Assembly: GCA_963751345.1 (NCBI GenBank)
Contig: CAVVUS010000044.1
Span: 41,274-105,273 of the forward strand
DNA from: an uncultured Chloroflexia bacterium
Lineage (GTDB): Bacteria > Chloroflexota > Anaerolineae > B4-G1 > SLSP01
Length of the DNA: 64,000 nt
Direction: 5' to 3'
The notes under the pieces are model-generated. The model did not search any database. It saw only the letters and a list, made by a program, of their open reading frames with translations, and was not told the DNA's origin. Made by a program: the position numbers and the translations under genes. This document shows positions 1 to 64,000 of the stretch, one piece after another (position 1 is the stretch's first letter; each line of letters begins with the position of its first letter).

Positions 1-741
1 AGTGCCGATCACGATCCGGCCGATTCGCTCCCGCATATCCTCCAAGCTCGTCGTGAGCGCCAGGATAGCCATCAACTCGCTGGCCACACTGATATCGAAG
101 CCGGTCTGGCGTACCGGACCGTCAGCCTTGTCGCCGAGGCCGACGATGATGCTCCGGACTGCTCGATCATTCATATCGACCACGCGATTCCAGGTCACCG
201 AGTAGGGGTCGATGTGGAGCTTGTGAAGTCCCTGCTTCTCGAAGAAGCTGTCACTCCAGCGCCCTTCGTGGTAGATACGCGCATCAATCGCCGCCGCACA
301 GAGGTTGTGCGCCACGCCGATCGCGTGGATATCACCCGTCAAGTGTAGATTGAAGTCCTGCATCGGCACGATTTGGCTATACCCGCCGCCCGCCGCCCCG
401 CCCTTGATGCCAAACGTCGGTCCCATCGAAGGCTGGCGGATGGCGGCCATCGCTTTATATCCGAGGTATCCCAGGGCCTCGGTCAGGCCGACCGTGGTCG
501 TGGTCTTGCCCTCACCCAGGGGCGTTGGCGTGATGGCGGTTACATCGATGTACTTCGCAGTGGGACGGCTCTTGAGTTTGTCCCGGACGTCGAGATGCAC
601 TTTGGCCTTGTAGTTCCCATAGAGCTCCAGGTCGCTCTCGGCAAGGCCGATCGACGCCGCGACCTCGCGGATCGGACGAATATCCGCCGCCTGCGCGATC
701 TCAATGTCCGTCGGGACGGGTTTCACTTTTCTCACGGCCAT
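1..741 (-). CDS. fhs: Formate--tetrahydrofolate ligase, 5' part (runs off the window edge)
   Basis: Not in the ORF track. The reverse complement from ATG 741 reads [28 protein letters not shown]... and contains [30 protein letters not shown] and [12 protein letters not shown]. An AGGAGG RBS lies upstream. Confidence 0.95.
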
Positions 742-765
742 CGCTTCACCTCCTTACGAGTGCGA

Positions 766-1197
766 CTAGAAAGCACCGATCTGGCAACTTGCGATCTTTA
801 CGCTGAGTCGTTCCGCCACCCAGCCGATCTGCATGCGCGAAATGCCAAACTCGCTCGCGAGGCGCCACGCCTCAGCGCAGGCGAGATGCCCTTCCGATCT
901 GCTGGCCGCCACTATGGCGGCCTCCAGGCCGTCGGGTGTGTCAAGCGCCTCGACGCCGCTGGCCTGCCAGCCGTGTTTCCCCGGATAGCCGAAGAGCCCC
1001 AACTGGCACCGAGTGAACCTGACCCTCATCAGATCGGCTGTCTGTCCGACGGCTGAAGGCTTGACGCCGAGGGCCTGCGCTACGGCGAATGCGTCCGCGC
1101 AGCCAAGTTTCTCCTCTGTCAGAGCGTCGTGGATGGCCGCTGCGATGGTGGCATCCGGCGCGACGTCCGGCGGCAGCTTCTTGTCTTTGAGTGCCAT
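766..1197 (-). CDS. Hypothetical protein made of two tandem copies of a small CxxA...CQ(L/I)GxF domain
   Basis: Internal repeat LGCADAFAVA...RCQLGLF / LACAEAWRLA...SCQIGAF. GGAGG RBS. Ends 24 bp upstream of fhs. Confidence 0.8.
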   Translation of the reverse strand: MALKDKKLPPDVAPDATIAAAIHDALTEEKLGCADAFAVAQALGVKPSAVGQTADLMRVRFTRCQLGLFGYPGKHGWQASGVEALDTPDGLEAAIVAASRSEGHLACAEAWRLASEFGISRMQIGWVAERLSVKIASCQIGAF

Positions 1198-1333
1198 ATA
1201 GCCCTCCCAATCACGATTGTGGCTTCACGAACCCTGTGGTCCCCAGGATATACTCGATGGTCGCCGGGCACAAGTGACGACCTGCCGGCGGAACAACGAG
1301 CGTCTCGCGGTGCCTCGCCGTCGCACTTAGGGG

Positions 1334-1361
1334 TTGACGGACGTATCTCCGACTCTATAAT
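1334..1361 (+). promoter_or_regulatory. sigma70-type promoter of the response regulator/kinase operon
   Basis: TTGACG-16 nt-TATAAT. Confidence 0.7.
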
Positions 1362-1435
1362 TCCTGTTGGAGGCAGAGAAGGTTGTCGTTCCCACTATGT
1401 CGGTCTAGCGCCGCGAGCGCTTCGGAGGTTGCCGG

Positions 1436-2134
1436 ATGGCCAGGCACATTCTAGTCGTCGATGACGATGCCCTCCTGCGCCGCAGCCTGGCCTTCAACCT
1501 GGACAAGGCCGGATATCGCGTCAGTACAGCGAGATCAGCCGAGGATGCCTTGGCGACGTCGCAGCTCGACCCACCGGATTTGGTCCTCCTCGATATCGGA
1601 CTTCCCGGCATGGATGGTCTCGACGCCTTGCGTCGCCTCCGTCAGTACGGGGACGTCCCCGTGATCTTCCTCTCTGCACGGCGGCGCGAACTGGATCAAG
1701 TCCTCGGCCTGGAGCTGGGTGGCGACGACTATGTGACCAAACCCTTCGATGCTGACGTGCTGCTCGCACGTATCAAGGCTGTCCTTCGCAGGAGTGGGGT
1801 GGATGGCGATGTGGGCATCCAGGTGGAGCCCCTCACGGTGGGCGACCTGACCATCAACCCTGCGGCCCATACGGTTGCGGTGAACGGCACGTATGTGGAC
1901 CTCTCACCCCGCGAGTTCGATCTGCTCTATGCACTGGCCCAGGAGGCGGGTCGACCGGTTTCCGTCGACGGATTGCTTGCGCGGGTGTGGGGGGCCGAAT
2001 ACGCCGGTGAGCCACAGGTGGTCTACGTGCACGTCCGTTGGCTGCGGGAGAAACTCGAACCGGAGCCGAGTGCGCCCCGCCGTATTCTCACGGTTCGGGG
2101 TGTGGGCTACAAGCTGGTACCATATGAAGCCTAG
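1436..2134 (+). CDS. OmpR/PhoB-family response regulator
   Basis: Receiver domain (VVDDD, LLDIGLPGMDG, YVTKPF) and winged helix (LSPREFDLL, ILTVRGVGYK). Confidence 0.95.
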   Translation: MARHILVVDDDALLRRSLAFNLDKAGYRVSTARSAEDALATSQLDPPDLVLLDIGLPGMDGLDALRRLRQYGDVPVIFLSARRRELDQVLGLELGGDDYVTKPFDADVLLARIKAVLRRSGVDGDVGIQVEPLTVGDLTINPAAHTVAVNGTYVDLSPREFDLLYALAQEAGRPVSVDGLLARVWGAEYAGEPQVVYVHVRWLREKLEPEPSAPRRILTVRGVGYKLVPYEA

Positions 2135-3565
2135 GGGCGGGTGGCTGCGGTCGCTGCGGGCACGGTCCGTGCTTAGCCATATCGTGCCGATATTGGTCGT
2201 GATCCCGATCGTCGGCATCGCGCTGACGTATTTGCTGGGGACCCAAGTGCTGCTGGCGAGTCTTTCCAATGACCTGGAGCGCCAGGCCGGTTTGGTTGCT
2301 GCTGCTGCGGTGGCGTATCCGCAGGTGTGGTTCGATCAGAACGAGGCCCGGGCGTTCACGGCCCTGGTCGGCGAGCGTCTGACGGCGCAGGTAGCCCTGG
2401 TGGATCCGTCGGGCACCCTCCTGGCGACGACCGACCCAGCCGAACAGGCGCTCGTGGGTCAACAATTGCAGCTTACCGGTCTGTCGGAAGCCTTGGCTAC
2501 CGGGCAGATCGTCCGCGTGAACTACGGCGAGCAGCCCGGTACGGGCGCGGCCGAGGTATTGGTTCCGGTATTCGTCAACGGTCGGATCGCAGGCGTGATC
2601 CGGTTGACGGATCCGCTGTCGAGCGTGTACGCGCGGTTCCCGAGGACGCGCGCGCTCATCATCGGGGTCCTCGCTGCCGGACTGCTCGTAGGCGTCGGGA
2701 TTGGTTGGTTCCTGGCTCTGAGCCTGGAGCGTCCCCTGGCGCAGGCCACCCAGGCGATCACGAAGATGTCGGGCGGAGAGCCACTCACGCAGCTTCCGGA
2801 ACAGGGACCACAGGAGATCCGGCTGCTCCTTCGCGCCTTCAATACGCTGACGGGTCAACTGCGGAGCCTAGAGAAGGCGCGCCGGCGACTGCTGGCCAAC
2901 CTCGTGCACGAGATCGGCCGCCCGCTGGGCGCGTTGCTCTCCGCGGCGCAGGCGCTTCGTGGCGGTGCCGACGAGGACCCGGATCTTCGTCGCGAACTCG
3001 TCGCGGGCATGGAGGTCGAGGTCGCCCAGATGCGGCACGTGCTGGACGATCTGACCCACCTCTACGATCGTACGATAGGCCCATTGGAGCTCGAGCGCAG
3101 ACCTGTCGATCTGCGGGTCTGGCTTGCCCAGGCCATTGTGCCCTGGCGCGAGTCCGCCCAGAACAACGGTCTGACCTGGCAGGTGGCGCTTTCGCCCGAC
3201 CTTCCTGAGGTGCGGATCGATGGGGATCGGCTCGCGTCGGCGCTGGGGAACATCCTTAGCAACGCCATCAAGTTCACGCCGTCTGGCGGCGAGGTCGCGG
3301 TTTCCGCAGGTATGGAGGGTGACGAGGTTTGGGTCAGCGTCCGCGACACCGGGCCAGGCATCCCGTCTGAAGAGCTTGGTCGTATCTTCGTCCCGTTCTA
3401 CCGAGGCGCGACGGGACGCCGGTTCCCACAGGGCATGGGGCTTGGCCTGAGCATTGCGCGTGATGTGGTCAGCGCGCACGATGGTCGCATTACGGTCGAG
3501 AGCGATGTAGGGTTGGGGAGCGCCTTCACGATCTGGCTGCCTGCGCCCTCGCCGAGGTTGGTGAA
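2124..3565 (+). CDS. Membrane HAMP sensor histidine kinase (true 3' end uncertain; as sequenced the frame runs on to 3944)
   Basis: ATG 2124 overlaps the regulator stop. Two TM segments, HAMP, H-box LVHEIGRPL, N-box NILSNAIKFT, DTGPGI and GMGLGL. Homology ends at FTIWLP (~3545). Confidence 0.88.
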
Positions 3566-3623
3566 TTGGAGAGCCCTGCCACCTCGGTTCCTGCTCAACC
3601 ACCCTCATCGAGCCTCGCGGAGG

Positions 3624-3689
3624 CTTAAGGTCCTCTTAAGGTATCCTGTCACTCCTCTTAAGGACATCGCGCTCCTCCTGTGTTACGCT
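3624..3689 (+). promoter_or_regulatory. Phased CTTAAGG direct repeats (OmpR-family operator) and extended -10 upstream of htrA
   Basis: CTTAAGG at 3624, 3635 and 3657 (11 and 22 bp apart); TGtTACGCT at 3681-3689. Confidence 0.7.
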
Positions 3690-3756
3690 GATGACAACAC
3701 TGAAAGTGGGTCATCACGGGTCCGCAAGGAACCCATAGGAATACAGGAGGAACGAG

Positions 3757-5409
3757 ATGGTGAGGAAAAGACCTTTGGCGTGGATATCGTTGGTCGTGGC
3801 TTTTGCCGTGACCGCATTGACCGGCTGTGGAGCTGCCAGCCCGCTGGCTGCCCAGGTTGTCTCGGCGAATCAGCAGACGGCTCAGACTGCACAGAACGCA
3901 CCTGCCGCATCGGCGCCGGCCTCGGGATCGGCGCAGACGATTAGTTCGGGCGTCATCGCAGGCCTGGAGAGCGCGCTGGAGCAGGTCTATACAAACGTAA
4001 GCCCTTCGGTCGTCTACATTGAGGTGCGGCAGGCAGGGACGGCGGCGCAGAATCTCCCGGGCTTCCCCTTCAGCACACCCCAGAGCCCCAATGGAACTCC
4101 CCAGTACCAGTATGGCTCCGGATCGGGTTTTGTCTGGGATATGTCCGGTGACATCGTGACCAACAACCACGTTGTCAATGGTGCAGACCAGATCATGGTG
4201 ACATTCTCCGACGGCACGACGGTGCCGGCGACCGTCGTTGGCACGAACCCTGACAGCGATCTCGCCGTCATCAAGGTCGACGTGTCATCCAGCCTGCTTC
4301 ACCCCGTGACGATGGGAGACTCCACGGCGGTCAAGGTTGGCGAGGTAGCGATTGCCATCGGCAATCCTTACGGCCTGGAGAGCACGATGACCGTGGGATT
4401 CATCAGTGGGCTTGGACGCTCGCTGCCCGTGCAGTCGTCGTCGAACAGCGCCGGCCCGACGTACAGCATTCCGGATGTTATCCAGACGGATGCGCCGATC
4501 AATCCCGGCAACTCCGGTGGCGTCCTGCTCAATGACCAAGGCGAGGTCGTGGGCGTGACTGCAGCCATCGAGTCAGCGTCCGGGGCTTCGGCGGGGGTCG
4601 GTTTCGTGATCCCGTCGGCGATCGTCGAGAAGGTCGTGCCCAGCCTGATCGACCAGGGATCCTATGCCGTGCCTTATCTGGGAATCAGTGGCGCGACACT
4701 TGACACACAGCTCGCCACCGCGATGAACCTTGATCCCAATCAGCACGGTGTGCTGGTGGCGGACGTGGCGGCGGGTGGCCCAGCCGCTCTGGGTGGCCTA
4801 CTTGGCAGCACGAACACGGCTACCATCGATGGACAGCAGGTTCAGGTCGGAGGTGACGTGATCGTCGCGATCGACGGCCACAACTTGAAGACCTTCGAGG
4901 ACCTGGTCGCCTATCTCTGGGACAGCACTCAGGTGGGCCAGCAGGTGACGTTGACCGTACTGAGGAACGGTCAGAGCCAGCAGATTGACGTCACGCTCCA
5001 GGCGCGGCCCGGAGCGCAGGTGGCCACCGCCCCGCAGACAACGCAGGGTGAGACGAATCAGAGCGCCTGGCTCGGCATCACCGGGACGACGCTCTCTGCC
5101 GATATCGCGACCGCGATGGGGTTGCCCCAGAATCAGCAGGGGGTTCTGGTGAACGATATCGTGGCCGGCAGCCCGGCAGACCAGGCCGGGCTGCAGGGGG
5201 GTGGTACGACGACCACCATCGGTGGGCAGAGCGTAAGGATTGGGGGGGACGTGATCGTCGGCTGGGATAGCACGACAGTCACCGATTACACGCAGCTTCA
5301 GGGGCTTGTGGCGGCAGCACAGCCTGGGCAGACTGTCACGCTGCATATCCTGCGGAACGGATCGTCGATGACGCTTCAGGCCCAGCTTTCGGCCCGGCCG
5401 ACGTCGTAG
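3757..5409 (+). CDS. htrA: HtrA/DegP-family serine protease with two PDZ domains, lipoprotein
   Basis: Lipobox LTGC. Triad motifs TNNHVV, DLAVIK and INPGNSGG. Two GGDVI PDZ repeats. Confidence 0.93.
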   Translation: MVRKRPLAWISLVVAFAVTALTGCGAASPLAAQVVSANQQTAQTAQNAPAASAPASGSAQTISSGVIAGLESALEQVYTNVSPSVVYIEVRQAGTAAQNLPGFPFSTPQSPNGTPQYQYGSGSGFVWDMSGDIVTNNHVVNGADQIMVTFSDGTTVPATVVGTNPDSDLAVIKVDVSSSLLHPVTMGDSTAVKVGEVAIAIGNPYGLESTMTVGFISGLGRSLPVQSSSNSAGPTYSIPDVIQTDAPINPGNSGGVLLNDQGEVVGVTAAIESASGASAGVGFVIPSAIVEKVVPSLIDQGSYAVPYLGISGATLDTQLATAMNLDPNQHGVLVADVAAGGPAALGGLLGSTNTATIDGQQVQVGGDVIVAIDGHNLKTFEDLVAYLWDSTQVGQQVTLTVLRNGQSQQIDVTLQARPGAQVATAPQTTQGETNQSAWLGITGTTLSADIATAMGLPQNQQGVLVNDIVAGSPADQAGLQGGGTTTTIGGQSVRIGGDVIVGWDSTTVTDYTQLQGLVAAAQPGQTVTLHILRNGSSMTLQAQLSARPTS

Positions 5410-5433
5410 TCCATCTCGTACCTCTGTTGGACA

Positions 5434-5463
5434 CAAGCGCTCCGGGGAAACCCGGGGCGCTTG
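5434..5463 (+). terminator. Hairpin terminator after htrA
   Basis: CAAGCGCTCCGGG-gaaa-CCCGGGGCGCTTG. Confidence 0.7.
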
Positions 5464-5552
5464 TGACGTTGTGGCGACGGCTGCGTTCCGTGCTACACTG
5501 ACCTCGTCGCCATTTGGCTAACAGCGTGGTCTTAGTCGAGGGAGGGAGAGGT

Positions 5553-6020
5553 ATGTGGCAGGAGTTCAAGAAGTTCGTAGCTCGTGGCAACGTCATGGAC
5601 CTGGCAATCGGCATCGTCATAGGCAGCGCGTTCGGCGCCATCGTCCAGTCACTCGTGAAGGATATCATCATGCCGCCGATCGGTCTGCTCCTCGGCAAGG
5701 TGGACTTTTCGAGTCTCTACATCAATCTGTCGGGCCAGTCGTATCCGACCCTGGATGCTGCCCAGCAAGCGGGTGCCGCCACCATCAACTACGGCCTCTT
5801 CATCAACACGATCATCAATTTCCTGATCATCGCCTTCGCCATCTTCCTGATAGTCCAACAGGTGAACAAGCTCTCGCGGAAACCGGAAGCTGCGGCGGCA
5901 CCGACGACGAAGAAGTGCTCCTATTGCTTCACGGATATCCCGGTTGCCGCCACGCGGTGCCCGAATTGCACGTCGAAGCTGGAGGTGCCCGCCACCGATC
6001 CCGCGGGCGCAGCTGACTGA
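5553..6020 (+). CDS. mscL: Large-conductance mechanosensitive channel with C-terminal zinc ribbon
   Basis: [33 protein letters not shown], and tail CSYC...CPNC. ATG 5553 follows GGAGG. Confidence 0.95.
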
Positions 6021-6068
6021 CGGGGTCCCGGGCCGCCGAAGCGATCTGCGCCTCTGTGTAGGGGTCAG

Positions 6069-7449
6069 TCAGTCGCCCGTGCCCAGCACGCTGTTCAGGA
6101 ACCTCCTGACGAAGCCTGGCGGCTCTTCAGCGTGAACTTCGGCCGTCTGACCACTGATGGCCACGGTATAGGTGATGCCGTCATACCGGTAGTTGGCAAT
6201 CCATATGGGCACCAGCAGCAGCTTGTAGGTCTGGACGGAGAGGCTGCGCGAGAAGATCTTCAAGTCCTGTAACTTGCCCACCTCGCTCTCCGCCTGACGT
6301 TCGACGTCGGAGCGCGCGTGATCGAGTACGCGGCGGCGGGCGACCAGCGAGGCATCGGACACGGTGATTTCGTGGATCTCTGCGGGCCAGTCGGCCAAGT
6401 AGGCGGGGTCGTAGGGAACCGCCGCGCTCAGGTCGAAGCGCTCAAAGATCTCGTGCAAGGCATAGGGGACCCTATGGGTCGCGGGCACGACGACGTCGCC
6501 GACCAGCACGTAGTGGTCGCCCTCGCGAACAGCCGAACCGCCGGCAAGTTGGCGCGGCTGGCGTGCTTGCGGGCCGCCAAAGGCGGAGATCAGGCTTCCG
6601 AAGTCGTCGTGGTCGTCGGCCTCGATGCCACGCCAGCCAAGGTTGCCCATCAGGTCAAACGTCCACATCGGCAGGTAGAGCCCTCGCGCCCTGGTCAGGC
6701 TGCACCTGCCGGTCTCCCGCCTTGTGATCGAGCCAGGTACGGAACGCGCGCTGCGCCTGTGTGGCCTCGACCGCGAACGGGATCAGGCCTTCAGGTTGGA
6801 CCATCGCCGGCGAATCGACCTCGACGATGTGGCTCGATCCGCAGTAAGGGCAACGCGCTGAGAGTTCGAGCTTGGCCACGAGCGTGGCCTGGCATCCCTG
6901 GCAGCGATAGACGCGCGTCCCGGCTGGAAGCGCGTGGCCTATCGTGGTGGCGTTGGCGACCACAAAGTCATCCTCGTCGATCTGTCCGGCACCTCGAAGG
7001 GCCGACAGGGCCGGTGCACGATAGCCGCAGTAGGCGCACTCGACCACGGCCTTCGCGGGCTCGAAGCGCATCTGTCCCGCGCACTGAGGACAGATCATGC
7101 GTGTCGCTTCTACGGGCCTGGGGTCTGCAGGCGCCGTCCCGCCTGCGGGCGGCGCAACCGGCGCGTTGGGATCCACGATCTGTCCGGGATCCAACCGACC
7201 GTCCAGGATGGCGAACTCGCGGTGAGCCTCCGCGTCGGTTGGATCGATCGCCAGCACCGACTCGAGGTGATCCCGTTTCTCCTCAGGGTCCTCGGTGATA
7301 CGGCTCAGCCACAGGTGGGCCTGGGCGATCTGACCGTAATCGCCATCCAGGGTCAGTGCGCGTTCGAGATAACTGCGTCCCTCATGTAACTCCCCCGCAC
7401 GGATGGCGGCAATGCCATAGACCAGCATTCTGCGGACGGTTTCGGACAC
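6069..7449 (-). CDS. TPR + multi-CxxC zinc-ribbon protein (frameshift near 6690)
   Basis: ORFs 6655-7449 and 6069-6668 join at ...GLYLPMWTFD. N-terminal TPR-like helices; CPQC/CAYC/CQGC/CPYC; C-terminal LLVPIW..YRY...AISGQT. Confidence 0.75.
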
Positions 7450-7464
7450 GGCGGTCCTCCTTCA

Positions 7465-8697
7465 CTAGGGCTGGTAGACCACGGGATCCTGCGGGACGCC
7501 GTTGTAGCGAATCTCGAAGTGCAGGTGTGGGCCTGTCGAGTTGCCGGTGGTGCCACAGTAGCCTAGGAGTTGGCCCTGTGCCACAGCCTGTCCGAGGGCT
7601 ACGGCGTAGCTGTTGAAGTGCCCGTAGTACGTGATGAACCCGTTGCCATGATCCACCCGCACCAAATTGCCGTAGCCACCGTTCCATCCGGCGGTGATCA
7701 CCGTGCCGCCATCTGCGGCGTAGATGGGGTCGTTCAAGTGACAGCGGTAGTCGAGGCCGATGTGAGTTGGGTTGCGGGGGCCGTGGAAGGTGTAGCCCGA
7801 GACTTCGTAGGATCCCGTAGGGAGGATGAAGTATCCGTTGGCGATGGCGTTCGCGGGCGGCGACACCGGCTCCGAAGGCGGCCGGGCGGCTCCCGTGCTG
7901 AGCGACGGGACCGGGGTCGGCGGCAGTGGCGGCTCCCAATCGAAGTCGGGACCGATGCCGCCGGGGATCAGCAGCATCGTGCCTTCGGCAAGTAGCTGGC
8001 CTGGCTCGACGGTGTTCCACGTATTGTACAAGGCAGACGTGTCCACTTCATAGGTTTGGGCAATGTCGGCGGGCGTTTCGCCGGCCTGGACGGTGTGGTA
8101 GACCGCATCGACCGGTGGGATCTGCAAGGGCAGGCCGGGTTGAAGCAGCCATGGCGCGCCCTGGAGCACCTCCATGTTGGACCAGACGATAGTGTAGGGG
8201 GAGAGCTCGAACTGCTCGGCTATGCCGAAAACGGTGTCCCCTTCTTGCACCACGTACGTGATCACGTCAAGGCGCGGCCGCTTCGGCACCGTCGTGTCAG
8301 GCTTGGCCTGACGGGTGATGCCCGATGCGAGCTGCCCGGAGACCGCCCGCGGCGATTCGTAGCCGACCTCATTGCTGTTGGCCGTCGGGAGGGGTGTCTG
8401 CTCAGACGTCATTCCCGCCGGTGCGACACGAGCCTCGGGTGGTTCGAGCGCCAGTGTGGCCAGAGGCTGCAGGTTTTTCACGACGCCCACCGCCAGGGCC
8501 AGTGTAACGATGGCCAAATGGGCACTGTACCTGCCAAGGATGGCGTTGAGCCGCGGTCGCTGTGCTAACGTGTTCCGCAGTGAGGTCAGGACACACGATA
8601 TTCTGGTTGTTAGCCTGCCGGCCAAGGCAAAGGCCGTATTGAGCGGGATAAGCTTCTCACGCTCGGCAGGCTGTCCTTCAGACGCGTCGCTATTCAC
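7465..8697 (-). CDS. LysM + M23 metallopeptidase
   Basis: Two LysM repeats (YVVQEGDT, HTVQAGET). M23 motifs HIGLD, YGH and STGPHLHFE. Confidence 0.92.
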   Translation of the reverse strand: MNSDASEGQPAEREKLIPLNTAFALAGRLTTRISCVLTSLRNTLAQRPRLNAILGRYSAHLAIVTLALAVGVVKNLQPLATLALEPPEARVAPAGMTSEQTPLPTANSNEVGYESPRAVSGQLASGITRQAKPDTTVPKRPRLDVITYVVQEGDTVFGIAEQFELSPYTIVWSNMEVLQGAPWLLQPGLPLQIPPVDAVYHTVQAGETPADIAQTYEVDTSALYNTWNTVEPGQLLAEGTMLLIPGGIGPDFDWEPPLPPTPVPSLSTGAARPPSEPVSPPANAIANGYFILPTGSYEVSGYTFHGPRNPTHIGLDYRCHLNDPIYAADGGTVITAGWNGGYGNLVRVDHGNGFITYYGHFNSYAVALGQAVAQGQLLGYCGTTGNSTGPHLHFEIRYNGVPQDPVVYQP

Positions 8698-8726
8698 GGA
8701 TAATCACTCCGAACTATGGGATTACG

Positions 8727-10280
8727 CTATCGACTCAGCAGCTGCTGCGGGAGCTCAGTGAGCTCCCGGCTGCCGAATGCATAAGCGGCAATTAGAAAGG
8801 CAGTGGCGCCGACGGCAAGGCCGCCGACACTCGCGACAAGAAGCCCCGCACCTGACGTGAGGCGGCTGAACCCAAGCACCGCCAGCCCCATCACCGCCGT
8901 GACAAGCCCGGTGCGCAGCAGAGACAAGCCCAGCGCGCCGCCCTCGACACCCCCGAGGCGCCTACGCGCGATGGCCAACAGGATGATGACCTGGAGGGCG
9001 ACGCCGAGCGAGTTGCCCAGCGCCATACCCACGTGCGCCATCGGGACCAGCAGGGCCCATCCGACTGCCAGGTTGGTGATGAACCCGGCCGTGGCGGCCC
9101 AGAACGGCGTCCACATATCACGTTGGGCGTAGAAGAGCCGGCTGGTGACCTCCAGCGCACTGTGAGCCACCAATCCAATCGCGAAGGCCTGCAGCCCGCG
9201 ATAGACTCTCTCCGTCGCCGCTGCGTCGAATGCACCACGCTGCAGGAAGATCGCGGTCAAGGGTCGGCCCAAAACGACGAGCCCGACGGCAGCAGGTATC
9301 GCCAACGCGAGCACAAGCCGCAGCGCCCAGGCCGCCGTGGCGCGGAGTCCCTCACGGTCGCCGGCATTGGCGCGCTGCGAGAGGGTGGGGAAGACGGTGA
9401 GGCCCAGCGCCGTGCCGATGATGGTCTCGGGGAACTGCATGAGGCGCCAGCCATACTCATAGCTGGAGATCGCGCCCGCCGCGAGCCTGGACCCTAGGAA
9501 TGTGGGCAGCACAAAGTTGAGATAGGTGACGGCCAGTCCCATGACGCGTGGTCCCATCAGGCGAAGTACCTCCCGCAGGTCCGGGTGGCGCAGCCTGGGA
9601 TACCAACGTGCGTGATAACGTATGAGACCCGGGACAAGGATCAGGAAGTGGCCAACGGTGCCGGCGAGCCCGCCCCACGCCAGACCGTATACCCCCATGG
9701 TGGGTGCGAGAAAGAGCGCCCCGACGATGCGTCCCATCGTGTACGAGAGCGGGGCCATCGCCGGCAGCAGAAAGTGCCGGTGTGCCTGGAGTGTGCTCAT
9801 GACGATCCCGCTGACCGATGAGATGACCGTCTGAAGGAGGACGAGCCGCATGAGGTGTGTGGCGAGATCGGCGCGCACGGCATCGAATCCGGGCGCAACT
9901 GCGCGGATCACGTAGGGCGCGAAGATCGCCGCCGCCGCACTGATCCCCGACACGATGATCAGTGCCCAGTTGATGACGACGGACGCCAGGGACCAGGCGC
10001 CCTCAGGGTCGTCACGCCCACGGTCGCCGCGCTCGATGTAGGCCGACAGCACAGGGATGAGCGCCGTCGCCATCGCGAGTCCGGCGACGACGTTGAAAAG
10101 CGCGTCCGGCAGCTCAAAGGCGGCGTAGTAGGCGTCCAGGGCCGCCGAGGTGCCGAACGCCCGGCCGACGGCGGCATCGCGCACAATCCCCAGGAGCTTG
10201 TCGATCGCAAAGAAGGCAGCGACCAGCGTGGCGGAGCGTGCTACCTGGCCATTCAGCGCGCGCGACGGTGTCTGTGACAC
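8727..10280 (-). CDS. murJ: Lipid II flippase MurJ/MviN family
   Basis: Multi-pass membrane protein with LGIVRD...AFGTSAALDAYYAAFELPD, LMQFP, FLQRGAFD and RLFYA. Confidence 0.92.
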   Translation of the reverse strand: MSQTPSRALNGQVARSATLVAAFFAIDKLLGIVRDAAVGRAFGTSAALDAYYAAFELPDALFNVVAGLAMATALIPVLSAYIERGDRGRDDPEGAWSLASVVINWALIIVSGISAAAAIFAPYVIRAVAPGFDAVRADLATHLMRLVLLQTVISSVSGIVMSTLQAHRHFLLPAMAPLSYTMGRIVGALFLAPTMGVYGLAWGGLAGTVGHFLILVPGLIRYHARWYPRLRHPDLREVLRLMGPRVMGLAVTYLNFVLPTFLGSRLAAGAISSYEYGWRLMQFPETIIGTALGLTVFPTLSQRANAGDREGLRATAAWALRLVLALAIPAAVGLVVLGRPLTAIFLQRGAFDAAATERVYRGLQAFAIGLVAHSALEVTSRLFYAQRDMWTPFWAATAGFITNLAVGWALLVPMAHVGMALGNSLGVALQVIILLAIARRRLGGVEGGALGLSLLRTGLVTAVMGLAVLGFSRLTSGAGLLVASVGGLAVGATAFLIAAYAFGSRELTELPQQLLSR

Positions 10281-10303
10281 GGTATTCTTCGCGATGTCCC
10301 TGT

Positions 10304-11611
10304 CTACTGCCCGATCTCAGCGAGGACGTCGAGCGCAGGCTGCCAGCCCTCGTGGTACTTGAGTGCGGCATTTAGGTCAGCTTCGGCGCTCGTCAGGTCA
10401 CCCTGGGCGATGCGCGCCTTTGCGCGCCACAGATAGGACTCCTCCAGGTCGCTCGCCGTGGCCAGCGTAGCATTTGCCAGGTCGACGACGTCGTCATAGC
10501 GTCCTATCTGATAGTAGGTCTCGTAGGGTCCGAACTGATACCAGAGCATTCGATAGTAGAGACCAAGTTCCCGCGTGGTGTCATAGGCCACAGCAGCCTC
10601 GTCGTAGCGCCCAAGAGCGGTCAGGTTGGTGCCTACCGTGAACCAGCCGTACGTCACCCAATCCGAACCGCACGTCGCGTAGGCGAAGCACGCGTCAGGC
10701 GGCGTGCCGATCTCCGCCTGCGCACGTGCCAGCGCTTGCTCGTACATCGACGTGTCATCCATATCCGGGCCGATGAGTGTTGTCAGCTCGTCCCAGCGAT
10801 CGGGTGACGCGACTACGAGATAGGTCCAATCAAAGACACGCCAGAGTTCGCCGAACTCTGCGTAGGACATATAGGTGGGCGGATCGTAGAGCGAGTCGTA
10901 CAGGTTGAGCTCTTGGGTCGTGTCGTCGTATCCGATGACCAGCCTGAAGTGGCCGAGTTGGTCGCGTGCATCGCGGACATACCACGTCTCCACGATCACG
11001 GGATAGCCGGCTCGCAGGAGCGCCTTGACCCCGTCAAGCGTACCTCCGGCGCGGACAATGGCCTTCAGCCCGCGGTCCTCGGCATACGCTGCCATCTGTT
11101 CGATGCCGACGTGCTTGTCCTCGGGATCGGGCTTCAGCACCGGGGCGATATCGGACTGCCGGTCGTCGAGACCCCAATACGACATTGCCATCCCCAGAGT
11201 GGTCGGACCGCAGTTGTTCCAGCCCTGTCGCTCGTGGCGGATGCCCTCAAGCAGCACCTGTGCCGGCGGCGTGGGAGTGATGGTGGGCGTTGGGGTGGGT
11301 GTCTCGGTGGGTAGGGGCGTGATCGAGGGTTGGGGCGTGCTGGTGGGCGGCGGGGTCAGGGTGGGGGTCGGTAGGGATGTCGGTGGTGGGTCCGTCGCCG
11401 ATGCCGCCATTGCCGCTGGAGGCGCAACCGCCGCACCGAGCGGCGTGGGAAGCGTCAAGGGGTGGTTACTGTGACGTAGCTCCTGGAGTTGTGCCGGAAG
11501 CAGACTGGCGTAGCGGCCCGGAAGGGCCCGCACGACAGTGGGGATGGCTAACAGAGCGGTTCCTACAAGAGATAGCGCCACGATGACTACGATGTAGTGT
11601 ATCTTACGCAT
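10304..11611 (-). CDS. Membrane-anchored C39-like cysteine peptidase with Pro/Thr linker and TPRs
   Basis: N-terminal TM; QGWNNCGP, HFRLVIGYD and LYDS triad; C-terminal TPRs. ATG 11611 lies 7 nt after TATAGT, so the mRNA is probably leaderless. Confidence 0.85.
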   Translation of the reverse strand: MRKIHYIVVIVALSLVGTALLAIPTVVRALPGRYASLLPAQLQELRHSNHPLTLPTPLGAAVAPPAAMAASATDPPPTSLPTPTLTPPPTSTPQPSITPLPTETPTPTPTITPTPPAQVLLEGIRHERQGWNNCGPTTLGMAMSYWGLDDRQSDIAPVLKPDPEDKHVGIEQMAAYAEDRGLKAIVRAGGTLDGVKALLRAGYPVIVETWYVRDARDQLGHFRLVIGYDDTTQELNLYDSLYDPPTYMSYAEFGELWRVFDWTYLVVASPDRWDELTTLIGPDMDDTSMYEQALARAQAEIGTPPDACFAYATCGSDWVTYGWFTVGTNLTALGRYDEAAVAYDTTRELGLYYRMLWYQFGPYETYYQIGRYDDVVDLANATLATASDLEESYLWRAKARIAQGDLTSAEADLNAALKYHEGWQPALDVLAEIGQ

Positions 11612-11647
11612 GGAGCACACTATACCAGATTTCGCGGGAGGGCAAGG

Positions 11648-11923
11648 TCAAGGGGCGGGCTGAGCCTGCGGCTCGTCGCGGTACGCCCATCTGAGACGGT
11701 CCAGACGATCGAGGTAGTTCAACACATCTGTCGAGTCCGTCCACTGGTCGATCGCGCCCAGGCGAGGAGGAAACGCGAGCACTTCGGGATCCGTGATCTG
11801 TGACTCGAATGGCATCTGTGAAACGTTCCGCGTGGATGACAAGAAAGGGACGGTCGAAGAACTGCAAGAAGCGCACCAAGGCTCCTTTGTCCACGTCTGT
11901 GTGAGAGCATATCCTCGGCCCAC
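11648..11923 (-). CDS. Small hypothetical protein (start uncertain)
   Basis: C-terminal half reads like protein (TDPEVLAFPPRL...VLNYLDRLDRLRW); no family recognised. Confidence 0.3.
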   Translation of the reverse strand: MGRGYALTQTWTKEPWCASCSSSTVPFLSSTRNVSQMPFESQITDPEVLAFPPRLGAIDQWTDSTDVLNYLDRLDRLRWAYRDEPQAQPAP

Positions 11924-12007
11924 AGTATCACGTCCCGGTCGTCGTGCAAGCCGGGCGGGAGTTGCGACAGGCCGGGTGCGAGAGGGCAGGAAGCGGGCGC
12001 CTGATGG

Positions 12008-13496
12008 TCATCCAATGACAGCGTTGAGGCGCCGGAGGGCAGCCTCGCGCCCGATCGCCTCGAGTGTCTCATAGAGTGATGGCGTAGCTTGGCGCCCTGA
12101 GATGGCAATCCGTAGCGCCATGTAGAGCTCCCCGCGCTTCCATCCGAGAGCCTGGACCTGGGCATCGAGCACGGTCGCGAGGCCCTCCGAAGTCCATTCG
12201 TCAGCATGCAACCTTGCGAGTGCCCCGGCGGCCGTGGCAAGCGCTCTCTGCAGCACCGTCCACGTATGACGCCGTGTGAAGCGATTCTGGCCCAGTAACT
12301 CCAGACAGCCTCTCAGGGTCCGGGTCATAGAAGAAGAAGGAGAGCAGGTCGGGTGCTTCGTTGAGCGTCTTCATGCGTTCTCGGACCAACGCCACGATAC
12401 TTTCCGTGCGCTCCGTCTCCCGGGCGGACCGGTCCATCACCGAGATAGGCTCTGCAGCACTAACGAGCGGCAGGACTCGCCGCGTCAGATCGGGTACCGG
12501 GAGATGTCGGATATAGTATCCGTTCATCCACAGGAGCTTGTCCCGGTCAAAGATGGCATTGGACGGACTGCAGCGGCCCAGCGAGAACGACGCCAGCAAG
12601 TCGTCAAGGGACAGAATCTCCCGGTCTGTGCCCGGACTCCAGCCGCTGAGCGCGAGGTGGTTGAGCATAGCCTCCGGCAGATATCCCATCTCCTGGAATT
12701 CCCCGATGTAGACGGCGCCGGTGCGCTTGCTGATTTTCGACCGATCGGGGTTGAGCAACAGGCCGACGTGGGCGAAGGCCGGCGGATCGAAGCCCAGTGC
12801 TTCGTAGATCTGCAACTGGGGAAACGTGTTATTGAGATGCTCAGCCCCGCGGATGACGTGCGATATCTCCATCAGATGCTCATCAATGACTGTTGCGAAG
12901 TGATAGGTCGGCATCTTATCGGATTTCACTATCACGGGATCGCCGATCAGCGCCGCGTCCTGCTCGACGCGGCCTTGCACGAGGTCCTCCAGCACCATAG
13001 GCTTGGGCGTGAGTCGCAGCCGCAGAACGTTCGGCCGGCCTGCTCGCAAGCGAGTCTGCACTTCGGAGGATGTGAGCGACGCGCAGCGTCCGTCATACCT
13101 CGGCGGGTGGCCCTCGGCCAGGGCGGCCCCGCGCTGAGCTGCGAGCTCGTCCGGCGTGCAGAAACAGCGGTAGGCCCGCCCGCTGTCGAGGAGCCGCTGC
13201 GCATGTTCACTGTACAACTCCAACCTCTCCGACTGCCGGTAGGGGCCGTAAGGTCCGCCGATGTCCGGCCCCTCGTCCCACTGGAGTCCTAACCACTGCA
13301 GCCCTTCCAGGATGCCCTGCTCAGATCGAGCGGTGGACCGCCGGCGGTCGGTGTCGTCGATCCTGAGGATGAACCGTCCCTGGTGCTGCCGTGCGAAGAG
13401 CAGATTGTACAGGGCGCTTCGCGCTGTGCCTACGTGGCAGTGCCCCGTTGGACTCGGCGCGATTCGGACGCGAATCGGGCTGGTTGGACTGGTCAT
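12008..13496 (-). CDS. gltX: Glutamate--tRNA ligase (frameshift near 12320)
   Basis: RIAPSPTG, HIGH-like HVGT, LRIDDTD, GPYRQSER, CFC...YDGRC Zn motif, KISKR. The anticodon domain (LRIAISGRQATPSLYE) is in ORF 12008-12328. Confidence 0.92.
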
Positions 13497-13520
13497 GGGT
13501 CTCTCCTGGTCTCTTGGGGG

Positions 13521-13555
13521 AACAAAAAACCAGCCTACTTGCGGGTAGGCTGGTT
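13521..13555 (-). terminator. Intrinsic terminator in the gltX leader (attenuator)
   Basis: Minus strand AACCAGCCTAC-ccgcaa-GTAGGCTGGTT-TTTTGTT, ~25 nt before the gltX ATG. Confidence 0.85.
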
Positions 13556-13587
13556 GGTGACTCAGGTCGTCGGTCAGCTACGAAGCG

Positions 13588-13659
13588 TCAACCGTCCCGC
13601 ACGGTAGGGGGGATGGACTGCTGCTCACGCTGCTGCCGGCCGACCAATGGGTGGATCAT
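13588..13659 (-). CDS. Putative gltX leader peptide MIHPLVGRQQREQQSIPPTVRDG
   Basis: ATG 6 nt after the -10 box; codons CAG CAG CGT GAG CAG CAG; stop 32 nt before the terminator stem. Confidence 0.7.
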   Translation of the reverse strand: MIHPLVGRQQREQQSIPPTVRDG

Positions 13660-13665
13660 ATTCGC

Positions 13666-13693
13666 ATCGTACAGTGGATGGCCTTATTGTCAA
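13666..13693 (-). promoter_or_regulatory. Promoter of the gltX leader
   Basis: TTGACA-16 nt-TACGAT. Confidence 0.75.
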
Positions 13694-13858
13694 ATGGTGC
13701 CGTCCGCCACCCTCGATGGCAGACGGCCGAGGAGGGGAGGTCATCGTGAGTAGCCATCGCACGGACGATTGTGGTTCACGCGCCCCGGGCGTACAATCTG
13801 CCAACGTCGTGCCCAGCCATACCTCTGGCGGCTGGGGACCTCAGCAAGGAGACATCGC

Positions 13859-14224
13859 ATGAACCCACCAACTTTCTCAGGGTGGCACTATCGATACCTC
13901 ATCATCGCGCTGGAGCAGCGGGACCCGCCGGCGCCGTGGGGCATCCACACGAACCTCGCGTTCAACGATGTTCCCGCCTGCAACTGCCCGGCGACCTTCC
14001 ATAGTGGCCTCGATGTGCACGGACGTGAACTCGGCGGGTTCTTCAATACCGACGCGACGCGGACGATCGACGCGATGGTCCCGCCCATCTCGCCGGCGAC
14101 GTGGCTCACCACACCGAACGGTGCGCCGATGCTGCGCGAGGCGATTGGTGCGGCGGCCCTCTTCGAAGGCGAGATGAGCCATCACGTCCACTTGCCCCTG
14201 GCGTTGGGATTGGGGGCGGCGTGA
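13859..14224 (+). CDS. Hypothetical protein or gene remnant ending in an xLPLx tail
   Basis: AAGGAG RBS then ATG 13859; ends HVHLPLALGLGAA; stop overlaps the xylB GTG. Confidence 0.4.
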   Translation: MNPPTFSGWHYRYLIIALEQRDPPAPWGIHTNLAFNDVPACNCPATFHSGLDVHGRELGGFFNTDATRTIDAMVPPISPATWLTTPNGAPMLREAIGAAALFEGEMSHHVHLPLALGLGAA

Positions 14225-15735
14225 GGACCTCGCCCCTGCTCGTCGGGATTGACGTTGGCACCTCCAGCACCAGGAGCATCGTGGTGACGCCGGACGGCGA
14301 CGTGCTGGGCTTGGCCGCCCGCGAAACGCCGGTCGATACGCCCCGGCCCGGCTGGGCCGAGCAGGACGCGGACGTGTGGGTCGAGACCGCGCTGTCGACG
14401 ACGCGCGCCGCAATGGCTGCGGCGGACGTCGTCCCGGAGGCCGTGCATGCTATCGGCCTATCGGGCCAGATGCATGGCACCGTATGTGTGGGCGAGTCGG
14501 GGCGACCGCTGCGCCCTGCTGTGATCTGGGCCGACCAGAGGACGGTGCAGCAGGTCTCAGAGATCCGCGCGACGCTCGGCGCGGATCAGCTGGCGGCGTG
14601 GACGGGGAATCCACTGGCGACCGGCTTTATGCTGCCGACGTGGGTCTGGCTGCGCGAGCGGGAGCCGGACGTTCTGGCAGCCACGCGTTGGCTGATGCTC
14701 CCCAAGGATTACGTCCGCTATCGTCTGACCGGCGAACCGGGCACCGAACCGAGTGATGCTTCCTCGACCTCGCTCTTCAATCCCGCAGAACGTCGATGGA
14801 GCGAGCCGCTGCTGGCGGCGCTTGATCTGCCGGACGGGTGTCTGCCGCCCGTCCATCTCTCCACGGCTGTCGCCGGCGGCCTGTTGCCCGATATGGCCGA
14901 GGCCGCGGGGCTGCGGCCGGGCACCCCGGTGATCTATGGTGGGAGCGACCAGGCGATGCAGGCGTTCGGGAATGGCGTGGTCTCGCCGGGCGTGGTCTCG
15001 TCCACCATCGGCACGGGAGGGCAACTCTTTGCGCCGACGGATCGGCCCGTGGTCGACGCGCCTCGGCTGCGGATGCACAGCTTCTGTCACGTCCTGCCCG
15101 ACCTCTGGCACGTCGAGACCGCTATGCTTTCGGCAGGGCTATCGCTACGTTGGCTGAGGGATCAGGTGCTGGGTGTGGCCTCCTACGACGAGATCGTGGA
15201 CGAGGCGCAAGGTGTGCAGCCGGGGGCGGATGGCCTCCTCTTCCAGCCCTACCTCGCCGGCGAACGCACGCCACACATGGATCCGCGCGCCAGAGGCAGT
15301 TTCGTCGGGTTGACGCGACGGCACACACGCGCGCACCTAGCGCGGGCCGTGATGGAGGGCGTTGTCTTCGGCATGCGGCAGGGGCTCGACGTGATGCTGT
15401 CGTTGGGCGTGCCCGTGGACCGGATCGTGGCCTCTGGGGGCGCGACACGGCATCCGCTGTGGCTACAGTTGCAGGCCGACATCTACGACCGGCCTATTCA
15501 CCGCACCGCCTCAGGGGAGGCCGCGGCGATGGGCGCCGCACTGCTGGCGGGCGTGGGTGTGGGCCTGTTCGCAGATGCACAGACTGCCATTCGCAGTGCC
15601 GTCCGCTGGCACGAGGGTGTCGTCCTGCCCGATCCGGGTCGTGCGAATCTCTATCAGCGTCACTACCAGCTCTACTGCGACCTATATCCTGCATTGGCGT
15701 CGACTGATTGGTCGCTGGGGACAACGGCTCAGTGA
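14221..15735 (+). CDS. xylB: Xylulokinase / FGGY carbohydrate kinase
   Basis: GIDVGTSS, IGLSGQMHG, WADQR, PKDY, PYLAGERTP, RAVMEGV. Confidence 0.88.
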   Translation: MRTSPLLVGIDVGTSSTRSIVVTPDGDVLGLAARETPVDTPRPGWAEQDADVWVETALSTTRAAMAAADVVPEAVHAIGLSGQMHGTVCVGESGRPLRPAVIWADQRTVQQVSEIRATLGADQLAAWTGNPLATGFMLPTWVWLREREPDVLAATRWLMLPKDYVRYRLTGEPGTEPSDASSTSLFNPAERRWSEPLLAALDLPDGCLPPVHLSTAVAGGLLPDMAEAAGLRPGTPVIYGGSDQAMQAFGNGVVSPGVVSSTIGTGGQLFAPTDRPVVDAPRLRMHSFCHVLPDLWHVETAMLSAGLSLRWLRDQVLGVASYDEIVDEAQGVQPGADGLLFQPYLAGERTPHMDPRARGSFVGLTRRHTRAHLARAVMEGVVFGMRQGLDVMLSLGVPVDRIVASGGATRHPLWLQLQADIYDRPIHRTASGEAAAMGAALLAGVGVGLFADAQTAIRSAVRWHEGVVLPDPGRANLYQRHYQLYCDLYPALASTDWSLGTTAQ

Positions 15736-16037
15736 TCGCTCATCGCCCCAAATTGACAGAGGAGATGTGGACGCCAATACCCCGTCGCCTCCCTGGTTCT
15801 GGAGCCCCGGTGTCTGTCGTGTCTATCTCAAGCGCTTGCATCGTGGTCATCGAGTTCGGCACCCGGCGGATGATCGCGCCATAGGTCAGTGTCCCGCTCT
15901 ACACCCTTCTTGTACAAGACGGAGTAGTTGTTGTACAATCCCTCTCATACCGAAAGCTAACTTTCTGGTGCGGTCGGCGTACGTGCGCCGGTCGCCAGGG
16001 GAGTCAGCCTGAGCCATCGGCTGTGAGGAGGTGAGCT

Positions 16038-17328
16038 ATGGTTTCGCTGCGACGTATATGCCTCGCGGTCGTCACCCTTTCGGCGGTCCTGCTGTGCGCC
16101 AGCACGCCTGCGGCTGCATACCCTCAGGGGCAGACCGGCTCCGCCCCGCCTGTCCTGGGCTCCGGGCCCTTGTCGGGCGTCATCCGTGCCCCCGACGGTT
16201 ATGCCACGCCGGCAGCGCCCGTACCGGAGTCCACGGGGACCGTGGCTGCGACCGGCGGGCTGCGGGCGGTGGCCGTTGTCGGAGACGTGGGCAGCGTGAC
16301 GGCTACCTATAAGCAGGATATGGACTCCGCCGTGACGGCCCTGGAGGCGCACGGTGTTACGGTGACGCGCTTCACCTATGGTGAAGGTAGCTTCACCTGG
16401 GCGGATATCGTGGCGGCGGCACAAGGGTGCACACTTCCTGCTGTATATGGGCCATGGCGTTTACTGGGGTGGCACGTGCACCAACCCCACGAGTGTAGGG
16501 GGCTTCTACCTGGGACCAGGGCAGTTTGTGTCACCAGGTGCAGTCTACACAGACCTTGCGGGGCGACTGGCTGATGATGCAGTGATCATCTTCAGCCACG
16601 CGTGTTACACTGCCGGCAGTACTGCGTGCGATGCGAGCGGTCAACCGGGCGTGGCAGAGGCCGAGCGCCGCGTGACGCTCTATGCTGAGGCCTTCACCCA
16701 TCTTGGTTTGCAGGCGTACTTTGCCAACAACTACTTCGGGTCGGCCGCGGCCATCGTCAACCGTCTGCTCGACGATTCATCATTCCGGAGTAGCGTTGGC
16801 GACGTCTTCCGTGCCACGTACCCCAACGGTTCAGGCAACCATCGCGATCTCAGTTACCCGGTCCCAGGCTACGATCTCTGGCTGAACGGCAGCGATGGGA
16901 ATTGGGATCACGGCTTCGTGGGGCAGCCGTCCTACGTCTTCAGTGGGGACCTTGTTGTGCCTGAGCTGGGCGGACTTCCGGCGACGCTTGGCTTCCTGCA
17001 CAGCGAATACGATCACGTCACCACACCCGCGGTCGCCCATCTCACTCCCGCCAATGTGACGACAGATGATCAGCTGACCTGGAGTGTGACCAAGGTCGGG
17101 AACTGGTTCAGCGTCGCGCCTCTTTCGGGCACAACGCCCGACGGATTCACGTTGTCTCCGGGAACCTTGGAGGCTCTGCCTCCCGGGTCCTACACGGGGG
17201 CGATCACCGTGTCGGTCACAGATCCCGCGGACGCCGTGGCGACTCCTCAGCGGATCGAGGTGTTCCTCCGGGTGACCGACGGGCCACTCTACATCGCGTA
17301 CCTTCCTGCGGTCGCCAAGCACCCGTAG
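16038..17328 (+). CDS. Secreted protein: clan CD-like (His-Gly...Ala-Cys) domain + BACON/Ig-like domain + YLPxV tail (frameshift near 16425)
   Basis: Signal peptide; YMGHG and FSHACYTAG; LTWSVT...WFSVAPLSG...PGSYTGAITV; ends YIAYLPAV. Confidence 0.7.
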
Positions 17329-17461
17329 TCGCCTAACCCAAACCTTGCCAACGATATCCACCCTCAGACCCACACAGCCCGTCATCTGGATCATCGGCGG
17401 GCGTGCTATGCTGTCAGTGATAGCCTGGATCGGCCGGGTTTCGCACTAAGGGAGGTAGACT

Positions 17462-17731
17462 ATGATGAAGCTGATGCTGCGGCATACGGTTCAGGACTTC
17501 GCGCGATGGAAGGTTGTCTTCGACCAGCACGAGTCCGCCCGCAAGGATGCCGGCCTGACGGTGGAGCATATCTGGCGGAACGCTGACAACCCTAACGAGG
17601 TCATTGTACTGATGGACGTCGCCGATGTGCAGGCGGCGCAGTTGTTTTCTGGTTCGGCTGAACTCAAGGAGGCCATGGCTGAGGGAGGCGTGATGGGGCC
17701 GCCCGACGCGGTCTTCCTTACGAGCGATTGA
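17462..17731 (+). CDS. Small dimeric alpha-beta barrel ('cyclase'/ABM-like) protein
   Basis: HTVQDFARWK.VFD, RNADNPNEV, ELKEAMAEGGVMGPP; GGAGG RBS. Confidence 0.8.
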   Translation: MMKLMLRHTVQDFARWKVVFDQHESARKDAGLTVEHIWRNADNPNEVIVLMDVADVQAAQLFSGSAELKEAMAEGGVMGPPDAVFLTSD

Positions 17732-17750
17732 GGCCACACCACATATGACG

Positions 17751-17790
17751 GGGCAGGTCCCCAGGCATGCGGCGACCAGAGGACCTGCCT
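17751..17790. terminator. Hairpin between convergent genes
   Basis: GGCAGGTCC...GGACCTGCC. Confidence 0.55.
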
Positions 17791-17801
17791 GACCCTACGT
17801 G

Positions 17802-19091
17802 CTAGAAGGGGCGGGGAGCTGCGCCCATCAGGTAGCCGAAACGTTCCATCAACTGCTCCGGCGTCATGTTGGTCTGTGCGGCCATTCTCGAGATCAGGAT
17901 GTCGTCGTCGGCGTTCTCTTCCTTGAGACGCACCATCAGCTTGTACGCTGAGTGGTACTGGGCGGAGTCCACATCGACGATGCGCACCTCGGTGCGCCCG
18001 GTCTCAGGATCCATCATGTCGTCAAAGGGGATCGGGACCACATGGCCATTCTGGATCGTCACGGTAGCGTGGCTGCCGCCGCTGAGCAGGAACTCAACCG
18101 CAGCCTGCCCGATGCTCCGCGTATAGTCGATGTCGTAGGGACTGGGGTCACAACTGCGGAGTTCGTACCCAATGTCCTTACTGACGAGGCGCATATCGAT
18201 GCCGATCTCCTTGAGCTCGGTGCGAACGGCCTTGCGCAGCGTGTCCCCGATGTTGATCTCGGCAAGTCGGACGTGGCCGTGCTCGTCCCTCTCAGCATTG
18301 TTAATTTCGTCAAAGTCTGACGGATCCATCAACTCGACCAGACCCTCGGCAACCACGGCGACGCCGTGGTTGCGTCCCTCCGCGAGCCTGCGCAAGATCG
18401 ATGCGACGAGGACGTCCACGACCTCCTGCATCCGCACTCTGCGCCCACGCCACTCCTCTGGGATGAGGGTAAGGGTCGCGCCCGAGCTACGGCCTATGGC
18501 GAGGGCAAGATGCCCGGCTTTGCGGCCCATGGCCACGACGATATACCATCTCTGGGTCGTCAAGGCGTCCTCCATCAGGCTCAAGACGATGCGCGCACCC
18601 GTGTCGCGGGCGGTCTCGAACCCGAAGGTGGGAATCTCGTAGGGCAGGGGCAGATCGTTATCGATGGTCTTCGGCGCGTGTGCGGTGCGGATCCGAACCC
18701 CAAGGTTCTCGTCAGCGTAGCGAGCCACGCGGTAGGCAGAATAGGCCGTGTCGTCGCCGCCGATGGCCAGAAGGCAGCTAATGCCGTTGTCGATGAGGGC
18801 CTGACCACACTTGCGCAGCAGCGCCTCGTCGCGCGTTGGGTTCGCGCGGGACGTGTAGAGAATCGATCCGCCGCGGCTGTAGATGCGCGTGACGTCATCA
18901 AACGTGAGGCTCTGTCCGACGACCTTGCCCTCCATCAAGTGCTTGAAGCCCTCGCGGATGCCAATGACTTCCATCCCGTTGTTGAGTGCTTCAATCGTCG
19001 CCGCGTGAATCACGCCGTTGATGCCGGGGGCGGGGCCTCCGCCCACGAGAATACCGAGTTTGCCGTGTTTGGATTCGTAGATCATGCCCAT
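17802..19091 (-). CDS. pfp: Pyrophosphate-dependent phosphofructokinase
   Basis: GGGPAPG, GGDDT (Asp diagnostic of PPi use), PKTIDND, MGR, IGYELR. Promoter TTGCCT-16-TATACT at 19153-19180. Confidence 0.9.
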   Translation of the reverse strand: MGMIYESKHGKLGILVGGGPAPGINGVIHAATIEALNNGMEVIGIREGFKHLMEGKVVGQSLTFDDVTRIYSRGGSILYTSRANPTRDEALLRKCGQALIDNGISCLLAIGGDDTAYSAYRVARYADENLGVRIRTAHAPKTIDNDLPLPYEIPTFGFETARDTGARIVLSLMEDALTTQRWYIVVAMGRKAGHLALAIGRSSGATLTLIPEEWRGRRVRMQEVVDVLVASILRRLAEGRNHGVAVVAEGLVELMDPSDFDEINNAERDEHGHVRLAEINIGDTLRKAVRTELKEIGIDMRLVSKDIGYELRSCDPSPYDIDYTRSIGQAAVEFLLSGGSHATVTIQNGHVVPIPFDDMMDPETGRTEVRIVDVDSAQYHSAYKLMVRLKEENADDDILISRMAAQTNMTPEQLMERFGYLMGAAPRPF

Positions 19092-19231
19092 AGGTTGCCT
19101 CTCTTCAATGATTGTAGGTTTGCTTGAGCCGCAGGACGGCCAGCCTCGGCGAAGTATAACGTAAGTTAGGTCTCAGGCAATGACACCTAACCTTGCCCGT
19201 TTACCGGTTGACTGCGCGACCCAAAGGCAGA

Positions 19232-19618
19232 TCAACTACCCATGGGGGTGCCACGCTGCGCGAGCTGGAGCGCGATACCCCACGGGTCGCGTAGCATTAC
19301 GAGACGCGTCCCGTCGGCTGAAGTTGAGTCCGAGAGCTCCGAAGCTCCGGCAGCGAGCAGCCGGGCCTTCGTCGCGCCCATATCCTCCACTGCGAAGGCG
19401 ACGTGGACGACGAGAGGGTCCTGTTGTGTGTAGTCGGGAATCGGAGCCTTGGTGTTGGCATAGAGCTCGAAGATCACCCGGCCCGTGGCGTCGGCCAGGA
19501 ATCGCATATAGGGTGGGCCATCGCCCGAACGCACGATGCGCATACCGCAGTTGTCGACGTACCACTCTGCCATCGATCTGGGGTCGGGCACATTGAGGGC
19601 GACGTGTTCGAAATACAT
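19232..19618 (-). CDS. VOC/glyoxalase family protein
   Basis: FEHVALNV, IFELY, HVAFAVED, LRDPWGIALQL; GGAGG before ATG 19618. Confidence 0.9.
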   Translation of the reverse strand: MYFEHVALNVPDPRSMAEWYVDNCGMRIVRSGDGPPYMRFLADATGRVIFELYANTKAPIPDYTQQDPLVVHVAFAVEDMGATKARLLAAGASELSDSTSADGTRLVMLRDPWGIALQLAQRGTPMGS

Positions 19619-19879
19619 ACTGGGGCCTCCTCTGGTGTTATTGCCGCGCTTGATGGCATCCGATGACGGCTCTTGCGCGAGCACGGTAACGATGTCGTCC
19701 GATTGTACCTGCAAGCCCCTCAGGCGCAACAGCCCGGCCCTGCAAAGGCTGGAGTGGCATCGGTTTGTGTGGAGCCCAGTGGTCAGGTCTCACTCACCAC
19801 CTAGAGTAGGGCGCCCGACGTGTCGCAGGAAAGCCACGCACCAAGCGTCAGGTTTGCGTCAAGTATTCCAGCAGACATC

Positions 19880-19981
19880 TGCTATTCTATATGTAGATCG
19901 CGCAGGAACGCGAGTGACATTAGATTCTCCTCCTTCTGGAGAACCGGAGGCATTGGGGACAGCCTCCGGTTCTTCACGTCT
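19880..19981 (+). ncRNA. Putative small RNA, copy 1 (with extended -10)
   Basis: TGcTATTCT, then CAGGAACGC...CTCCTCCTT and hairpin GAACCGGAGGC/GCCTCCGGTTC; paralogous to 20101-20199. Confidence 0.55.
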
Positions 19982-20100
19982 ATGGAAGTATCCTCGGGTA
20001 ACCAAACCTACTTCAGACCAACTGCGGCTGATTTTCCCGATACTGTAGGGATGACGTCAGCTAAACATCAGATAATCGTCAGGCGTGATCGCCATAATTA

Positions 20101-20199
20101 TGCTATATTTATCATACAAAACAGGGACGCACACGACGTGAGATTTCCTCCTTTTGGAGAGCCGGAGGCTTCGGGGGCAGCCTCCGGCTCTTCGCGTCT
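20101..20199 (+). ncRNA. Putative small RNA, copy 2 (with extended -10)
   Basis: TGcTATATT, then CAGGGACGC...TTCCTCCTT and hairpin GAGCCGGAGGC/GCCTCCGGCTC. Confidence 0.55.
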
Positions 20200-20428
20200 C
20201 CAGGCCCAGTGGCGCTAAGGCCGGGCGCCTTCAGCCAGCCCCTGGGCCCCGTGCAAAGCCTTCCTTCCGTTTCATTCTAGGTAGGGGACGAACTCAGGCG
20301 GTATCGTGACGTAGCCTTGCATCGAGTCGAAGGCATCTCCGGTGGCCATAGGATAGGGCTCCGCCAACCAGGGATGAATATCGGAGACTTACGCGTGAAG
20401 CCGGTATCCCGGCCCGTGACACCCCAGA

Positions 20429-22295
20429 TCAGTAGACGACATCCATTCCACAGGTATCCGGGTTGCCAGAGCACCGAAACCGAAGCTCGTACCGGTGCCC
20501 CTTGTCGTCGATCAGATAGAGCGGTTCCGCGTGCTGCAGCGCTGCCCCGGCTTGCGGACACCATCCGAGCTCTTCCTTGATGCAGTAACGGGTCGTCATA
20601 ACGACCCGCCCACGCATGTCGAGGCCCGATTCTGCGGCAGGCTCGATCTCGGTCACGCCGTGGCGACGATAGAAGTCCGCTGCTCTCTCATTCAGGACGT
20701 TGCCGCGGAACGTGAGTGTGCGTTCGGGGTAGGAGGCGTTGCTGGGCTCGGCGCGCCCTGCCATCACCGGCCGGTTAGTTTCACGGACAGCCGCCAGTCG
20801 CTCCAGCGCGTCGCGGCGCGCCTCGTTGAGTGCCGAGAAGCTGAGGAAACACGGCTCAGACCACGCAAGCGTGACGGACTCGCAGCGGTAGGGTGTGCCT
20901 CCGGTCTTCGCGAGTTGCTTCCGGGCGGTCTCCTCGGCTTGATCCGGCTTGCGGGCGATGACTTTTTCTCCGGCTAGCGACACTGTGGCGAGGTTGCCGT
21001 CCTCGTCCTCGACCTGCAGTCTCAGGCCGGTCGGCATTTCTCGCAAGGGTGAAATGCACTCCGATGGTGCGCTCAGGCCGTGCCTCCTCGATCTTGCGGA
21101 AGAAGTCGTGATCGTGGTTGCGATAGATGCGTAGGCCTGCGCGAATGCCGTCCATGGTGTTGGGCGTCACGATGAGCGCCTGCCCTCTGCGTTGGCTGCC
21201 GTTCACGAGCGTCCCGGCCAGCTTGGCATCGGCGCCGAAGAAGGCGAGGCCGTCTCCGTTGTGAAGCTCGACGTCGGTGTTCAGCCGGAAGTGTCGATCG
21301 TCAACCGCTGTCACAGACCCTATGAGTTCGCCCAGCATCTTGGGGGTCTCGATGGAGCCCGGCGATTCCTCTCGCCCGTGGAGGAAGTACGACGTGAAGC
21401 CTCGGTTGAAGGTCTTGTCGACGTCTGGCGACAACGCCCACCGGCTCATGCCCGACGAACTCCGGCGCAGGCCACGGCTCTGCATCTGGCGGTCGAGGGC
21501 CCGGCGATAGGCGCTGACGACATTGGTGACGTAGGCAGCGTCCTTGAGCCGCCCCTCGATCTTGAACGAGGACACGCCGGCATCGAGCATCTCGCCCAGG
21601 TCCTCCATCCGGTTCATATCGCGTAGTGATAGAAGATGGCGATCCCGGACCAGCACGTGTCCTTGGGCATCGGCGAGGTGATAGCTCCGCCGGCATGGTT
21701 GCGCGCAATCCCCGCGATTGCCGCTACGGCCGCCCACGGCGTAGCTCATATAGCATTGGCCGCTGTAGCTGACGCACAGCGCTCCGTGCACGAAGGCCTC
21801 CAGCTCGATGGACTCTGTCGCGTCGCGAATGGCCCGGATCTCATCAAGCGTCAGCTCGCGGGCGAGGATGGCGCGGCGAAAGCCGACTTGCTCCAGGAAC
21901 CGAACGCGCTCGGGCGTCGCGTTGTGCATTTGGGTGCTGGCGATAAGGGAGATGGGGGGCAGGTCGCATTCGAGCAAGCCGACGTCCTGGACGATGACGG
22001 CGTCGACGCCGATGCGGTGGAGATCGCGGATGAGTTCAACCGCCGCGGGTAGCTCGTCGTCGTAGAGCAGCGTGTTGACCGTGACGTACACTCGCGCCCA
22101 ATAGATGTGGGCGTAGGCGACCAGGGCCGCGATATCGTCGAGGTCGTTGCCCGCCCTGGTGCGGGCGCCAAAGCGCGGCGCGCCGATGTAGACGGCGTCG
22201 GCGCCCGCGTCGATGGCGGCTTTGCCGCAGACGAGGTCGCGGGCGGGCGCAAGAAGCTCAGTTGCCTACATCACTTGGTTCTCGGTACTCGTCAT
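20429..22295 (-). CDS. Peptidase U32 family RNA hydroxylation protein, RlhA-like long form (frame breaks near 22270 and 21045)
   Basis: ELLAPA, GADAVYIG, HGALCVSYSGQC, SGNRGDCAQPCR (Fe-S Cys), KIEGRLK; C-terminal extension in ORF 20429-21046. Confidence 0.87.
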
Positions 22296-22338
22296 TGATA
22301 GGGTGCATGCTATCAGGGGACGGGCGTGGGGTCAATGG

Positions 22339-23419
22339 TCAGTCCCCAAGGTTGACGGTCAGGCTCTCAGGCGTGAGCTTGTCCCACGCGCCGCGCTCAG
22401 GGCCAAGGTACCAGACACCGCCGTCGAGGGCGAGTAGGTAGGTTCCGTTGTACTTGTAGCGCGTCGTGCGTTGGAGCGCGGTGGTGTAGCCTTGCTCGCC
22501 ATCGGTAGCCCACCCGAGCCGGTCACGCACGCCGGGCTCGTCGCGCCAGACAAGGCCAAAGCCACGGATCGGCTGCTGCAGCCCCTCCGGCGGCTGAAGC
22601 TCCGGGTCGCGGTCGGGCATGCCCTCCTGCCAGCGGTCCTCGAAACGCGTCCACCTGGTGGTGATCCCCACATCGTCGAAAAGCACGTAGACCACGTCCT
22701 CGGCGCCAACCCACACCATCGTCCCGTGCTCGAAGTGCTGCTCCGCGGCCTCACTGATCAGGACAGGTGTAGGGACAGATGTCCTCCGGATCCGGGGCGA
22801 AGAACCAGGCGTCGGGGCACCGCAGGAGGACGGTGACTCCAGCATAGGCTGATCGGTTGTCATCGTCCCAGATGTAGAGCAGGAAGTCTACCCAGTTCCG
22901 ATCGGCCTGGGGTATCCGGTAGTCTGTGGATCCGTTCGGAGGCACGGGCAGCCCATCGGCAGGGAGCTGGCCACTTGCCATCAACTTGTAGAGTACCGCG
23001 CCGGTTGCTCCGGTGGTCTGCCACGTCAGTGTGATGTCGTCCCCGGGATCTGCAGTGTCGACGTCAGCGCGAAAGCTTCCGATTGTGGGCCCCGGAACCT
23101 CGGATGGGAGGGGCGTTGGCGTGGATGGGAGCACCGACCGTGTCGGGGTCGCCGTGGGCTTCGGTGTGGCAGTCCGACGTTGGGTGGGCCTCACCGTCGG
23201 GGACGGGGGCCGGCTCGTCGCTGTCGGGTGTGGCGTGGGAGTCGAGCTTGCGACGGCCGTCGGCTTGGGGTGCGATGTAGCCGACGGCGTGAGGTACGGT
23301 GTAGCAGGCGGATGGCGACAGCCGATCGTCAGGGCAAGGACTAGAGAGAACGGAGCCACGAGTGTACTCCAACGGCGCGCTGCCCGTTTCTGTGGAGACT
23401 GCGCCGGACGCTCGCTCAT
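22339..23419 (-). CDS. Pro/Thr-rich lipoprotein with a C-terminal 'QxFExGxMxW...PIRGFGLVW' domain (frameshift near 22775)
   Basis: Lipobox-like TIGC; PT linker; ORFs 22751-23419 and 22339-22863 join. Confidence 0.7.
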
Positions 23420-23462
23420 AGACCTCTCTCCGGCATTACCTCGGTGCGTGCCTCGGGTAGCC

Positions 23463-23990
23463 CTAGGTCCCGCGGCCGGCGTAGCTTCGCCCGATGGCCC
23501 ACGCCAGGATCTCAGGCTCGCGGGCTGCCGTCGTGCAGAGCCGGCAGGGGTCCGGTCGGATGCCTACGCGGCCGAGATCGAGGCGATCGGCGTCCCAACA
23601 AGTGCAGATCGTGACGTCGGGATGGTGCGTGCCGTCCGTGTGGTGCGCGCAGGCATAGGCAAGCACCTCGAAGTCCGCATCGTCCAGATCGATGAGGTGA
23701 CGCACAGTGGAGCGGGCCCAATCCGCGGCCCGCGCACCGTGCTGGGGGTCGTGGCCGTCGTTTTGGCGTCTGATGTCGTGGATGAAGGCGAATAGCTTGA
23801 TGACCCTGGGATTGGCTCCGGTGACTCCGGCAAGGCGGAGGCCGTTATCACGTACGCGTTGCCAATGGGCGAGGCCGTGGATGCCGTGCCAGTCGAGGGC
23901 GTAGACTTCGTGCAACGCTGCCCATAGCTTCTCCGGGATCAAGTCTCGACGCGTATCCGGCGATTGCCCCATCGGGGTCTCATCGGTCAC
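23463..23990 (-). CDS. HD-domain protein
   Basis: HGLAHW.RV, FIHD, DPQHG, CWDADRLDL. Promoter TTGACA-16-TAGACT at 24024-24051. Confidence 0.88.
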   Translation of the reverse strand: MTDETPMGQSPDTRRDLIPEKLWAALHEVYALDWHGIHGLAHWQRVRDNGLRLAGVTGANPRVIKLFAFIHDIRRQNDGHDPQHGARAADWARSTVRHLIDLDDADFEVLAYACAHHTDGTHHPDVTICTCWDADRLDLGRVGIRPDPCRLCTTAAREPEILAWAIGRSYAGRGT

Positions 23991-24119
23991 TCAACGTCTC
24001 CTTGGTTGTGGGTCTGTACTCCCAGTCTACCTGCGCCGTGTTGGCTGTCAAACATATGAGGCGCCACACTCTGTTGTCCCATCGAGTTCCCTTCGCTCGC
24101 CGCGTGTCCACGTACAGCA

Positions 24120-24161
24120 AGCCGGGCCCCCTGGAGTCGACAGACTCCGGGGGGCCCGGCT
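24120..24161 (-). terminator. Hairpin downstream of the EF-G paralog
   Basis: AGCCGGGCCCCCTGGAGTC / GACTCCGGGGGGCCCGGCT. Confidence 0.75.
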
Positions 24162-24182
24162 AGATATCAGATGCGAAGTGAC

Positions 24183-26291
24183 TTAGCTGACCGCCACGGC
24201 CTGTGCGAGACGTTCACGATTTGCCTCGATGACGCCCTGGGCCAGGTCGTCCGACAGCACCTCATACCGCTTGAACTCCAGGCTGAAGGTCCCGCGGCCC
24301 TGCGTGAGACTGCGCAGCTCGGTCGCGTAACCTCTGGCCTCGGCCAGAGGTACCTCACCATCCACGTTGCGGTAGTTGCCGCGCACGCGCATATCGTGCA
24401 TGATGCCACGGCGCCGTCCGATGTCGGCCACGACGCCACCGAGATGTTCCTCCGGAACGTTGATGTCGAGGCCCATAATCGGCTCCATCAAGGCTGGGGC
24501 TGCTTTCCGGATAGCCTCCTTGACGGCCATGCTCCCGGCGATCTCGAAGTCAATCGATGCCGAGTCGACCTCGTGGTAATCGCCATCCAGGAGTATGACC
24601 CGGATGTCGGTGACGGGGTATCCGGCGACGACGCCCTCCTCGAGGGCCCGGCGCACGCCCATCTCCACCGGTCGCACGAACTCGCGAGGCAGATCCGCAC
24701 CCGAGGACTGGTTTTCGAAGACCACGCCGCCTTCGTCATCGGCCATTGGCTCCACTCGCAGCTCAATCTTGGCGTAATGGCCATGGCCGCCCGACTGCTT
24801 CCGATAGGTCGTGACGACCTGTCCGGGGTGTTGCACAGTCTCCCGATACGAGACCTGGGGCAAGCTGACCTTTGGCGACAGTCCGAATTCCCTGCGGAGC
24901 CGCTCGACCGCGACTTCCAGGTGTAGCTCGCCCATGCCCGAAAGCGTGAGCTCGCTCGTCTCGGAGATCACCTTCCATATGAGCGTGGGGTCCTCATCGC
25001 AGAGCCGCCGCACAGCGGCGTAGAGCTTGTCCCTCTCATTGTTGGAGCTCGGCGCAAGCGCCACCGAGATGACGGGCTCCGGGAAATCGAACAACTCCAG
25101 AAGGATGGGATCACCCGGATCACAGAGCGTGTCTCCGGTGACTGCCGATTTCATCCCGACGAGGGCAACGACGTCGCTGGCTCCCATCGACTCGGCCTGC
25201 TCGCGATGATTGGCCTGCATCCGGTAGATTCGACCGACGCGCTCGTTCTCGCCCGTCCGCGGGTTGTAGATTACCTCGCCGGCTGCGACTTTGCCTGAGA
25301 AGACGCGCACCCATGTCAGGTGCCCGACGTAGGGATCGACCATAATCTTGAAGGCCGACGCGCAGAACGGCACGTCAAATGAGCTCGGCCGCTCAAGTAT
25401 CTCGTCCTCTGCGTTGGGGCGGTGACCCTTGGTCGGTGGCAGATCCACCGGCGACGGCAAGTAATCAACCACGGCATCCAGCAGCGGCTGAACGGCGATG
25501 CGCTGCTTGGAAGCACCACAGAGCACCGGAACGATCGTACCGTCGATGGTTGCCTTCCGCAAGGCCGCCTGAAGCGCAGCGTGGTCCGGCACGTCCCCGT
25601 CCAGGCGCTGCACCAACAGATCGTCGTCAGTCTCGCAGATGCTATCGATCAGGGCCTCGCGTGCGACCCGGACCTCATCGCGCATCTCGTCGGGAACCGA
25701 CGTGACAGTGAAGGCCCCGTCCTCCTCACCCCAGATCAGGGCCTGTTCGGTGAGCAGGTCGACGACGCCTCGGAACGTGTCCTCGATGCCGATCGGAAGC
25801 TGTATGGGCAGTGCACGCGGCGTGAGCCGCTCATGGATATCCCTAAGGACCCGGTCGAAGTCGGCGCCGGTGCGGTCGAGCTTGTTGACGTAGATAAGGC
25901 GCGAGAGCTTCTGGTGGTCTGCGTGTGCCCACACGGCCTCCGTCTGCGGCTCAACGCCGCCTACACCGCATAGGATCATCACCGCGCCATCGATGACGCG
26001 AATCGAGCGCACCACCTCGGCTGTGAAGTCGATGTGGCCCGGCGTATCGATCAGGTTGATGCGATGGTCGCGCCAATGACAAGCCGTCGCGGCCGACATA
26101 ATCGTGATGCCGCGCTCGCGCTCCTGATCCATCCAGTCGAGCTGGGTGTCACCGGCATCAATGTCGCCGGCTCGATGGATCCGGCCCGTATAGTACAGAA
26201 TCGCCTCCGACGTCGTCGTCTTCCCGGCGTCCACGTGGGCGAAAATGCCTATGATTCTTACGTCAGATATCGGTGCTTCTTTCCTCGCCAT
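24183..26291 (-). CDS. fusA: Elongation factor G paralog (stand-alone, outside the str operon)
   Basis: AHVDAGKTT, ERERGITI, DTPGHIDF, NKLD, GMGELHLE, KQSGGHGHY, LRSLTQGRG; no rpsL/rpsG/tuf neighbours. Confidence 0.93.
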   Translation of the reverse strand: MARKEAPISDVRIIGIFAHVDAGKTTTSEAILYYTGRIHRAGDIDAGDTQLDWMDQERERGITIMSAATACHWRDHRINLIDTPGHIDFTAEVVRSIRVIDGAVMILCGVGGVEPQTEAVWAHADHQKLSRLIYVNKLDRTGADFDRVLRDIHERLTPRALPIQLPIGIEDTFRGVVDLLTEQALIWGEEDGAFTVTSVPDEMRDEVRVAREALIDSICETDDDLLVQRLDGDVPDHAALQAALRKATIDGTIVPVLCGASKQRIAVQPLLDAVVDYLPSPVDLPPTKGHRPNAEDEILERPSSFDVPFCASAFKIMVDPYVGHLTWVRVFSGKVAAGEVIYNPRTGENERVGRIYRMQANHREQAESMGASDVVALVGMKSAVTGDTLCDPGDPILLELFDFPEPVISVALAPSSNNERDKLYAAVRRLCDEDPTLIWKVISETSELTLSGMGELHLEVAVERLRREFGLSPKVSLPQVSYRETVQHPGQVVTTYRKQSGGHGHYAKIELRVEPMADDEGGVVFENQSSGADLPREFVRPVEMGVRRALEEGVVAGYPVTDIRVILLDGDYHEVDSASIDFEIAGSMAVKEAIRKAAPALMEPIMGLDINVPEEHLGGVVADIGRRRGIMHDMRVRGNYRNVDGEVPLAEARGYATELRSLTQGRGTFSLEFKRYEVLSDDLAQGVIEANRERLAQAVAVS

Positions 26292-26479
26292 GTGTTACTC
26301 CTCAACCCCTCATTTCACAACATAAGCGGCGGTCAACGAAGCTTGGCCGCCGCCCGTTCAGTTCCCGCTTACACAATATCGTCGCCTAGCAGGCAGCAAA
26401 AGGACCTCGCCAAGGTACACGCGAGGCCCCACGCATAGTTAACGAGCCAACATTATAGCGTAACGGTGGGTTCTGTCAA
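26292..26479 (-). promoter_or_regulatory. Consensus promoter and structured 5' leader of the EF-G paralog
   Basis: TTGACA-16-TATAAT (26479-26452); terminator-like hairpin plus T4 (26430-26398); second hairpin (~26362-26335). Confidence 0.7.
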
Positions 26480-26510
26480 GTTTCCGACGCGATATTTCAC
26501 CGCTGCTGCA

Positions 26511-27486
26511 TTAGCCGGCAATCAGGCCTGCCTCCGCCACGCCCGGAGTCCGGGGTGGGGGCGCGAGCTCCTGTGCAGGTGCAGGCAGCCAGACGGAAAA
26601 AGTGGTGTTCGTATCAGCGCTTTCGAAAGTGATCTGGCCCCCGTGGGCGTTTACAATCCCCACGAGCGCTTCCACGCCGACGAGCCGCTCGGCTGCTGCG
26701 TTGGCATCAACGATGCGGCCCCTGGCATCCAGACACGACAACACCATCCTGGATGCCCTCCACGATCCGGTCGCGCGCGACCGGTACGAGATCGAAGAGC
26801 TGCAATCGGCTGAAGCTATAAGAGAGGATGAGACCGGTTAGCGCGAAGGCAACGGGCGACGGATCGCCGCTTCTGAAGAACTGAGGGTCCACCGCATAGA
26901 TTGCATTACAAATCACGGGCGGAAAGAGGCTGACCAGAATGGCAATGGACTGGCTGCGGTAGATATGCCTCAGTCGAATTGCATCTGTCGCGAGCAGAAC
27001 TGCAGCAATCGCGACCACCGTGTAGACGTGGACGGCCATGACCCACCACATCGCGCCGTGACCGTAGTCGAGCACACGATGGGTGCTGTCGCGGAAGGTG
27101 AGGCTCGACCATATCAGACCGTGGGAGCCATTGGTGAACGCAAGCACTAACGAGACTGCGGGCACCGACCAGAGCGCGAAAAGCGCTACGGGTGACTTGA
27201 GAAGACGATTGTGGCGCGTGAATGCAGAGGCAAAGTACAGTAGGAAGGGACCGCAGGTCAGCGTGCCGAGGTAGGCGACCTGCGACCAAAGGACCTTCAG
27301 TGGGATGGTGACAGCATTTGCCTCAAAGACGCAGGCTGTCGCCCACTCAGTAACAGCCAGCATCGTCAGGGCAAGCGCCAGTCCGCCGGGACGATCCCGG
27401 TGGCGGTAGGCGACCAGCGCGACTCTCAGCGCGACAATCGTCGCGACAGTCAGGCCGATGCCATACGGGGTAATCTGCCAATCCAT
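26511..27486 (-). pseudogene. HisKA_7TM sensor kinase with a large internal deletion
   Basis: 7TM N-terminus, FDLVPVARD, and the start of PAS (DARGRIVDANAAA) fused to the last strands of HATPase (GIVNAHGGQITFES...TTFSVWLP). Confidence 0.75.
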
Positions 27487-27626
27487 TGTGGTCGCTGTCC
27501 GATCCGGATCGTATGATAACCCAGTTGGTCGCAACCTCAAGGTGCCCGCGCTCCCAGATGCTTGACTCCCCCTAACATAGGTGCGCTCGAGTTCCCGCTT
27601 GCGGTTTCGCAGCGTCCCATAGGGGG

Positions 27627-27688
27627 TTGACACGGATTCGCAGGTGCGGTACAATCATTGTGATCGTAAAAAATATCTTTAGCGTTGC
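27627..27688 (+). promoter_or_regulatory. Promoter and probable operator of the ArsR-MFS operon
   Basis: TTGACA-17-TACAAT (27627-27655), followed by AT-rich dyad AAAA-ATAT-CTTT. Confidence 0.7.
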
Positions 27689-27702
27689 ATAGAAGGTGAA
27701 TC

Positions 27703-28395
27703 ATGACCGAGTCCGATATGGGACCAACCGATGGCGGCGCGTGGCGGCCCGCTCGAATGTTTGAAATCCGCGACCTGGAGACGCTCAAGGTCATCGCAGA
27801 TTCGCTGAGGACGCGCATCTTCGAACAACTGATCGAAGAACCCCGGACCGTCAAGGAGGTCGCGTCGCGACTGGGTCTCGCCCCCAGCCGTCTCTACTAT
27901 CACGTGTCGCTCCTTGAGGAATATGGCTTTATCCGCATCGTCGAGCAGCGCCTGGTCGGCAATCTGGTCGAGAAGGTCTACCGAGCCGTCGCTTCCGAGC
28001 TGGAGATAGCGCCCGAGCTGCTGTCGTTCGAGGCACCTGCTCGTATGGAGCGCATCAATATGCTGGCGATGTCGACGCTGGACGTCACCCGTGACGATCT
28101 GGCGCGTAGCCTGGAGGCGCGTGCTGTCGCCCTCGATGCCGGTGCGCCACAACGTCCGCGGTCGATTGTCGTGACCCGGGAGACCCATCGCATCCCAGAG
28201 TCGAAAGCCGACGAGTTTCGGGCCAAGCTGAAAGTGTTGTCCGACGAGTTCGACAGCTATACGGTCTCCGAGGCCGGGGACGACGAGGAAACGCATACGT
28301 ATGCATTCACGGTGGCGTTCTATCCTCACTTTGATTATCCCGGTGATGTGGATGAAGAGGGAGATGTGCCCGAAAGGTCGGAGGGCGAGCGATGA
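27703..28395 (+). CDS. ArsR-like winged-helix transcriptional regulator
   Basis: LKVIADSLRTRI, PRTVKEVA, LYYHVSLLE, VEKVYRA. Confidence 0.88.
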   Translation: MTESDMGPTDGGAWRPARMFEIRDLETLKVIADSLRTRIFEQLIEEPRTVKEVASRLGLAPSRLYYHVSLLEEYGFIRIVEQRLVGNLVEKVYRAVASELEIAPELLSFEAPARMERINMLAMSTLDVTRDDLARSLEARAVALDAGAPQRPRSIVVTRETHRIPESKADEFRAKLKVLSDEFDSYTVSEAGDDEETHTYAFTVAFYPHFDYPGDVDEEGDVPERSEGER

Positions 28396-29764
28396 GCCAA
28401 GTAGGGCAGGCGGTGTCACAGCGGCGAGACTCGGGTATGAAGTCCTTCTTCATCATCTGGGTGGGGCAGGTGATCTCGATCGTCGGGTCGGGGCTTACGG
28501 GGTTCGCCTTGGGCGTCTGGATGTTCGAGCGAACCGGCCAAGCGACGCCATTCGCCCTGACCGTCCTCTTTTCGAATTTGCCCGGGATCCTGCTGGCGCC
28601 GTTTGCGGGCTCGATCGCCGACCGGTGGAACCGGCGATGGTTGATGATCTTGTCCGACAGTGGCGACGCGTTGGTCACGCTCTGTGCCGTGATCCTGGTG
28701 GCCACAGGGCGTCTGGAGGTGTGGCACGTATACGCCATTGCTACCTTGAGCAGCGCGTTTGCTGCCTTCCAAGAGCCCGCCTATATGGCCTCCATCACGA
28801 TGCTGGTGCCCAAGGAGAACCTGAGCCGGGCGAACGGCCTGGTACAGACGGCCCAGGCTGTGCAGGTGTTGATCTCCCCGCTGCTCGCCGGCGCGTTGTT
28901 TGGCATTGTGGGGATGCGCGGTATCTTCGCGATCGACTTCGTAACCTACTTCTTCGCGGTCGGCGCTCTTTTCCTCGTGACGATTCCCCAGCCCAAGGGC
29001 TACAACAGACGAAGGGGAGGCCGAAGGTGGCACGTCGCGCAGTATCTTCTATGGTTGGCGGTATCTGCGGGCGAGGCCGGGCCTGTTCGGGTTGCTGCTC
29101 TACTTCGCACTCGTCAATTTCCTGCTCGCTTTCTCCTCGGTCTTGACGGGGCCGCTCGTGCTCTCGTTCAGCAACGCGGTCACGCTGGGCGCCGTCCAGA
29201 CTGCATCGGGCGTCGGCATGATGCTGGGGAGCGTGGCGATCAGCTCGTGGGGTGGGCCACGCCGGCGGGTCGTCGGCGTGGTGGGTGCCATCGCACTGGC
29301 GTCGGTGGGAATCGTGACGATGGGACTGCGTCCGTCGGGTGCGCTGGTGGGAGCGGGGATGGGGCTCTTCCTCTTCTGCATCCCGATTGCTTCGGGGTGC
29401 AGCCAGGCAATCTTCCAGTCGAAGGTCGCGCCCGGACGTACAGGGTCGCGTCTTCGCCGTGCGGAGCATGATCGCGCGGTCCATCTCGCCGATCGCCTAT
29501 CTTCTCGCCGGTCCCTTGGCCGACAAGGTCTTCCAGCCACTGATGTCAACCGGCAGTCTGCTTGCGGCAGGTCCGGTGGGGAAGATCGTCGGGACGGGAC
29601 CCGGGCGTGGAATCGGATTGCTCTTTGTGCTGTCGGGCCTCTCTATGATGACCGCGAGTGCAGGGGCCTGGACCAATCCGCGCATCCGTCACGTGGAGAC
29701 GGAGCTGCCGGACGCTAAGATCGAAGTGGAGGACAAGGCGCACGAAGTTGTCCTGAGCGCGTGA
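28392..29764 (+). CDS. MFS efflux transporter, DHA3/MefA-like (frameshifts near 29020 and 29435)
   Basis: FFIIWVGQVIS, GSIADRWNRR, QGRVFAV; three ORF pieces join. Confidence 0.87.
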
Positions 29765-29849
29765 TAGGGGTAGAATCCCACCGGTCTATATTATTCTGGG
29801 ACCGTGGATTTGATGGGCCATCACCCTCTCATTGCAGAAAGGACTTATC

Positions 29850-30725
29850 ATGATCCGCTTTGCCGTAGTGACGGACAGTACATCTAATCTATCACCGGGG
29901 TTGGCCGAGGAGGTGGGGATTGAGGTTATCCCTCTGACCGTACATTGGGGGGACGAATCATATCTGGATGGGGTGACGCAGGATGCGCCGACGTTTTATC
30001 GATGGCTGCGCCAGCGTAAGGACTTTCCCAAGACCTCTCAGCCCTCCGCAGGGGCCTTTATTGACTTCTTCCAGAAGGTCGCGGAGGAGAAGCAGACGGA
30101 CACGATTCTCGGCGTCTTCATCTCGGCCGATATGAGCGGGACGATGGCATCGGCAACCCAGGCCAAGGCTCACCTGGCGGAAGCGCGGCCGGACCTCAGG
30201 ATCGAGTTGGTGGACTCCCGCTCCGTGTCGATGGGACTCGGCCTGGTGGCGTTGGTGGCGCAGCGGGCAGCGGAGGCGGGGAAGTCCGTGGAGGAAGCCA
30301 TTCGCGAGGTGGAGCGCTGCAAGGAGAACCTTCATGTGATCTTCGCCGTGGACACGCTCGAATTCCTGCACCGCGGGGGACGGATAGGCGGGGCATCTCG
30401 GCTGCTGGGATCGGCGCTGAACCTGAAACCCGTGCTCACCATTGAGGATGGCCGTGTCGAACCGCTGGAGAAGGTGCGCAGCCGGGGAAAGTCGCTGCGG
30501 CGGGTGATCGAAATCGCCGAAGACCGGCTCGGCGGACAACGCCCAACGGAGCTTGCGATCATGCAGGCCGAGGCCGACGATGATCTGCCGCGATTCACCG
30601 AGATGATAGAGGAACGGCTCAAGCCCAAGCGACTTTACTCTCGCGTCCTCTCTCCCGTGGTCGGAACGCATGGCGGTCCCGGCACCCTGGGTTTCGCGTT
30701 CTATACCGCCGACGTAGAGGAGTAG
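29850..30725 (+). CDS. DegV/FakB fatty-acid-binding protein
   Basis: VTDST, PKTSQPS, MSGT, LHRGGRIG, LKPVL, VGTHGGPG. Confidence 0.93.
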   Translation: MIRFAVVTDSTSNLSPGLAEEVGIEVIPLTVHWGDESYLDGVTQDAPTFYRWLRQRKDFPKTSQPSAGAFIDFFQKVAEEKQTDTILGVFISADMSGTMASATQAKAHLAEARPDLRIELVDSRSVSMGLGLVALVAQRAAEAGKSVEEAIREVERCKENLHVIFAVDTLEFLHRGGRIGGASRLLGSALNLKPVLTIEDGRVEPLEKVRSRGKSLRRVIEIAEDRLGGQRPTELAIMQAEADDDLPRFTEMIEERLKPKRLYSRVLSPVVGTHGGPGTLGFAFYTADVEE

Positions 30726-30763
30726 AGCGTTTCCCAAATGTGGCAAGTAGGAGGACGAGATCC

Positions 30764-32068
30764 ATGCGGATGACGGACGTTATCGAGAAGAAACGTGACG
30801 GCGGGCGTCTGAGCGCGCGGGAGATCGAGTTCTTCGTGAATGGGTACACGGGCGGTGCCATCCCTGACTATCAGGCATCCGCACTGCTGATGGCGATTTT
30901 TCTACGAGGCATGGAGGGCGACGAAACGCGGGATCTGACCCTGGCAATGGCTCACTCGGGGGAGATGCTCGACCTCAGCGATGTGGCTCGCACCGTGGTG
31001 GACAAGCACTCGACAGGTGGGGTGGGCGACAAAGTCAGCCTTGTGGCTGTGCCTGCCGCCGCCGCAGCAGGATTGCCGGTGGGCAAGATGTCGGGCAGGG
31101 GGTTGGGTTTCTCCGGCGGCACCCTCGACAAGCTGGAGTCGATCCCGGGCTATCGGGTGGATCTCTCGGTGGCGGAGTTCAAAGATCAATTGCGTCGGAT
31201 CGGCATCGTGCTCACAGGACAATCGGCCGATCTGGCGCCGGCTGACGGCAAGCTCTATGCGCTGCGCGATGTAACGGGAACGGTGCCGAGCCTGCCGTTG
31301 ATCGTGAGCTCGATTATGAGCAAGAAGATAGCCGCCGGCGCCGATGCTATCGTCCTGGACGTGAAGGTGGGCAGTGGTGCGTTCATGAAGACGCTGGACG
31401 ACGCCCGCGCCCTCGCTGTGGATATGGTGCGAATCGGGCAGCAGGTTGGCCGCAAGGTAGTGGCCCACATTGCCGATATGAACCAGCCGCTCGGGAAGGC
31501 CATCGGCAATGCCCTCGAAGTCATAGAAGCGCTGGAGACCCTGCGGGGTGGCGGGCCGCGTGACCTTGTGGATCACAGCGTACGCATTGCCGGCGAGATG
31601 CTCCATCTCGGCGGCGTGGCGACGAATCTCGATGGAGGAATGCGGCTGGCTACGGAGATGCTTGCGTCAGGTGCTGCACTCGCCAAGTTCAGACAGCTGG
31701 TGGAAGCGCAGGGCGGAGACCCGGGCTACGTGGATGATCCCGACCGGTTTCCACAGGCGCCCGTGGTCCTCACCGTCGAGGCAGCCGAAGCCGGCTATGT
31801 GGCAGGGATGGCGGCGGACGAGATCGGCATGGCGGTCGTCGGGCTTGGCGGCGGGCGCGAGAAGAAGGGGCAGCAGATCGATCACGCAGTTGGCGTGGTG
31901 GTGCACGTCGAGGTCGGCGATCACGTCGATCCGGGTCAGCCGCTCTTCACCGTCCACGCGGCATCTGAGAGCGCCGGGCAGCAGGCCGGCCGTCGGGTTC
32001 GCGACGCCGTGCGAATCACAGAGGATCGTGTGGCGGCCTTGCCCCTATTCTACGAGCGTATCACGTGA
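30764..32068 (+). CDS. pdp: Pyrimidine-nucleoside/thymidine phosphorylase
   Basis: KKRDG, DKHSTGGVGDK, KMSGRGLG, LYALRDVT, SIMSKK. Confidence 0.95.
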   Translation: MRMTDVIEKKRDGGRLSAREIEFFVNGYTGGAIPDYQASALLMAIFLRGMEGDETRDLTLAMAHSGEMLDLSDVARTVVDKHSTGGVGDKVSLVAVPAAAAAGLPVGKMSGRGLGFSGGTLDKLESIPGYRVDLSVAEFKDQLRRIGIVLTGQSADLAPADGKLYALRDVTGTVPSLPLIVSSIMSKKIAAGADAIVLDVKVGSGAFMKTLDDARALAVDMVRIGQQVGRKVVAHIADMNQPLGKAIGNALEVIEALETLRGGGPRDLVDHSVRIAGEMLHLGGVATNLDGGMRLATEMLASGAALAKFRQLVEAQGGDPGYVDDPDRFPQAPVVLTVEAAEAGYVAGMAADEIGMAVVGLGGGREKKGQQIDHAVGVVVHVEVGDHVDPGQPLFTVHAASESAGQQAGRRVRDAVRITEDRVAALPLFYERIT

Positions 32069-32142
32069 GGGCGGGCCCCGCGTTGTCATCCTGGGCTACC
32101 GTGTTATAATCTCACTCAGTAGCCTCTGGAGGAAAGAAGAGA

Positions 32143-32367
32143 ATGCAGACATATCTGAACATCGTGCAGATCATCCTGGGCGTGGCGCTCACCAGCCTGG
32201 TTCTGTTGGATGTACGCAGTGGCGGTGCCGGCGGCATCTTCGGCGGCACGCAGACCAGCCTGATCCGGAAGCGGCGTGGCCCGGAACTGCTACTGTTTCG
32301 CTTGGTCATAGTTACCTCTGTGTTGTTCTTCCTGGTAGCCATCGTGAACGTTCTGGTCGTTGGCTAG
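32143..32367 (+). CDS. secG: Preprotein translocase subunit SecG
   Basis: Two TMs flanking GGAGGIFGG, then RRGPE. Promoter TTGTCA-16-TATAAT at 32083-32110. Confidence 0.88.
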   Translation: MQTYLNIVQIILGVALTSLVLLDVRSGGAGGIFGGTQTSLIRKRRGPELLLFRLVIVTSVLFFLVAIVNVLVVG

Positions 32368-32384
32368 CCGGATATCCCTGACCG

Positions 32385-32440
32385 GAAGGACGAGGGCTGA
32401 GCGGCGGGCGTCGTCCCGCTTCGGCTTCGTCCTTTTTGTT
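32385..32440 (+). terminator. Terminator after secG
   Basis: AAGGACGA...TCGTCCTT followed by TTTGTT. Confidence 0.65.
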
Positions 32441-32480
32441 TCCTGCGGCCAGTCCGATCTAGCAGATTAGGTCGAGTCCT

Positions 32481-34166
32481 ATGTTTCGGCGTATTGGTTG
32501 GCAAGTTATGCTGGTCGGTGTCGGTTTCCTGGTTGCCGCATCGATCCTGGCCTACATCGCTTCCACTTACACCACGGAGTTCAGGCCTGCTCCCGGCGGC
32601 ACCTACGTCGAGAGTGTAGGTGGTTATCCCCAATCTCTCAATCCACTACTTAGCTTCTACAACGATGCCGACCGAGACGTCGCGGCCCTCATCTTCAGCG
32701 GTCTCACTCGCCTCAGTATGAACGGTGAGGTCGAGCCTGACCTCGCCACCGGTTGGGAGATCGAGGGTGGGGGGATCACGTACACTTTCACACTGAATCG
32801 CAATGTCGTGTGGCACGATGGATATCCCGTTACCGCCGCCGATGTCGTGTTCACGACCGAGCTACTCCAGGACCCGGACTATCCGGGCCCGTCCGATGTC
32901 GGGGAGCTCTGGCGGTCCGTCGATGTGAGCCAGCTGAACGATTACACCGTGCGCTTCGTTCTGAAGGAGCCCTATGCTCCGTTTATGGACTACACGACCA
33001 TTGGGCTACTGCCGGAGCACCTGTTGCACGGAACCAATGCGGCGGACCTTGCCCGGCTAGACTTCAACCGTGAGCCCGTAGGCACAGGGCCTTTTCACGT
33101 GACCGATGTCGAATTGGGCGAGGGGCATATCTCGGCCGTCACGTTCAAGCGCTTCACGCGCTACTATGGGCGGAGCTCCTATCTGGAGAACATCGTGCTC
33201 CGCTTCTATCCGACCCCGCGCGCAGCCTTCGAGGCATATCAGGATGGCATCGTCGAGGGAGTCGCTCGCATCCCGGTGGATGTCCTGCCGGATGCCTTTG
33301 CCGAGCCTAACCTCCGGCTGTTCTCCGCCCCTACGGCTGAAATGTCGATGATCTATTTCAACGAACTGCTCACCGATACGCTACCCTTTGGTGATGCGAC
33401 CGTCCGCCAGGCCTTGATGTACGGCCTAGATCGCCAGCGGCTCGTCGATGACGTGCTGCTGGGGCAGGCTGTCCTCCCACAGACGCCCTTGATCCCCGGC
33501 ACGTGGGCCTATACCACGGAGGGTGTTCCCGAGTACACATACGACCTTCAGCAGGCCGAGGACCTAATGGCCCAGGCAGGGTGGCGGCGTAACGCGGTCA
33601 CAGAGACGCTTCGCCGTTCGGATGGGACGCCCCTGGCCTTTACTCTGGTCGCGTCGAGCGATCCTCTCGACAAGGCTGTGGCCGAGGACGTGTCGGCCCA
33701 GTGGGCTAGGCTCGGTGTGTCGGTCACCGTTGAGACCGTGCCGGGCGCCGCCCTCACCGGCGTCCTGGACTCGCGCAGCTATCAGGCTGCGCTCGCCCGG
33801 CTGGTCATCCCCGGGGATCCCGATCCCTATCCGTTCTGGCACGAGACGCAGGCGCTTGCCGGCCAGGGGCAGAATTACGCCGGCTTCAAGAACCGGCGCA
33901 TCAGCGAGCTGGTGGAGCAGGCGCGGATGACCGTGCGGAGGGATGAGCGGCTGGAACTGTATCGTGAATTCCAGCAGCTGTTTATGCAAGAGCTGCCGGC
34001 GCTGCCGCTGTATGTCCCGGTGTACACATATGGGATGGACGAGAGGGTGAATGGCGGGCAGATCGGCCCGCTCATGAATCCGGGGGATCGATTCCTGACG
34101 GTCGCGGACTGGTATGTTCTGCAGCGCAGGGTCGTGGGAAGTCAGTTGGAGGACGCGGGACCATAA
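32481..34166 (+). CDS. Peptide/nickel ABC transporter substrate-binding protein (family 5)
   Basis: LIFSGLT, PDLATGW, WHDG.PVTAADVVFT, PVGTGPF; no permease genes adjacent. Confidence 0.9.
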   Translation: MFRRIGWQVMLVGVGFLVAASILAYIASTYTTEFRPAPGGTYVESVGGYPQSLNPLLSFYNDADRDVAALIFSGLTRLSMNGEVEPDLATGWEIEGGGITYTFTLNRNVVWHDGYPVTAADVVFTTELLQDPDYPGPSDVGELWRSVDVSQLNDYTVRFVLKEPYAPFMDYTTIGLLPEHLLHGTNAADLARLDFNREPVGTGPFHVTDVELGEGHISAVTFKRFTRYYGRSSYLENIVLRFYPTPRAAFEAYQDGIVEGVARIPVDVLPDAFAEPNLRLFSAPTAEMSMIYFNELLTDTLPFGDATVRQALMYGLDRQRLVDDVLLGQAVLPQTPLIPGTWAYTTEGVPEYTYDLQQAEDLMAQAGWRRNAVTETLRRSDGTPLAFTLVASSDPLDKAVAEDVSAQWARLGVSVTVETVPGAALTGVLDSRSYQAALARLVIPGDPDPYPFWHETQALAGQGQNYAGFKNRRISELVEQARMTVRRDERLELYREFQQLFMQELPALPLYVPVYTYGMDERVNGGQIGPLMNPGDRFLTVADWYVLQRRVVGSQLEDAGP

Positions 34167-34254
34167 GGATGCTCCTCACCACTTGTTGCGTCCCCTCTTG
34201 TTTATTGTATACTTACGCAGATGACATTCTTAGCACACGCTTGGAGGATAGCGA

Positions 34255-37048
34255 ATGACAAAGAAGTGGGTTTACCTAGCTCGTAACGGCAAAGATGCCT
34301 ACGCCGACGTATTGGGGCACGAGCCGAGTCTTGATGAGATGAAGGAGATCTTCGGCGGCAAGGGCGCCGGCCTGGTTGCGATGACCGCTGCTGGCGCGCC
34401 GGTGCCTCCGAGCTTCACCCTTACGACAGAGGCTTGCGTTGCCTATATGGAAACGGGTGAGTTTGCCGAGGGTGTGTGGCAGCAGACACTCGATGCAATG
34501 AAGGATATCGAGAAGCAGACCGGCAAGAAGTTCGGGGATCCCAAGAATCCGCTGCTCGTGTCCGTTCGTTCAGGCGCCCGCCAATCGATGCCCGGTATGA
34601 TGGACACGGTACTGAACCTGGGGCTCAATGACGAGACCCGGGCGGCCTTGGCCGAGCTGACGGAAAACGAGTGGTTCTCCTACGATGCCTATCGCCGGTT
34701 CGTCACGATGTTCTCCGATATCGTGATGGGATACGACCGCCAGTACTTCGAGGAGAAACTCGACGATGTCAAGGAGAAAGAGGGTGTCGAGCTCGATACC
34801 GAGGTCAGCCTCGAAGGCCTGAAGGGGCTGGTCGAGGAATACCGGAGGATGTACAGGCAGCGCTTCGACGAGGACTTCCCGACCGACCCGTACAAGCAGC
34901 TCGACCTCGCGATCAAGGCCGTGTTCAATTCGTGGAACGCGCCGCGCGCCATCGCCTATCGCAATCACGAGGGGATTCCCCACCATTGGGGCACGGCCGT
35001 CAACGTCTGCACGATGGTCTTCGGCAACATGGGCAATGATTCGGCGACGGGTGTGGCCTTCAGCCGCAGCCCCAGCACGGGTGCGCACGAATATCTCTAC
35101 GGTGAGTTCCTCGTCAATGCACAGGGTGAGGACGTCGTCGCCGGCATCCGCACGCCGCAGCAGATTAGCCTGGCCGGTTCCATCGATTGGGCGAAGCGCC
35201 AGGGCATCTCCGAAGCGGAGCGCGCCAAGCGCTACCCCAGCCTGGAAGAGGTCATGCCCGCGACCTATCGCGAGTTCCTCGACATCGTCGCGATGCTGGA
35301 GAAGAACTACCGCGACATGCAGGATATGGAGTTCACGGTCGAGCGCGGCACGCTCTGGATGCTCCAGACCCGGACCGGCAAGCGCACGGCTGCGGCACAC
35401 GTCAAGATAGCCGTTGACCTCACGCTGGAGGGTGTCCTCACCAAGAAAGAGGCCCTGATGCGCGCGCTACCCGAGCATGTTGAGCAATTGCTGCGACCGG
35501 CTTTTGACCCGTCCGCAGAGAAGACCTCAATTGCCCGCGGCCTGAACGCATCGCCTGGTGCTGCCGTCGGCAAGGCCGTCTTCAACGCGGACCGCGCGAT
35601 GGAAATGGCATCTCAGGGCGTCGGATGTCATCTTGGTGCGGCCTGAGACGTCGCCCGATGACGTCCCTGGTATGATGGCTTCGAAGGGTGTCCTAACTCA
35701 GAAGGGTGGGGCAACGTCGCACGCTGCCGTCGTTGCGCGCGGCAACAACCTGCCGTGTGTGGCCGGCTGCGGTGAAATCTCGGTGGATGTGAATCGCCGC
35801 CAGTTTGAGGCGCCGGATGGCACTGTGGTCCGCGAAGGCGACGTTATCTCCATCGATGGCTACACGGGCGAGGTCTTCGTCGGTGCGGTCCCAATGATCG
35901 CCAGCCGCTACGAGGAACAGGAGGATCTGATCATGCTCCTGAGCTGGGCTGACGAGGTTCGGACCCTGGGCGTCCGCACTAACGCCGACCTGCCGCACGA
36001 TGCTCGCGCGGCTGTGGCTTTCGGTGCCGAGGGCATTGGCCTATGCAGGACCGAGCATATGTTCTTCGACGAGCGCGCCCGCGACGCCGTTGTTCGCATG
36101 ATCATCGCCAAGACCGATGACGAGCGGCAGACTGCTCTCGACGACATGCTCCCGTTCCAGGAGCAAGACTTTGAGGGTGTCTTTGAGGCGATGGATGGCA
36201 AGCCCGTCATCATGCGCCTGATCGACCCGCCGATGCACGAGTTCCTGCCCAACCGTGAGGAACTGACCGACGAGGTCTACACGCTGAAGATGGAGATCCT
36301 GGCGAGCACGACTACCTTTGAGGCACTGGACAAGCTTCGCACTCGACTGGATTCTGCCGAAAAGATGCTCCAGATTGTTGAGAGCATGTGGGAAGTCAAC
36401 CCGATGATGGGTCTGCGCGGCTGCCGTGCGGGCATCATGTACAAGGGACTGACGGAGATGCAGACGCGTGCCTACTTCCAGGCCGCGTGCCGCTGCGCGA
36501 AGCGTGGGATTGACGTGCATCCCGAAGTGATGATTCCCTTGGTGGGCGTCGTCAACGAGCTGATACTGGAGCGGGAGAAGCTCGAACCCGTTGCCAGAGA
36601 AGTCATGCGGGAAGAGGGCATTGAGGTGCCTGCAGTGTTCGGCACGATGATCGAGGTGCCGCGCGCGGCCTTGACCGCCGGTGAGATCGCCAAGCACGCG
36701 CAGTTCTTCTCCTTCGGGACGAACGACTTGACGCAGATGACGTACGGCTACAGCCGCGACGATGCCGAGGGCAAGTTCCTGCTCCAGTACGTCGAGCGCG
36801 GTATCCTGCCCGAGAATCCGTTCCAGGTTCTGGATCAGGAGGGTGTGGGACGGCTGGTCGAGATGTGTGTCAAGGAAGGTCGCGCCGCGAACCCCGATCT
36901 TGAGGTGGGTATCTGCGGTGAGCACGGTGGTGAGCCGAAGTCGATCGACTTCTGTCACCGCGTTGGCCTGGACTACGTGAGTTGCTCGCCCTACCGTGTG
37001 CCGGTTGCCCGTCTGGCAGCGGCGCAGGCCGCAATTCGCAACCCGTAG
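34255..37048 (+). CDS. ppdK: Pyruvate, phosphate dikinase (frameshift near 35625)
   Basis: GGKGA, SVRSGA...SMPGMMDT, AQGEDVVAG, GGATSHAAVVAR (phospho-His), GLCRTEHMF, FGTNDLTQ, GICGEHGG. Confidence 0.96.
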
Positions 37049-37081
37049 GTATCGAGCCGCCTCAGGGCATAGCACCAACAA

Positions 37082-37122
37082 AAGTGCCGGGGAACGCCTT
37101 CATAGGCGCCTCCCCGGCACTT
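37082..37122. terminator. Hairpin terminator between convergent genes
   Basis: AAGTGCCGGGGA / TCCCCGGCACTT. Confidence 0.75.
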
Positions 37123-37154
37123 CGTTGTGATGGCGGGATTGCCTTCGGTTGTCC

Positions 37155-40100
37155 TTACAGCGCGCCGGCGTCGGTGAGGATCGACCCGATGCGGGCCGCG
37201 TAGGCAGCGCGGATTTCGCGGTGCAGCGGAATCTGTTCAAGGTAGGTCCGGCGGAAGTGGCTGTCCGGGGGGATCAGCGCGTGTTTCCGCATTACCTCGT
37301 CGTAGGCGCGTCTGAGGAACCGCTGAGCCTGGTCTTGCCGCTGATTCGCCGCAAGTGCCTGGCTGTATCGGAAGAGCACTTCCTCGCTGACACACTCGAT
37401 GATCTGTGCAAACCCAAAGGCCTGGTAGATCTCGTGCGCCCGCTCGGCTGCTTCCAGCGCCAGTGCGAGATACTCCTGTTCGCGATCGGGCACGGTATGC
37501 GCGAGCCCCAGGTACGCGACCGTCACCTTGGTGCAAGCGGCCATCTCATACTGCTCGGAGACAAGCGGATTGGCCCGTGCGAGGTCGCGCACGGCACAGC
37601 AGAGCCGGATAGCCGACGTCAGGGACCGAACCACTGTCTGAGCATCAGCCGTGGCAGCGGCCCTTGCTCCCTCTGCGTTGTGGAGGGTGGCTTCCACAAG
37701 CAGATGGGAGGCCTGGGCCCTGTCCGGCACCCAGTCGCCGATCGCACGGATCCGGTCGAGGGTAGCGCGGGCTTCCGCGTGCTCCGCCTGAGCCACCTGG
37801 ATCTGGGCAACGTGGAACAGCGGATAGGCCTCGTCAGGGGAGCCTTCAAGGATGCGACGGCAGTCCTCCAGGGCACCCAGGGCCGCGGCGTAGTCGCCGA
37901 GGTAGATGCCGGTGATGCGGCCACAGGCCTGGAGAGCTTGGCTCTCCAGGGGGCGGTGACCAATCTCTCGGCTGGCGTGCAGGCGCTCCTGCTGATAGTC
38001 TGTGAGCAGGCGGTAGTAGTCGCCGCTGCGCTCAAACTCGAGCCCCAGCAGGTTTAGCAGCGTCATCTGGACGACCTTGTCCTCAATGCCCTCACTCATC
38101 GCCAGGGCGGTGGCGGCCTCGACGTACTCCATTCCCCGCTCAGGTTGATCGCTGAAGGCGTGGATGGCACCCATCCCGACCAGAAGCCGTGCCTCGTAGG
38201 TCCGCTCGCCGGCAGTCGCGCGCAAGCTCGAGTGCCTCATCGGCCAGGGCCTGCCACGAAGGGTCGCTCAGAGCCAACCGCTGGTTGACCACGCTGATCA
38301 TGCTCTCCAGCTCGCGCACGGGATCGCCCAACTGGCGTGAAATCGCGAGGGCCTCAAGCGCCAGCGGGGTACCCGCCTCGATGTCACCACGGTTCTGGTA
38401 GTCACCGACGCCCGGCTGATGCAGAAGGGCGTCAACGAGAAGCGCCGGATCATCACCGATCTCCCTGGCAAGAGGCAGAAGCTCCTTGGCATCGGCCAGC
38501 ATCTTATCGAACTGCGCCATGAGGTAGTAGACCTTGTAACGTCCCATCAGGATCCGGAACCGTTCCTTCAGCCACTCGCAACGTGAGCTTCGATCTGTCG
38601 TTGGCTCTCCAACCTGGTCGAGCAACCGGAGAGCCTGGCTGTAGTGCTGGCTGGCCTCCACGTTGGCGTAGATGCTCCTTGCGCGCTCAGCGTTCTTGAG
38701 CGTGAAGATGAGTTCCTTGTCGGGCCGTTTCGCGTTCTGATAGTGGTACGCCAAGGCTCCCAGGTAGAGCCCCTGGTCCCGAGCGGCCGAATCGACCTCG
38801 CACACGGCTTCGAGGTACTCTGCGATCTGGAGGTGAAGGACGGTCCTCTGCGAACTCAGCAGACTATCGTAAGCCGCGTCGCGGATGAGCTTGGACTCAA
38901 AGATGTATTCGACCCCGAGGTCCGGCCCTCTGCCCCGCTCGGCGATGAGCTGCGCGCGCTGCAGGGATGTCAGATGAGTGCGGAGATCCGTGATATCGGG
39001 CGTGATAGCCATGAGGACGTTCGACCAGAAGATTGAGCCGATCACGGCCGCCCGCTGGAGGACTTGCTGTTCGGAGGATCCCAGCCGGTCGATGCGCGCC
39101 ATCAGCAGCCCCTGCAAGCTGTCAGGCAGGCTCAGCGTGGTCACGGGCTGAGCAGCACGCCACACCTCGACGGTCTCTCCATCCTGGTTGGTGATGGCCT
39201 CTCGTACCAGGACCCCATCCGCAATCAGCGACCGCACCAACTCCTGCGTGTAGAACGGGTTGCCTTCGGCTCTTTGGATGATGAGGCTGACCGTCTCCTC
39301 GGAGAGGACGTCGGGCCCGATCATGTGGTCGAGCAGAGCCTGGCTCTCCTCGAGGCCGAAAGGCTCCAGGGTCACGGTGGTCAGTCGATGGGGATACTCC
39401 GTCTCGATGTCGTGGCGCAGGTCCCATACCACGGAGCCCCGCTCGGGCCGAAAGACGAAGAGCCAGAGAAGCTCGAGGTAGTCGCACAGGGGGAGGCAGT
39501 ATCTGAGCAGATCAAGAGACGTCGCGTCTGCCCAGTGCATATCGTTGAAGTTGATGATGAGCGGCCCCTGCTGGGCCAGCGCCTCCACCCAGCGCCGAAC
39601 CGCCAGGAACAAACGCTGCCGTTGGGCGTCCGCATCCAGACGCCTGACCTGCTCCTCATCCGACGGTTCCAGAGGGAGTCCCAGGAACTTGGCGAGGTCG
39701 GGGTAGATCTCGGTCATACTCTCTCCCCAGAGGGCCTCGACCTGTACGCGGAGTCTGTCGCGGATGTTCTCCTTCGACTCGTCCTTCCGTATGCCAAGCC
39801 AATGCTGCATCAGATCGTGCCACATAGCGTATGGCTGGGACTGATCGTAGGATCGGGCCCTGCCGCGGAGCTCGCGTGTTCTGAGCTCCGGCCCGAGTGC
39901 TGCCCTGAGTTCGCCGAGAAGCTCCGGATCGGCGTCGTCGCCGACCGGCAATTCAGCGATCGATACCTCGGCCAACAGTGCCTCTTGCCTGGCGAGGTGG
40001 CGGCGGAACTCCTGGAGCAGCACGGACTTGCCCATACCGCGCTCGCCCGTGACCATCAAAATGCCGCCGCGCCCCTCGCGTAGTTCGTCGACACAATCGA

Positions 40101-41133
40101 CGAGTGTGGCCAACTCCGCCTCGCGTCCTATCAGCGGCGTGATGACATCGTACTCCTGGGACTGCTCAGGGGACAGCCGTGAAGCCAGAGGGCGGTAGAC
40201 TGAGACCGGATGGCTGATGCCCTTGACCTGGATCTCCCCCAGCGCCAGCCAATCGAACTGGCCCTCGACGAGGTGGTAGGTGCTCTCGCTGACGAGAACG
40301 GTGCCTGCCTCTGCCGCTTGCTCCATCCGTGCAGCCAGGGCGATGGCCTCGCCCATGGCTGTATCTTCGCTGTGGGTCTGGTCATCACCGACATTGGCAA
40401 CGATGACCTCCCCAGTGTTGACACCGACCCGCAGTGAGAGGTCGATACTCTCTCGCCGGGCCAACTCTGCCGCGTAGACTCCGATCGCCCGCTGCATAGC
40501 GAGGGCGGTTAGCACGCCCCGTTCAGGGTCATCCTCGTGGGCGACGACGGTGCCGAAGAAGGCCACCAGCCCGTCGCCCCGGAACTGGTCCACTGTGCCT
40601 CCGAAACGATAGATCTCGGCTTCGAGGAGCTTGAAGACGTGGTTCATCATCTCGACCCATCGCTCGCTGCCGACCTTCTCCAGGAGATCCGTGGACCCCT
40701 GTACATCTGCGAGGATGATGGTCGCGACGCGCCGTTCACCCGTAAGCAGAGCTTCCTCCGCAGGCAGTTCGGGGTGAAGGGATGGGCTCTGACCGAGGTC
40801 AACCGGTGCTCCGCCATCGTCTTGCTGTGGAGCGCGCGTGCCCGTTGCCGCCGCACGGGCGGCGCCCGTCACGATCGGCGTGAGCTGAGCGCCGCACCGG
40901 CTGCAGTAGTGGTACAGGTAGGAAACGACAGCTCCGCAGGTGGTACACGTCTGGGTCAGACGCGTGCCGCACATGCCGCAGTAATGGTCTTCGGGGGGCG
41001 CGGCGAAACCGCACGTTGGACAGTTCATCTCAACGGCACCATCGGCCCGCGGCAGATCTCGAGGGGCGTGGATATCCGGGCCACGCAGACTATCGAACAC
41101 CCTGCACTCAGGTCCAGGGGAGGTAACGCTCAA
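37155..41133 (-). CDS. Double zinc ribbon - class III nucleotide cyclase - AAA ATPase - TPR protein (frameshift near 38220; alternative start 41028)
   Basis: CPTC/CGMC/CTTC/CSRC; ADVQGST, FRGDG, RVGVNTG; P-loop GERGMGKS; EGNPFY; TPR C-terminus continues in ORF 37155-38240. Confidence 0.88.
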
Positions 41134-41564
41134 GCACCGTCGAGAGCTGTCCGGAAGCGCTTCGCGAGTTCGACAAGGATCTCCACCGCGAGGTCTCCAT
41201 CCCGGCGCAGCGCACCCAGGAAGTTCTCGCGCGGCAGTATCAAGCAGTGCGTCGGCTCGGTGGCGATGACGGAGGCTGTCCGCGGTCCGTTGTCCAATAG
41301 GGCCAATTCGCCGAAGAAGTCGGATGGACCGAAGGTGTTCACCACGGCCTCTGAGCCATCGCTTCGCTGACGTACCGCCTTCGCTGCGCCCGACGCGATC
41401 ACGAAGAATCCATAGCCGTCACGTCCTTGTGGCACGATCACCTCACCCTCGTCGCACGTGCGCTCGACAAAGATCCTGGCCAGATTCTGCAACTGGCGCC
41501 GCTTGAGATTCTCGAACAGGGGCACCTTCCCGATGATCTCGACAATCCGCTCCTCGTTAGCCAT
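41130..41564 (-). CDS. Stand-alone cyclic-nucleotide-binding domain protein
   Basis: VPLF, FFGELALL...PRTASV; no HTH. Confidence 0.92.
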   Translation of the reverse strand: MANEERIVEIIGKVPLFENLKRRQLQNLARIFVERTCDEGEVIVPQGRDGYGFFVIASGAAKAVRQRSDGSEAVVNTFGPSDFFGELALLDNGPRTASVIATEPTHCLILPRENFLGALRRDGDLAVEILVELAKRFRTALDGA

Positions 41565-41778
41565 TCCATTCCTCCGTGAAATGCATGATGGATACTCTCG
41601 GCTGTCCGACGTGATTGGGGTCGCGCCGCCACCGGCGCGCCAACTCTCCGATTATATCGTGGCGTGACTGGGAACGCAAATGCGAATGATAGTGGGTTGA
41701 CAACTCCGGCTCGGTCCCCTAAGATCGTATCCGTTCAGCCGTGGCGACCGAGCTGCGTGTGAGCATATTCCGGGAGGT

Positions 41779-42521
41779 ATGATGCGAATCCACATCTATG
41801 ATTCCAAAGACGAGATGGGAAGTGCGGCAGCGTCGCGAGCTGCCGGTGTACTCACAGACGCGATCGCGGCTCGCGGCGAGGCCAACCTGATCCTGGCTAC
41901 CGGGGCGAGCCAATTCGAGATGCTGTCGAGCCTGGTTGCACAGGACGTGGATTGGTCCAGGGTGACGGTCTTTCACCTGGATGAGTACATCGGCCTGCCG
42001 GTGTCGCACCCGGCTAGTTTTCGGCGCTATCTGCGAGAGCGTTTCGTCGACAAGGTGCCGCCCTGGGGGCGTTCCACGCTATCGATGGAGAGAACCCGGA
42101 CCCGCAAGTGGAGTGCCGGCGGGTGGGGGCCCTGATCCGGGCGTTGACCATCGATGTGGCGTGTATCGGGATTGGCGAAAACGGCCACCTGGCGTTCAAC
42201 GATCCTCCCGCCGACTTTGAGACGGACGAGCCCTACATCGTCGTGGACCTCGATGAGGCGTGCAGGCAGCAGCAACTTGGCGAGGGGTGGTTTCCCACGT
42301 TGGCGGCAGTGCCTCAGCAGGCGATCTCGATGAGCATCCGCCAGATCATGAAAAGCCGGGTCATCGTATGTACGGTGCCCGACGCGCGGAAAGCTGTGGC
42401 CGTGCAGAAGGCCGTCGAGGGTCCTGTGACCAACGAGTTGCCCTCGTCCATTCTGCAGGAGCATTCCGACTGCGATCTGTATCTGGACAGGCCCGCTGCG
42501 TCATTGCTGCGGAGTGTCTGA
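41779..42521 (+). CDS. nagB: Glucosamine-6-phosphate deaminase family (frameshift near 42065)
   Basis: [31 protein letters not shown]. Promoter TTGACA-17-TAAGAT at 41697-41725. Confidence 0.88.
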
Positions 42522-42671
42522 ATCACGGATTCGCGGGATGACTCGGATGACACGGATAGTGCCTTCCGCGTTGCTCAACGCCGAGGGCGCGCAATCCAGA
42601 GAGTTAGCAGCCGCCGAGGGACGACCGGACACGCCGTGTCATCCGTGCGATCTGCTTCATCCGTGATTCAG
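42518..42671. repeat. 154-bp inverted-repeat element (REP/MITE-like)
   Basis: Terminal CTGAATCACGGAT/ATCCGTGATTCAG and inner CGGATGACACGG/CCGTGTCATCCG. Confidence 0.75.
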
Positions 42672-42694
42672 GCAAGTGGGCGAAGGAGGTTACG

Positions 42695-43655
42695 ATGACG
42701 GAGCTCGGTGCCGGGGCGATTCCCGGATTCGTCGACTTGCAGGTCAATGGGTTCGGGGGCGTAGATTTCTCGGATCCCGGTCCTGACGCGTGATGCGGCC
42801 TCCGACGCATTCCGCGATCTGCTGGCCCACGGGACGGCCGGCTTCTTGCCTACCGTCATCACCAGTCCCCCGGAGGTCTACCGGCACAACCTCCCCTTGC
42901 TTGCGGACCTTGTGACGTCCGAGGAGTTCTCAGGGCGGGCGCTGGGCCTGCACCTGGAAGGCCCCTTCATCTCGCGAGTGCCCGGCGCAGTAGGGGCGCA
43001 CGACCCACGGCACGTGGTGGACCCCGATGTCGCGCTACTGGAGGAGCTCCTGGATCTCGGTGGTGGTCACGTACGCTTGCTCACGGTGGCCGCCGAGGCG
43101 CCCGGCGCGGAAGGTGTGGTGCGTCTTGCGGTCGCGCGTGGCGTCACCGTGTCAATTGGGCACTCCCTCTTCGATGCAGCGTCACTGGAGCGTATGCACG
43201 ATGCCGGGGCTACCGCGCTGACGCACCTTGGCAACGGGCTCCCCAATATGCTGCCGCGGCACCCGAACCCGATCTGGGCCGGGCTGGGCAATGATGACTT
43301 CACGGCGATGGTCATCGCGGACGGGCACCATCTTCCCCTGGATGTGCTCCGCACGATGGTGCGGGCGAAGGGGACGGAGCGGCTGATCGTCGTCAGCGAT
43401 GCGTCGCCGGTGGCTGGGATGCCGCCGGGAGAGTACGACGTGATGGGGAACCACGCGATCCTGGAGCCGTCGGGGCGTCTCTACAACCCGGAGAAACAGT
43501 GCCTGGTGGGATCGACAGCCACGATGCGGGACTGCATGGACGTGCTGGCCGGGCTCGGGCTGCTCAGCCGGGAGGAATTGGTCCGCGTTGGGCTCGTCAA
43601 CCCGCTTCGCCTTATCGGGCTGGACCCTGCGGACTGCGACCTTCTTCGAGAATGA
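42695..43655 (+). CDS. nagA: N-acetylglucosamine-6-phosphate deacetylase (frameshift near 42780)
   Basis: PGFVDLQVNG after ATG 42695; HLEGPF, GAH, IGHS, THLGN, DGHH, VSDA. Confidence 0.88.
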
Positions 43656-43838
43656 TCGCGACACGGAGTCCGGGCGGACCGTCGAACCGCGGGTCCGGTC
43701 GCGAGCCAGAGCTTGCGATTTGGCACGTTGCAGGCGTGGGCGTTGCGCGGTCAGCAGATCTGTGGTCCGGTCGCCCTGGTGGTAACACGCGCTGGAACGT
43801 CAGAGGGCCTGCACGGTAGCTCCGTGCAGGCCCTCTCG

Positions 43839-44225
43839 TTATGCTTTCGCGATGCGGTCAAGAGGACTGCGCGATGGGCTGACCTGGGCGATGTGAACGT
43901 TGACCCCCATCGGGTGGTGTGCTTCATTCCTGTAGCTCTCGATCGAGCAGAGCCCTACCTCCGCCATCCAGGCAGGTTCGTCGACCTCGCGAACCTGAAC
44001 CACGGCCCATGCTCCGGGCCCAAGCAAGCTACGCGCGAGTGCCAGGAGGCGTAGGCTCGTCGACGACAGTGGTGCGTCTGGCGCGATGTAGAACCACGAT
44101 AGAAAGTCCTCATCGATCGCGACGACGACATCATCGGCCAGGTTACCGCATCTGTGCTCAGCAAGCTTGAGGGTGTGGCAGATCCTCTCAGGTGCCTCAC
44201 CCACGTGTTCCTTTGTGATTTTCAT
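43839..44225 (-). CDS. Hypothetical protein, possibly a degenerate GNAT fold
   Basis: ATG 44225 overlaps the 3' end of the GNAT gene; LSWFYIAP...LRLLALA weakly recalls GNAT motif A. Confidence 0.45.
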   Translation of the reverse strand: MKITKEHVGEAPERICHTLKLAEHRCGNLADDVVVAIDEDFLSWFYIAPDAPLSSTSLRLLALARSLLGPGAWAVVQVREVDEPAWMAEVGLCSIESYRNEAHHPMGVNVHIAQVSPSRSPLDRIAKA

Positions 44226-45334
44226 CTTCGTCTCCCCCCGCCACCGGTTGTTCGGCATCCAGCGGCTTTCGATAGACGGTCTCCCGCTCGTAGACCGTGT
44301 AGCCCATACTCTCGTAGAGCGCCAAGGCGCCATTGGGATTCAGCGCGTCGACGCCGAGCGCGGCCTCCGTCATCCCTAGTTCCCGGTGCATCACCAGGCT
44401 TCGGGCGATGAGCGCGCGCGCAAGCCCTCGCCGTCGCCACGGCCGGCGTACGCAGATCGTCTCAGTGTAGCCGCGCTTCCGACCGTACTCCTCGTTCTCT
44501 GCCTCGTCGATGAAGTTGAGGATCATCCCCGCGACCTCGTCCCCGGCCCAGGCGACCTGCCACAATGCCGGGTTGAACGTCGGGCTCTCCTGCCAGGAGG
44601 CGAAGTTCGAGTCGGCCCATTCCGCCTCGGAGAAGCCCCAGTGATCGCGGAAAGCCTCCCGCGCCGCGGCCCAGATCTGCAGGTAGTGCTCCGGCGCCAC
44701 CGGCCTCACTTCAAGCCCGTCGGGTATCGGATACGTCGGTACGCGGTCCAGGCCACGACGCACCATGCCGTAGCCGTAACGTACGGCCCGGTACCCCTCG
44801 CTATCCAGGAGCGCGATCCAGTCTGTCTCGTTCTCCTGGGCCCAACATTCAAACGTGCGCTCAGCACTCGCGTCGTGCTCTGCAGCGATGGCCCGCAGCC
44901 GATCTTCGTTATGGTGAAGCAGCGCCCTCCGGATGTCCTTGCCGCGCCATGCGGGGAGCAGAAAGGCAAAGTGCCCCAGGACGAGCGGTCCGTCGACGAC
45001 CTGGTTCCACCAGACGCGCCCGTATCCCACGACATCTGCGCCCTGGGCGACGTCTGCGCCCCGGGCGACGTCTGCCTTCCCCGCTTGCGCTGTCGTGGAC
45101 CTCGACCAGCGTCACGTCCGCCGCCGGATCGCAGTTTGTCAGATGCGCATAGCTGCGTCTGAGGTCATCCAGCGTCTGAGTGCGCTCGAGACCGTCGGCC
45201 TCCTTGCTCCCCTCGATCACGGCAAGCATAGCGGGGAGGTCTTCCTCACCCTTGTACCTGCGAAAGTGTACCCCCTCGATCTTCACGTTTTCTGTGACCA
45301 GCATCCTCGCATCCTGCACGGTAATGTCTGACAT
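44197..45334 (-). CDS. Tandem-domain GNAT acetyltransferase (frameshift near 45085)
   Basis: LLPAWRGKDI and VRRPWRRRGLARAL; LGVDALNPNGALALYESMGY; AAGGAG RBS before ATG 45334. Confidence 0.88.
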
Positions 45335-45381
45335 CGCTCGCTCCTTCATTCTGACCTGGGCCCACGGAGGGCCGGGACAAC

Positions 45382-45464
45382 AAAAAAAGGCCGTGGTGGA
45401 GACCCACGGCCTGGGAATGCTGGGACGAAAAACGGCCGTGGGATCGCAGTGACCCACGGCCGTT
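45382..45464 (-). terminator. Two tandem terminators with shared arms in the GNAT leader
   Basis: AACGGCCGTGGG/CCCACGGCCGTT+TTT and AGGCCGTGG/CCACGGCCT+TTTTTT. Confidence 0.85.
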
Positions 45465-45478
45465 GTGCTAGAGTTTGG

Positions 45479-45577
45479 CTATTCTAACCTTCCGGGAGGC
45501 GCACTGCGACAAGGCAAGGGTGCCAGTTCTGTGGCTGGCATCGTCTTGAAGCGAAGATAGGTTGCTGTTGTCATCAT
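45479..45577 (-). CDS. Putative leader peptide MMTTATYLRFKTMPATELAPLPCRSAPPGRLE
   Basis: GGGAG RBS, downstream of TTGACA-16-TACAAT (45643-45616); stop 14 nt before the first terminator. Confidence 0.6.
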   Translation of the reverse strand: MMTTATYLRFKTMPATELAPLPCRSAPPGRLE

Positions 45578-45682
45578 TATCAGTCTCCCAAAGGTGCTGC
45601 TGTTCAACTGCGCATATTGTAAACGAGGCCTGTTTTTTGTCAAACGAGGTGCGGGCATATCTACCGGTGCTATACTTGCCGC

Positions 45683-47352
45683 GTGATTGGCTCAAAGAGG
45701 GCTCAAGGGCGTGCGGTACACACCGTGGCGCGCGGTTTGGCCGCGGCTCTGTACCGGTGGCTCTGGGTGTGCCTGCTGCTCGTGTCCGTGGGCATACGCG
45801 CTGTGAGCCCGGACTGGGACTCAGGGATTGCAGCTCATCCTGATGAGCGCTATCTCCTCGGGGTGGCCGCGGACGCACCCCTCTATGGGAATATCTGCGC
45901 CGTCGCCCCGGATTTCCCCTATGGACATCTGCCGGTCACGCTGGCGCGCCTGCTGGTGTTATCGGCCCCGCGAGCCGATCCCCTCTACGCCGCGCGGCTC
46001 CTTTCAGCGCTGGTCGGGGTGATCCTTGTGGCGCTTGCGGGTGGGTGTGGTCGGTGGCTCGGAGGACGTGGCACCGCCCTCGTCTCGGGTACGCTGACGG
46101 CCTTTGCGCCATTCCTGGTGCAGCAGGCGCACTTCTTCACGGTCGATCCGTTTGCGGCGGCCTTCGTCTCGGGTGCCGTGCTGGCGGGCTGCCGTCATAG
46201 GTGGCGATGGTCAGGTGCGCTGCTCGGCCTGGCGGTCGCGTGCAAGGTATCGGTCGCGGTGGCTGCGTTGCCCCTGGCGACAGCTGCCTACTTGGCGATG
46301 TCCCCGAGCGACGCAGGAAAGGGTGGGAGATGGCGACGTGTAGGAGGGCTCCTGGGGATGACTGTGGTCGCCTTTGCCCTGGCCTCGCCGTGGTCACTGC
46401 TCGCGCCTGCTGCCTGTTGGCGAGGGCCCATCGCCCAAAGCCTGATGGCGAGCGGTCGATTCGATTTCCCCTACACGCGGCAGTACAACGGCACCCTGCC
46501 TTACGTCTACCCACTGGTCCAGATGGGGCTCTGGGGTCTCGGGCCGACGGCGACGATCTTCGGTCTCCTTGGCCTCGTGGTGGCCCCGCTAAGGACTGGT
46601 GTCCTTGCGGTCGCTGATGGGGCGGGCCGCGTGGCTCTGGCCGGTGCTCTTCTTCGTAGCGACGGCCGGACTTAGCGTGAAGTTCCCGCGCTATCTGCTC
46701 CCGCTGTACCCCTGGTGGTCAGCCTGGGCCGCACTCGCGGCCCTGACGATCTGGCGTCGCCGGTGGTGGCAGCGAGCGGCCCTGGCGGCGTTGGTCACCC
46801 TGCCCACCGTGGCGCTTGGCTTGGCGCAGGTGGGGGTGTATCGCGATGTGCACCCGTGGGTCGCGGCGTCGGAGTGGATCTACCACAACACGGCTGCCGG
46901 TGAGATCGTGGCCATCGAGGAATGGGATCATCCTCTCCCTGTGCCACTTCCGGGACGGCGATCCTGAGGAGTACATCCAGATCACGCTCTCGACGCTTGC
47001 CGACGAGAGTGCAGCGAAAGCGCAAGCCCTTTCGCATGCCAGCTCTGAGGCTTCGATGATTGTCCTGGCAAGTCGCCGTGGGTATGGCGCCTTGGCGCGC
47101 CAACCGACCCGTCACGCGGCCACGTTGGCGTGGTACCAAAGCCTGTTTGACACTCGCAGCGTGGTGACCTTTACGCGCTGTCCGAGGATCGGGCCCGTGG
47201 CTCTTACCGATGATCCGCTGGCTGATGCCGGCTTGCCCGTGACGGCGACGCTTGCCGAGAGATGCAGCACGCGCTATGCGCTGCGATTGCCGCGCCTCGA
47301 CGAGAGCTTCCGGGTCTACGACGCCCCGCTAGTCGTTCTGCTTCGAAGATAA
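45683..47352 (+). CDS. GT-C / family 39-like membrane glycosyltransferase (frameshifts near 46600 and 46950; start uncertain)
   Basis: HPDE, YGHLP, QQAHFFTVD, LAVACK, PYTRQY, KFPRYLLP, DESFRVYD. Confidence 0.8.
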
Positions 47353-47454
47353 CTCCCCCGCCGCACGTTCGCGTCGGAGCACACCGCAGGCCGCTGGGCA
47401 TCCCTGCCCTGCTTGTCATGCGACCTGTCCGTGTTAGAATCTTCCGTTGGAGTT

Positions 47455-49005
47455 ATGATGACGTACTTCTACCCGCTCATGCTATACCTGGGATTCGGCG
47501 GCGGCCTGTTGCTTCTGGGGGTTGGCTCCATCCCGAAACTCCGCGCACTGCGAAAGCCCTTGTCAGCCACGTGCGTCACGGCCATGGCTATGATATGGGC
47601 ACTCGCGCCATCGGCGGGGCGCTGGATCCTGTCGGTCTGGAGCCCCAGCGGGGTCACAGGCGGGCTGTTGGTCCTCGATATGTCCTCCTCGGCATGGTGG
47701 TGTGTGCTGTTATTACTGGCTGCGGCGAGCGGCGCATTGTGGGTCACTGTCGCCGAGCGTACTGACGCTTTACCCCTCACGGGCATGTTGCTCGTGATCC
47801 TCCTCACTGTGACGTGGCTGGCACTGACCTCAGGGTCGCTGCTGCTGACATTGGCGATGTGGACCGTCTTCGATCTGCTCTGGTTCGTCGTGCGGCTCGT
47901 TGCTGGCTCAGATGGTGAACGTGTGGTTTGGGGATCTGCGCTCAACGGCATGGCCTCGTTGATCCTCTGGGTTGCCTCACTCCTGCTGCTCCAGCAGGGC
48001 GACAGCGGGCTCTGGTGGCTGATGCGACCATCCGGCTCCATTCTCACCCTGATGACGGGGGCAGCACTCGTGCGCATTGGCTTCTATCCCTTCCAGATGG
48101 TGCACACTGAGACGCTGCGTCCATCGAGACCCCTCGCCCTGATGAGCATGATGAACCCGTTCATGGGCGTTGCCCTGCTCTACCATCTGGCCTCGCTGCC
48201 TGCGCCCTATGGCCTCCCCAGCTGGCTCCCAGTCTGGGGGTGCCTATCGGTGTTCTGGTCGGGTGTGAAGGCGTTGAGCCTGCGTGGACGGGCTGCGTTG
48301 CTTCCCGCAGTCGTGGGCTGGCTCCTGGCGATTGTGACGGGCAGCGTCCTGTTGTCGAGTGCTGAGATGCTGTTAGTCGGCAGCGGCGTGTGGTTCGTGT
48401 GTGTTGCCCTGCTGCTGGTGGCCCGGAGCTTCAGTGCGCGGGATTTCTACATGTCCTGGCCCTCGGCGATAGCAGCCATCTTTCTTGTCGGAGCGCCTGT
48501 GTCGCCCCTGTACGGACTGTATACTGCGGTCCTGTCGGGCGCCCCCTGGGGGTGGCGGGTGCTCTTCGCGGTGGGTCTGTGTTTCCTCGTGGCCTCAACC
48601 TTTCGCGGCATCTCGTGGCATGTGAAGGTCCACGTGCGCCCCCCCACGTCGCGGCAGTGGCTCCCGATGCTGGGTGGATACCTCTTGGTGGCCGTTGCAC
48701 TTACTGCGGTGACGAACAGCTTTCACGCGGGTGTTGCATCTGCACTGGGTTTCTCTCTGTGGGTCGTCGCCGTAGGCAGCGGCGTCGCGCTGGCGCGCTG
48801 GGGCGGCGGCGTCCAACGTGCCTGGCGGCAGGCTCGACCCGTGATCCAGCTTCTTGACCTGCAGTGGCTGTATCGGGCCGCTTGGCAAGGCGCACAGCAC
48901 CTTCTTGGCGTGGTGCGCGTCACGGCTGAGGTGGTGGAAGGGAGCGGATCCGTGCTCTGGTCTGTATTGATCTTGCTTCTCGTCTTGCTGGTCCTAGGAA
49001 GCTGA
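47455..49005 (+). CDS. Divergent NuoL/M/N (Mrp antiporter-like) membrane protein
   Basis: ~14 TMs; RIGFYPFQ matches KxGxxPFH; GAPVSP; C-terminal LLDLQWLY...VVEG. Confidence 0.6.
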   Translation: MMTYFYPLMLYLGFGGGLLLLGVGSIPKLRALRKPLSATCVTAMAMIWALAPSAGRWILSVWSPSGVTGGLLVLDMSSSAWWCVLLLLAAASGALWVTVAERTDALPLTGMLLVILLTVTWLALTSGSLLLTLAMWTVFDLLWFVVRLVAGSDGERVVWGSALNGMASLILWVASLLLLQQGDSGLWWLMRPSGSILTLMTGAALVRIGFYPFQMVHTETLRPSRPLALMSMMNPFMGVALLYHLASLPAPYGLPSWLPVWGCLSVFWSGVKALSLRGRAALLPAVVGWLLAIVTGSVLLSSAEMLLVGSGVWFVCVALLLVARSFSARDFYMSWPSAIAAIFLVGAPVSPLYGLYTAVLSGAPWGWRVLFAVGLCFLVASTFRGISWHVKVHVRPPTSRQWLPMLGGYLLVAVALTAVTNSFHAGVASALGFSLWVVAVGSGVALARWGGGVQRAWRQARPVIQLLDLQWLYRAAWQGAQHLLGVVRVTAEVVEGSGSVLWSVLILLLVLLVLGS

Positions 49006-49628
49006 TGGATTCCTTCGTCACCTGGCTCGATCGATTCTCCGAGTTCGTCTCGCTGCCTGCTGCCTGGGGCATCTTTGGTGCCGGCGCCGTCGTCTATCTC
49101 ATCAACGCCTGGCGCATCCGCTTTCTCGCGCTGTTGGTTCAGTATGCTTTCATCGGCGTATTGTTCGCGCGCATCTTCGATACCCGTCCCGAGCTAACGC
49201 TGATGAAAGTGTTGGTCGGTTGGGTGATCAGTGGCGCGCTGCTAATCAGCGCCGGGATCCGCCGGCGGTCAAGCCGCGAGCCGGGCAAGATCATGCGTTG
49301 GGCCGCGAACCTGCCGTTCCGCATCCTGATTCTGCTTACCGCGACGGTCGTCGCGAGGTTGGCTTCACAGCGCTTTGCCCTGCCCTATGTTTCGGCCGAT
49401 CTTGGGTTGGCCTGTTTTGTCCTCGTGGTACTGGCCGTGCTCTTCTTCGGCACGGAGGAGGAAGATCCCGGTATCGTTGGCGTCGGCATTTTGAACCTTC
49501 TGGCAGCGTTGGACATCTTTTATTCGTCACAGGATCCGGGTTTGCTGGTGAGCGGTCTGTTGGTTGCCGTCAGCTTACTCGTTGGGCTCGCCGCGTCGTA
49601 TCTCATGGTCACCGAGGCGTCTTCGTGA
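49005..49628 (+). CDS. Small polytopic membrane protein (HyfE/NuoK-like by size and position)
   Basis: ~7 TMs; start and stop overlap both neighbours. Confidence 0.7.
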   Translation: MDSFVTWLDRFSEFVSLPAAWGIFGAGAVVYLINAWRIRFLALLVQYAFIGVLFARIFDTRPELTLMKVLVGWVISGALLISAGIRRRSSREPGKIMRWAANLPFRILILLTATVVARLASQRFALPYVSADLGLACFVLVVLAVLFFGTEEEDPGIVGVGILNLLAALDIFYSSQDPGLLVSGLLVAVSLLVGLAASYLMVTEASS

Positions 49629-51064
49629 GCTTGTCAGGTCCGCTCTTCATCGCGGTATCGTTGCTGGTCGCTGCGGCTGTCCTCCAGGCACTGCGGCGAT
49701 GGACCGGAATTATGGCGTGGCTCGCTGCCGGAGTGTCGGGCGCTGTGGCCGGGCTCGTGGCCTTCGTGCCGCTCAATCGAGCGGTCGAGGTCGGCCCCTT
49801 CACGGTCACCTTGGGAGAGCCGCTTGTGCTACTGGGGCGTATCCTAGTGATCGAGGACGTCGACCGCCTGCCCCTGATCTTCATCTGTGCTACGGCGGCC
49901 GGCCTTTTCATCGTCGCCTGGCGGATCCTGCCGCACTCGAACTTCTTCGCATCCGGGTTGGCCATCATAGCATGCCTGGCCGGGGCGCTGATGGTGTCCC
50001 AGGTCGTCTATGCTGCGCTTCTGGTCGAGATGGCCGCGATCCTGACCGTCTTCCCGCTCCACGAGCCGATCGTGGCCGTCGATGGGAGCCACTATGGGGG
50101 GCAGACCAAGGGTGGCCTGCAGTACATGGTCTACGCAACCCTGGCGCTGCCCGGCTTGATGATTACCCAGTTGCTGTTGGAGCAGTTCGCGATCTTCCCC
50201 AGCGATACGGGCCTGCTGCAGTCTGCCACGGTGCTGTTGGGTCTCTCGCTGGCGATGCTGCTGGGCGCCGTGCCGTTCCAGTCCTGGTTGTCGACGGTGG
50301 CAACCGACGGCGCCCCGCCTGTGGTCACGTTCCTCTTCACGGTCAACGTGGGCACGGTGTGGTTCTTGCTGCTTGCCTACCTGGAGTCCTACTCGTGGCT
50401 GAGTGAGCAAGCGGCCTTCGGCTCGCTCTTCACAATCGTCGGTCTGCTCATGATGGGACTGGGTGGGGCGCTGGCCGCCTCGCAGCGGCGCCTCGGCCGG
50501 ATTGTGGGCTACGCCACCCTGGTGGACAACGGTGCGATGTTCCTGGCGCTGGGCTCGCGCCAGGTCGCAGGCCTGTCGTTGACGATTGTGATGCTGATCG
50601 CGCGCCCGCTCGCGCTGGGCCTGATGACGCTGGGGCTTGACGGATTGCGGCGTATTGGCCGAGGCGATGACCGGATCGAGGGCTTGTTGGGAGCTGCATG
50701 GCGGGTGCCGTGGCGCACCCTGGCGTTCATGTTCGGTGGCATTGCGATGGCAGGCTTTCCACTCTCGCTTGGCTTCAGTGCGCGTTGGGGGCTCTACCGG
50801 CTTGTCGCTCAGCAGAATCTCTTCGAGGCGGTAATTGCCCTCGCCGGGAGCGCGGGCATTATGATGGGTCTTGTCAGCGCTGTGCGAGTTCTCCTGGCAT
50901 CGCCGGCCCAGGCCAGCGACAGGCGCACCGCACCCGAGGATGGCGTAGTGTTGTTCCTCATCGTGGCCCTGATGATCGGCACGGTGACGCTCGGTCTGTT
51001 CCCCCAGATTGTCAGCCAGCTAGCTCTGCAGATGGCCCAAGGCTTCACGTTCTTCACCAGGTAG
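49625..51064 (+). CDS. Proton-conducting-transporter family (NuoN/HyfF/MrpD-like) membrane protein
   Basis: GTG 49625; GAVPFQSWL, DGAPPV, QRRLGRIVGY, AMAGFPLSLGF, LGLFPQ. Confidence 0.8.
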   Translation: MSLSGPLFIAVSLLVAAAVLQALRRWTGIMAWLAAGVSGAVAGLVAFVPLNRAVEVGPFTVTLGEPLVLLGRILVIEDVDRLPLIFICATAAGLFIVAWRILPHSNFFASGLAIIACLAGALMVSQVVYAALLVEMAAILTVFPLHEPIVAVDGSHYGGQTKGGLQYMVYATLALPGLMITQLLLEQFAIFPSDTGLLQSATVLLGLSLAMLLGAVPFQSWLSTVATDGAPPVVTFLFTVNVGTVWFLLLAYLESYSWLSEQAAFGSLFTIVGLLMMGLGGALAASQRRLGRIVGYATLVDNGAMFLALGSRQVAGLSLTIVMLIARPLALGLMTLGLDGLRRIGRGDDRIEGLLGAAWRVPWRTLAFMFGGIAMAGFPLSLGFSARWGLYRLVAQQNLFEAVIALAGSAGIMMGLVSAVRVLLASPAQASDRRTAPEDGVVLFLIVALMIGTVTLGLFPQIVSQLALQMAQGFTFFTR

Positions 51065-51116
51065 GCAGAACGTAACCAGGTGTCGGGCATCTACTCGACA
51101 GTGAGGTGGATGAAGG

Positions 51117-52721
51117 ATGTCACTGAGTATCTACGACTTCCGAATTCGTCAGCGAGATCACCTACTCAGCATCACCAGGGCGATGGTGTCGCGGCTGAGC
51201 ATCCGTGGGGTGCTGCGCCTCATTCTGCAGGCTTCTGTCGACATGCTTCAGGGCCAATCAGGTCTGATCGCCCTGGCGAATGACGGCGGCGGATTCGGTT
51301 TCTGGGCCAGCTATGGGCTTCCGCCGGCTATGGTGGACTCGTTCAAACCCTTGGTCGAGGACGTGCCCGATGTGGAGCGGATCGAGGATTTCGTGATGCC
51401 CGATCTCGCGGAGAAACTCGGCGCGATAGCAGATGAGACCGGGCTTCTGCTGCGCCAGGTTGTCGCTCTGCCTATGATCGCGGAGCAGGAACTCCTCGGC
51501 GTCATCTTCATCTTCAGGGCCCAGAGCTCAAGGTTTTCGCCGGACGATCGCCAGATCCTGGCAAGTTTCGCCGACTACGCCGCCATTGCGGTTCATAACG
51601 CGCGCCTCTACGAATCCGCTGAGACGGAGCGGCGACGGCTGGATGCGCTCCTGGAATCGACTGCCGACGGGGTGATGGTCCTTCGCCCTGATCTTCGATT
51701 CGAACGGTTCAACCGGGCGCTAGTGACGCTGACAGGGTGGCCGGCGGCTGAGGCTGTGGGTCGGCAGCACGAGGATATCATCACGTGGGCGCGGCGGGCC
51801 TCCAGGTTAGCGCTGGAGGACGCCATTGCTCAAGGTTGGCCCACCGAGGAGGGCCGCACGCTCTACGTCGAGGGTGAGCTGCGACGCCGGAATGGCAGTC
51901 TGGTCTCTCTGGGCATTACCTACGCACCGCTGATGACCCGCGGAGGGCAGCTTCTCAACATCATCGGCACAGCCCGCGATATCACGCGATTCCGGGAAGC
52001 GGACGCGATCAAGGATACCTTCATCTCGGTCGTATCCCACGAGCTCAAGACGCCGGTCGCCATCATCAAAGGGTATGCCGAGACCCTCCAGCGCCCCGAA
52101 GCACGGCGCGACGAGGATATGGTCGAGGAAATGCTCGCCGACATCTCACAGGAGGCCGACCGACTTGCGCGCCTGGTGGACGATCTACTGGATGCCTCAC
52201 GCCTCCAGGCCGGTGGATTGCCGTTCAGGGACGTCGACGAGGTGGATCTGCGGCTCCTGGCCCAGCGCGTGGTGGACCGATATCGTGGTCGCACCAAGAA
52301 GCACCAACTGACGCTAGCTTTCCCGGATGATTTCCCAGTAATCCTGGGCGATGTCCAGCGTCTGGAGCAGGTGCTCGATAACCTCGTGTCCAACGCGGTC
52401 AAGTACTCACCCCACGGTGGCAAGATCGAGGTCCGCGGTCGCGCTACACCTGCGGAGATCGTTATCTCCGTTTCCGATGAGGGTGTGGGCATTCCCCTCG
52501 ACGAGCAGGAGCGGATTTTCGATCGCTTCTACCGCGTTGAGGGCCCTGAAACGCGGGCGGTGAGTGGCACCGGGCTTGGCCTCTATCTGACCCGAGCCAT
52601 CGTGGAGGCCCATGGCGGGCGTTGCTGGGTTTCCAGTACACCCGGTCGCGGTTCAACTTTCTACGTTGCCCTCCCGAGGGAAACGGGCCTGGCTATCTGG
52701 CACGGCGAGACTCTGGTATAA
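51117..52721 (+). CDS. Cytoplasmic GAF-PAS histidine kinase (no adjacent regulator)
   Basis: GAF (AIAVHNARLY), PAS, SHELKTP, NLVSNAVKYS, GTGLGL. Confidence 0.92.
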   Translation: MSLSIYDFRIRQRDHLLSITRAMVSRLSIRGVLRLILQASVDMLQGQSGLIALANDGGGFGFWASYGLPPAMVDSFKPLVEDVPDVERIEDFVMPDLAEKLGAIADETGLLLRQVVALPMIAEQELLGVIFIFRAQSSRFSPDDRQILASFADYAAIAVHNARLYESAETERRRLDALLESTADGVMVLRPDLRFERFNRALVTLTGWPAAEAVGRQHEDIITWARRASRLALEDAIAQGWPTEEGRTLYVEGELRRRNGSLVSLGITYAPLMTRGGQLLNIIGTARDITRFREADAIKDTFISVVSHELKTPVAIIKGYAETLQRPEARRDEDMVEEMLADISQEADRLARLVDDLLDASRLQAGGLPFRDVDEVDLRLLAQRVVDRYRGRTKKHQLTLAFPDDFPVILGDVQRLEQVLDNLVSNAVKYSPHGGKIEVRGRATPAEIVISVSDEGVGIPLDEQERIFDRFYRVEGPETRAVSGTGLGLYLTRAIVEAHGGRCWVSSTPGRGSTFYVALPRETGLAIWHGETLV

Positions 52722-52811
52722 TACGTGGGTTTGCGAAAGCCAACGGCGGCACCCGTAGGGTGCTGCCGACAAGAGATATTTGGGACGATGTCAGACCAAA
52801 GGAGTTACTGA

Positions 52812-54251
52812 ATGCCACCTAGATACGCAGCAGCAGTGAATTGCCCGTCCTGTGGAACGCGATTCCAGACGCCGGTAGAGCAGATTCTCGATGTTCGTGT
52901 GGATCCGTCGGCCAAGAATCGTGTGCTGAGCGGGACCGTCAATGTCGCTGTCTGTCCCTCGTGTGGCACGGGGGGAGCACTGAACCTGCCTTTCATCTAT
53001 CATGATCCCGACAAGGAAGTTGCCCTTCTGTACCTTCCCGTCGACGCGGGTCCAAACGAGGTCGAGCGCCAGAGGGCCGCGGGTCGACTCACGCGACAGC
53101 TGATGGACGCAATGCCGCCGGAAGAGCGCAAGGGTTACCTGCTGCAACCGGAGACCTTCATCTCACTTGAGAGCTTGGCCAAACGACTGCTCGAGATCGA
53201 AGGGATCTCCGAAGAGGAAATGGCGCGCAGCGGACGGCAGCGAGAGTTCCTGGGGGAGCTGCTACAGGCCGAGGAGAGTGATTGGCCCGCTATGGTCGCC
53301 GAGAATGCATCGCTGGTGGATGAGGGGATGTTTGCGTTCCTCGAATACGTGATGCAGCAATTTGCGTCTCCCGACAGGGAACCGGGTGCGGACACGGAGA
53401 AGTTGGATGCGCTTCACGAATACCTCGTGACGGAGACGGAGATGGGGCGACTGCTCTCCAGCCGGAGCGAGGTCGTGCGCCAGTTTGTCGAGGACCCTAC
53501 GCGCGATTCGCTGCTGAACGCACTCATCGCTTCCCCCGATGCAGAGACCGTGGATGTGTTGGTGCAGACCGGCATCTCTGTGATGGATTACGGATTCTTC
53601 CAGAAGCTCAACCAGCGCATCGAGGAGGCTGACTCCCCGGAGGCGAAGGCATCGCTCGTGCAGTTGCGCCGCTCTATCCTGGATATCCGGGATGAGATGA
53701 TGAAGCAGAGCGAGGACGCTCTCCGCGAGCGCGCGGCGCTGCTGGCAAAGCTGGTGGACTCTGAGGATCCCCGGCGCATGGCGAGCAGCCATCTGTCTGA
53801 GCTGGACGACTTGTTCTTCACCGTGCTTGGCGCCGAGATCCAGGAGTCACAGCAGCACGGTGAGGCAGGTGTTACCAAGAGGCTCCAGGAGGTCGCACAA
53901 GCGGTGAATCAGGTGATGGAAAGCACCATGCCACCTGAGATTGCCCTCACGCGAAGACTGATGGCCGCGCCTACGGATGAGCAGCTCGACGAGCAGTTGC
54001 GATCCGTGAAGGAACTACTGACGCCGGCCTTCCTGCAGTTCCTCGAGGCGCTGCGGGGCTCACTGGAGGAACAGGGCCAGAACGAGTCTGCGGAGCGTGT
54101 CGCGAAGATCAGGGCAAGGGCCGAACAGATCGCCCCTGCTGCAGCGGGCCAGGTACCTGCTGCCGGGGCGGTCACCGGGGAGCGCTCCCCTGCGCCCAGA
54201 CGCGATTCGGAGGAGCGGACCCCATCGGGACTGATCATCGCCAAACATTAG
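52812..54251 (+). CDS. CpXC-domain protein
   Basis: CPSC...CPSC, PFIYHDP, then a helical body. Confidence 0.8.
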   Translation: MPPRYAAAVNCPSCGTRFQTPVEQILDVRVDPSAKNRVLSGTVNVAVCPSCGTGGALNLPFIYHDPDKEVALLYLPVDAGPNEVERQRAAGRLTRQLMDAMPPEERKGYLLQPETFISLESLAKRLLEIEGISEEEMARSGRQREFLGELLQAEESDWPAMVAENASLVDEGMFAFLEYVMQQFASPDREPGADTEKLDALHEYLVTETEMGRLLSSRSEVVRQFVEDPTRDSLLNALIASPDAETVDVLVQTGISVMDYGFFQKLNQRIEEADSPEAKASLVQLRRSILDIRDEMMKQSEDALRERAALLAKLVDSEDPRRMASSHLSELDDLFFTVLGAEIQESQQHGEAGVTKRLQEVAQAVNQVMESTMPPEIALTRRLMAAPTDEQLDEQLRSVKELLTPAFLQFLEALRGSLEEQGQNESAERVAKIRARAEQIAPAAAGQVPAAGAVTGERSPAPRRDSEERTPSGLIIAKH

Positions 54252-54284
54252 GGCAACTGAGATGCCGCATTTCGATGCTAGAAT

Positions 54285-54312
54285 AGGGATGAGAGCCTGG
54301 GCTCTCATCCCT
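54285..54312 (+). terminator. Perfect 12-bp hairpin before polA (terminator or 5' hairpin)
   Basis: AGGGATGAGAGC-ctgg-GCTCTCATCCCT, directly after TGcTAGAAT. Confidence 0.55.
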
Positions 54313-54346
54313 TGTCGTTTCTGGTTAGCCCGGACTGGAGCTTCAT

Positions 54347-57107
54347 ATGTCTCGTGAGAAACTGATACTTGTCGATGGACACTCGCTTGCCTACCGGGCG
54401 TTCCACGCGCTTCCGCCGGACCTTCACGCCCCGTCCGGTGAGCTGACGAATGCCTCTTACGGTTTCACATTGATGCTGTTGTCGGTGTTGGAAGAGGAAA
54501 CGCCCGACTATATCATCGTGGCCTTCGACAAGGGTCCATCATTCCGCGTCCGTGAATACAATGCGTACAAGGCGCACCGTGCGAAGATGCCTGACGAGAT
54601 GCGCGGGCAGATGGACCGGATCCGCCAGATCGTCGATGTTTTTGGCATTCCCACGGTCGAGCTCGAGGACTACGAGGCCGATGACCTGTTGGGAACGCTG
54701 TCGCGCCTGGCGGAGGAGGAGGGGCTCGACGTTCTGATCGTGACGGGAGACCGCGACGCACTGCAACTGGTCGACGGTCACATCACCGTGCTCACATCGG
54801 GACGCCGCTTTTCCGACACACTGCGATATACCCCGGAGGCCGTGCGCGAGAAGTATGGGCTGGAGCCACAACAGTTGATCGACCTCAAGGCGCTGATTGG
54901 GGACCGATCCGACAACATCCCGGGTGTCAAGGGCGTCGGGGAAAAGGGTGCTACGCAGATGCTGCAGGAGTACGGCTCGCTCGAGGGGGTCTATGCTCAT
55001 CTCGGTGACCTCACCTCACGTTACCAGAACGCGCTCGAGGCAGGTCGCGATGACGCCTATCTCAGCCTGAAACTTGGAACCATCGTCCGTGACGCGCCCG
55101 TTGCCCTCGATCTTGTGGCTGCCAGGGCCGGACAGGGGTTTGATCGTGCGCAGGTCCTGGATCTGTTGCAGCAGTTGGGTTTCCGGACGCTCGTGGACCG
55201 AGTCCCCGTGGCCGGGAGAGGCCGAGCATGACATAGGTGGAGCGCAATTGCTGCTCTTCGGCGAGGACGCTGTGGCGGTCGCGTCCGAGGAGGAGCTCGG
55301 TTCTTACCGGGCCATCACCACGACCGGGGACCTGGCGGATCTCTGTCGTAGGCTAACAGCATCGCACGTGATCGCGGTGGATACTGAGACTACGAGCGTC
55401 GACGCCGTCGCGGCGGATCTGGTCGGCATTTCGGTCACCGACCAGGGCGGCGCCGGGTGGTACCTCCCGGTCAGGGCACCCTCTGGCGATCAGGTGCTTG
55501 GTCTTCCGGATATCGTGAAGTTCCTTGGTCCCGTACTTGCCAGTGCCGACATCGAGAAGCGGGGCCATAACCTCAAGTACGATATGAAGGTCCTGACACT
55601 GGCCGGGCTGCCCGTCGAGGGACCGCTGTTTGACACGATGGTGGCCGAGTGGGTCCTGAACCCCGACTCAGCCCTGGGTCTCAAGAGCCAGGCGTGGACG
55701 CGGCTGGGCGTCCAGATGACCGAGATTACCGAGCTGATCGGCCAGGGCAAGAGCCAGATCACGATGGCCCAGGTGCCTGTTGAGCGTGCGATGCCCTACG
55801 CCAGCGCCGACGCTGACATCACCTTCCGCCTCGGGGAAATCCTGACCGGCGAGCTGCAGCAACGGGAGCAGTCGAAGCTCTTCCACGATCTGGAGATGCC
55901 GCTGCTGCCCGTCCTGGCGGAGATGGAGCTCACCGGGATTGCCCTCGACGTCGACTGGCTGCACCAACTCTCGCGTGAACTCACATCGAGGCTTGAGGCG
56001 TTGCAGGAGAGCATCTTCCGACATGCGGGAGGAGAGTTCAACGTGAACTCGACCCAGCAACTCTCCGAGGTGCTTTTCGATCGGCTAGGGTTGCCGACAC
56101 GCGGGGCCCGCAAGATGAAGTCCGGTTACTATTCGACTCGTGCGGCCGTGCTCGAGAGCCTGCAGGGCGAGCACCCCATCCTCGATGATATCCTGGAGTA
56201 TCGTGAGCTGACAAAACTCCAGTCTACCTATGTGGATGCGCTCCCGACAATGGTGAATCCCAGGACCGGGCGCGTTCACACATCGTACAACCCAACGGGT
56301 GCGGTGACCGGCCGCATCTCGTCGAACAACCCGAACCTGCAGAACATCCCGATCCGGACCGAGGAAGGGCGCAGGGTCCGCCGCGCCTTTGTCGCGATGG
56401 ATGGGTGGCGACTACTCGGGGCCGACTATTCCCAGGTCGAACTGCGGGTGATGGCACACGTCTCCGGCGATCAGGGGATGATCGATGCCTTCAAGCGCGG
56501 AGAAGACATCCATGCCACGACGGCGGCGGCAGTCTACGGGGTTCCGCTGGATGGGGTGACCTATGAAATGCGAAGCATCGCCAAAGCGGTGAACTTTGGT
56601 CTGATCTACGGGCAGAGCGCCTTTGGGCTGGCGCGCCAACTGGGCATGTCGGTCGACAGTGCACAGGCGTTTATCGACCGCTATTTCGAGCGCTTCCCCG
56701 GTGTGCACACCTATATGGACCAGATACAGGCCGATGCAGCGCGCAAAGGGTATGTCGAGACTCTGCTCAACCGCAGGCGATTTTTCCCCGAACTGACGAC
56801 CGGCAGCCACGCCAGCGTGCGGGACCGTCAGGCCAGTGTACGTATGGCGATCAACACCCCGATCCAGGGCAGCGCTGCGGACATCATCAAGCTGGCGATG
56901 ATCAGGATGCACCGTGCGCTCGCAGAGACCGGGTTGCGGTCCCGTATGCTGCTGCAGGTTCACGACGAGGTCGTGCTGGAAGTGCCGGAGGAGGAGATCG
57001 AGGTGGCGACGGAGCTCGTCCGACGGACGATGGAGGACGCGATCGAGCTGGTCGTGCCGCTCAAGGTCGATGTCGAGACGGGGCCGAACTGGCTGGACAT
57101 GAAGTGA
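54347..57107 (+). CDS. polA: DNA polymerase I (frameshift near 55215)
   Basis: DGHSLAYRAFHA, EADD, DTET, HNLKYD, NPNLQNIP, ADYSQVELR, KAVNFGLIYG, QVHDE. Confidence 0.97.
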
Positions 57108-57110
57108 TGG

Positions 57111-58082
57111 CTAGTTGCTGCTTGTGAGTCCCTCGATCCACGTCTCCAGCGTTCTCCCGATCGCCTCCAGGCTCGCGGCAGAGACCTTGTCCGGCGTATC
57201 CTGCGTGGTGTGCCAGTAGGGGTAGTCGAAGTCGATCATGTCAACGGCGGGGATGCCCTGCCTCGCGAACGGGATGTGGTCGTCCAGCATTGTGTATCTC
57301 ATCTGGGGAATGATGCGGTCCTGGTATCCGAGAGTCGCGGCGACCTCCCAGATCGCCGCACGGACCTGTGGATCGGAGTTGCCCTCGTAGTAGACCTGGA
57401 GGTCGCGATCCCCGATCATGTCCACGAGGACCATTGCGCCGAGCGGCGTCTCGCCCATCTCGCCCCAGTGCGCAGCCATATAGCTCGAACCCACGATCCA
57501 GTCCCAGCCATCCAGTTCTCCGCTGTCCTCGGCATCAAAGAAGGCGAGATAGACGCGCTGCCCGGAGCCCGCGACGTCCAACACCCGGGCCAGCTCGAGC
57601 AGCACCGCCACGCCACTGGCTCCATCGTTCGCGCCCATCACGGGCACCGAGGGGTCCTCCTGGTCTGCGGCCCTCCGCGTGTCGTAGTGCGCACCCAGCA
57701 GGATCGCCGGCCCATCGCCGCGCCAGGCCAGGATGTTCCGTACCGAGACGCCCATATAGGGGAACCTCTGTTCCTGGACTTGCCACCCCAGCGCTTTGAG
57801 CTGGCCGATGATCATGTTGCCGGCCTGCGTAAGGGGTTCGCTGCCCGGTATCCGGTAGCCGAGGTCACACTGCTTGACGACCCACCCGTAGGCGTCCTGG
57901 CCGTCGAATGTGGCCACGGTGGGGTCCACAGGAGTGGCGGTCGGTGCCTGTACCGGCGGGACCGTGGTTGCGAGGGGAGACACAAACGGCTTCGTGCAAG
58001 CGCTCAGCAGGCCGCTCATGACAAACAGACAGATGAGCCGCACAGCGTACCGGAGCAGCCTCGGCACGCCGCCCTGGGACAT
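57111..58082 (-). CDS. M28 family peptidase / glutaminyl-cyclase-like lipoprotein
   Basis: Lipobox LSAC; GAHYD, GANDGASG, DAED, DMIG, DDHIPF, WHT. Confidence 0.88.
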   Translation of the reverse strand: MSQGGVPRLLRYAVRLICLFVMSGLLSACTKPFVSPLATTVPPVQAPTATPVDPTVATFDGQDAYGWVVKQCDLGYRIPGSEPLTQAGNMIIGQLKALGWQVQEQRFPYMGVSVRNILAWRGDGPAILLGAHYDTRRAADQEDPSVPVMGANDGASGVAVLLELARVLDVAGSGQRVYLAFFDAEDSGELDGWDWIVGSSYMAAHWGEMGETPLGAMVLVDMIGDRDLQVYYEGNSDPQVRAAIWEVAATLGYQDRIIPQMRYTMLDDHIPFARQGIPAVDMIDFDYPYWHTTQDTPDKVSAASLEAIGRTLETWIEGLTSSN

Positions 58083-58123
58083 CTGAAGTCAGCCTGCCAT
58101 ATCGAACCATCGCCGTTTGCTCC

Positions 58124-59053
58124 CTAGCGCAATCCACTCCGGACGACGGCCCAGTAAGCGGACACGCGGGCTACACGAAGGTCACGCCGATGACCGACCA
58201 TCCATTTCAGGGCCTCGACCGCCATCTGCCACAGGTATTGCCAGAGAAGCCAGAGACGCAGGACCTCGGCGACGAAGCTACCATGGTACTTGCGGGCGTA
58301 TCGTACTTTGCTGCTCTGAAAGTAGATGTGACGCGCAGGTGCGACCTGCTCGCTGCTCTTTCCGCCGTAGTGCACGATCTCTGCCTGAGGCGCGAATGTG
58401 ACGCGCCATCCCGCGTTGCGGATCCTCCTGCACCAATCCAGTTCCTCGGAATACATGAAGAACCCCTCATCCATAGCACCGACCTGATCGATCGCCTGTC
58501 GCCGCGCCATCATAGCGGCACCCGTCACCCAGTCCACATCCTGTGGCATGGTGGCGGGTATGTCCTCGTAGGTGTAGCGCGCCAGGGCGCGTCGACCGGC
58601 GAGGGGCTGCAGCCAGGTGCTCTCCAAGAAGAGGATTCGAAGCGTTGGAAAGCGGCGGCGCGAGGACTGGATCGAGCCGTCGGCATTGAGCAACTTTGGC
58701 CCCGCCAGCCCGGTCTCGGGATGCATCACCATATGGGCGATCATGCGCGTTAGCGCCCCGGTGCGGACCTCGGTGTCGGAGTTGAGCAGCAGGACATAGT
58801 CGCCGGACGCGAGGGCCAGCCCCTGGTTGTTGGCGGCCGGGAAGCCCAGGTTCTGTTGGTTGGCGATGACGCGAACTTGAGGAAATCTCTCACTGACCAT
58901 GCGGGCCGAACCATCGCCGGATGCGTTGTCGACGACAATCACTTCAAGCTCGACGTCCTCGTCGACCGATGCAAAGACCGAGTCAAGCGCCCGCGCCAGC
59001 AGCTCCCGCACATTCCAGCTGACGATGATCACCGACAGGGTGGGGCGGTCCAT
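58124..59053 (-). CDS. Glycosyltransferase family 2 (WbbL-like)
   Basis: SVIIVSWN, VVDNASGD, LLNSD, FFMYSEELDWC; start ATG 59053. Confidence 0.92.
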   Translation of the reverse strand: MDRPTLSVIIVSWNVRELLARALDSVFASVDEDVELEVIVVDNASGDGSARMVSERFPQVRVIANQQNLGFPAANNQGLALASGDYVLLLNSDTEVRTGALTRMIAHMVMHPETGLAGPKLLNADGSIQSSRRRFPTLRILFLESTWLQPLAGRRALARYTYEDIPATMPQDVDWVTGAAMMARRQAIDQVGAMDEGFFMYSEELDWCRRIRNAGWRVTFAPQAEIVHYGGKSSEQVAPARHIYFQSSKVRYARKYHGSFVAEVLRLWLLWQYLWQMAVEALKWMVGHRRDLRVARVSAYWAVVRSGLR

Positions 59054-59060
59054 CGCAGAT

Positions 59061-60032
59061 CTAGTACGCTCGTCGCACCGAGAAGTGCACGATTTCCTCG
59101 GCCGCACGCCTGTAGACTGTATCGGGGTACTCCTGAATGATCGCGAGCGCTTCGTCTGCCCGGCTCTGGGCCATAGCCAGCGCCTGGTCGGCCGCGTTGG
59201 ATGCGAGCAGATCGGTGATGAAGCTGCTGATGGTTCGCTCGTCGGCGTCTCCGTGGGCAATCTGGTGTACCCGCTTGTCTTCGGGGACGGCCTCAGCGTA
59301 CAAAAGGACAGGCAAGGTGACGAGCCCCTGCCGGAGGTCGGAGCCGACCGGCTTTCCGAGCCGTTGAGTGTCTCCAAGCAGGTCGAGCACATCGTCGGTG
59401 ATCTGGTATGCCTCGCCCAGCAATCGTCCGAACCTTCTGGACTGCGTGATCGTGTCCATAGAGGATCCGGCTAGGATTGGGCCCGACTCGGCACAGAGCG
59501 TGATCAGCGAGGCCGTCTTCGCGTAGATCCGCTCGTAGTAGGCATCAATCTCTGGAACGCTGCCGTTTCTGCCGATCATCTGGTCCAACTCGCCGCGGCA
59601 GATGGTCTCCAGGGCGACGGCGAACCGTTCGATGAGAAAGGGGTTCTCGGTCTGGGCAATCAGCTTGGCTGCCAGCGCAAAGACGATATCACCTGCGAGG
59701 ACCGTGGCCGTCGAAGACCATTGCACGTTCAGGGTCTCGACGCCGCGCCTGATGAACGAATTGTCGATCAGGTCGTCGTGTATCAGCGTCGCGGTGTGTA
59801 GCATCTCCACCGCCGCCGCCGCAAGAAGCGCTTTTCCGGGATCCGCGTCGCAGAGGTAGGCTGACAACAGCACCAACGCGGGACGCAGCCGTTTGCCCCC
59901 GCCCATGATCAACGTGGCTACCGGCAGCCGCACCGGCTGGGGAATGCTCTGACACGTCGACAGCATCAGTGAACGCGCTGCCTTCAGATCGTCTCGCAGC
60001 AACGTCCGGTACTGCAACTCCATTGTATCCAT
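59061..60032 (-). CDS. Long-chain polyprenyl diphosphate synthase
   Basis: GGKRLRP, ATLIHDDLID, AKTA, QITDDVLD, GKPVGSDL. Confidence 0.93.
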   Translation of the reverse strand: MDTMELQYRTLLRDDLKAARSLMLSTCQSIPQPVRLPVATLIMGGGKRLRPALVLLSAYLCDADPGKALLAAAAVEMLHTATLIHDDLIDNSFIRRGVETLNVQWSSTATVLAGDIVFALAAKLIAQTENPFLIERFAVALETICRGELDQMIGRNGSVPEIDAYYERIYAKTASLITLCAESGPILAGSSMDTITQSRRFGRLLGEAYQITDDVLDLLGDTQRLGKPVGSDLRQGLVTLPVLLYAEAVPEDKRVHQIAHGDADERTISSFITDLLASNAADQALAMAQSRADEALAIIQEYPDTVYRRAAEEIVHFSVRRAY

Positions 60033-60141
60033 TCCGGTAGTTCTGTCCCCCGGTGTGATTATACCACAGAGGCGTGCTGTTCCCCGCGGCTGGGCCTGAC
60101 CTTACGCGAGTTGCCGCCCCTGCGCGGTGTTCTCGGCGCCG

Positions 60142-60948
60142 CTACAGACCGAAGAGCGCCTTGGCGTTGTCTGTGGTTGCTGCCCTGATCTCCTCTACCG
60201 TGACGTCTCTGATCTCGGCGATCCGCTCTGCGATATGTGTAAGATAGGCTGGCTCGTTGCGTTTTCCACGGTGAGGCACAGGTGTCAGGTAGGGGCCATC
60301 GGTCTCCAGAAGCATCCGTCGAAGAGGGACCCGGCGGGCGACGTCACGCAGATCGACGGCTTTCTTGAAGGTAACCGGGCCGTCCAGACCAATATGAAGC
60401 CCGAGGGCCATCGCCTGATCCAGGAACTCCGGTCCTGCGGCATAGGCGTGCAGCGTTCCCCTGGCCCGTGGATCCTCTGCCTTCCACGCCGTCAGCAGGT
60501 CGAGGGTATCACGATGGGCATCGCGGTCGTGGACGATGACAGGGAGGTCCAGCTCTGAGGCCAAGGTAAGCTGTTGTTGGAACGCTCGTCGCTGGGTCTC
60601 GGGGTCGGCGCAGACCCACCCGCGATCGCTGATCCCCGGCCAGTAGTAGTCCAGGCCGATTTCCCCAATGGCGACGACATAGGTTGCCGCCGCCAACGCC
60701 CGCAGTGCCGGCAGGGACTCTGGGGTCAAGGACGTCGGCCTCCGTGGGATGGATCCCCACGGCAGCGTAGAGCGTAAGTGGCCGACGGAGCGCGTGCTCG
60801 CTGCGAGCGCCACCGCCGCAGCGCTATCGTCCAGATTCGTACCGGGTACGATCGCTGCCGTCACGCCGGCAGCAGCAGCCCGGTTCAGGACTGCCGGCAG
60901 GTCATCGGCATATCTCGGATGCTGAAGATGAACGTGTGTGTCAATCAT
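60142..60948 (-). CDS. tatD: TatD family hydrolase (two compensating frameshifts around 60730-60790)
   Basis: DTHVH, AIGEIGLDY, VHDRDA, LETDGPY, RNEP; the AVGIHP motif lies in another frame. Confidence 0.92.
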   Translation of the reverse strand: MIDTHVHLQHPRYADDLPAVLNRAAAAGVTAAIVPGTNLDDSAAAVALAASTRSVGHLRSTLPWGSIPRRPTSLTPESLPALRALAAATYVVAIGEIGLDYYWPGISDRGWVCADPETQRRAFQQQLTLASELDLPVIVHDRDAHRDTLDLLTAWKAEDPRARGTLHAYAAGPEFLDQAMALGLHIGLDGPVTFKKAVDLRDVARRVPLRRMLLETDGPYLTPVPHRGKRNEPAYLTHIAERIAEIRDVTVEEIRAATTDNAKALFGL

Positions 60949-61256
60949 GCCTAGATATATGCTACCTGAGAGTCAGCAGGCCTGATTATACTCGTGTCTG
61001 CGAAATCGCAGCCGTTGCACGTCCCCGTGCGCTAATCCGTTGCATATGCGGTGCTTATGCGTTTCTAATGCTCGTGTGTTATAATCGCGGAAATCAGAAA
61101 GGCATACCGGGACGGAATCGGCTAGACTGCGACCTCATCCATTCGGGTGCGAGCTGAGGGAGTGAGAGAACGATGGGACGTCTCGTTCAGATGAAGTGAA
61201 GAATAGATCGCATCGAGCATCGGCGACTATCCGTCGATTCCGTAGGGAGGAAAGAC

Positions 61257-63766
61257 ATGTTACCGTGGTTTAATATGCAGGACCAGAACATCGATGAACT
61301 GGTAAAGAGAATACCGGAAGAGTTACCGATTCTGCCGCTTCGGAATACGGTCGCCTTTCCCTATATTGTCATGCCGCTGGCCGTGGGGATCCCACGTTCG
61401 GTGAGGCTGATCGAAGAGGCGGATAAGGCCGGCCGCATGGTCGGACTGGTGGCGATGACGGATCCATCTGTTGAGGTCCCTAATCCGTCACAGGTGCACG
61501 GTGTCGGCACGGCAGCCATCATCCATCGCGTCATGCATGCCGATGATGGCACGTTGACGGTCTTCATCCAAGGGCTGGAACGATTCCGAATCGTCGACTG
61601 GACGGCCGAGGAACCCTACCTGCGCGCCCGCATCGAGATCGTCCCGGATGTGATCGAGAACTCAATCGTCGAAGAGGCATTGAGGCGTAACCTGCTGGAC
61701 ATCGCGACGCGGCTTGCGGAGCTCATCCCGCAGTTCCCGGATGAGGCGGTGCGCTTCATCCAGCAGTTGACCGACTCTCGTCTCCTGGTCTATCTCATCG
61801 CCTCGAACATGCGTGTTGAGATGGAGGAGGCGCAGGAGCTTCTGGAGATCGATCACCTGGCTGAGAAGATGCAGTTCCTGATTCGCTCGCTGACCCGTGA
61901 ACTGGAGGTTCGCGAGGTCGGACAGCAGATCCAGGAGAAGGCCAAGGAAGAGATCGAGAAGAACCAGCGTGAGTACTATCTGCGTCAGCAGATGGATGCC
62001 ATTCGCAAGGAGCTGGGCGAGGGCGACGACAGCAAGGAGGAAGTTGCCGACTACCGGAAGAAGATCGAAGAGGCCGGTATGAGCGAGGAGGCCGAGGAGG
62101 AGGCTCTTCGTGAGCTCGCGAGGCTGGAGAAGATGCCGCCGCAGGCTGCGGAGTACTGGGTGATCAAGACCTACCTCGATTGGCTAACTTCGCTGCCGTG
62201 GCAGGTGACCACCGACGACAAGCTTGAGATTCCCTACGCTCGCCAGGTTCTCGACGAGGATCACTACGACCTTGAGGACGTCAAAGAGCGCATTCTTGAG
62301 TTCCTAGCCGTCCGGAAACTGCGCCAGGAGCGGGGGCTAGACCAAGAGGTCGCTTCCGATCTCCAGGGGCGCAAGGTTGAGGGCATGGGCGCGATTCTGG
62401 CACTCATCGGGCCGCCCGGCGTCGGCAAGACGTCGCTGGGCCAGTCGATCGCGCGGGCGTTGGGGCGTGAGTTCACGCGCATGAGCCTGGGCGGCATGCA
62501 CGATGAGGCCGAGATCAGGGGGCACCGCCGAACGTATATCGGCGCGATGCCAGGACGCATCATGCAGGCGGTCAAGCGCGTGGGCGTCAAGAACCCGGTC
62601 TTCATGCTGGACGAGGTGGACAAGGTCGGATCGGACTGGCGCGGCGACCCGTCGTCGGCGTTGCTGGAGGTCCTGGATCCGCAGCAGAACCACGCATTCC
62701 GCGACCACTACCTGGATGTGGACTTCGACTTGAGCAAGGTGCTGTTCATCTGCACGGCCAACACGACGGCGACGATTCCGGCGCCGCTGCTGGACAGGAT
62801 GGAGGTCATCCAGGTCGACGGTTATACCGAGTATGACAAGGTACACATCGCGAAGCGATATCTCGTCCCGCGGCAGCTCAAGGTGAATGGCCTGCGGGAA
62901 GACGAAATCGCGTTCACGGATGATGCCCTGAGGACGATGATCCGGGACTTCACTCGCGAGGCCGGCGTACGGCAGTTGGAGCGCACGATCGGCAAAGCGT
63001 GCCGCAAGGCGGCAACCCTGATCGCCGAAGGCTTGGGTGATTCAGGCGAGGAGCAGCAGCTCGATCACTGTGGACAGCGAAAAGGCGCGCGAATACCTGG
63101 GCAAGCCGAGATATCACTTCGAGGCTGCGCTACGGACCGAGAAGCCCGGCGTCGCCACGGGCCTCGCGTGGACGCCCACCGGTGGTGAGGTGCTCTTTGT
63201 GGAGGCGGCGACGATGCCCGGGTCGGATGAGCAGTTCATCCTGACGGGCCAGTTGGGTGAGGTGATGCGTGAGTCAGCACGGATCGCGCTGAGCTACGTC
63301 GAGTCACACCTGGAGGAGCTTGGCCTGTCGAAGAACAAGGGCTGGGGCAAGGTCCATCTCCACGTTCCGGCCGGTGCCGTGCCTAAGGATGGCCCCTCTG
63401 CCGGCATCACGATGGTCACTGCACTAGTGTCGCTGCTGTCAGGACGGCCTGTGGATGCCACGACCGGGATGACGGGCGAGGTGACGCTGCAGGGCCAGGT
63501 CCTGCCAATCGGCGGGCTGAAGCTCAAGGCGCTGGCTGCTCATCGGGCCGGCCTCAAAGCGGGTGATCGTGCCAAAGCTGAACGAGATCGACCTCGACGA
63601 CATCCCCGAGAGGGTGCGAGAGGAGATGGAGTTCATCCCGGTAGAGGATGTCTCCGAGGTGCTGGCGCACGCGTTGATGCCCAAGCCGGTTGACAAGGCT
63701 GAGAGCGTCGCTGAGCCCGAACCTGAGCCAGACGAGGTAAGCGAGCCCGAGCCGGTAGTGGCATAG
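61257..63766 (+). CDS. lon: Lon protease (frameshifts near 63060 and 63560)
   Basis: [51 protein letters not shown]. Confidence 0.96.
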
Positions 63767-63855
63767 GTTGCGCAACGTTCAGACGCCATCGCGTACATTG
63801 CGATGGCGTCTTTTTGTGCCTGGCAGTCGACCGGCAGGAGCAGAGCGGGCGAGAG

Positions 63856-63927
63856 CCTTCGGCTTCGCGAAGGCCAAGCCCTTCGGCTCTGCGAAGGCCA
63901 AGCCCTTCGGCTCCGCGAAGGCCAAGC
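63856..63927. repeat. 3 x 24-bp palindromic tandem repeat
   Basis: CCTTCGGCTYYGCGAAGGCCAAGC at 63856, 63880 and 63904, with no spacers. Confidence 0.92.
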
Positions 63928-64000
63928 CGCCCGCGGTCCCAGAGCTGCGGGTGCTAGGAGATGCCGCCTCGCGCCTGCCAGGCCCTGGGCTATAATGACA

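What the first reader, a model, noticed from the sequence alone, without database searches (positions are those of the whole stretch)
13500..13693. Candidate glutamine/glutamate-sensing translational attenuator controlling gltX
Seen, in order on the minus strand: promoter TTGACA-16-TACGAT; an ATG 6 nt later (leaderless); a 23-aa ORF MIHPLVGRQQREQQSIPPTVRDG with clustered CAG CAG CGT GAG CAG CAG codons; an 11-bp terminator with a U-tract; then the gltX RBS. The 3' end of the ORF (GCGGG-AC-GGTTG) is complementary to CAACC...CCCGC in the terminator 5' arm and loop, and can alternatively fold locally as ACCGT/ACGGT. No T-box motif is visible. Established: leader-peptide attenuation (trpL, hisL, and pheM for pheST), and non-discriminating GluRS supplies Glu-tRNA(Gln) to GatCAB. 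Inference: stalling on Gln codons frees the antiterminator, so this GluRS is induced when Gln-tRNA(Gln) is short. I do not know of a described Gln-codon attenuator on gltX. Caveat: by eye the anticodon domain keeps Arg (ERMKTL) and Thr (ATPSL), so it lacks H. pylori GluRS2-type signatures.
Basis: partly seen in the sequence, partly recalled or inferred. Interest (0 to 1): 0.85.

Follow-up and report, generated by a model that had tools for sequence, protein, structure and literature searches.

The report
Glutamine-codon attenuator before a spare GluRS
A short upstream reading frame rich in glutamine codons, followed by two competing RNA hairpins, appears to switch on a second glutamyl-tRNA synthetase gene when charged glutamine tRNA runs low, a control not described before for this enzyme.

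Summary
On the minus strand lie a promoter-like site, a 23-codon frame (13659..13588), an 11-pair terminator (13555..13528) and the gltX start (13496).

The gene is an extra GluRS copy. The genome also has the ordinary gltX, a GlnRS, an AsnRS and gatB.

I found orthologues of this copy in 12 genomes of three families, and 8 of the 12 carry the same leader plan.
- All 8 keep a Glu-Gln-Gln run and are enriched in Gln codons (P 0.046 to 1.4e-6). CAA and CAG are used in about the genomic ratio.
- The Gln frame always stops 24-36 nt before the terminator.
- A block after the Gln run is complementary to the 5' arm of each lineage's own terminator. Matched pairs average -22.7 kcal/mol against -14.8 for mismatched pairs.

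No Rfam family matches, and my paper searches found no such gltX attenuator.

Verdict: a leader-peptide transcription attenuator that reads Gln codons, a new variant of a known kind. Translation of the frame, the response to starvation and the enzyme's tRNA specificity are untested.

The parts
13666..13693 (-). Promoter-like site: -35 hexamer, 16-nt spacer, -10 hexamer. The predicted transcript start is at or next to the ATG of the short frame, which would make it leaderless.
   Evidence: 10 of 12 matches. The same arrangement is in G002. G004 has a different promoter-like site further upstream. The transcript start is not mapped.
13588..13659 (-). Leader reading frame: 23 codons plus a TGA stop.
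   Evidence: An equivalent frame ends at the same conserved block in G002 and G004. Longer equivalents occur in G215, G247, G178, G486 and G474.
13618..13635 (-). Regulatory codon cluster, codons 9-14: Gln, Gln, Arg, Glu, Gln, Gln. It is also the 5' strand of the leader hairpin (region 1).
   Evidence: Glu-Gln-Gln is present in 8 of 8 leaders. It pairs with 13598..13574 in minimum-energy folds.
13589..13601 (-). Region 2: a 13-nt block identical in G000, G002 and G004 that overlaps the stop codon. It can pair either with region 1 or with the terminator 5' arm and loop, which makes it the antiterminator strand.
   Evidence: Invariant columns. Duplex of -19.3 kcal/mol with 13552..13540, p 0.007. 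It forms in the constrained fold with a ribosome on the last Gln codon.
13566..13587 (-). Stretch after the stop codon that forms the outer 3' strand of the leader hairpin.
   Evidence: The outer stem is kept by different sequences in G004. The duplex test for this pairing is not better than shuffles in the window type.
13540..13552 (-). Region 3: the part of the terminator 5' arm and loop that pairs with region 2.
   Evidence: The loop letters are conserved in G004 although the stem changed.
13522..13555 (-). Intrinsic terminator: 11-pair stem, 6-nt loop, T-run. It ends 26 nt before the gltX start, with no room for a promoter in between.
   Evidence: The stem differs in G004 with pairing kept. 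Terminators at the same place were found by the scan tool in 4 of 5 further leaders and by folding in all 8.
13501..13507 (-). Ribosome binding site of the synthetase gene.
   Evidence: Read directly.
12008..13496 (-). Accessory glutamyl-tRNA synthetase gene (second copy). In this assembly one extra base at 12313 splits it into two frames.
   Evidence: Pfam catalytic domain at 6e-97. Frames. A whole 495-residue orthologue in G002. An independent contig lacks the base at 12313.

Best explanation
This is a ribosome-mediated (leader-peptide) transcription attenuator in front of an accessory GluRS gene.

Proposed mechanism:
1. Transcription starts at the promoter at 13693..13666.
2. A ribosome translates the short frame 13659..13588.
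3. When charged tRNA-Gln is plentiful, the ribosome runs over the Gln cluster and onto region 2 (13601..13589, which overlaps the stop codon). Region 2 then cannot pair with the terminator 5' arm. The terminator 13555..13528 forms and transcription ends 26 nt before the gene.
4. With no ribosome at all, region 2 is held by the codon cluster (region 1) and the terminator also forms.
5. When charged tRNA-Gln is short (and perhaps tRNA-Glu, at the one or two embedded Glu codons), the ribosome stalls on the cluster. It covers region 1 and leaves region 2 free about 20 nt downstream. Region 2 pairs with 13552..13540, the terminator cannot form, and the synthetase gene is transcribed.

Shown from sequence: the elements, their conservation, the Gln enrichment, the fixed stop position, and the co-varying region 2/terminator complementarity.

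Inferred: translation of the frame, stalling, read-through, and that the enzyme raises the supply of Gln-tRNA-Gln. That would most simply happen by charging tRNA-Gln with Glu for GatCAB.
For: 1. There is no promoter space between the terminator and the gene, so expression needs read-through.

2. Distribution. Orthologues of this copy were found in 3 of 71 family genomes, 6 of 401 class genomes including the window's, 4 of 5 genomes in the order of G215 and 5 of 42 in the order of G431. That makes 12 genomes in all. Eight of the 12 have a short frame with a Gln run, then a terminator, then the gene. None of 28 upstream regions of the ordinary gltX has it. None of 15 more distant gltX genes has it.

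3. Codons.
- Glu-Gln-Gln is present in 8 of 8 leaders.
- There are 3-12 Gln codons per leader against a 3.87% background, binomial P 0.046 to 1.4e-6.
- CAA makes up 12 of 60 leader Gln codons (20%), against 17.8% genome-wide. Codon meaning is conserved, not the letters.

4. The Gln frame stops 24-36 nt before the terminator 5' arm in 8 of 8 leaders. The other two frames stop anywhere from -98 to +77.

5. A conserved block after the Gln run is read in different frames in different lineages, so it is an RNA element.
- It pairs with the 5' arm of each lineage's own terminator at -16.4 to -23.5 kcal/mol. Shuffle p values are 0.007, 0.016, 0.021, 0.166, 0.026, 0.153, 0.025 and 0.004.
- In an 8x8 cross test, matched pairs average -22.7 against -14.8 kcal/mol for 38 between-group mismatches.

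6. Constrained folds of transcripts cut before the terminator 3' arm.
- Without a ribosome, the terminator 5' arm pairs with region 2 in 1 of 8 leaders.
- With a ribosome on the last Gln codon, it does so in 6 of 8.

7. Region 1 with region 2 gives -30 to -39 kcal/mol in the five more distant leaders (p 0.002-0.066). It shares 8-13 nucleotides of region 2 with the antiterminator.

8. It is unique in the genome: of 351 terminator-like sites, only this one and one doubtful case follow a Gln-rich frame.

9. The setting allows the proposed function. gatB is present here and in 5 of 5 other carriers tested. tRNA-Gln has a U1-A72 end pair.
Against: No expression data exist. No RNA run holds the locus, so translation, transcript start and termination are untested.

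In the window's own leader type:
- There are only 3-4 Gln codons (P 0.011-0.046).
- The region 1/region 2 duplex is no better than shuffles (p 0.40-0.69).
- Most conserved letters are invariant, so they give no base-pair covariation within that group.

In GC-rich DNA other frames are often open too, so openness alone is weak evidence.

In 2 of 8 leaders (G247, G178) the model with a ribosome on the last Gln codon did not form the antiterminator. In G474 it formed in every state.

In the long leaders the stop codon lies well after region 2. A ribosome waiting at the stop would not cover region 2.

Two duplex tests were not significant: G215 at p 0.166 and G178 at p 0.153. In the cross test, G215 and G486 terminators pair better with a foreign block.

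Shuffles kept only base composition, and I chose the test windows after seeing the data. The 8 leaders share descent and are not independent.

Glu is not enriched over the whole peptide (P 0.3-0.9).

GlnRS is present in the window's genome and in 4 of 5 other carriers tested, so a second route to Gln-tRNA-Gln is not required.

The enzyme keeps the Arg and Thr that the ordinary, Glu-specific type is said to use. The mapping of these residues is recalled.

Four of 12 orthologues lack this leader.
Confidence: 0.65

Rival explanations
1. The terminator/antiterminator switch is real, but the trigger is not a stalled ribosome. A trans-acting factor binds the CAR/GAR triplet-repeat RNA or the leader hairpin and frees or blocks region 2. 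Candidates are an RNA-binding protein (possibly the synthetase itself), an uncharged tRNA or a small molecule. On this view the open frame is incidental.
For: - The repeat region and region 2 form a long hairpin in all folds.
- In the window type both blocks are invariant at the nucleotide level.
- Other frames are often open in this GC-rich DNA.
- Triplet-repeat RNA bound by a protein controls the trp attenuator of Bacillus (recalled).
- Translation is untested.
Against: - CAA and CAG are mixed at the genomic ratio, and GAA and GAG both occur. This fits selection on codon meaning better than on a binding sequence or on pairing.
- The Gln frame, and only that frame, ends 24-36 nt before the terminator in 8 of 8 leaders.
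- An in-frame ATG lies upstream in 6 of 8 and a GTG in the other 2.
- No T-box, glutamine riboswitch or other Rfam family matches in 9 loci at E<=0.1, or in the window at E<=10.
- The hairpin loop is not conserved.
Confidence: 0.2
2. It is a leader-peptide attenuator, but what matters is Glu-tRNA-Glu, or both Glu and Gln charging by GluRS activity. The enzyme is then an ordinary or non-discriminating GluRS under feedback control, and the Gln codons are mainly structural filler that pairs with region 2.
For: - Every leader keeps at least one Glu codon directly before a Gln pair.
- The enzyme keeps the Arg and Thr of the anticodon domain, as the ordinary copy keeps the Arg.
- Its best solved relative is Thermotoga GluRS1. 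A paper I read describes that enzyme as charging both tRNAs (PMC3927822, section 12).
Against: - Glu is not enriched in any leader (P 0.3-0.9), while Gln is enriched in all.
- The more distant leaders expand the Gln run to 6-7 in a row, not the Glu codons.
- If pairing were the reason, CAA would be avoided, and it is not.
Confidence: 0.1
3. There is no regulation. The hairpin is a leaky terminator or a leftover from an upstream transcript, and the short frame with a few Gln codons is chance.
For: - The window's frame has only four Gln codons (P 0.011).
- Promoter and terminator scans are consensus matches only.
- No expression data exist.
Against: - The whole plan recurs in 8 of 12 orthologous loci across three families, with unrelated flanks in G004.
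- The terminator stems differ between lineages while complementarity to region 2 is kept.
- There is only one comparable site in this genome.
Confidence: 0.05

Closest known systems
pheM-pheST attenuator of Escherichia coli: a leader peptide rich in Phe codons before phenylalanyl-tRNA synthetase (recalled, not read here)
   Same: - A short frame with a cluster of the cognate codons.
- Alternative antiterminator and terminator hairpins.
- An aminoacyl-tRNA synthetase gene as the regulated target.
   Different: - The codons here are Gln (with Glu), while the enzyme is a GluRS homologue, so codon and enzyme names do not match directly.
- The target is an accessory paralogue, not the only copy.
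- The organisms are Anaerolineae-like Chloroflexota, going by the names given to relatives.
trpL, hisL, leuL and thrL attenuators of amino-acid operons in proteobacteria (recalled)
   Same: - The three-region logic: region 1 holds the regulatory codons, region 2 pairs with 1 or 3, and regions 3-4 form the terminator.
- In the window type the stop codon overlaps region 2.
   Different: - No known member uses Gln codons. My searches found none.
- The leaders in the more distant lineages are long, 35-70 codons.
- The window's frame would be translated from a leaderless start.
T-box riboswitches, the usual attenuators on synthetase genes in Firmicutes and some Chloroflexota
   Same: A terminator/antiterminator choice before a synthetase gene, responding to tRNA charging.
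   Different: - No T-box match.
- The leader is only about 170 nt.
- The proposed sensor is a translating ribosome, not direct tRNA binding.
GluRS2 of Helicobacter pylori and Acidithiobacillus ferrooxidans, tRNA-Gln-specific second GluRS (PMC3927822, sections 12 and 15 read; PMC2777447, abstract only in a search listing)
   Same: - A second GluRS copy beside GluRS1 in a genome with GatCAB.
- Co-occurrence with GlnRS is on record for some proteobacteria (PMC3927822, section 15).
   Different: - A different lineage: best solved relative is Thermotoga GluRS1.
- It keeps the Arg and Thr of the anticodon domain.
- Its specificity is unknown.
- No regulatory leader has been described for those enzymes in what I read.
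Glutamine riboswitch (glnA RNA) and the Downstream-peptide motif
   Same: A cis-acting RNA that reports glutamine status.
   Different: - They bind free glutamine directly and are small pseudoknotted RNAs.
- No Rfam match here.
- The element here would read tRNA-Gln charging through translation.

Membership tests
Leader-peptide (ribosome-mediated) transcription attenuators | A short reading frame with a start codon between the promoter and the regulated gene | tested here: met
   The frame 13659..13588 has an ATG 6 nt after the -10 hexamer. Equivalent frames occur in 8 of 8 leaders, with an in-frame ATG in 6 and a GTG in 2. Translation itself was not tested.
Leader-peptide (ribosome-mediated) transcription attenuators | A cluster of codons for the sensed amino acid inside the frame | tested here: met
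   Gln is enriched in 8 of 8 leaders, P 0.046 to 1.4e-6. Glu-Gln-Gln is present in 8 of 8. The densest 12-codon window holds 5-11 Gln or Glu codons. Glu alone is not enriched.
Leader-peptide (ribosome-mediated) transcription attenuators | An intrinsic terminator between the frame and the gene | tested here: met
   Window. The scan tool finds one in 4 of 5 further leaders. Folding gives -13.5 to -28.4 kcal/mol hairpins before a T-run in 8 of 8.
Leader-peptide (ribosome-mediated) transcription attenuators | An antiterminator that uses the terminator 5' arm and is mutually exclusive with the terminator | tested here: met
   Duplex energies of -16.4 to -23.5 kcal/mol, with p<=0.026 in 6 of 8. Matched against mismatched lineages: -22.7 against -14.8 kcal/mol.
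Leader-peptide (ribosome-mediated) transcription attenuators | Pairing of the regulatory-codon region with the antiterminator strand (anti-antiterminator) | tested here: inconclusive
   It is predicted in the minimum-energy folds of the window type. It is better than shuffles in the five distant leaders (p 0.002-0.066) but not in the window type (p 0.40-0.69).
Leader-peptide (ribosome-mediated) transcription attenuators | Geometry: a ribosome stalled on the codons leaves the antiterminator strand free, and a ribosome that runs on blocks it | tested here: inconclusive
   In the window type, region 2 starts 20 nt after the last Gln codon and overlaps the stop codon, so this fits. In the long leaders the stop lies 45-57 nt after the last Gln codon, beyond region 2. 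The stalled-ribosome model gives the antiterminator in 6 of 8.
Leader-peptide (ribosome-mediated) transcription attenuators | Read-through rises when the cognate charged tRNA is short | not testable with these tools
   No RNA run holds the locus. This needs Term-seq or reporter work.
T-box riboswitch | Match to the T-box covariance model (specifier loop and T-box sequence) | tested here: not met
   No match at E<=10 in the window leader or at E<=0.1 in 9 orthologous loci.
Glutamine riboswitch / Downstream-peptide motif | Match to the Rfam models | tested here: not met
   no match.
tRNA-Gln-specific GluRS2 (Helicobacter type) | A second GluRS gene beside GluRS1, with GatCAB present | tested here: met
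   Three class Ic catalytic domains in the genome, with 3-4 matches in each of 5 other carriers. gatB is present.
tRNA-Gln-specific GluRS2 (Helicobacter type) | Changed anticodon-domain residues (loss of the Arg and Thr used for tRNA-Glu). The residue mapping is recalled, not verified against the Thermus structure. | tested here: not met
   Arg is kept in 11 of 11 orthologues aligned (the window's own copy was not in that alignment). Thr is kept in 11 of 11. The ordinary copy keeps Arg in 8 of 8.
tRNA-Gln-specific GluRS2 (Helicobacter type) | Charges tRNA-Gln and not tRNA-Glu | not testable with these tools
   This needs enzyme assays.

The most novel reading that the evidence does not exclude
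The codons in the leader reveal the enzyme's job. This GluRS paralogue would be an inducible tRNA-Gln-charging enzyme. When glutamine or GlnRS activity falls and tRNA-Gln goes uncharged, the cell would switch from the direct route (GlnRS) to the indirect route (GluRS2 plus GatCAB). That would be a facultative two-pathway system for Gln-tRNA-Gln under attenuation control. It would also be the first Gln-codon attenuator and the first ribosome-mediated attenuator described in Chloroflexota.
Probability: 0.35. Interest if true: 0.85.

Novelty: new variant of a known kind. Interest (0 to 1): 0.72.

Why it matters
Leader-peptide attenuation is textbook for Trp, His, Leu, Thr/Ile and Phe. I found no case that reads glutamine codons and none on a glutamyl-tRNA synthetase gene.

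If it works as proposed, it gives a direct and testable reason why some bacteria keep GlnRS, a second GluRS and GatCAB together. A survey I read lists this co-occurrence as unexplained (PMC3927822, section 15).

It also predicts the tRNA specificity of an uncharacterised GluRS clade from its regulation alone. That clade has about 90 protein clusters at 54% identity or more in metagenomes.

It extends ribosome-mediated attenuation to an Anaerolineae-like lineage, possibly with a leaderless leader frame.

Tried and rejected
- Rfam at loose thresholds: only chance-level hits, and none in 9 loci. T-box and known riboswitches are rejected.
- tRNA genes in the window: none.
- Protein-based scan of genome contigs: 599 relatives, the 80 kept at 37-55% identity, no orthologue of this copy. 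The patterns it used were generic for GluRS.
- Metagenome pattern scan with the window's 13-nt block and degenerate Glu-Gln-Gln codons: 39 loci. None had the 17-nt spacing or the leader context, so these are chance hits.
- Class-wide pattern scan for the distant leader type: matches in 38 of 401 genomes. Only the already known G178 and G247 leaders look real; the rest read like coding sequence. It gave no leader before another gene.
- Phylum search: 15 hits at 45-50% identity without the leader.
- RiPP or biosynthetic cluster idea, prompted by the listing: rejected. The neighbours are housekeeping genes: MurJ, an M23 peptidase, HtrA, a sugar kinase and PFK.
- tRNA-mimic idea for the hairpin loop: the loop is not conserved.
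- Sequencing runs: no RNA holder is listed, and the six DNA holders carry small shares. The laid contigs did not cover 13525..13800.
- Asparagine synthase search: only weak, split matches, inconclusive.
- Alifold on three sequences gave almost no covariation term.
- Paper searches found nothing relevant on a gltX or Gln-codon attenuator. Only the open library was searched, and supplements were closed.
Full report
**Observation.** On the minus strand the window holds, in order:
- a promoter-like site, with the -35 starting at 13693 and the -10 ending at 13666, a 16-nt spacer and 10 of 12 consensus matches (the 3-kb region has 2 such sites against 0.5 expected);
- an ATG at 13659, six bases after the -10 hexamer;
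- a 23-codon frame ending with TGA at 13590..13588;
- an 11-pair hairpin with a 6-nt loop and a T-run at 13555..13522;
- a purine-rich ribosome site at 13507..13501, and the ATG of a GluRS gene at 13496.

Codons 9-14 read Gln, Gln, Arg, Glu, Gln, Gln. No Rfam family matches above chance. The leader folds better than shuffles: z -2.66, with 2 of 200 shuffles as good.

**Which gene is regulated.** The genome (5.4 Mb, 49 contigs) has three genes with the class Ic catalytic domain.
- One on contig C30 also carries the GlnRS C-terminal domain.
- One on C22 is the copy that all 40 relatives share, at 42-48% identity to the window protein.
- The window copy is a third, accessory gene.

The genome also has AsnRS and gatB. 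It has one tRNA gene each for Gln-CUG, Gln-UUG, Glu-CUC and Glu-UUC.

The window gene is split by one extra base at 12313. An independent contig from a coded run lacks that base, and the orthologues are whole. gatB of this assembly also lies in three frames, but in one frame in 5 of 5 other genomes. The breaks are therefore probably assembly errors.

**Orthologues and their leaders.** With an E-value limit that excludes the ordinary copy, the accessory gene was found in:
- 3 of 71 genomes of the family;
- 6 of 401 genomes sampled from the class, including the window's;
- 4 of 5 genomes in the order of G215;
- 5 of 42 genomes in the order of G431.

That makes 12 genomes in three families.
- Eight of the 12 have the same plan upstream: G000, G002, G004, G215, G247, G178, G486 and G474.
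- In G136 and G431 the gene follows another gene directly.
- G487 and G488 share a different leader without a Gln run or T-run.
- None of 28 upstream regions of the ordinary gltX shows the plan, and none of 15 more distant gltX genes does.
- G002 is syntenic with the window, while G004 has other flanks. Leader and gene therefore travel together.

**Codon evidence.** All eight frames contain Glu-Gln-Gln. The three close relatives have 3-4 Gln codons and the five distant ones have 8-12, with up to seven in a row. Against a background of 3.87% Gln, taken from long open frames of this genome, the binomial P values are 0.011, 0.011, 0.046, 4.6e-5, 9.6e-5, 1.4e-6, 5.6e-6 and 5.6e-3. Glu is not enriched over the whole peptides (P 0.3-0.9). 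CAA accounts for 12 of 60 leader Gln codons, against 17.8% genome-wide, and both GAA and GAG occur. What is conserved is codon meaning in one frame, not a string of letters.

That frame ends 24-36 nt before the terminator 5' arm in 8 of 8 leaders. The other two frames end anywhere from 98 nt past it to 77 nt before it. An in-frame ATG lies upstream in 6 of 8 and a GTG in the other two. Promoter-like sites precede the frames in 4 of the 5 distant leaders.

**RNA evidence.** After the Gln run comes a conserved block (region 2). In the distant leaders it is read in different frames in different lineages, so it is conserved as RNA. In each leader it is complementary to the 5' arm of that leader's own terminator. 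Duplex energies run from -16.4 to -23.5 kcal/mol, with 1000-shuffle p values of 0.007, 0.016, 0.021, 0.166, 0.026, 0.153, 0.025 and 0.004.

The terminator sequences differ between the window type and the distant type, and region 2 differs with them. In an 8x8 cross test, matched pairs average -22.7 kcal/mol and the 38 between-group mismatches average -14.8. The own block beats the best foreign-group block for 6 of 8 terminators, but not for G215 and G486.

In the window the best register is 13601..13589 with 13552..13540: 11 pairs around a 2x2 loop, -19.3 kcal/mol. It covers most of the terminator 5' arm and loop.

Region 2 also pairs with the codon cluster. Minimum-energy folds of the three close leaders show a long hairpin in which the last Gln codons face the end of the frame. 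In the five distant leaders this pairing is -30 to -39 kcal/mol (p 0.002-0.066) and uses 8-13 of the same nucleotides as the antiterminator. For the window type the same test is not better than shuffles (p 0.40-0.69).

I also folded transcripts cut before the terminator 3' arm.
- Without a ribosome, the terminator 5' arm pairs with region 2 in 1 of 8 leaders.
- With a ribosome placed on the last Gln codon, it does so in 6 of 8.
- G247 and G178 keep an outer stem in the model, and G474 forms the antiterminator in all states.

**Mechanism.** The parts fit the classical three-state attenuator.
- No ribosome, or a ribosome that runs on over region 2: the terminator forms and the gene is silent.
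- A ribosome stalled on the Gln cluster: region 1 is covered and region 2, about 20 nt downstream, is free. The antiterminator forms and the gene is read.

The terminator ends 26 nt before the start codon, so any expression needs read-through.

Shown: the elements, their recurrence, the codon bias, the stop placement, and the co-varying complementarity.

Inferred: that the frame is translated (from a leaderless start in the window and G002), that stalling happens, and that read-through follows.

**What the enzyme is for.** In known attenuators the codons name the amino acid whose charged tRNA the regulated genes supply. Read that way, this GluRS paralogue should raise Gln-tRNA-Gln. A GluRS homologue can do that by charging tRNA-Gln with Glu for GatCAB.

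The setting allows it. gatB is present, and both tRNA-Gln genes have U1-A72 while tRNA-Glu has G1-C72. That U1-A72 is the GatCAB mark is recalled.

Several points count against a simple reading.
- GlnRS is present here and in 4 of 5 other carriers.
- The enzyme keeps the Arg and Thr of the anticodon domain in 11 of 11 orthologues, as the ordinary copy keeps the Arg in 8 of 8.
- Its best solved relative is Thermotoga GluRS1. The survey I read describes that enzyme as charging both tRNAs (PMC3927822, section 12).

The same survey records genomes with both GluRS2 and GlnRS and leaves the reason open (section 15). An inducible back-up route is a testable answer.

**Known and new.** The closest known systems are the pheM-pheST attenuator and the trp, his, leu and thr leaders (recalled). 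The plan is the same. New here are the codon (Gln), the target (a second GluRS) and the lineage: relatives at 55-60% identity are named Anaerolineae or Chloroflexi bacterium in the protein collection.

Five searches of the open paper library found no gltX or Gln-codon attenuator. Subscription journals and supplements were not searched. I file it as a new variant of a known kind.

**Limits.**
- No expression data could be had.
- The eight leaders share descent.
- The window type gives almost no per-pair covariation.
- Shuffles kept only composition, and I chose the test windows after seeing the sequences.

Noticed in passing
window 12313 (minus-strand gene 13496..12008): One extra base in a short GA repeat splits the synthetase gene into frames 12201..13496 and 12008..12370. 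An independent contig of a coded run lacks the base, and the orthologues are whole. It is probably an assembly error, not a pseudogene.
   Followed up: yes
G000 contig C10:223262-224124 (loci L156, L157): gatB lies in three successive frames in this assembly, but in one frame in 5 of 5 other genomes that carry the accessory gltX. This points to indel errors in the assembly.
   Followed up: partly
L166 about 1290-1500 and L168 about 1280-1490: The orthologues in G487 and G488 share a different leader of about 150 nt. It has a promoter-like site and a GC-rich hairpin but no Gln run, no T-run and no Rfam match. It may be another kind of control on the same gene.
   Followed up: no
L163 427-495: A perfect promoter-like site (12 of 12) is followed within 40 nt by a two-way terminator-like hairpin, just upstream of the leader's own promoter. 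It could be a very short transcript or the end of a neighbouring unit.
   Followed up: no
L163, L165, L162, L167: inside the long leader frames, about 50-60 nt before the Gln run: A further GC-rich hairpin with differing sequence but the same position in four distant leaders. Its role is unknown; it may be a pause site.
   Followed up: no
window 13859..14224 (+): A 121-codon frame that diverges from the leader has no Pfam match and no counterpart in the syntenic G002 locus. It is probably not a gene. The sugar-kinase gene likely starts near 14160.
   Followed up: partly
window 10304..11620 (-): The gene downstream of the synthetase encodes a C39-like peptidase domain with TPR repeats. MurJ and an M23 peptidase follow. 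This is a cell-envelope neighbourhood with no obvious link to the synthetase.
   Followed up: no
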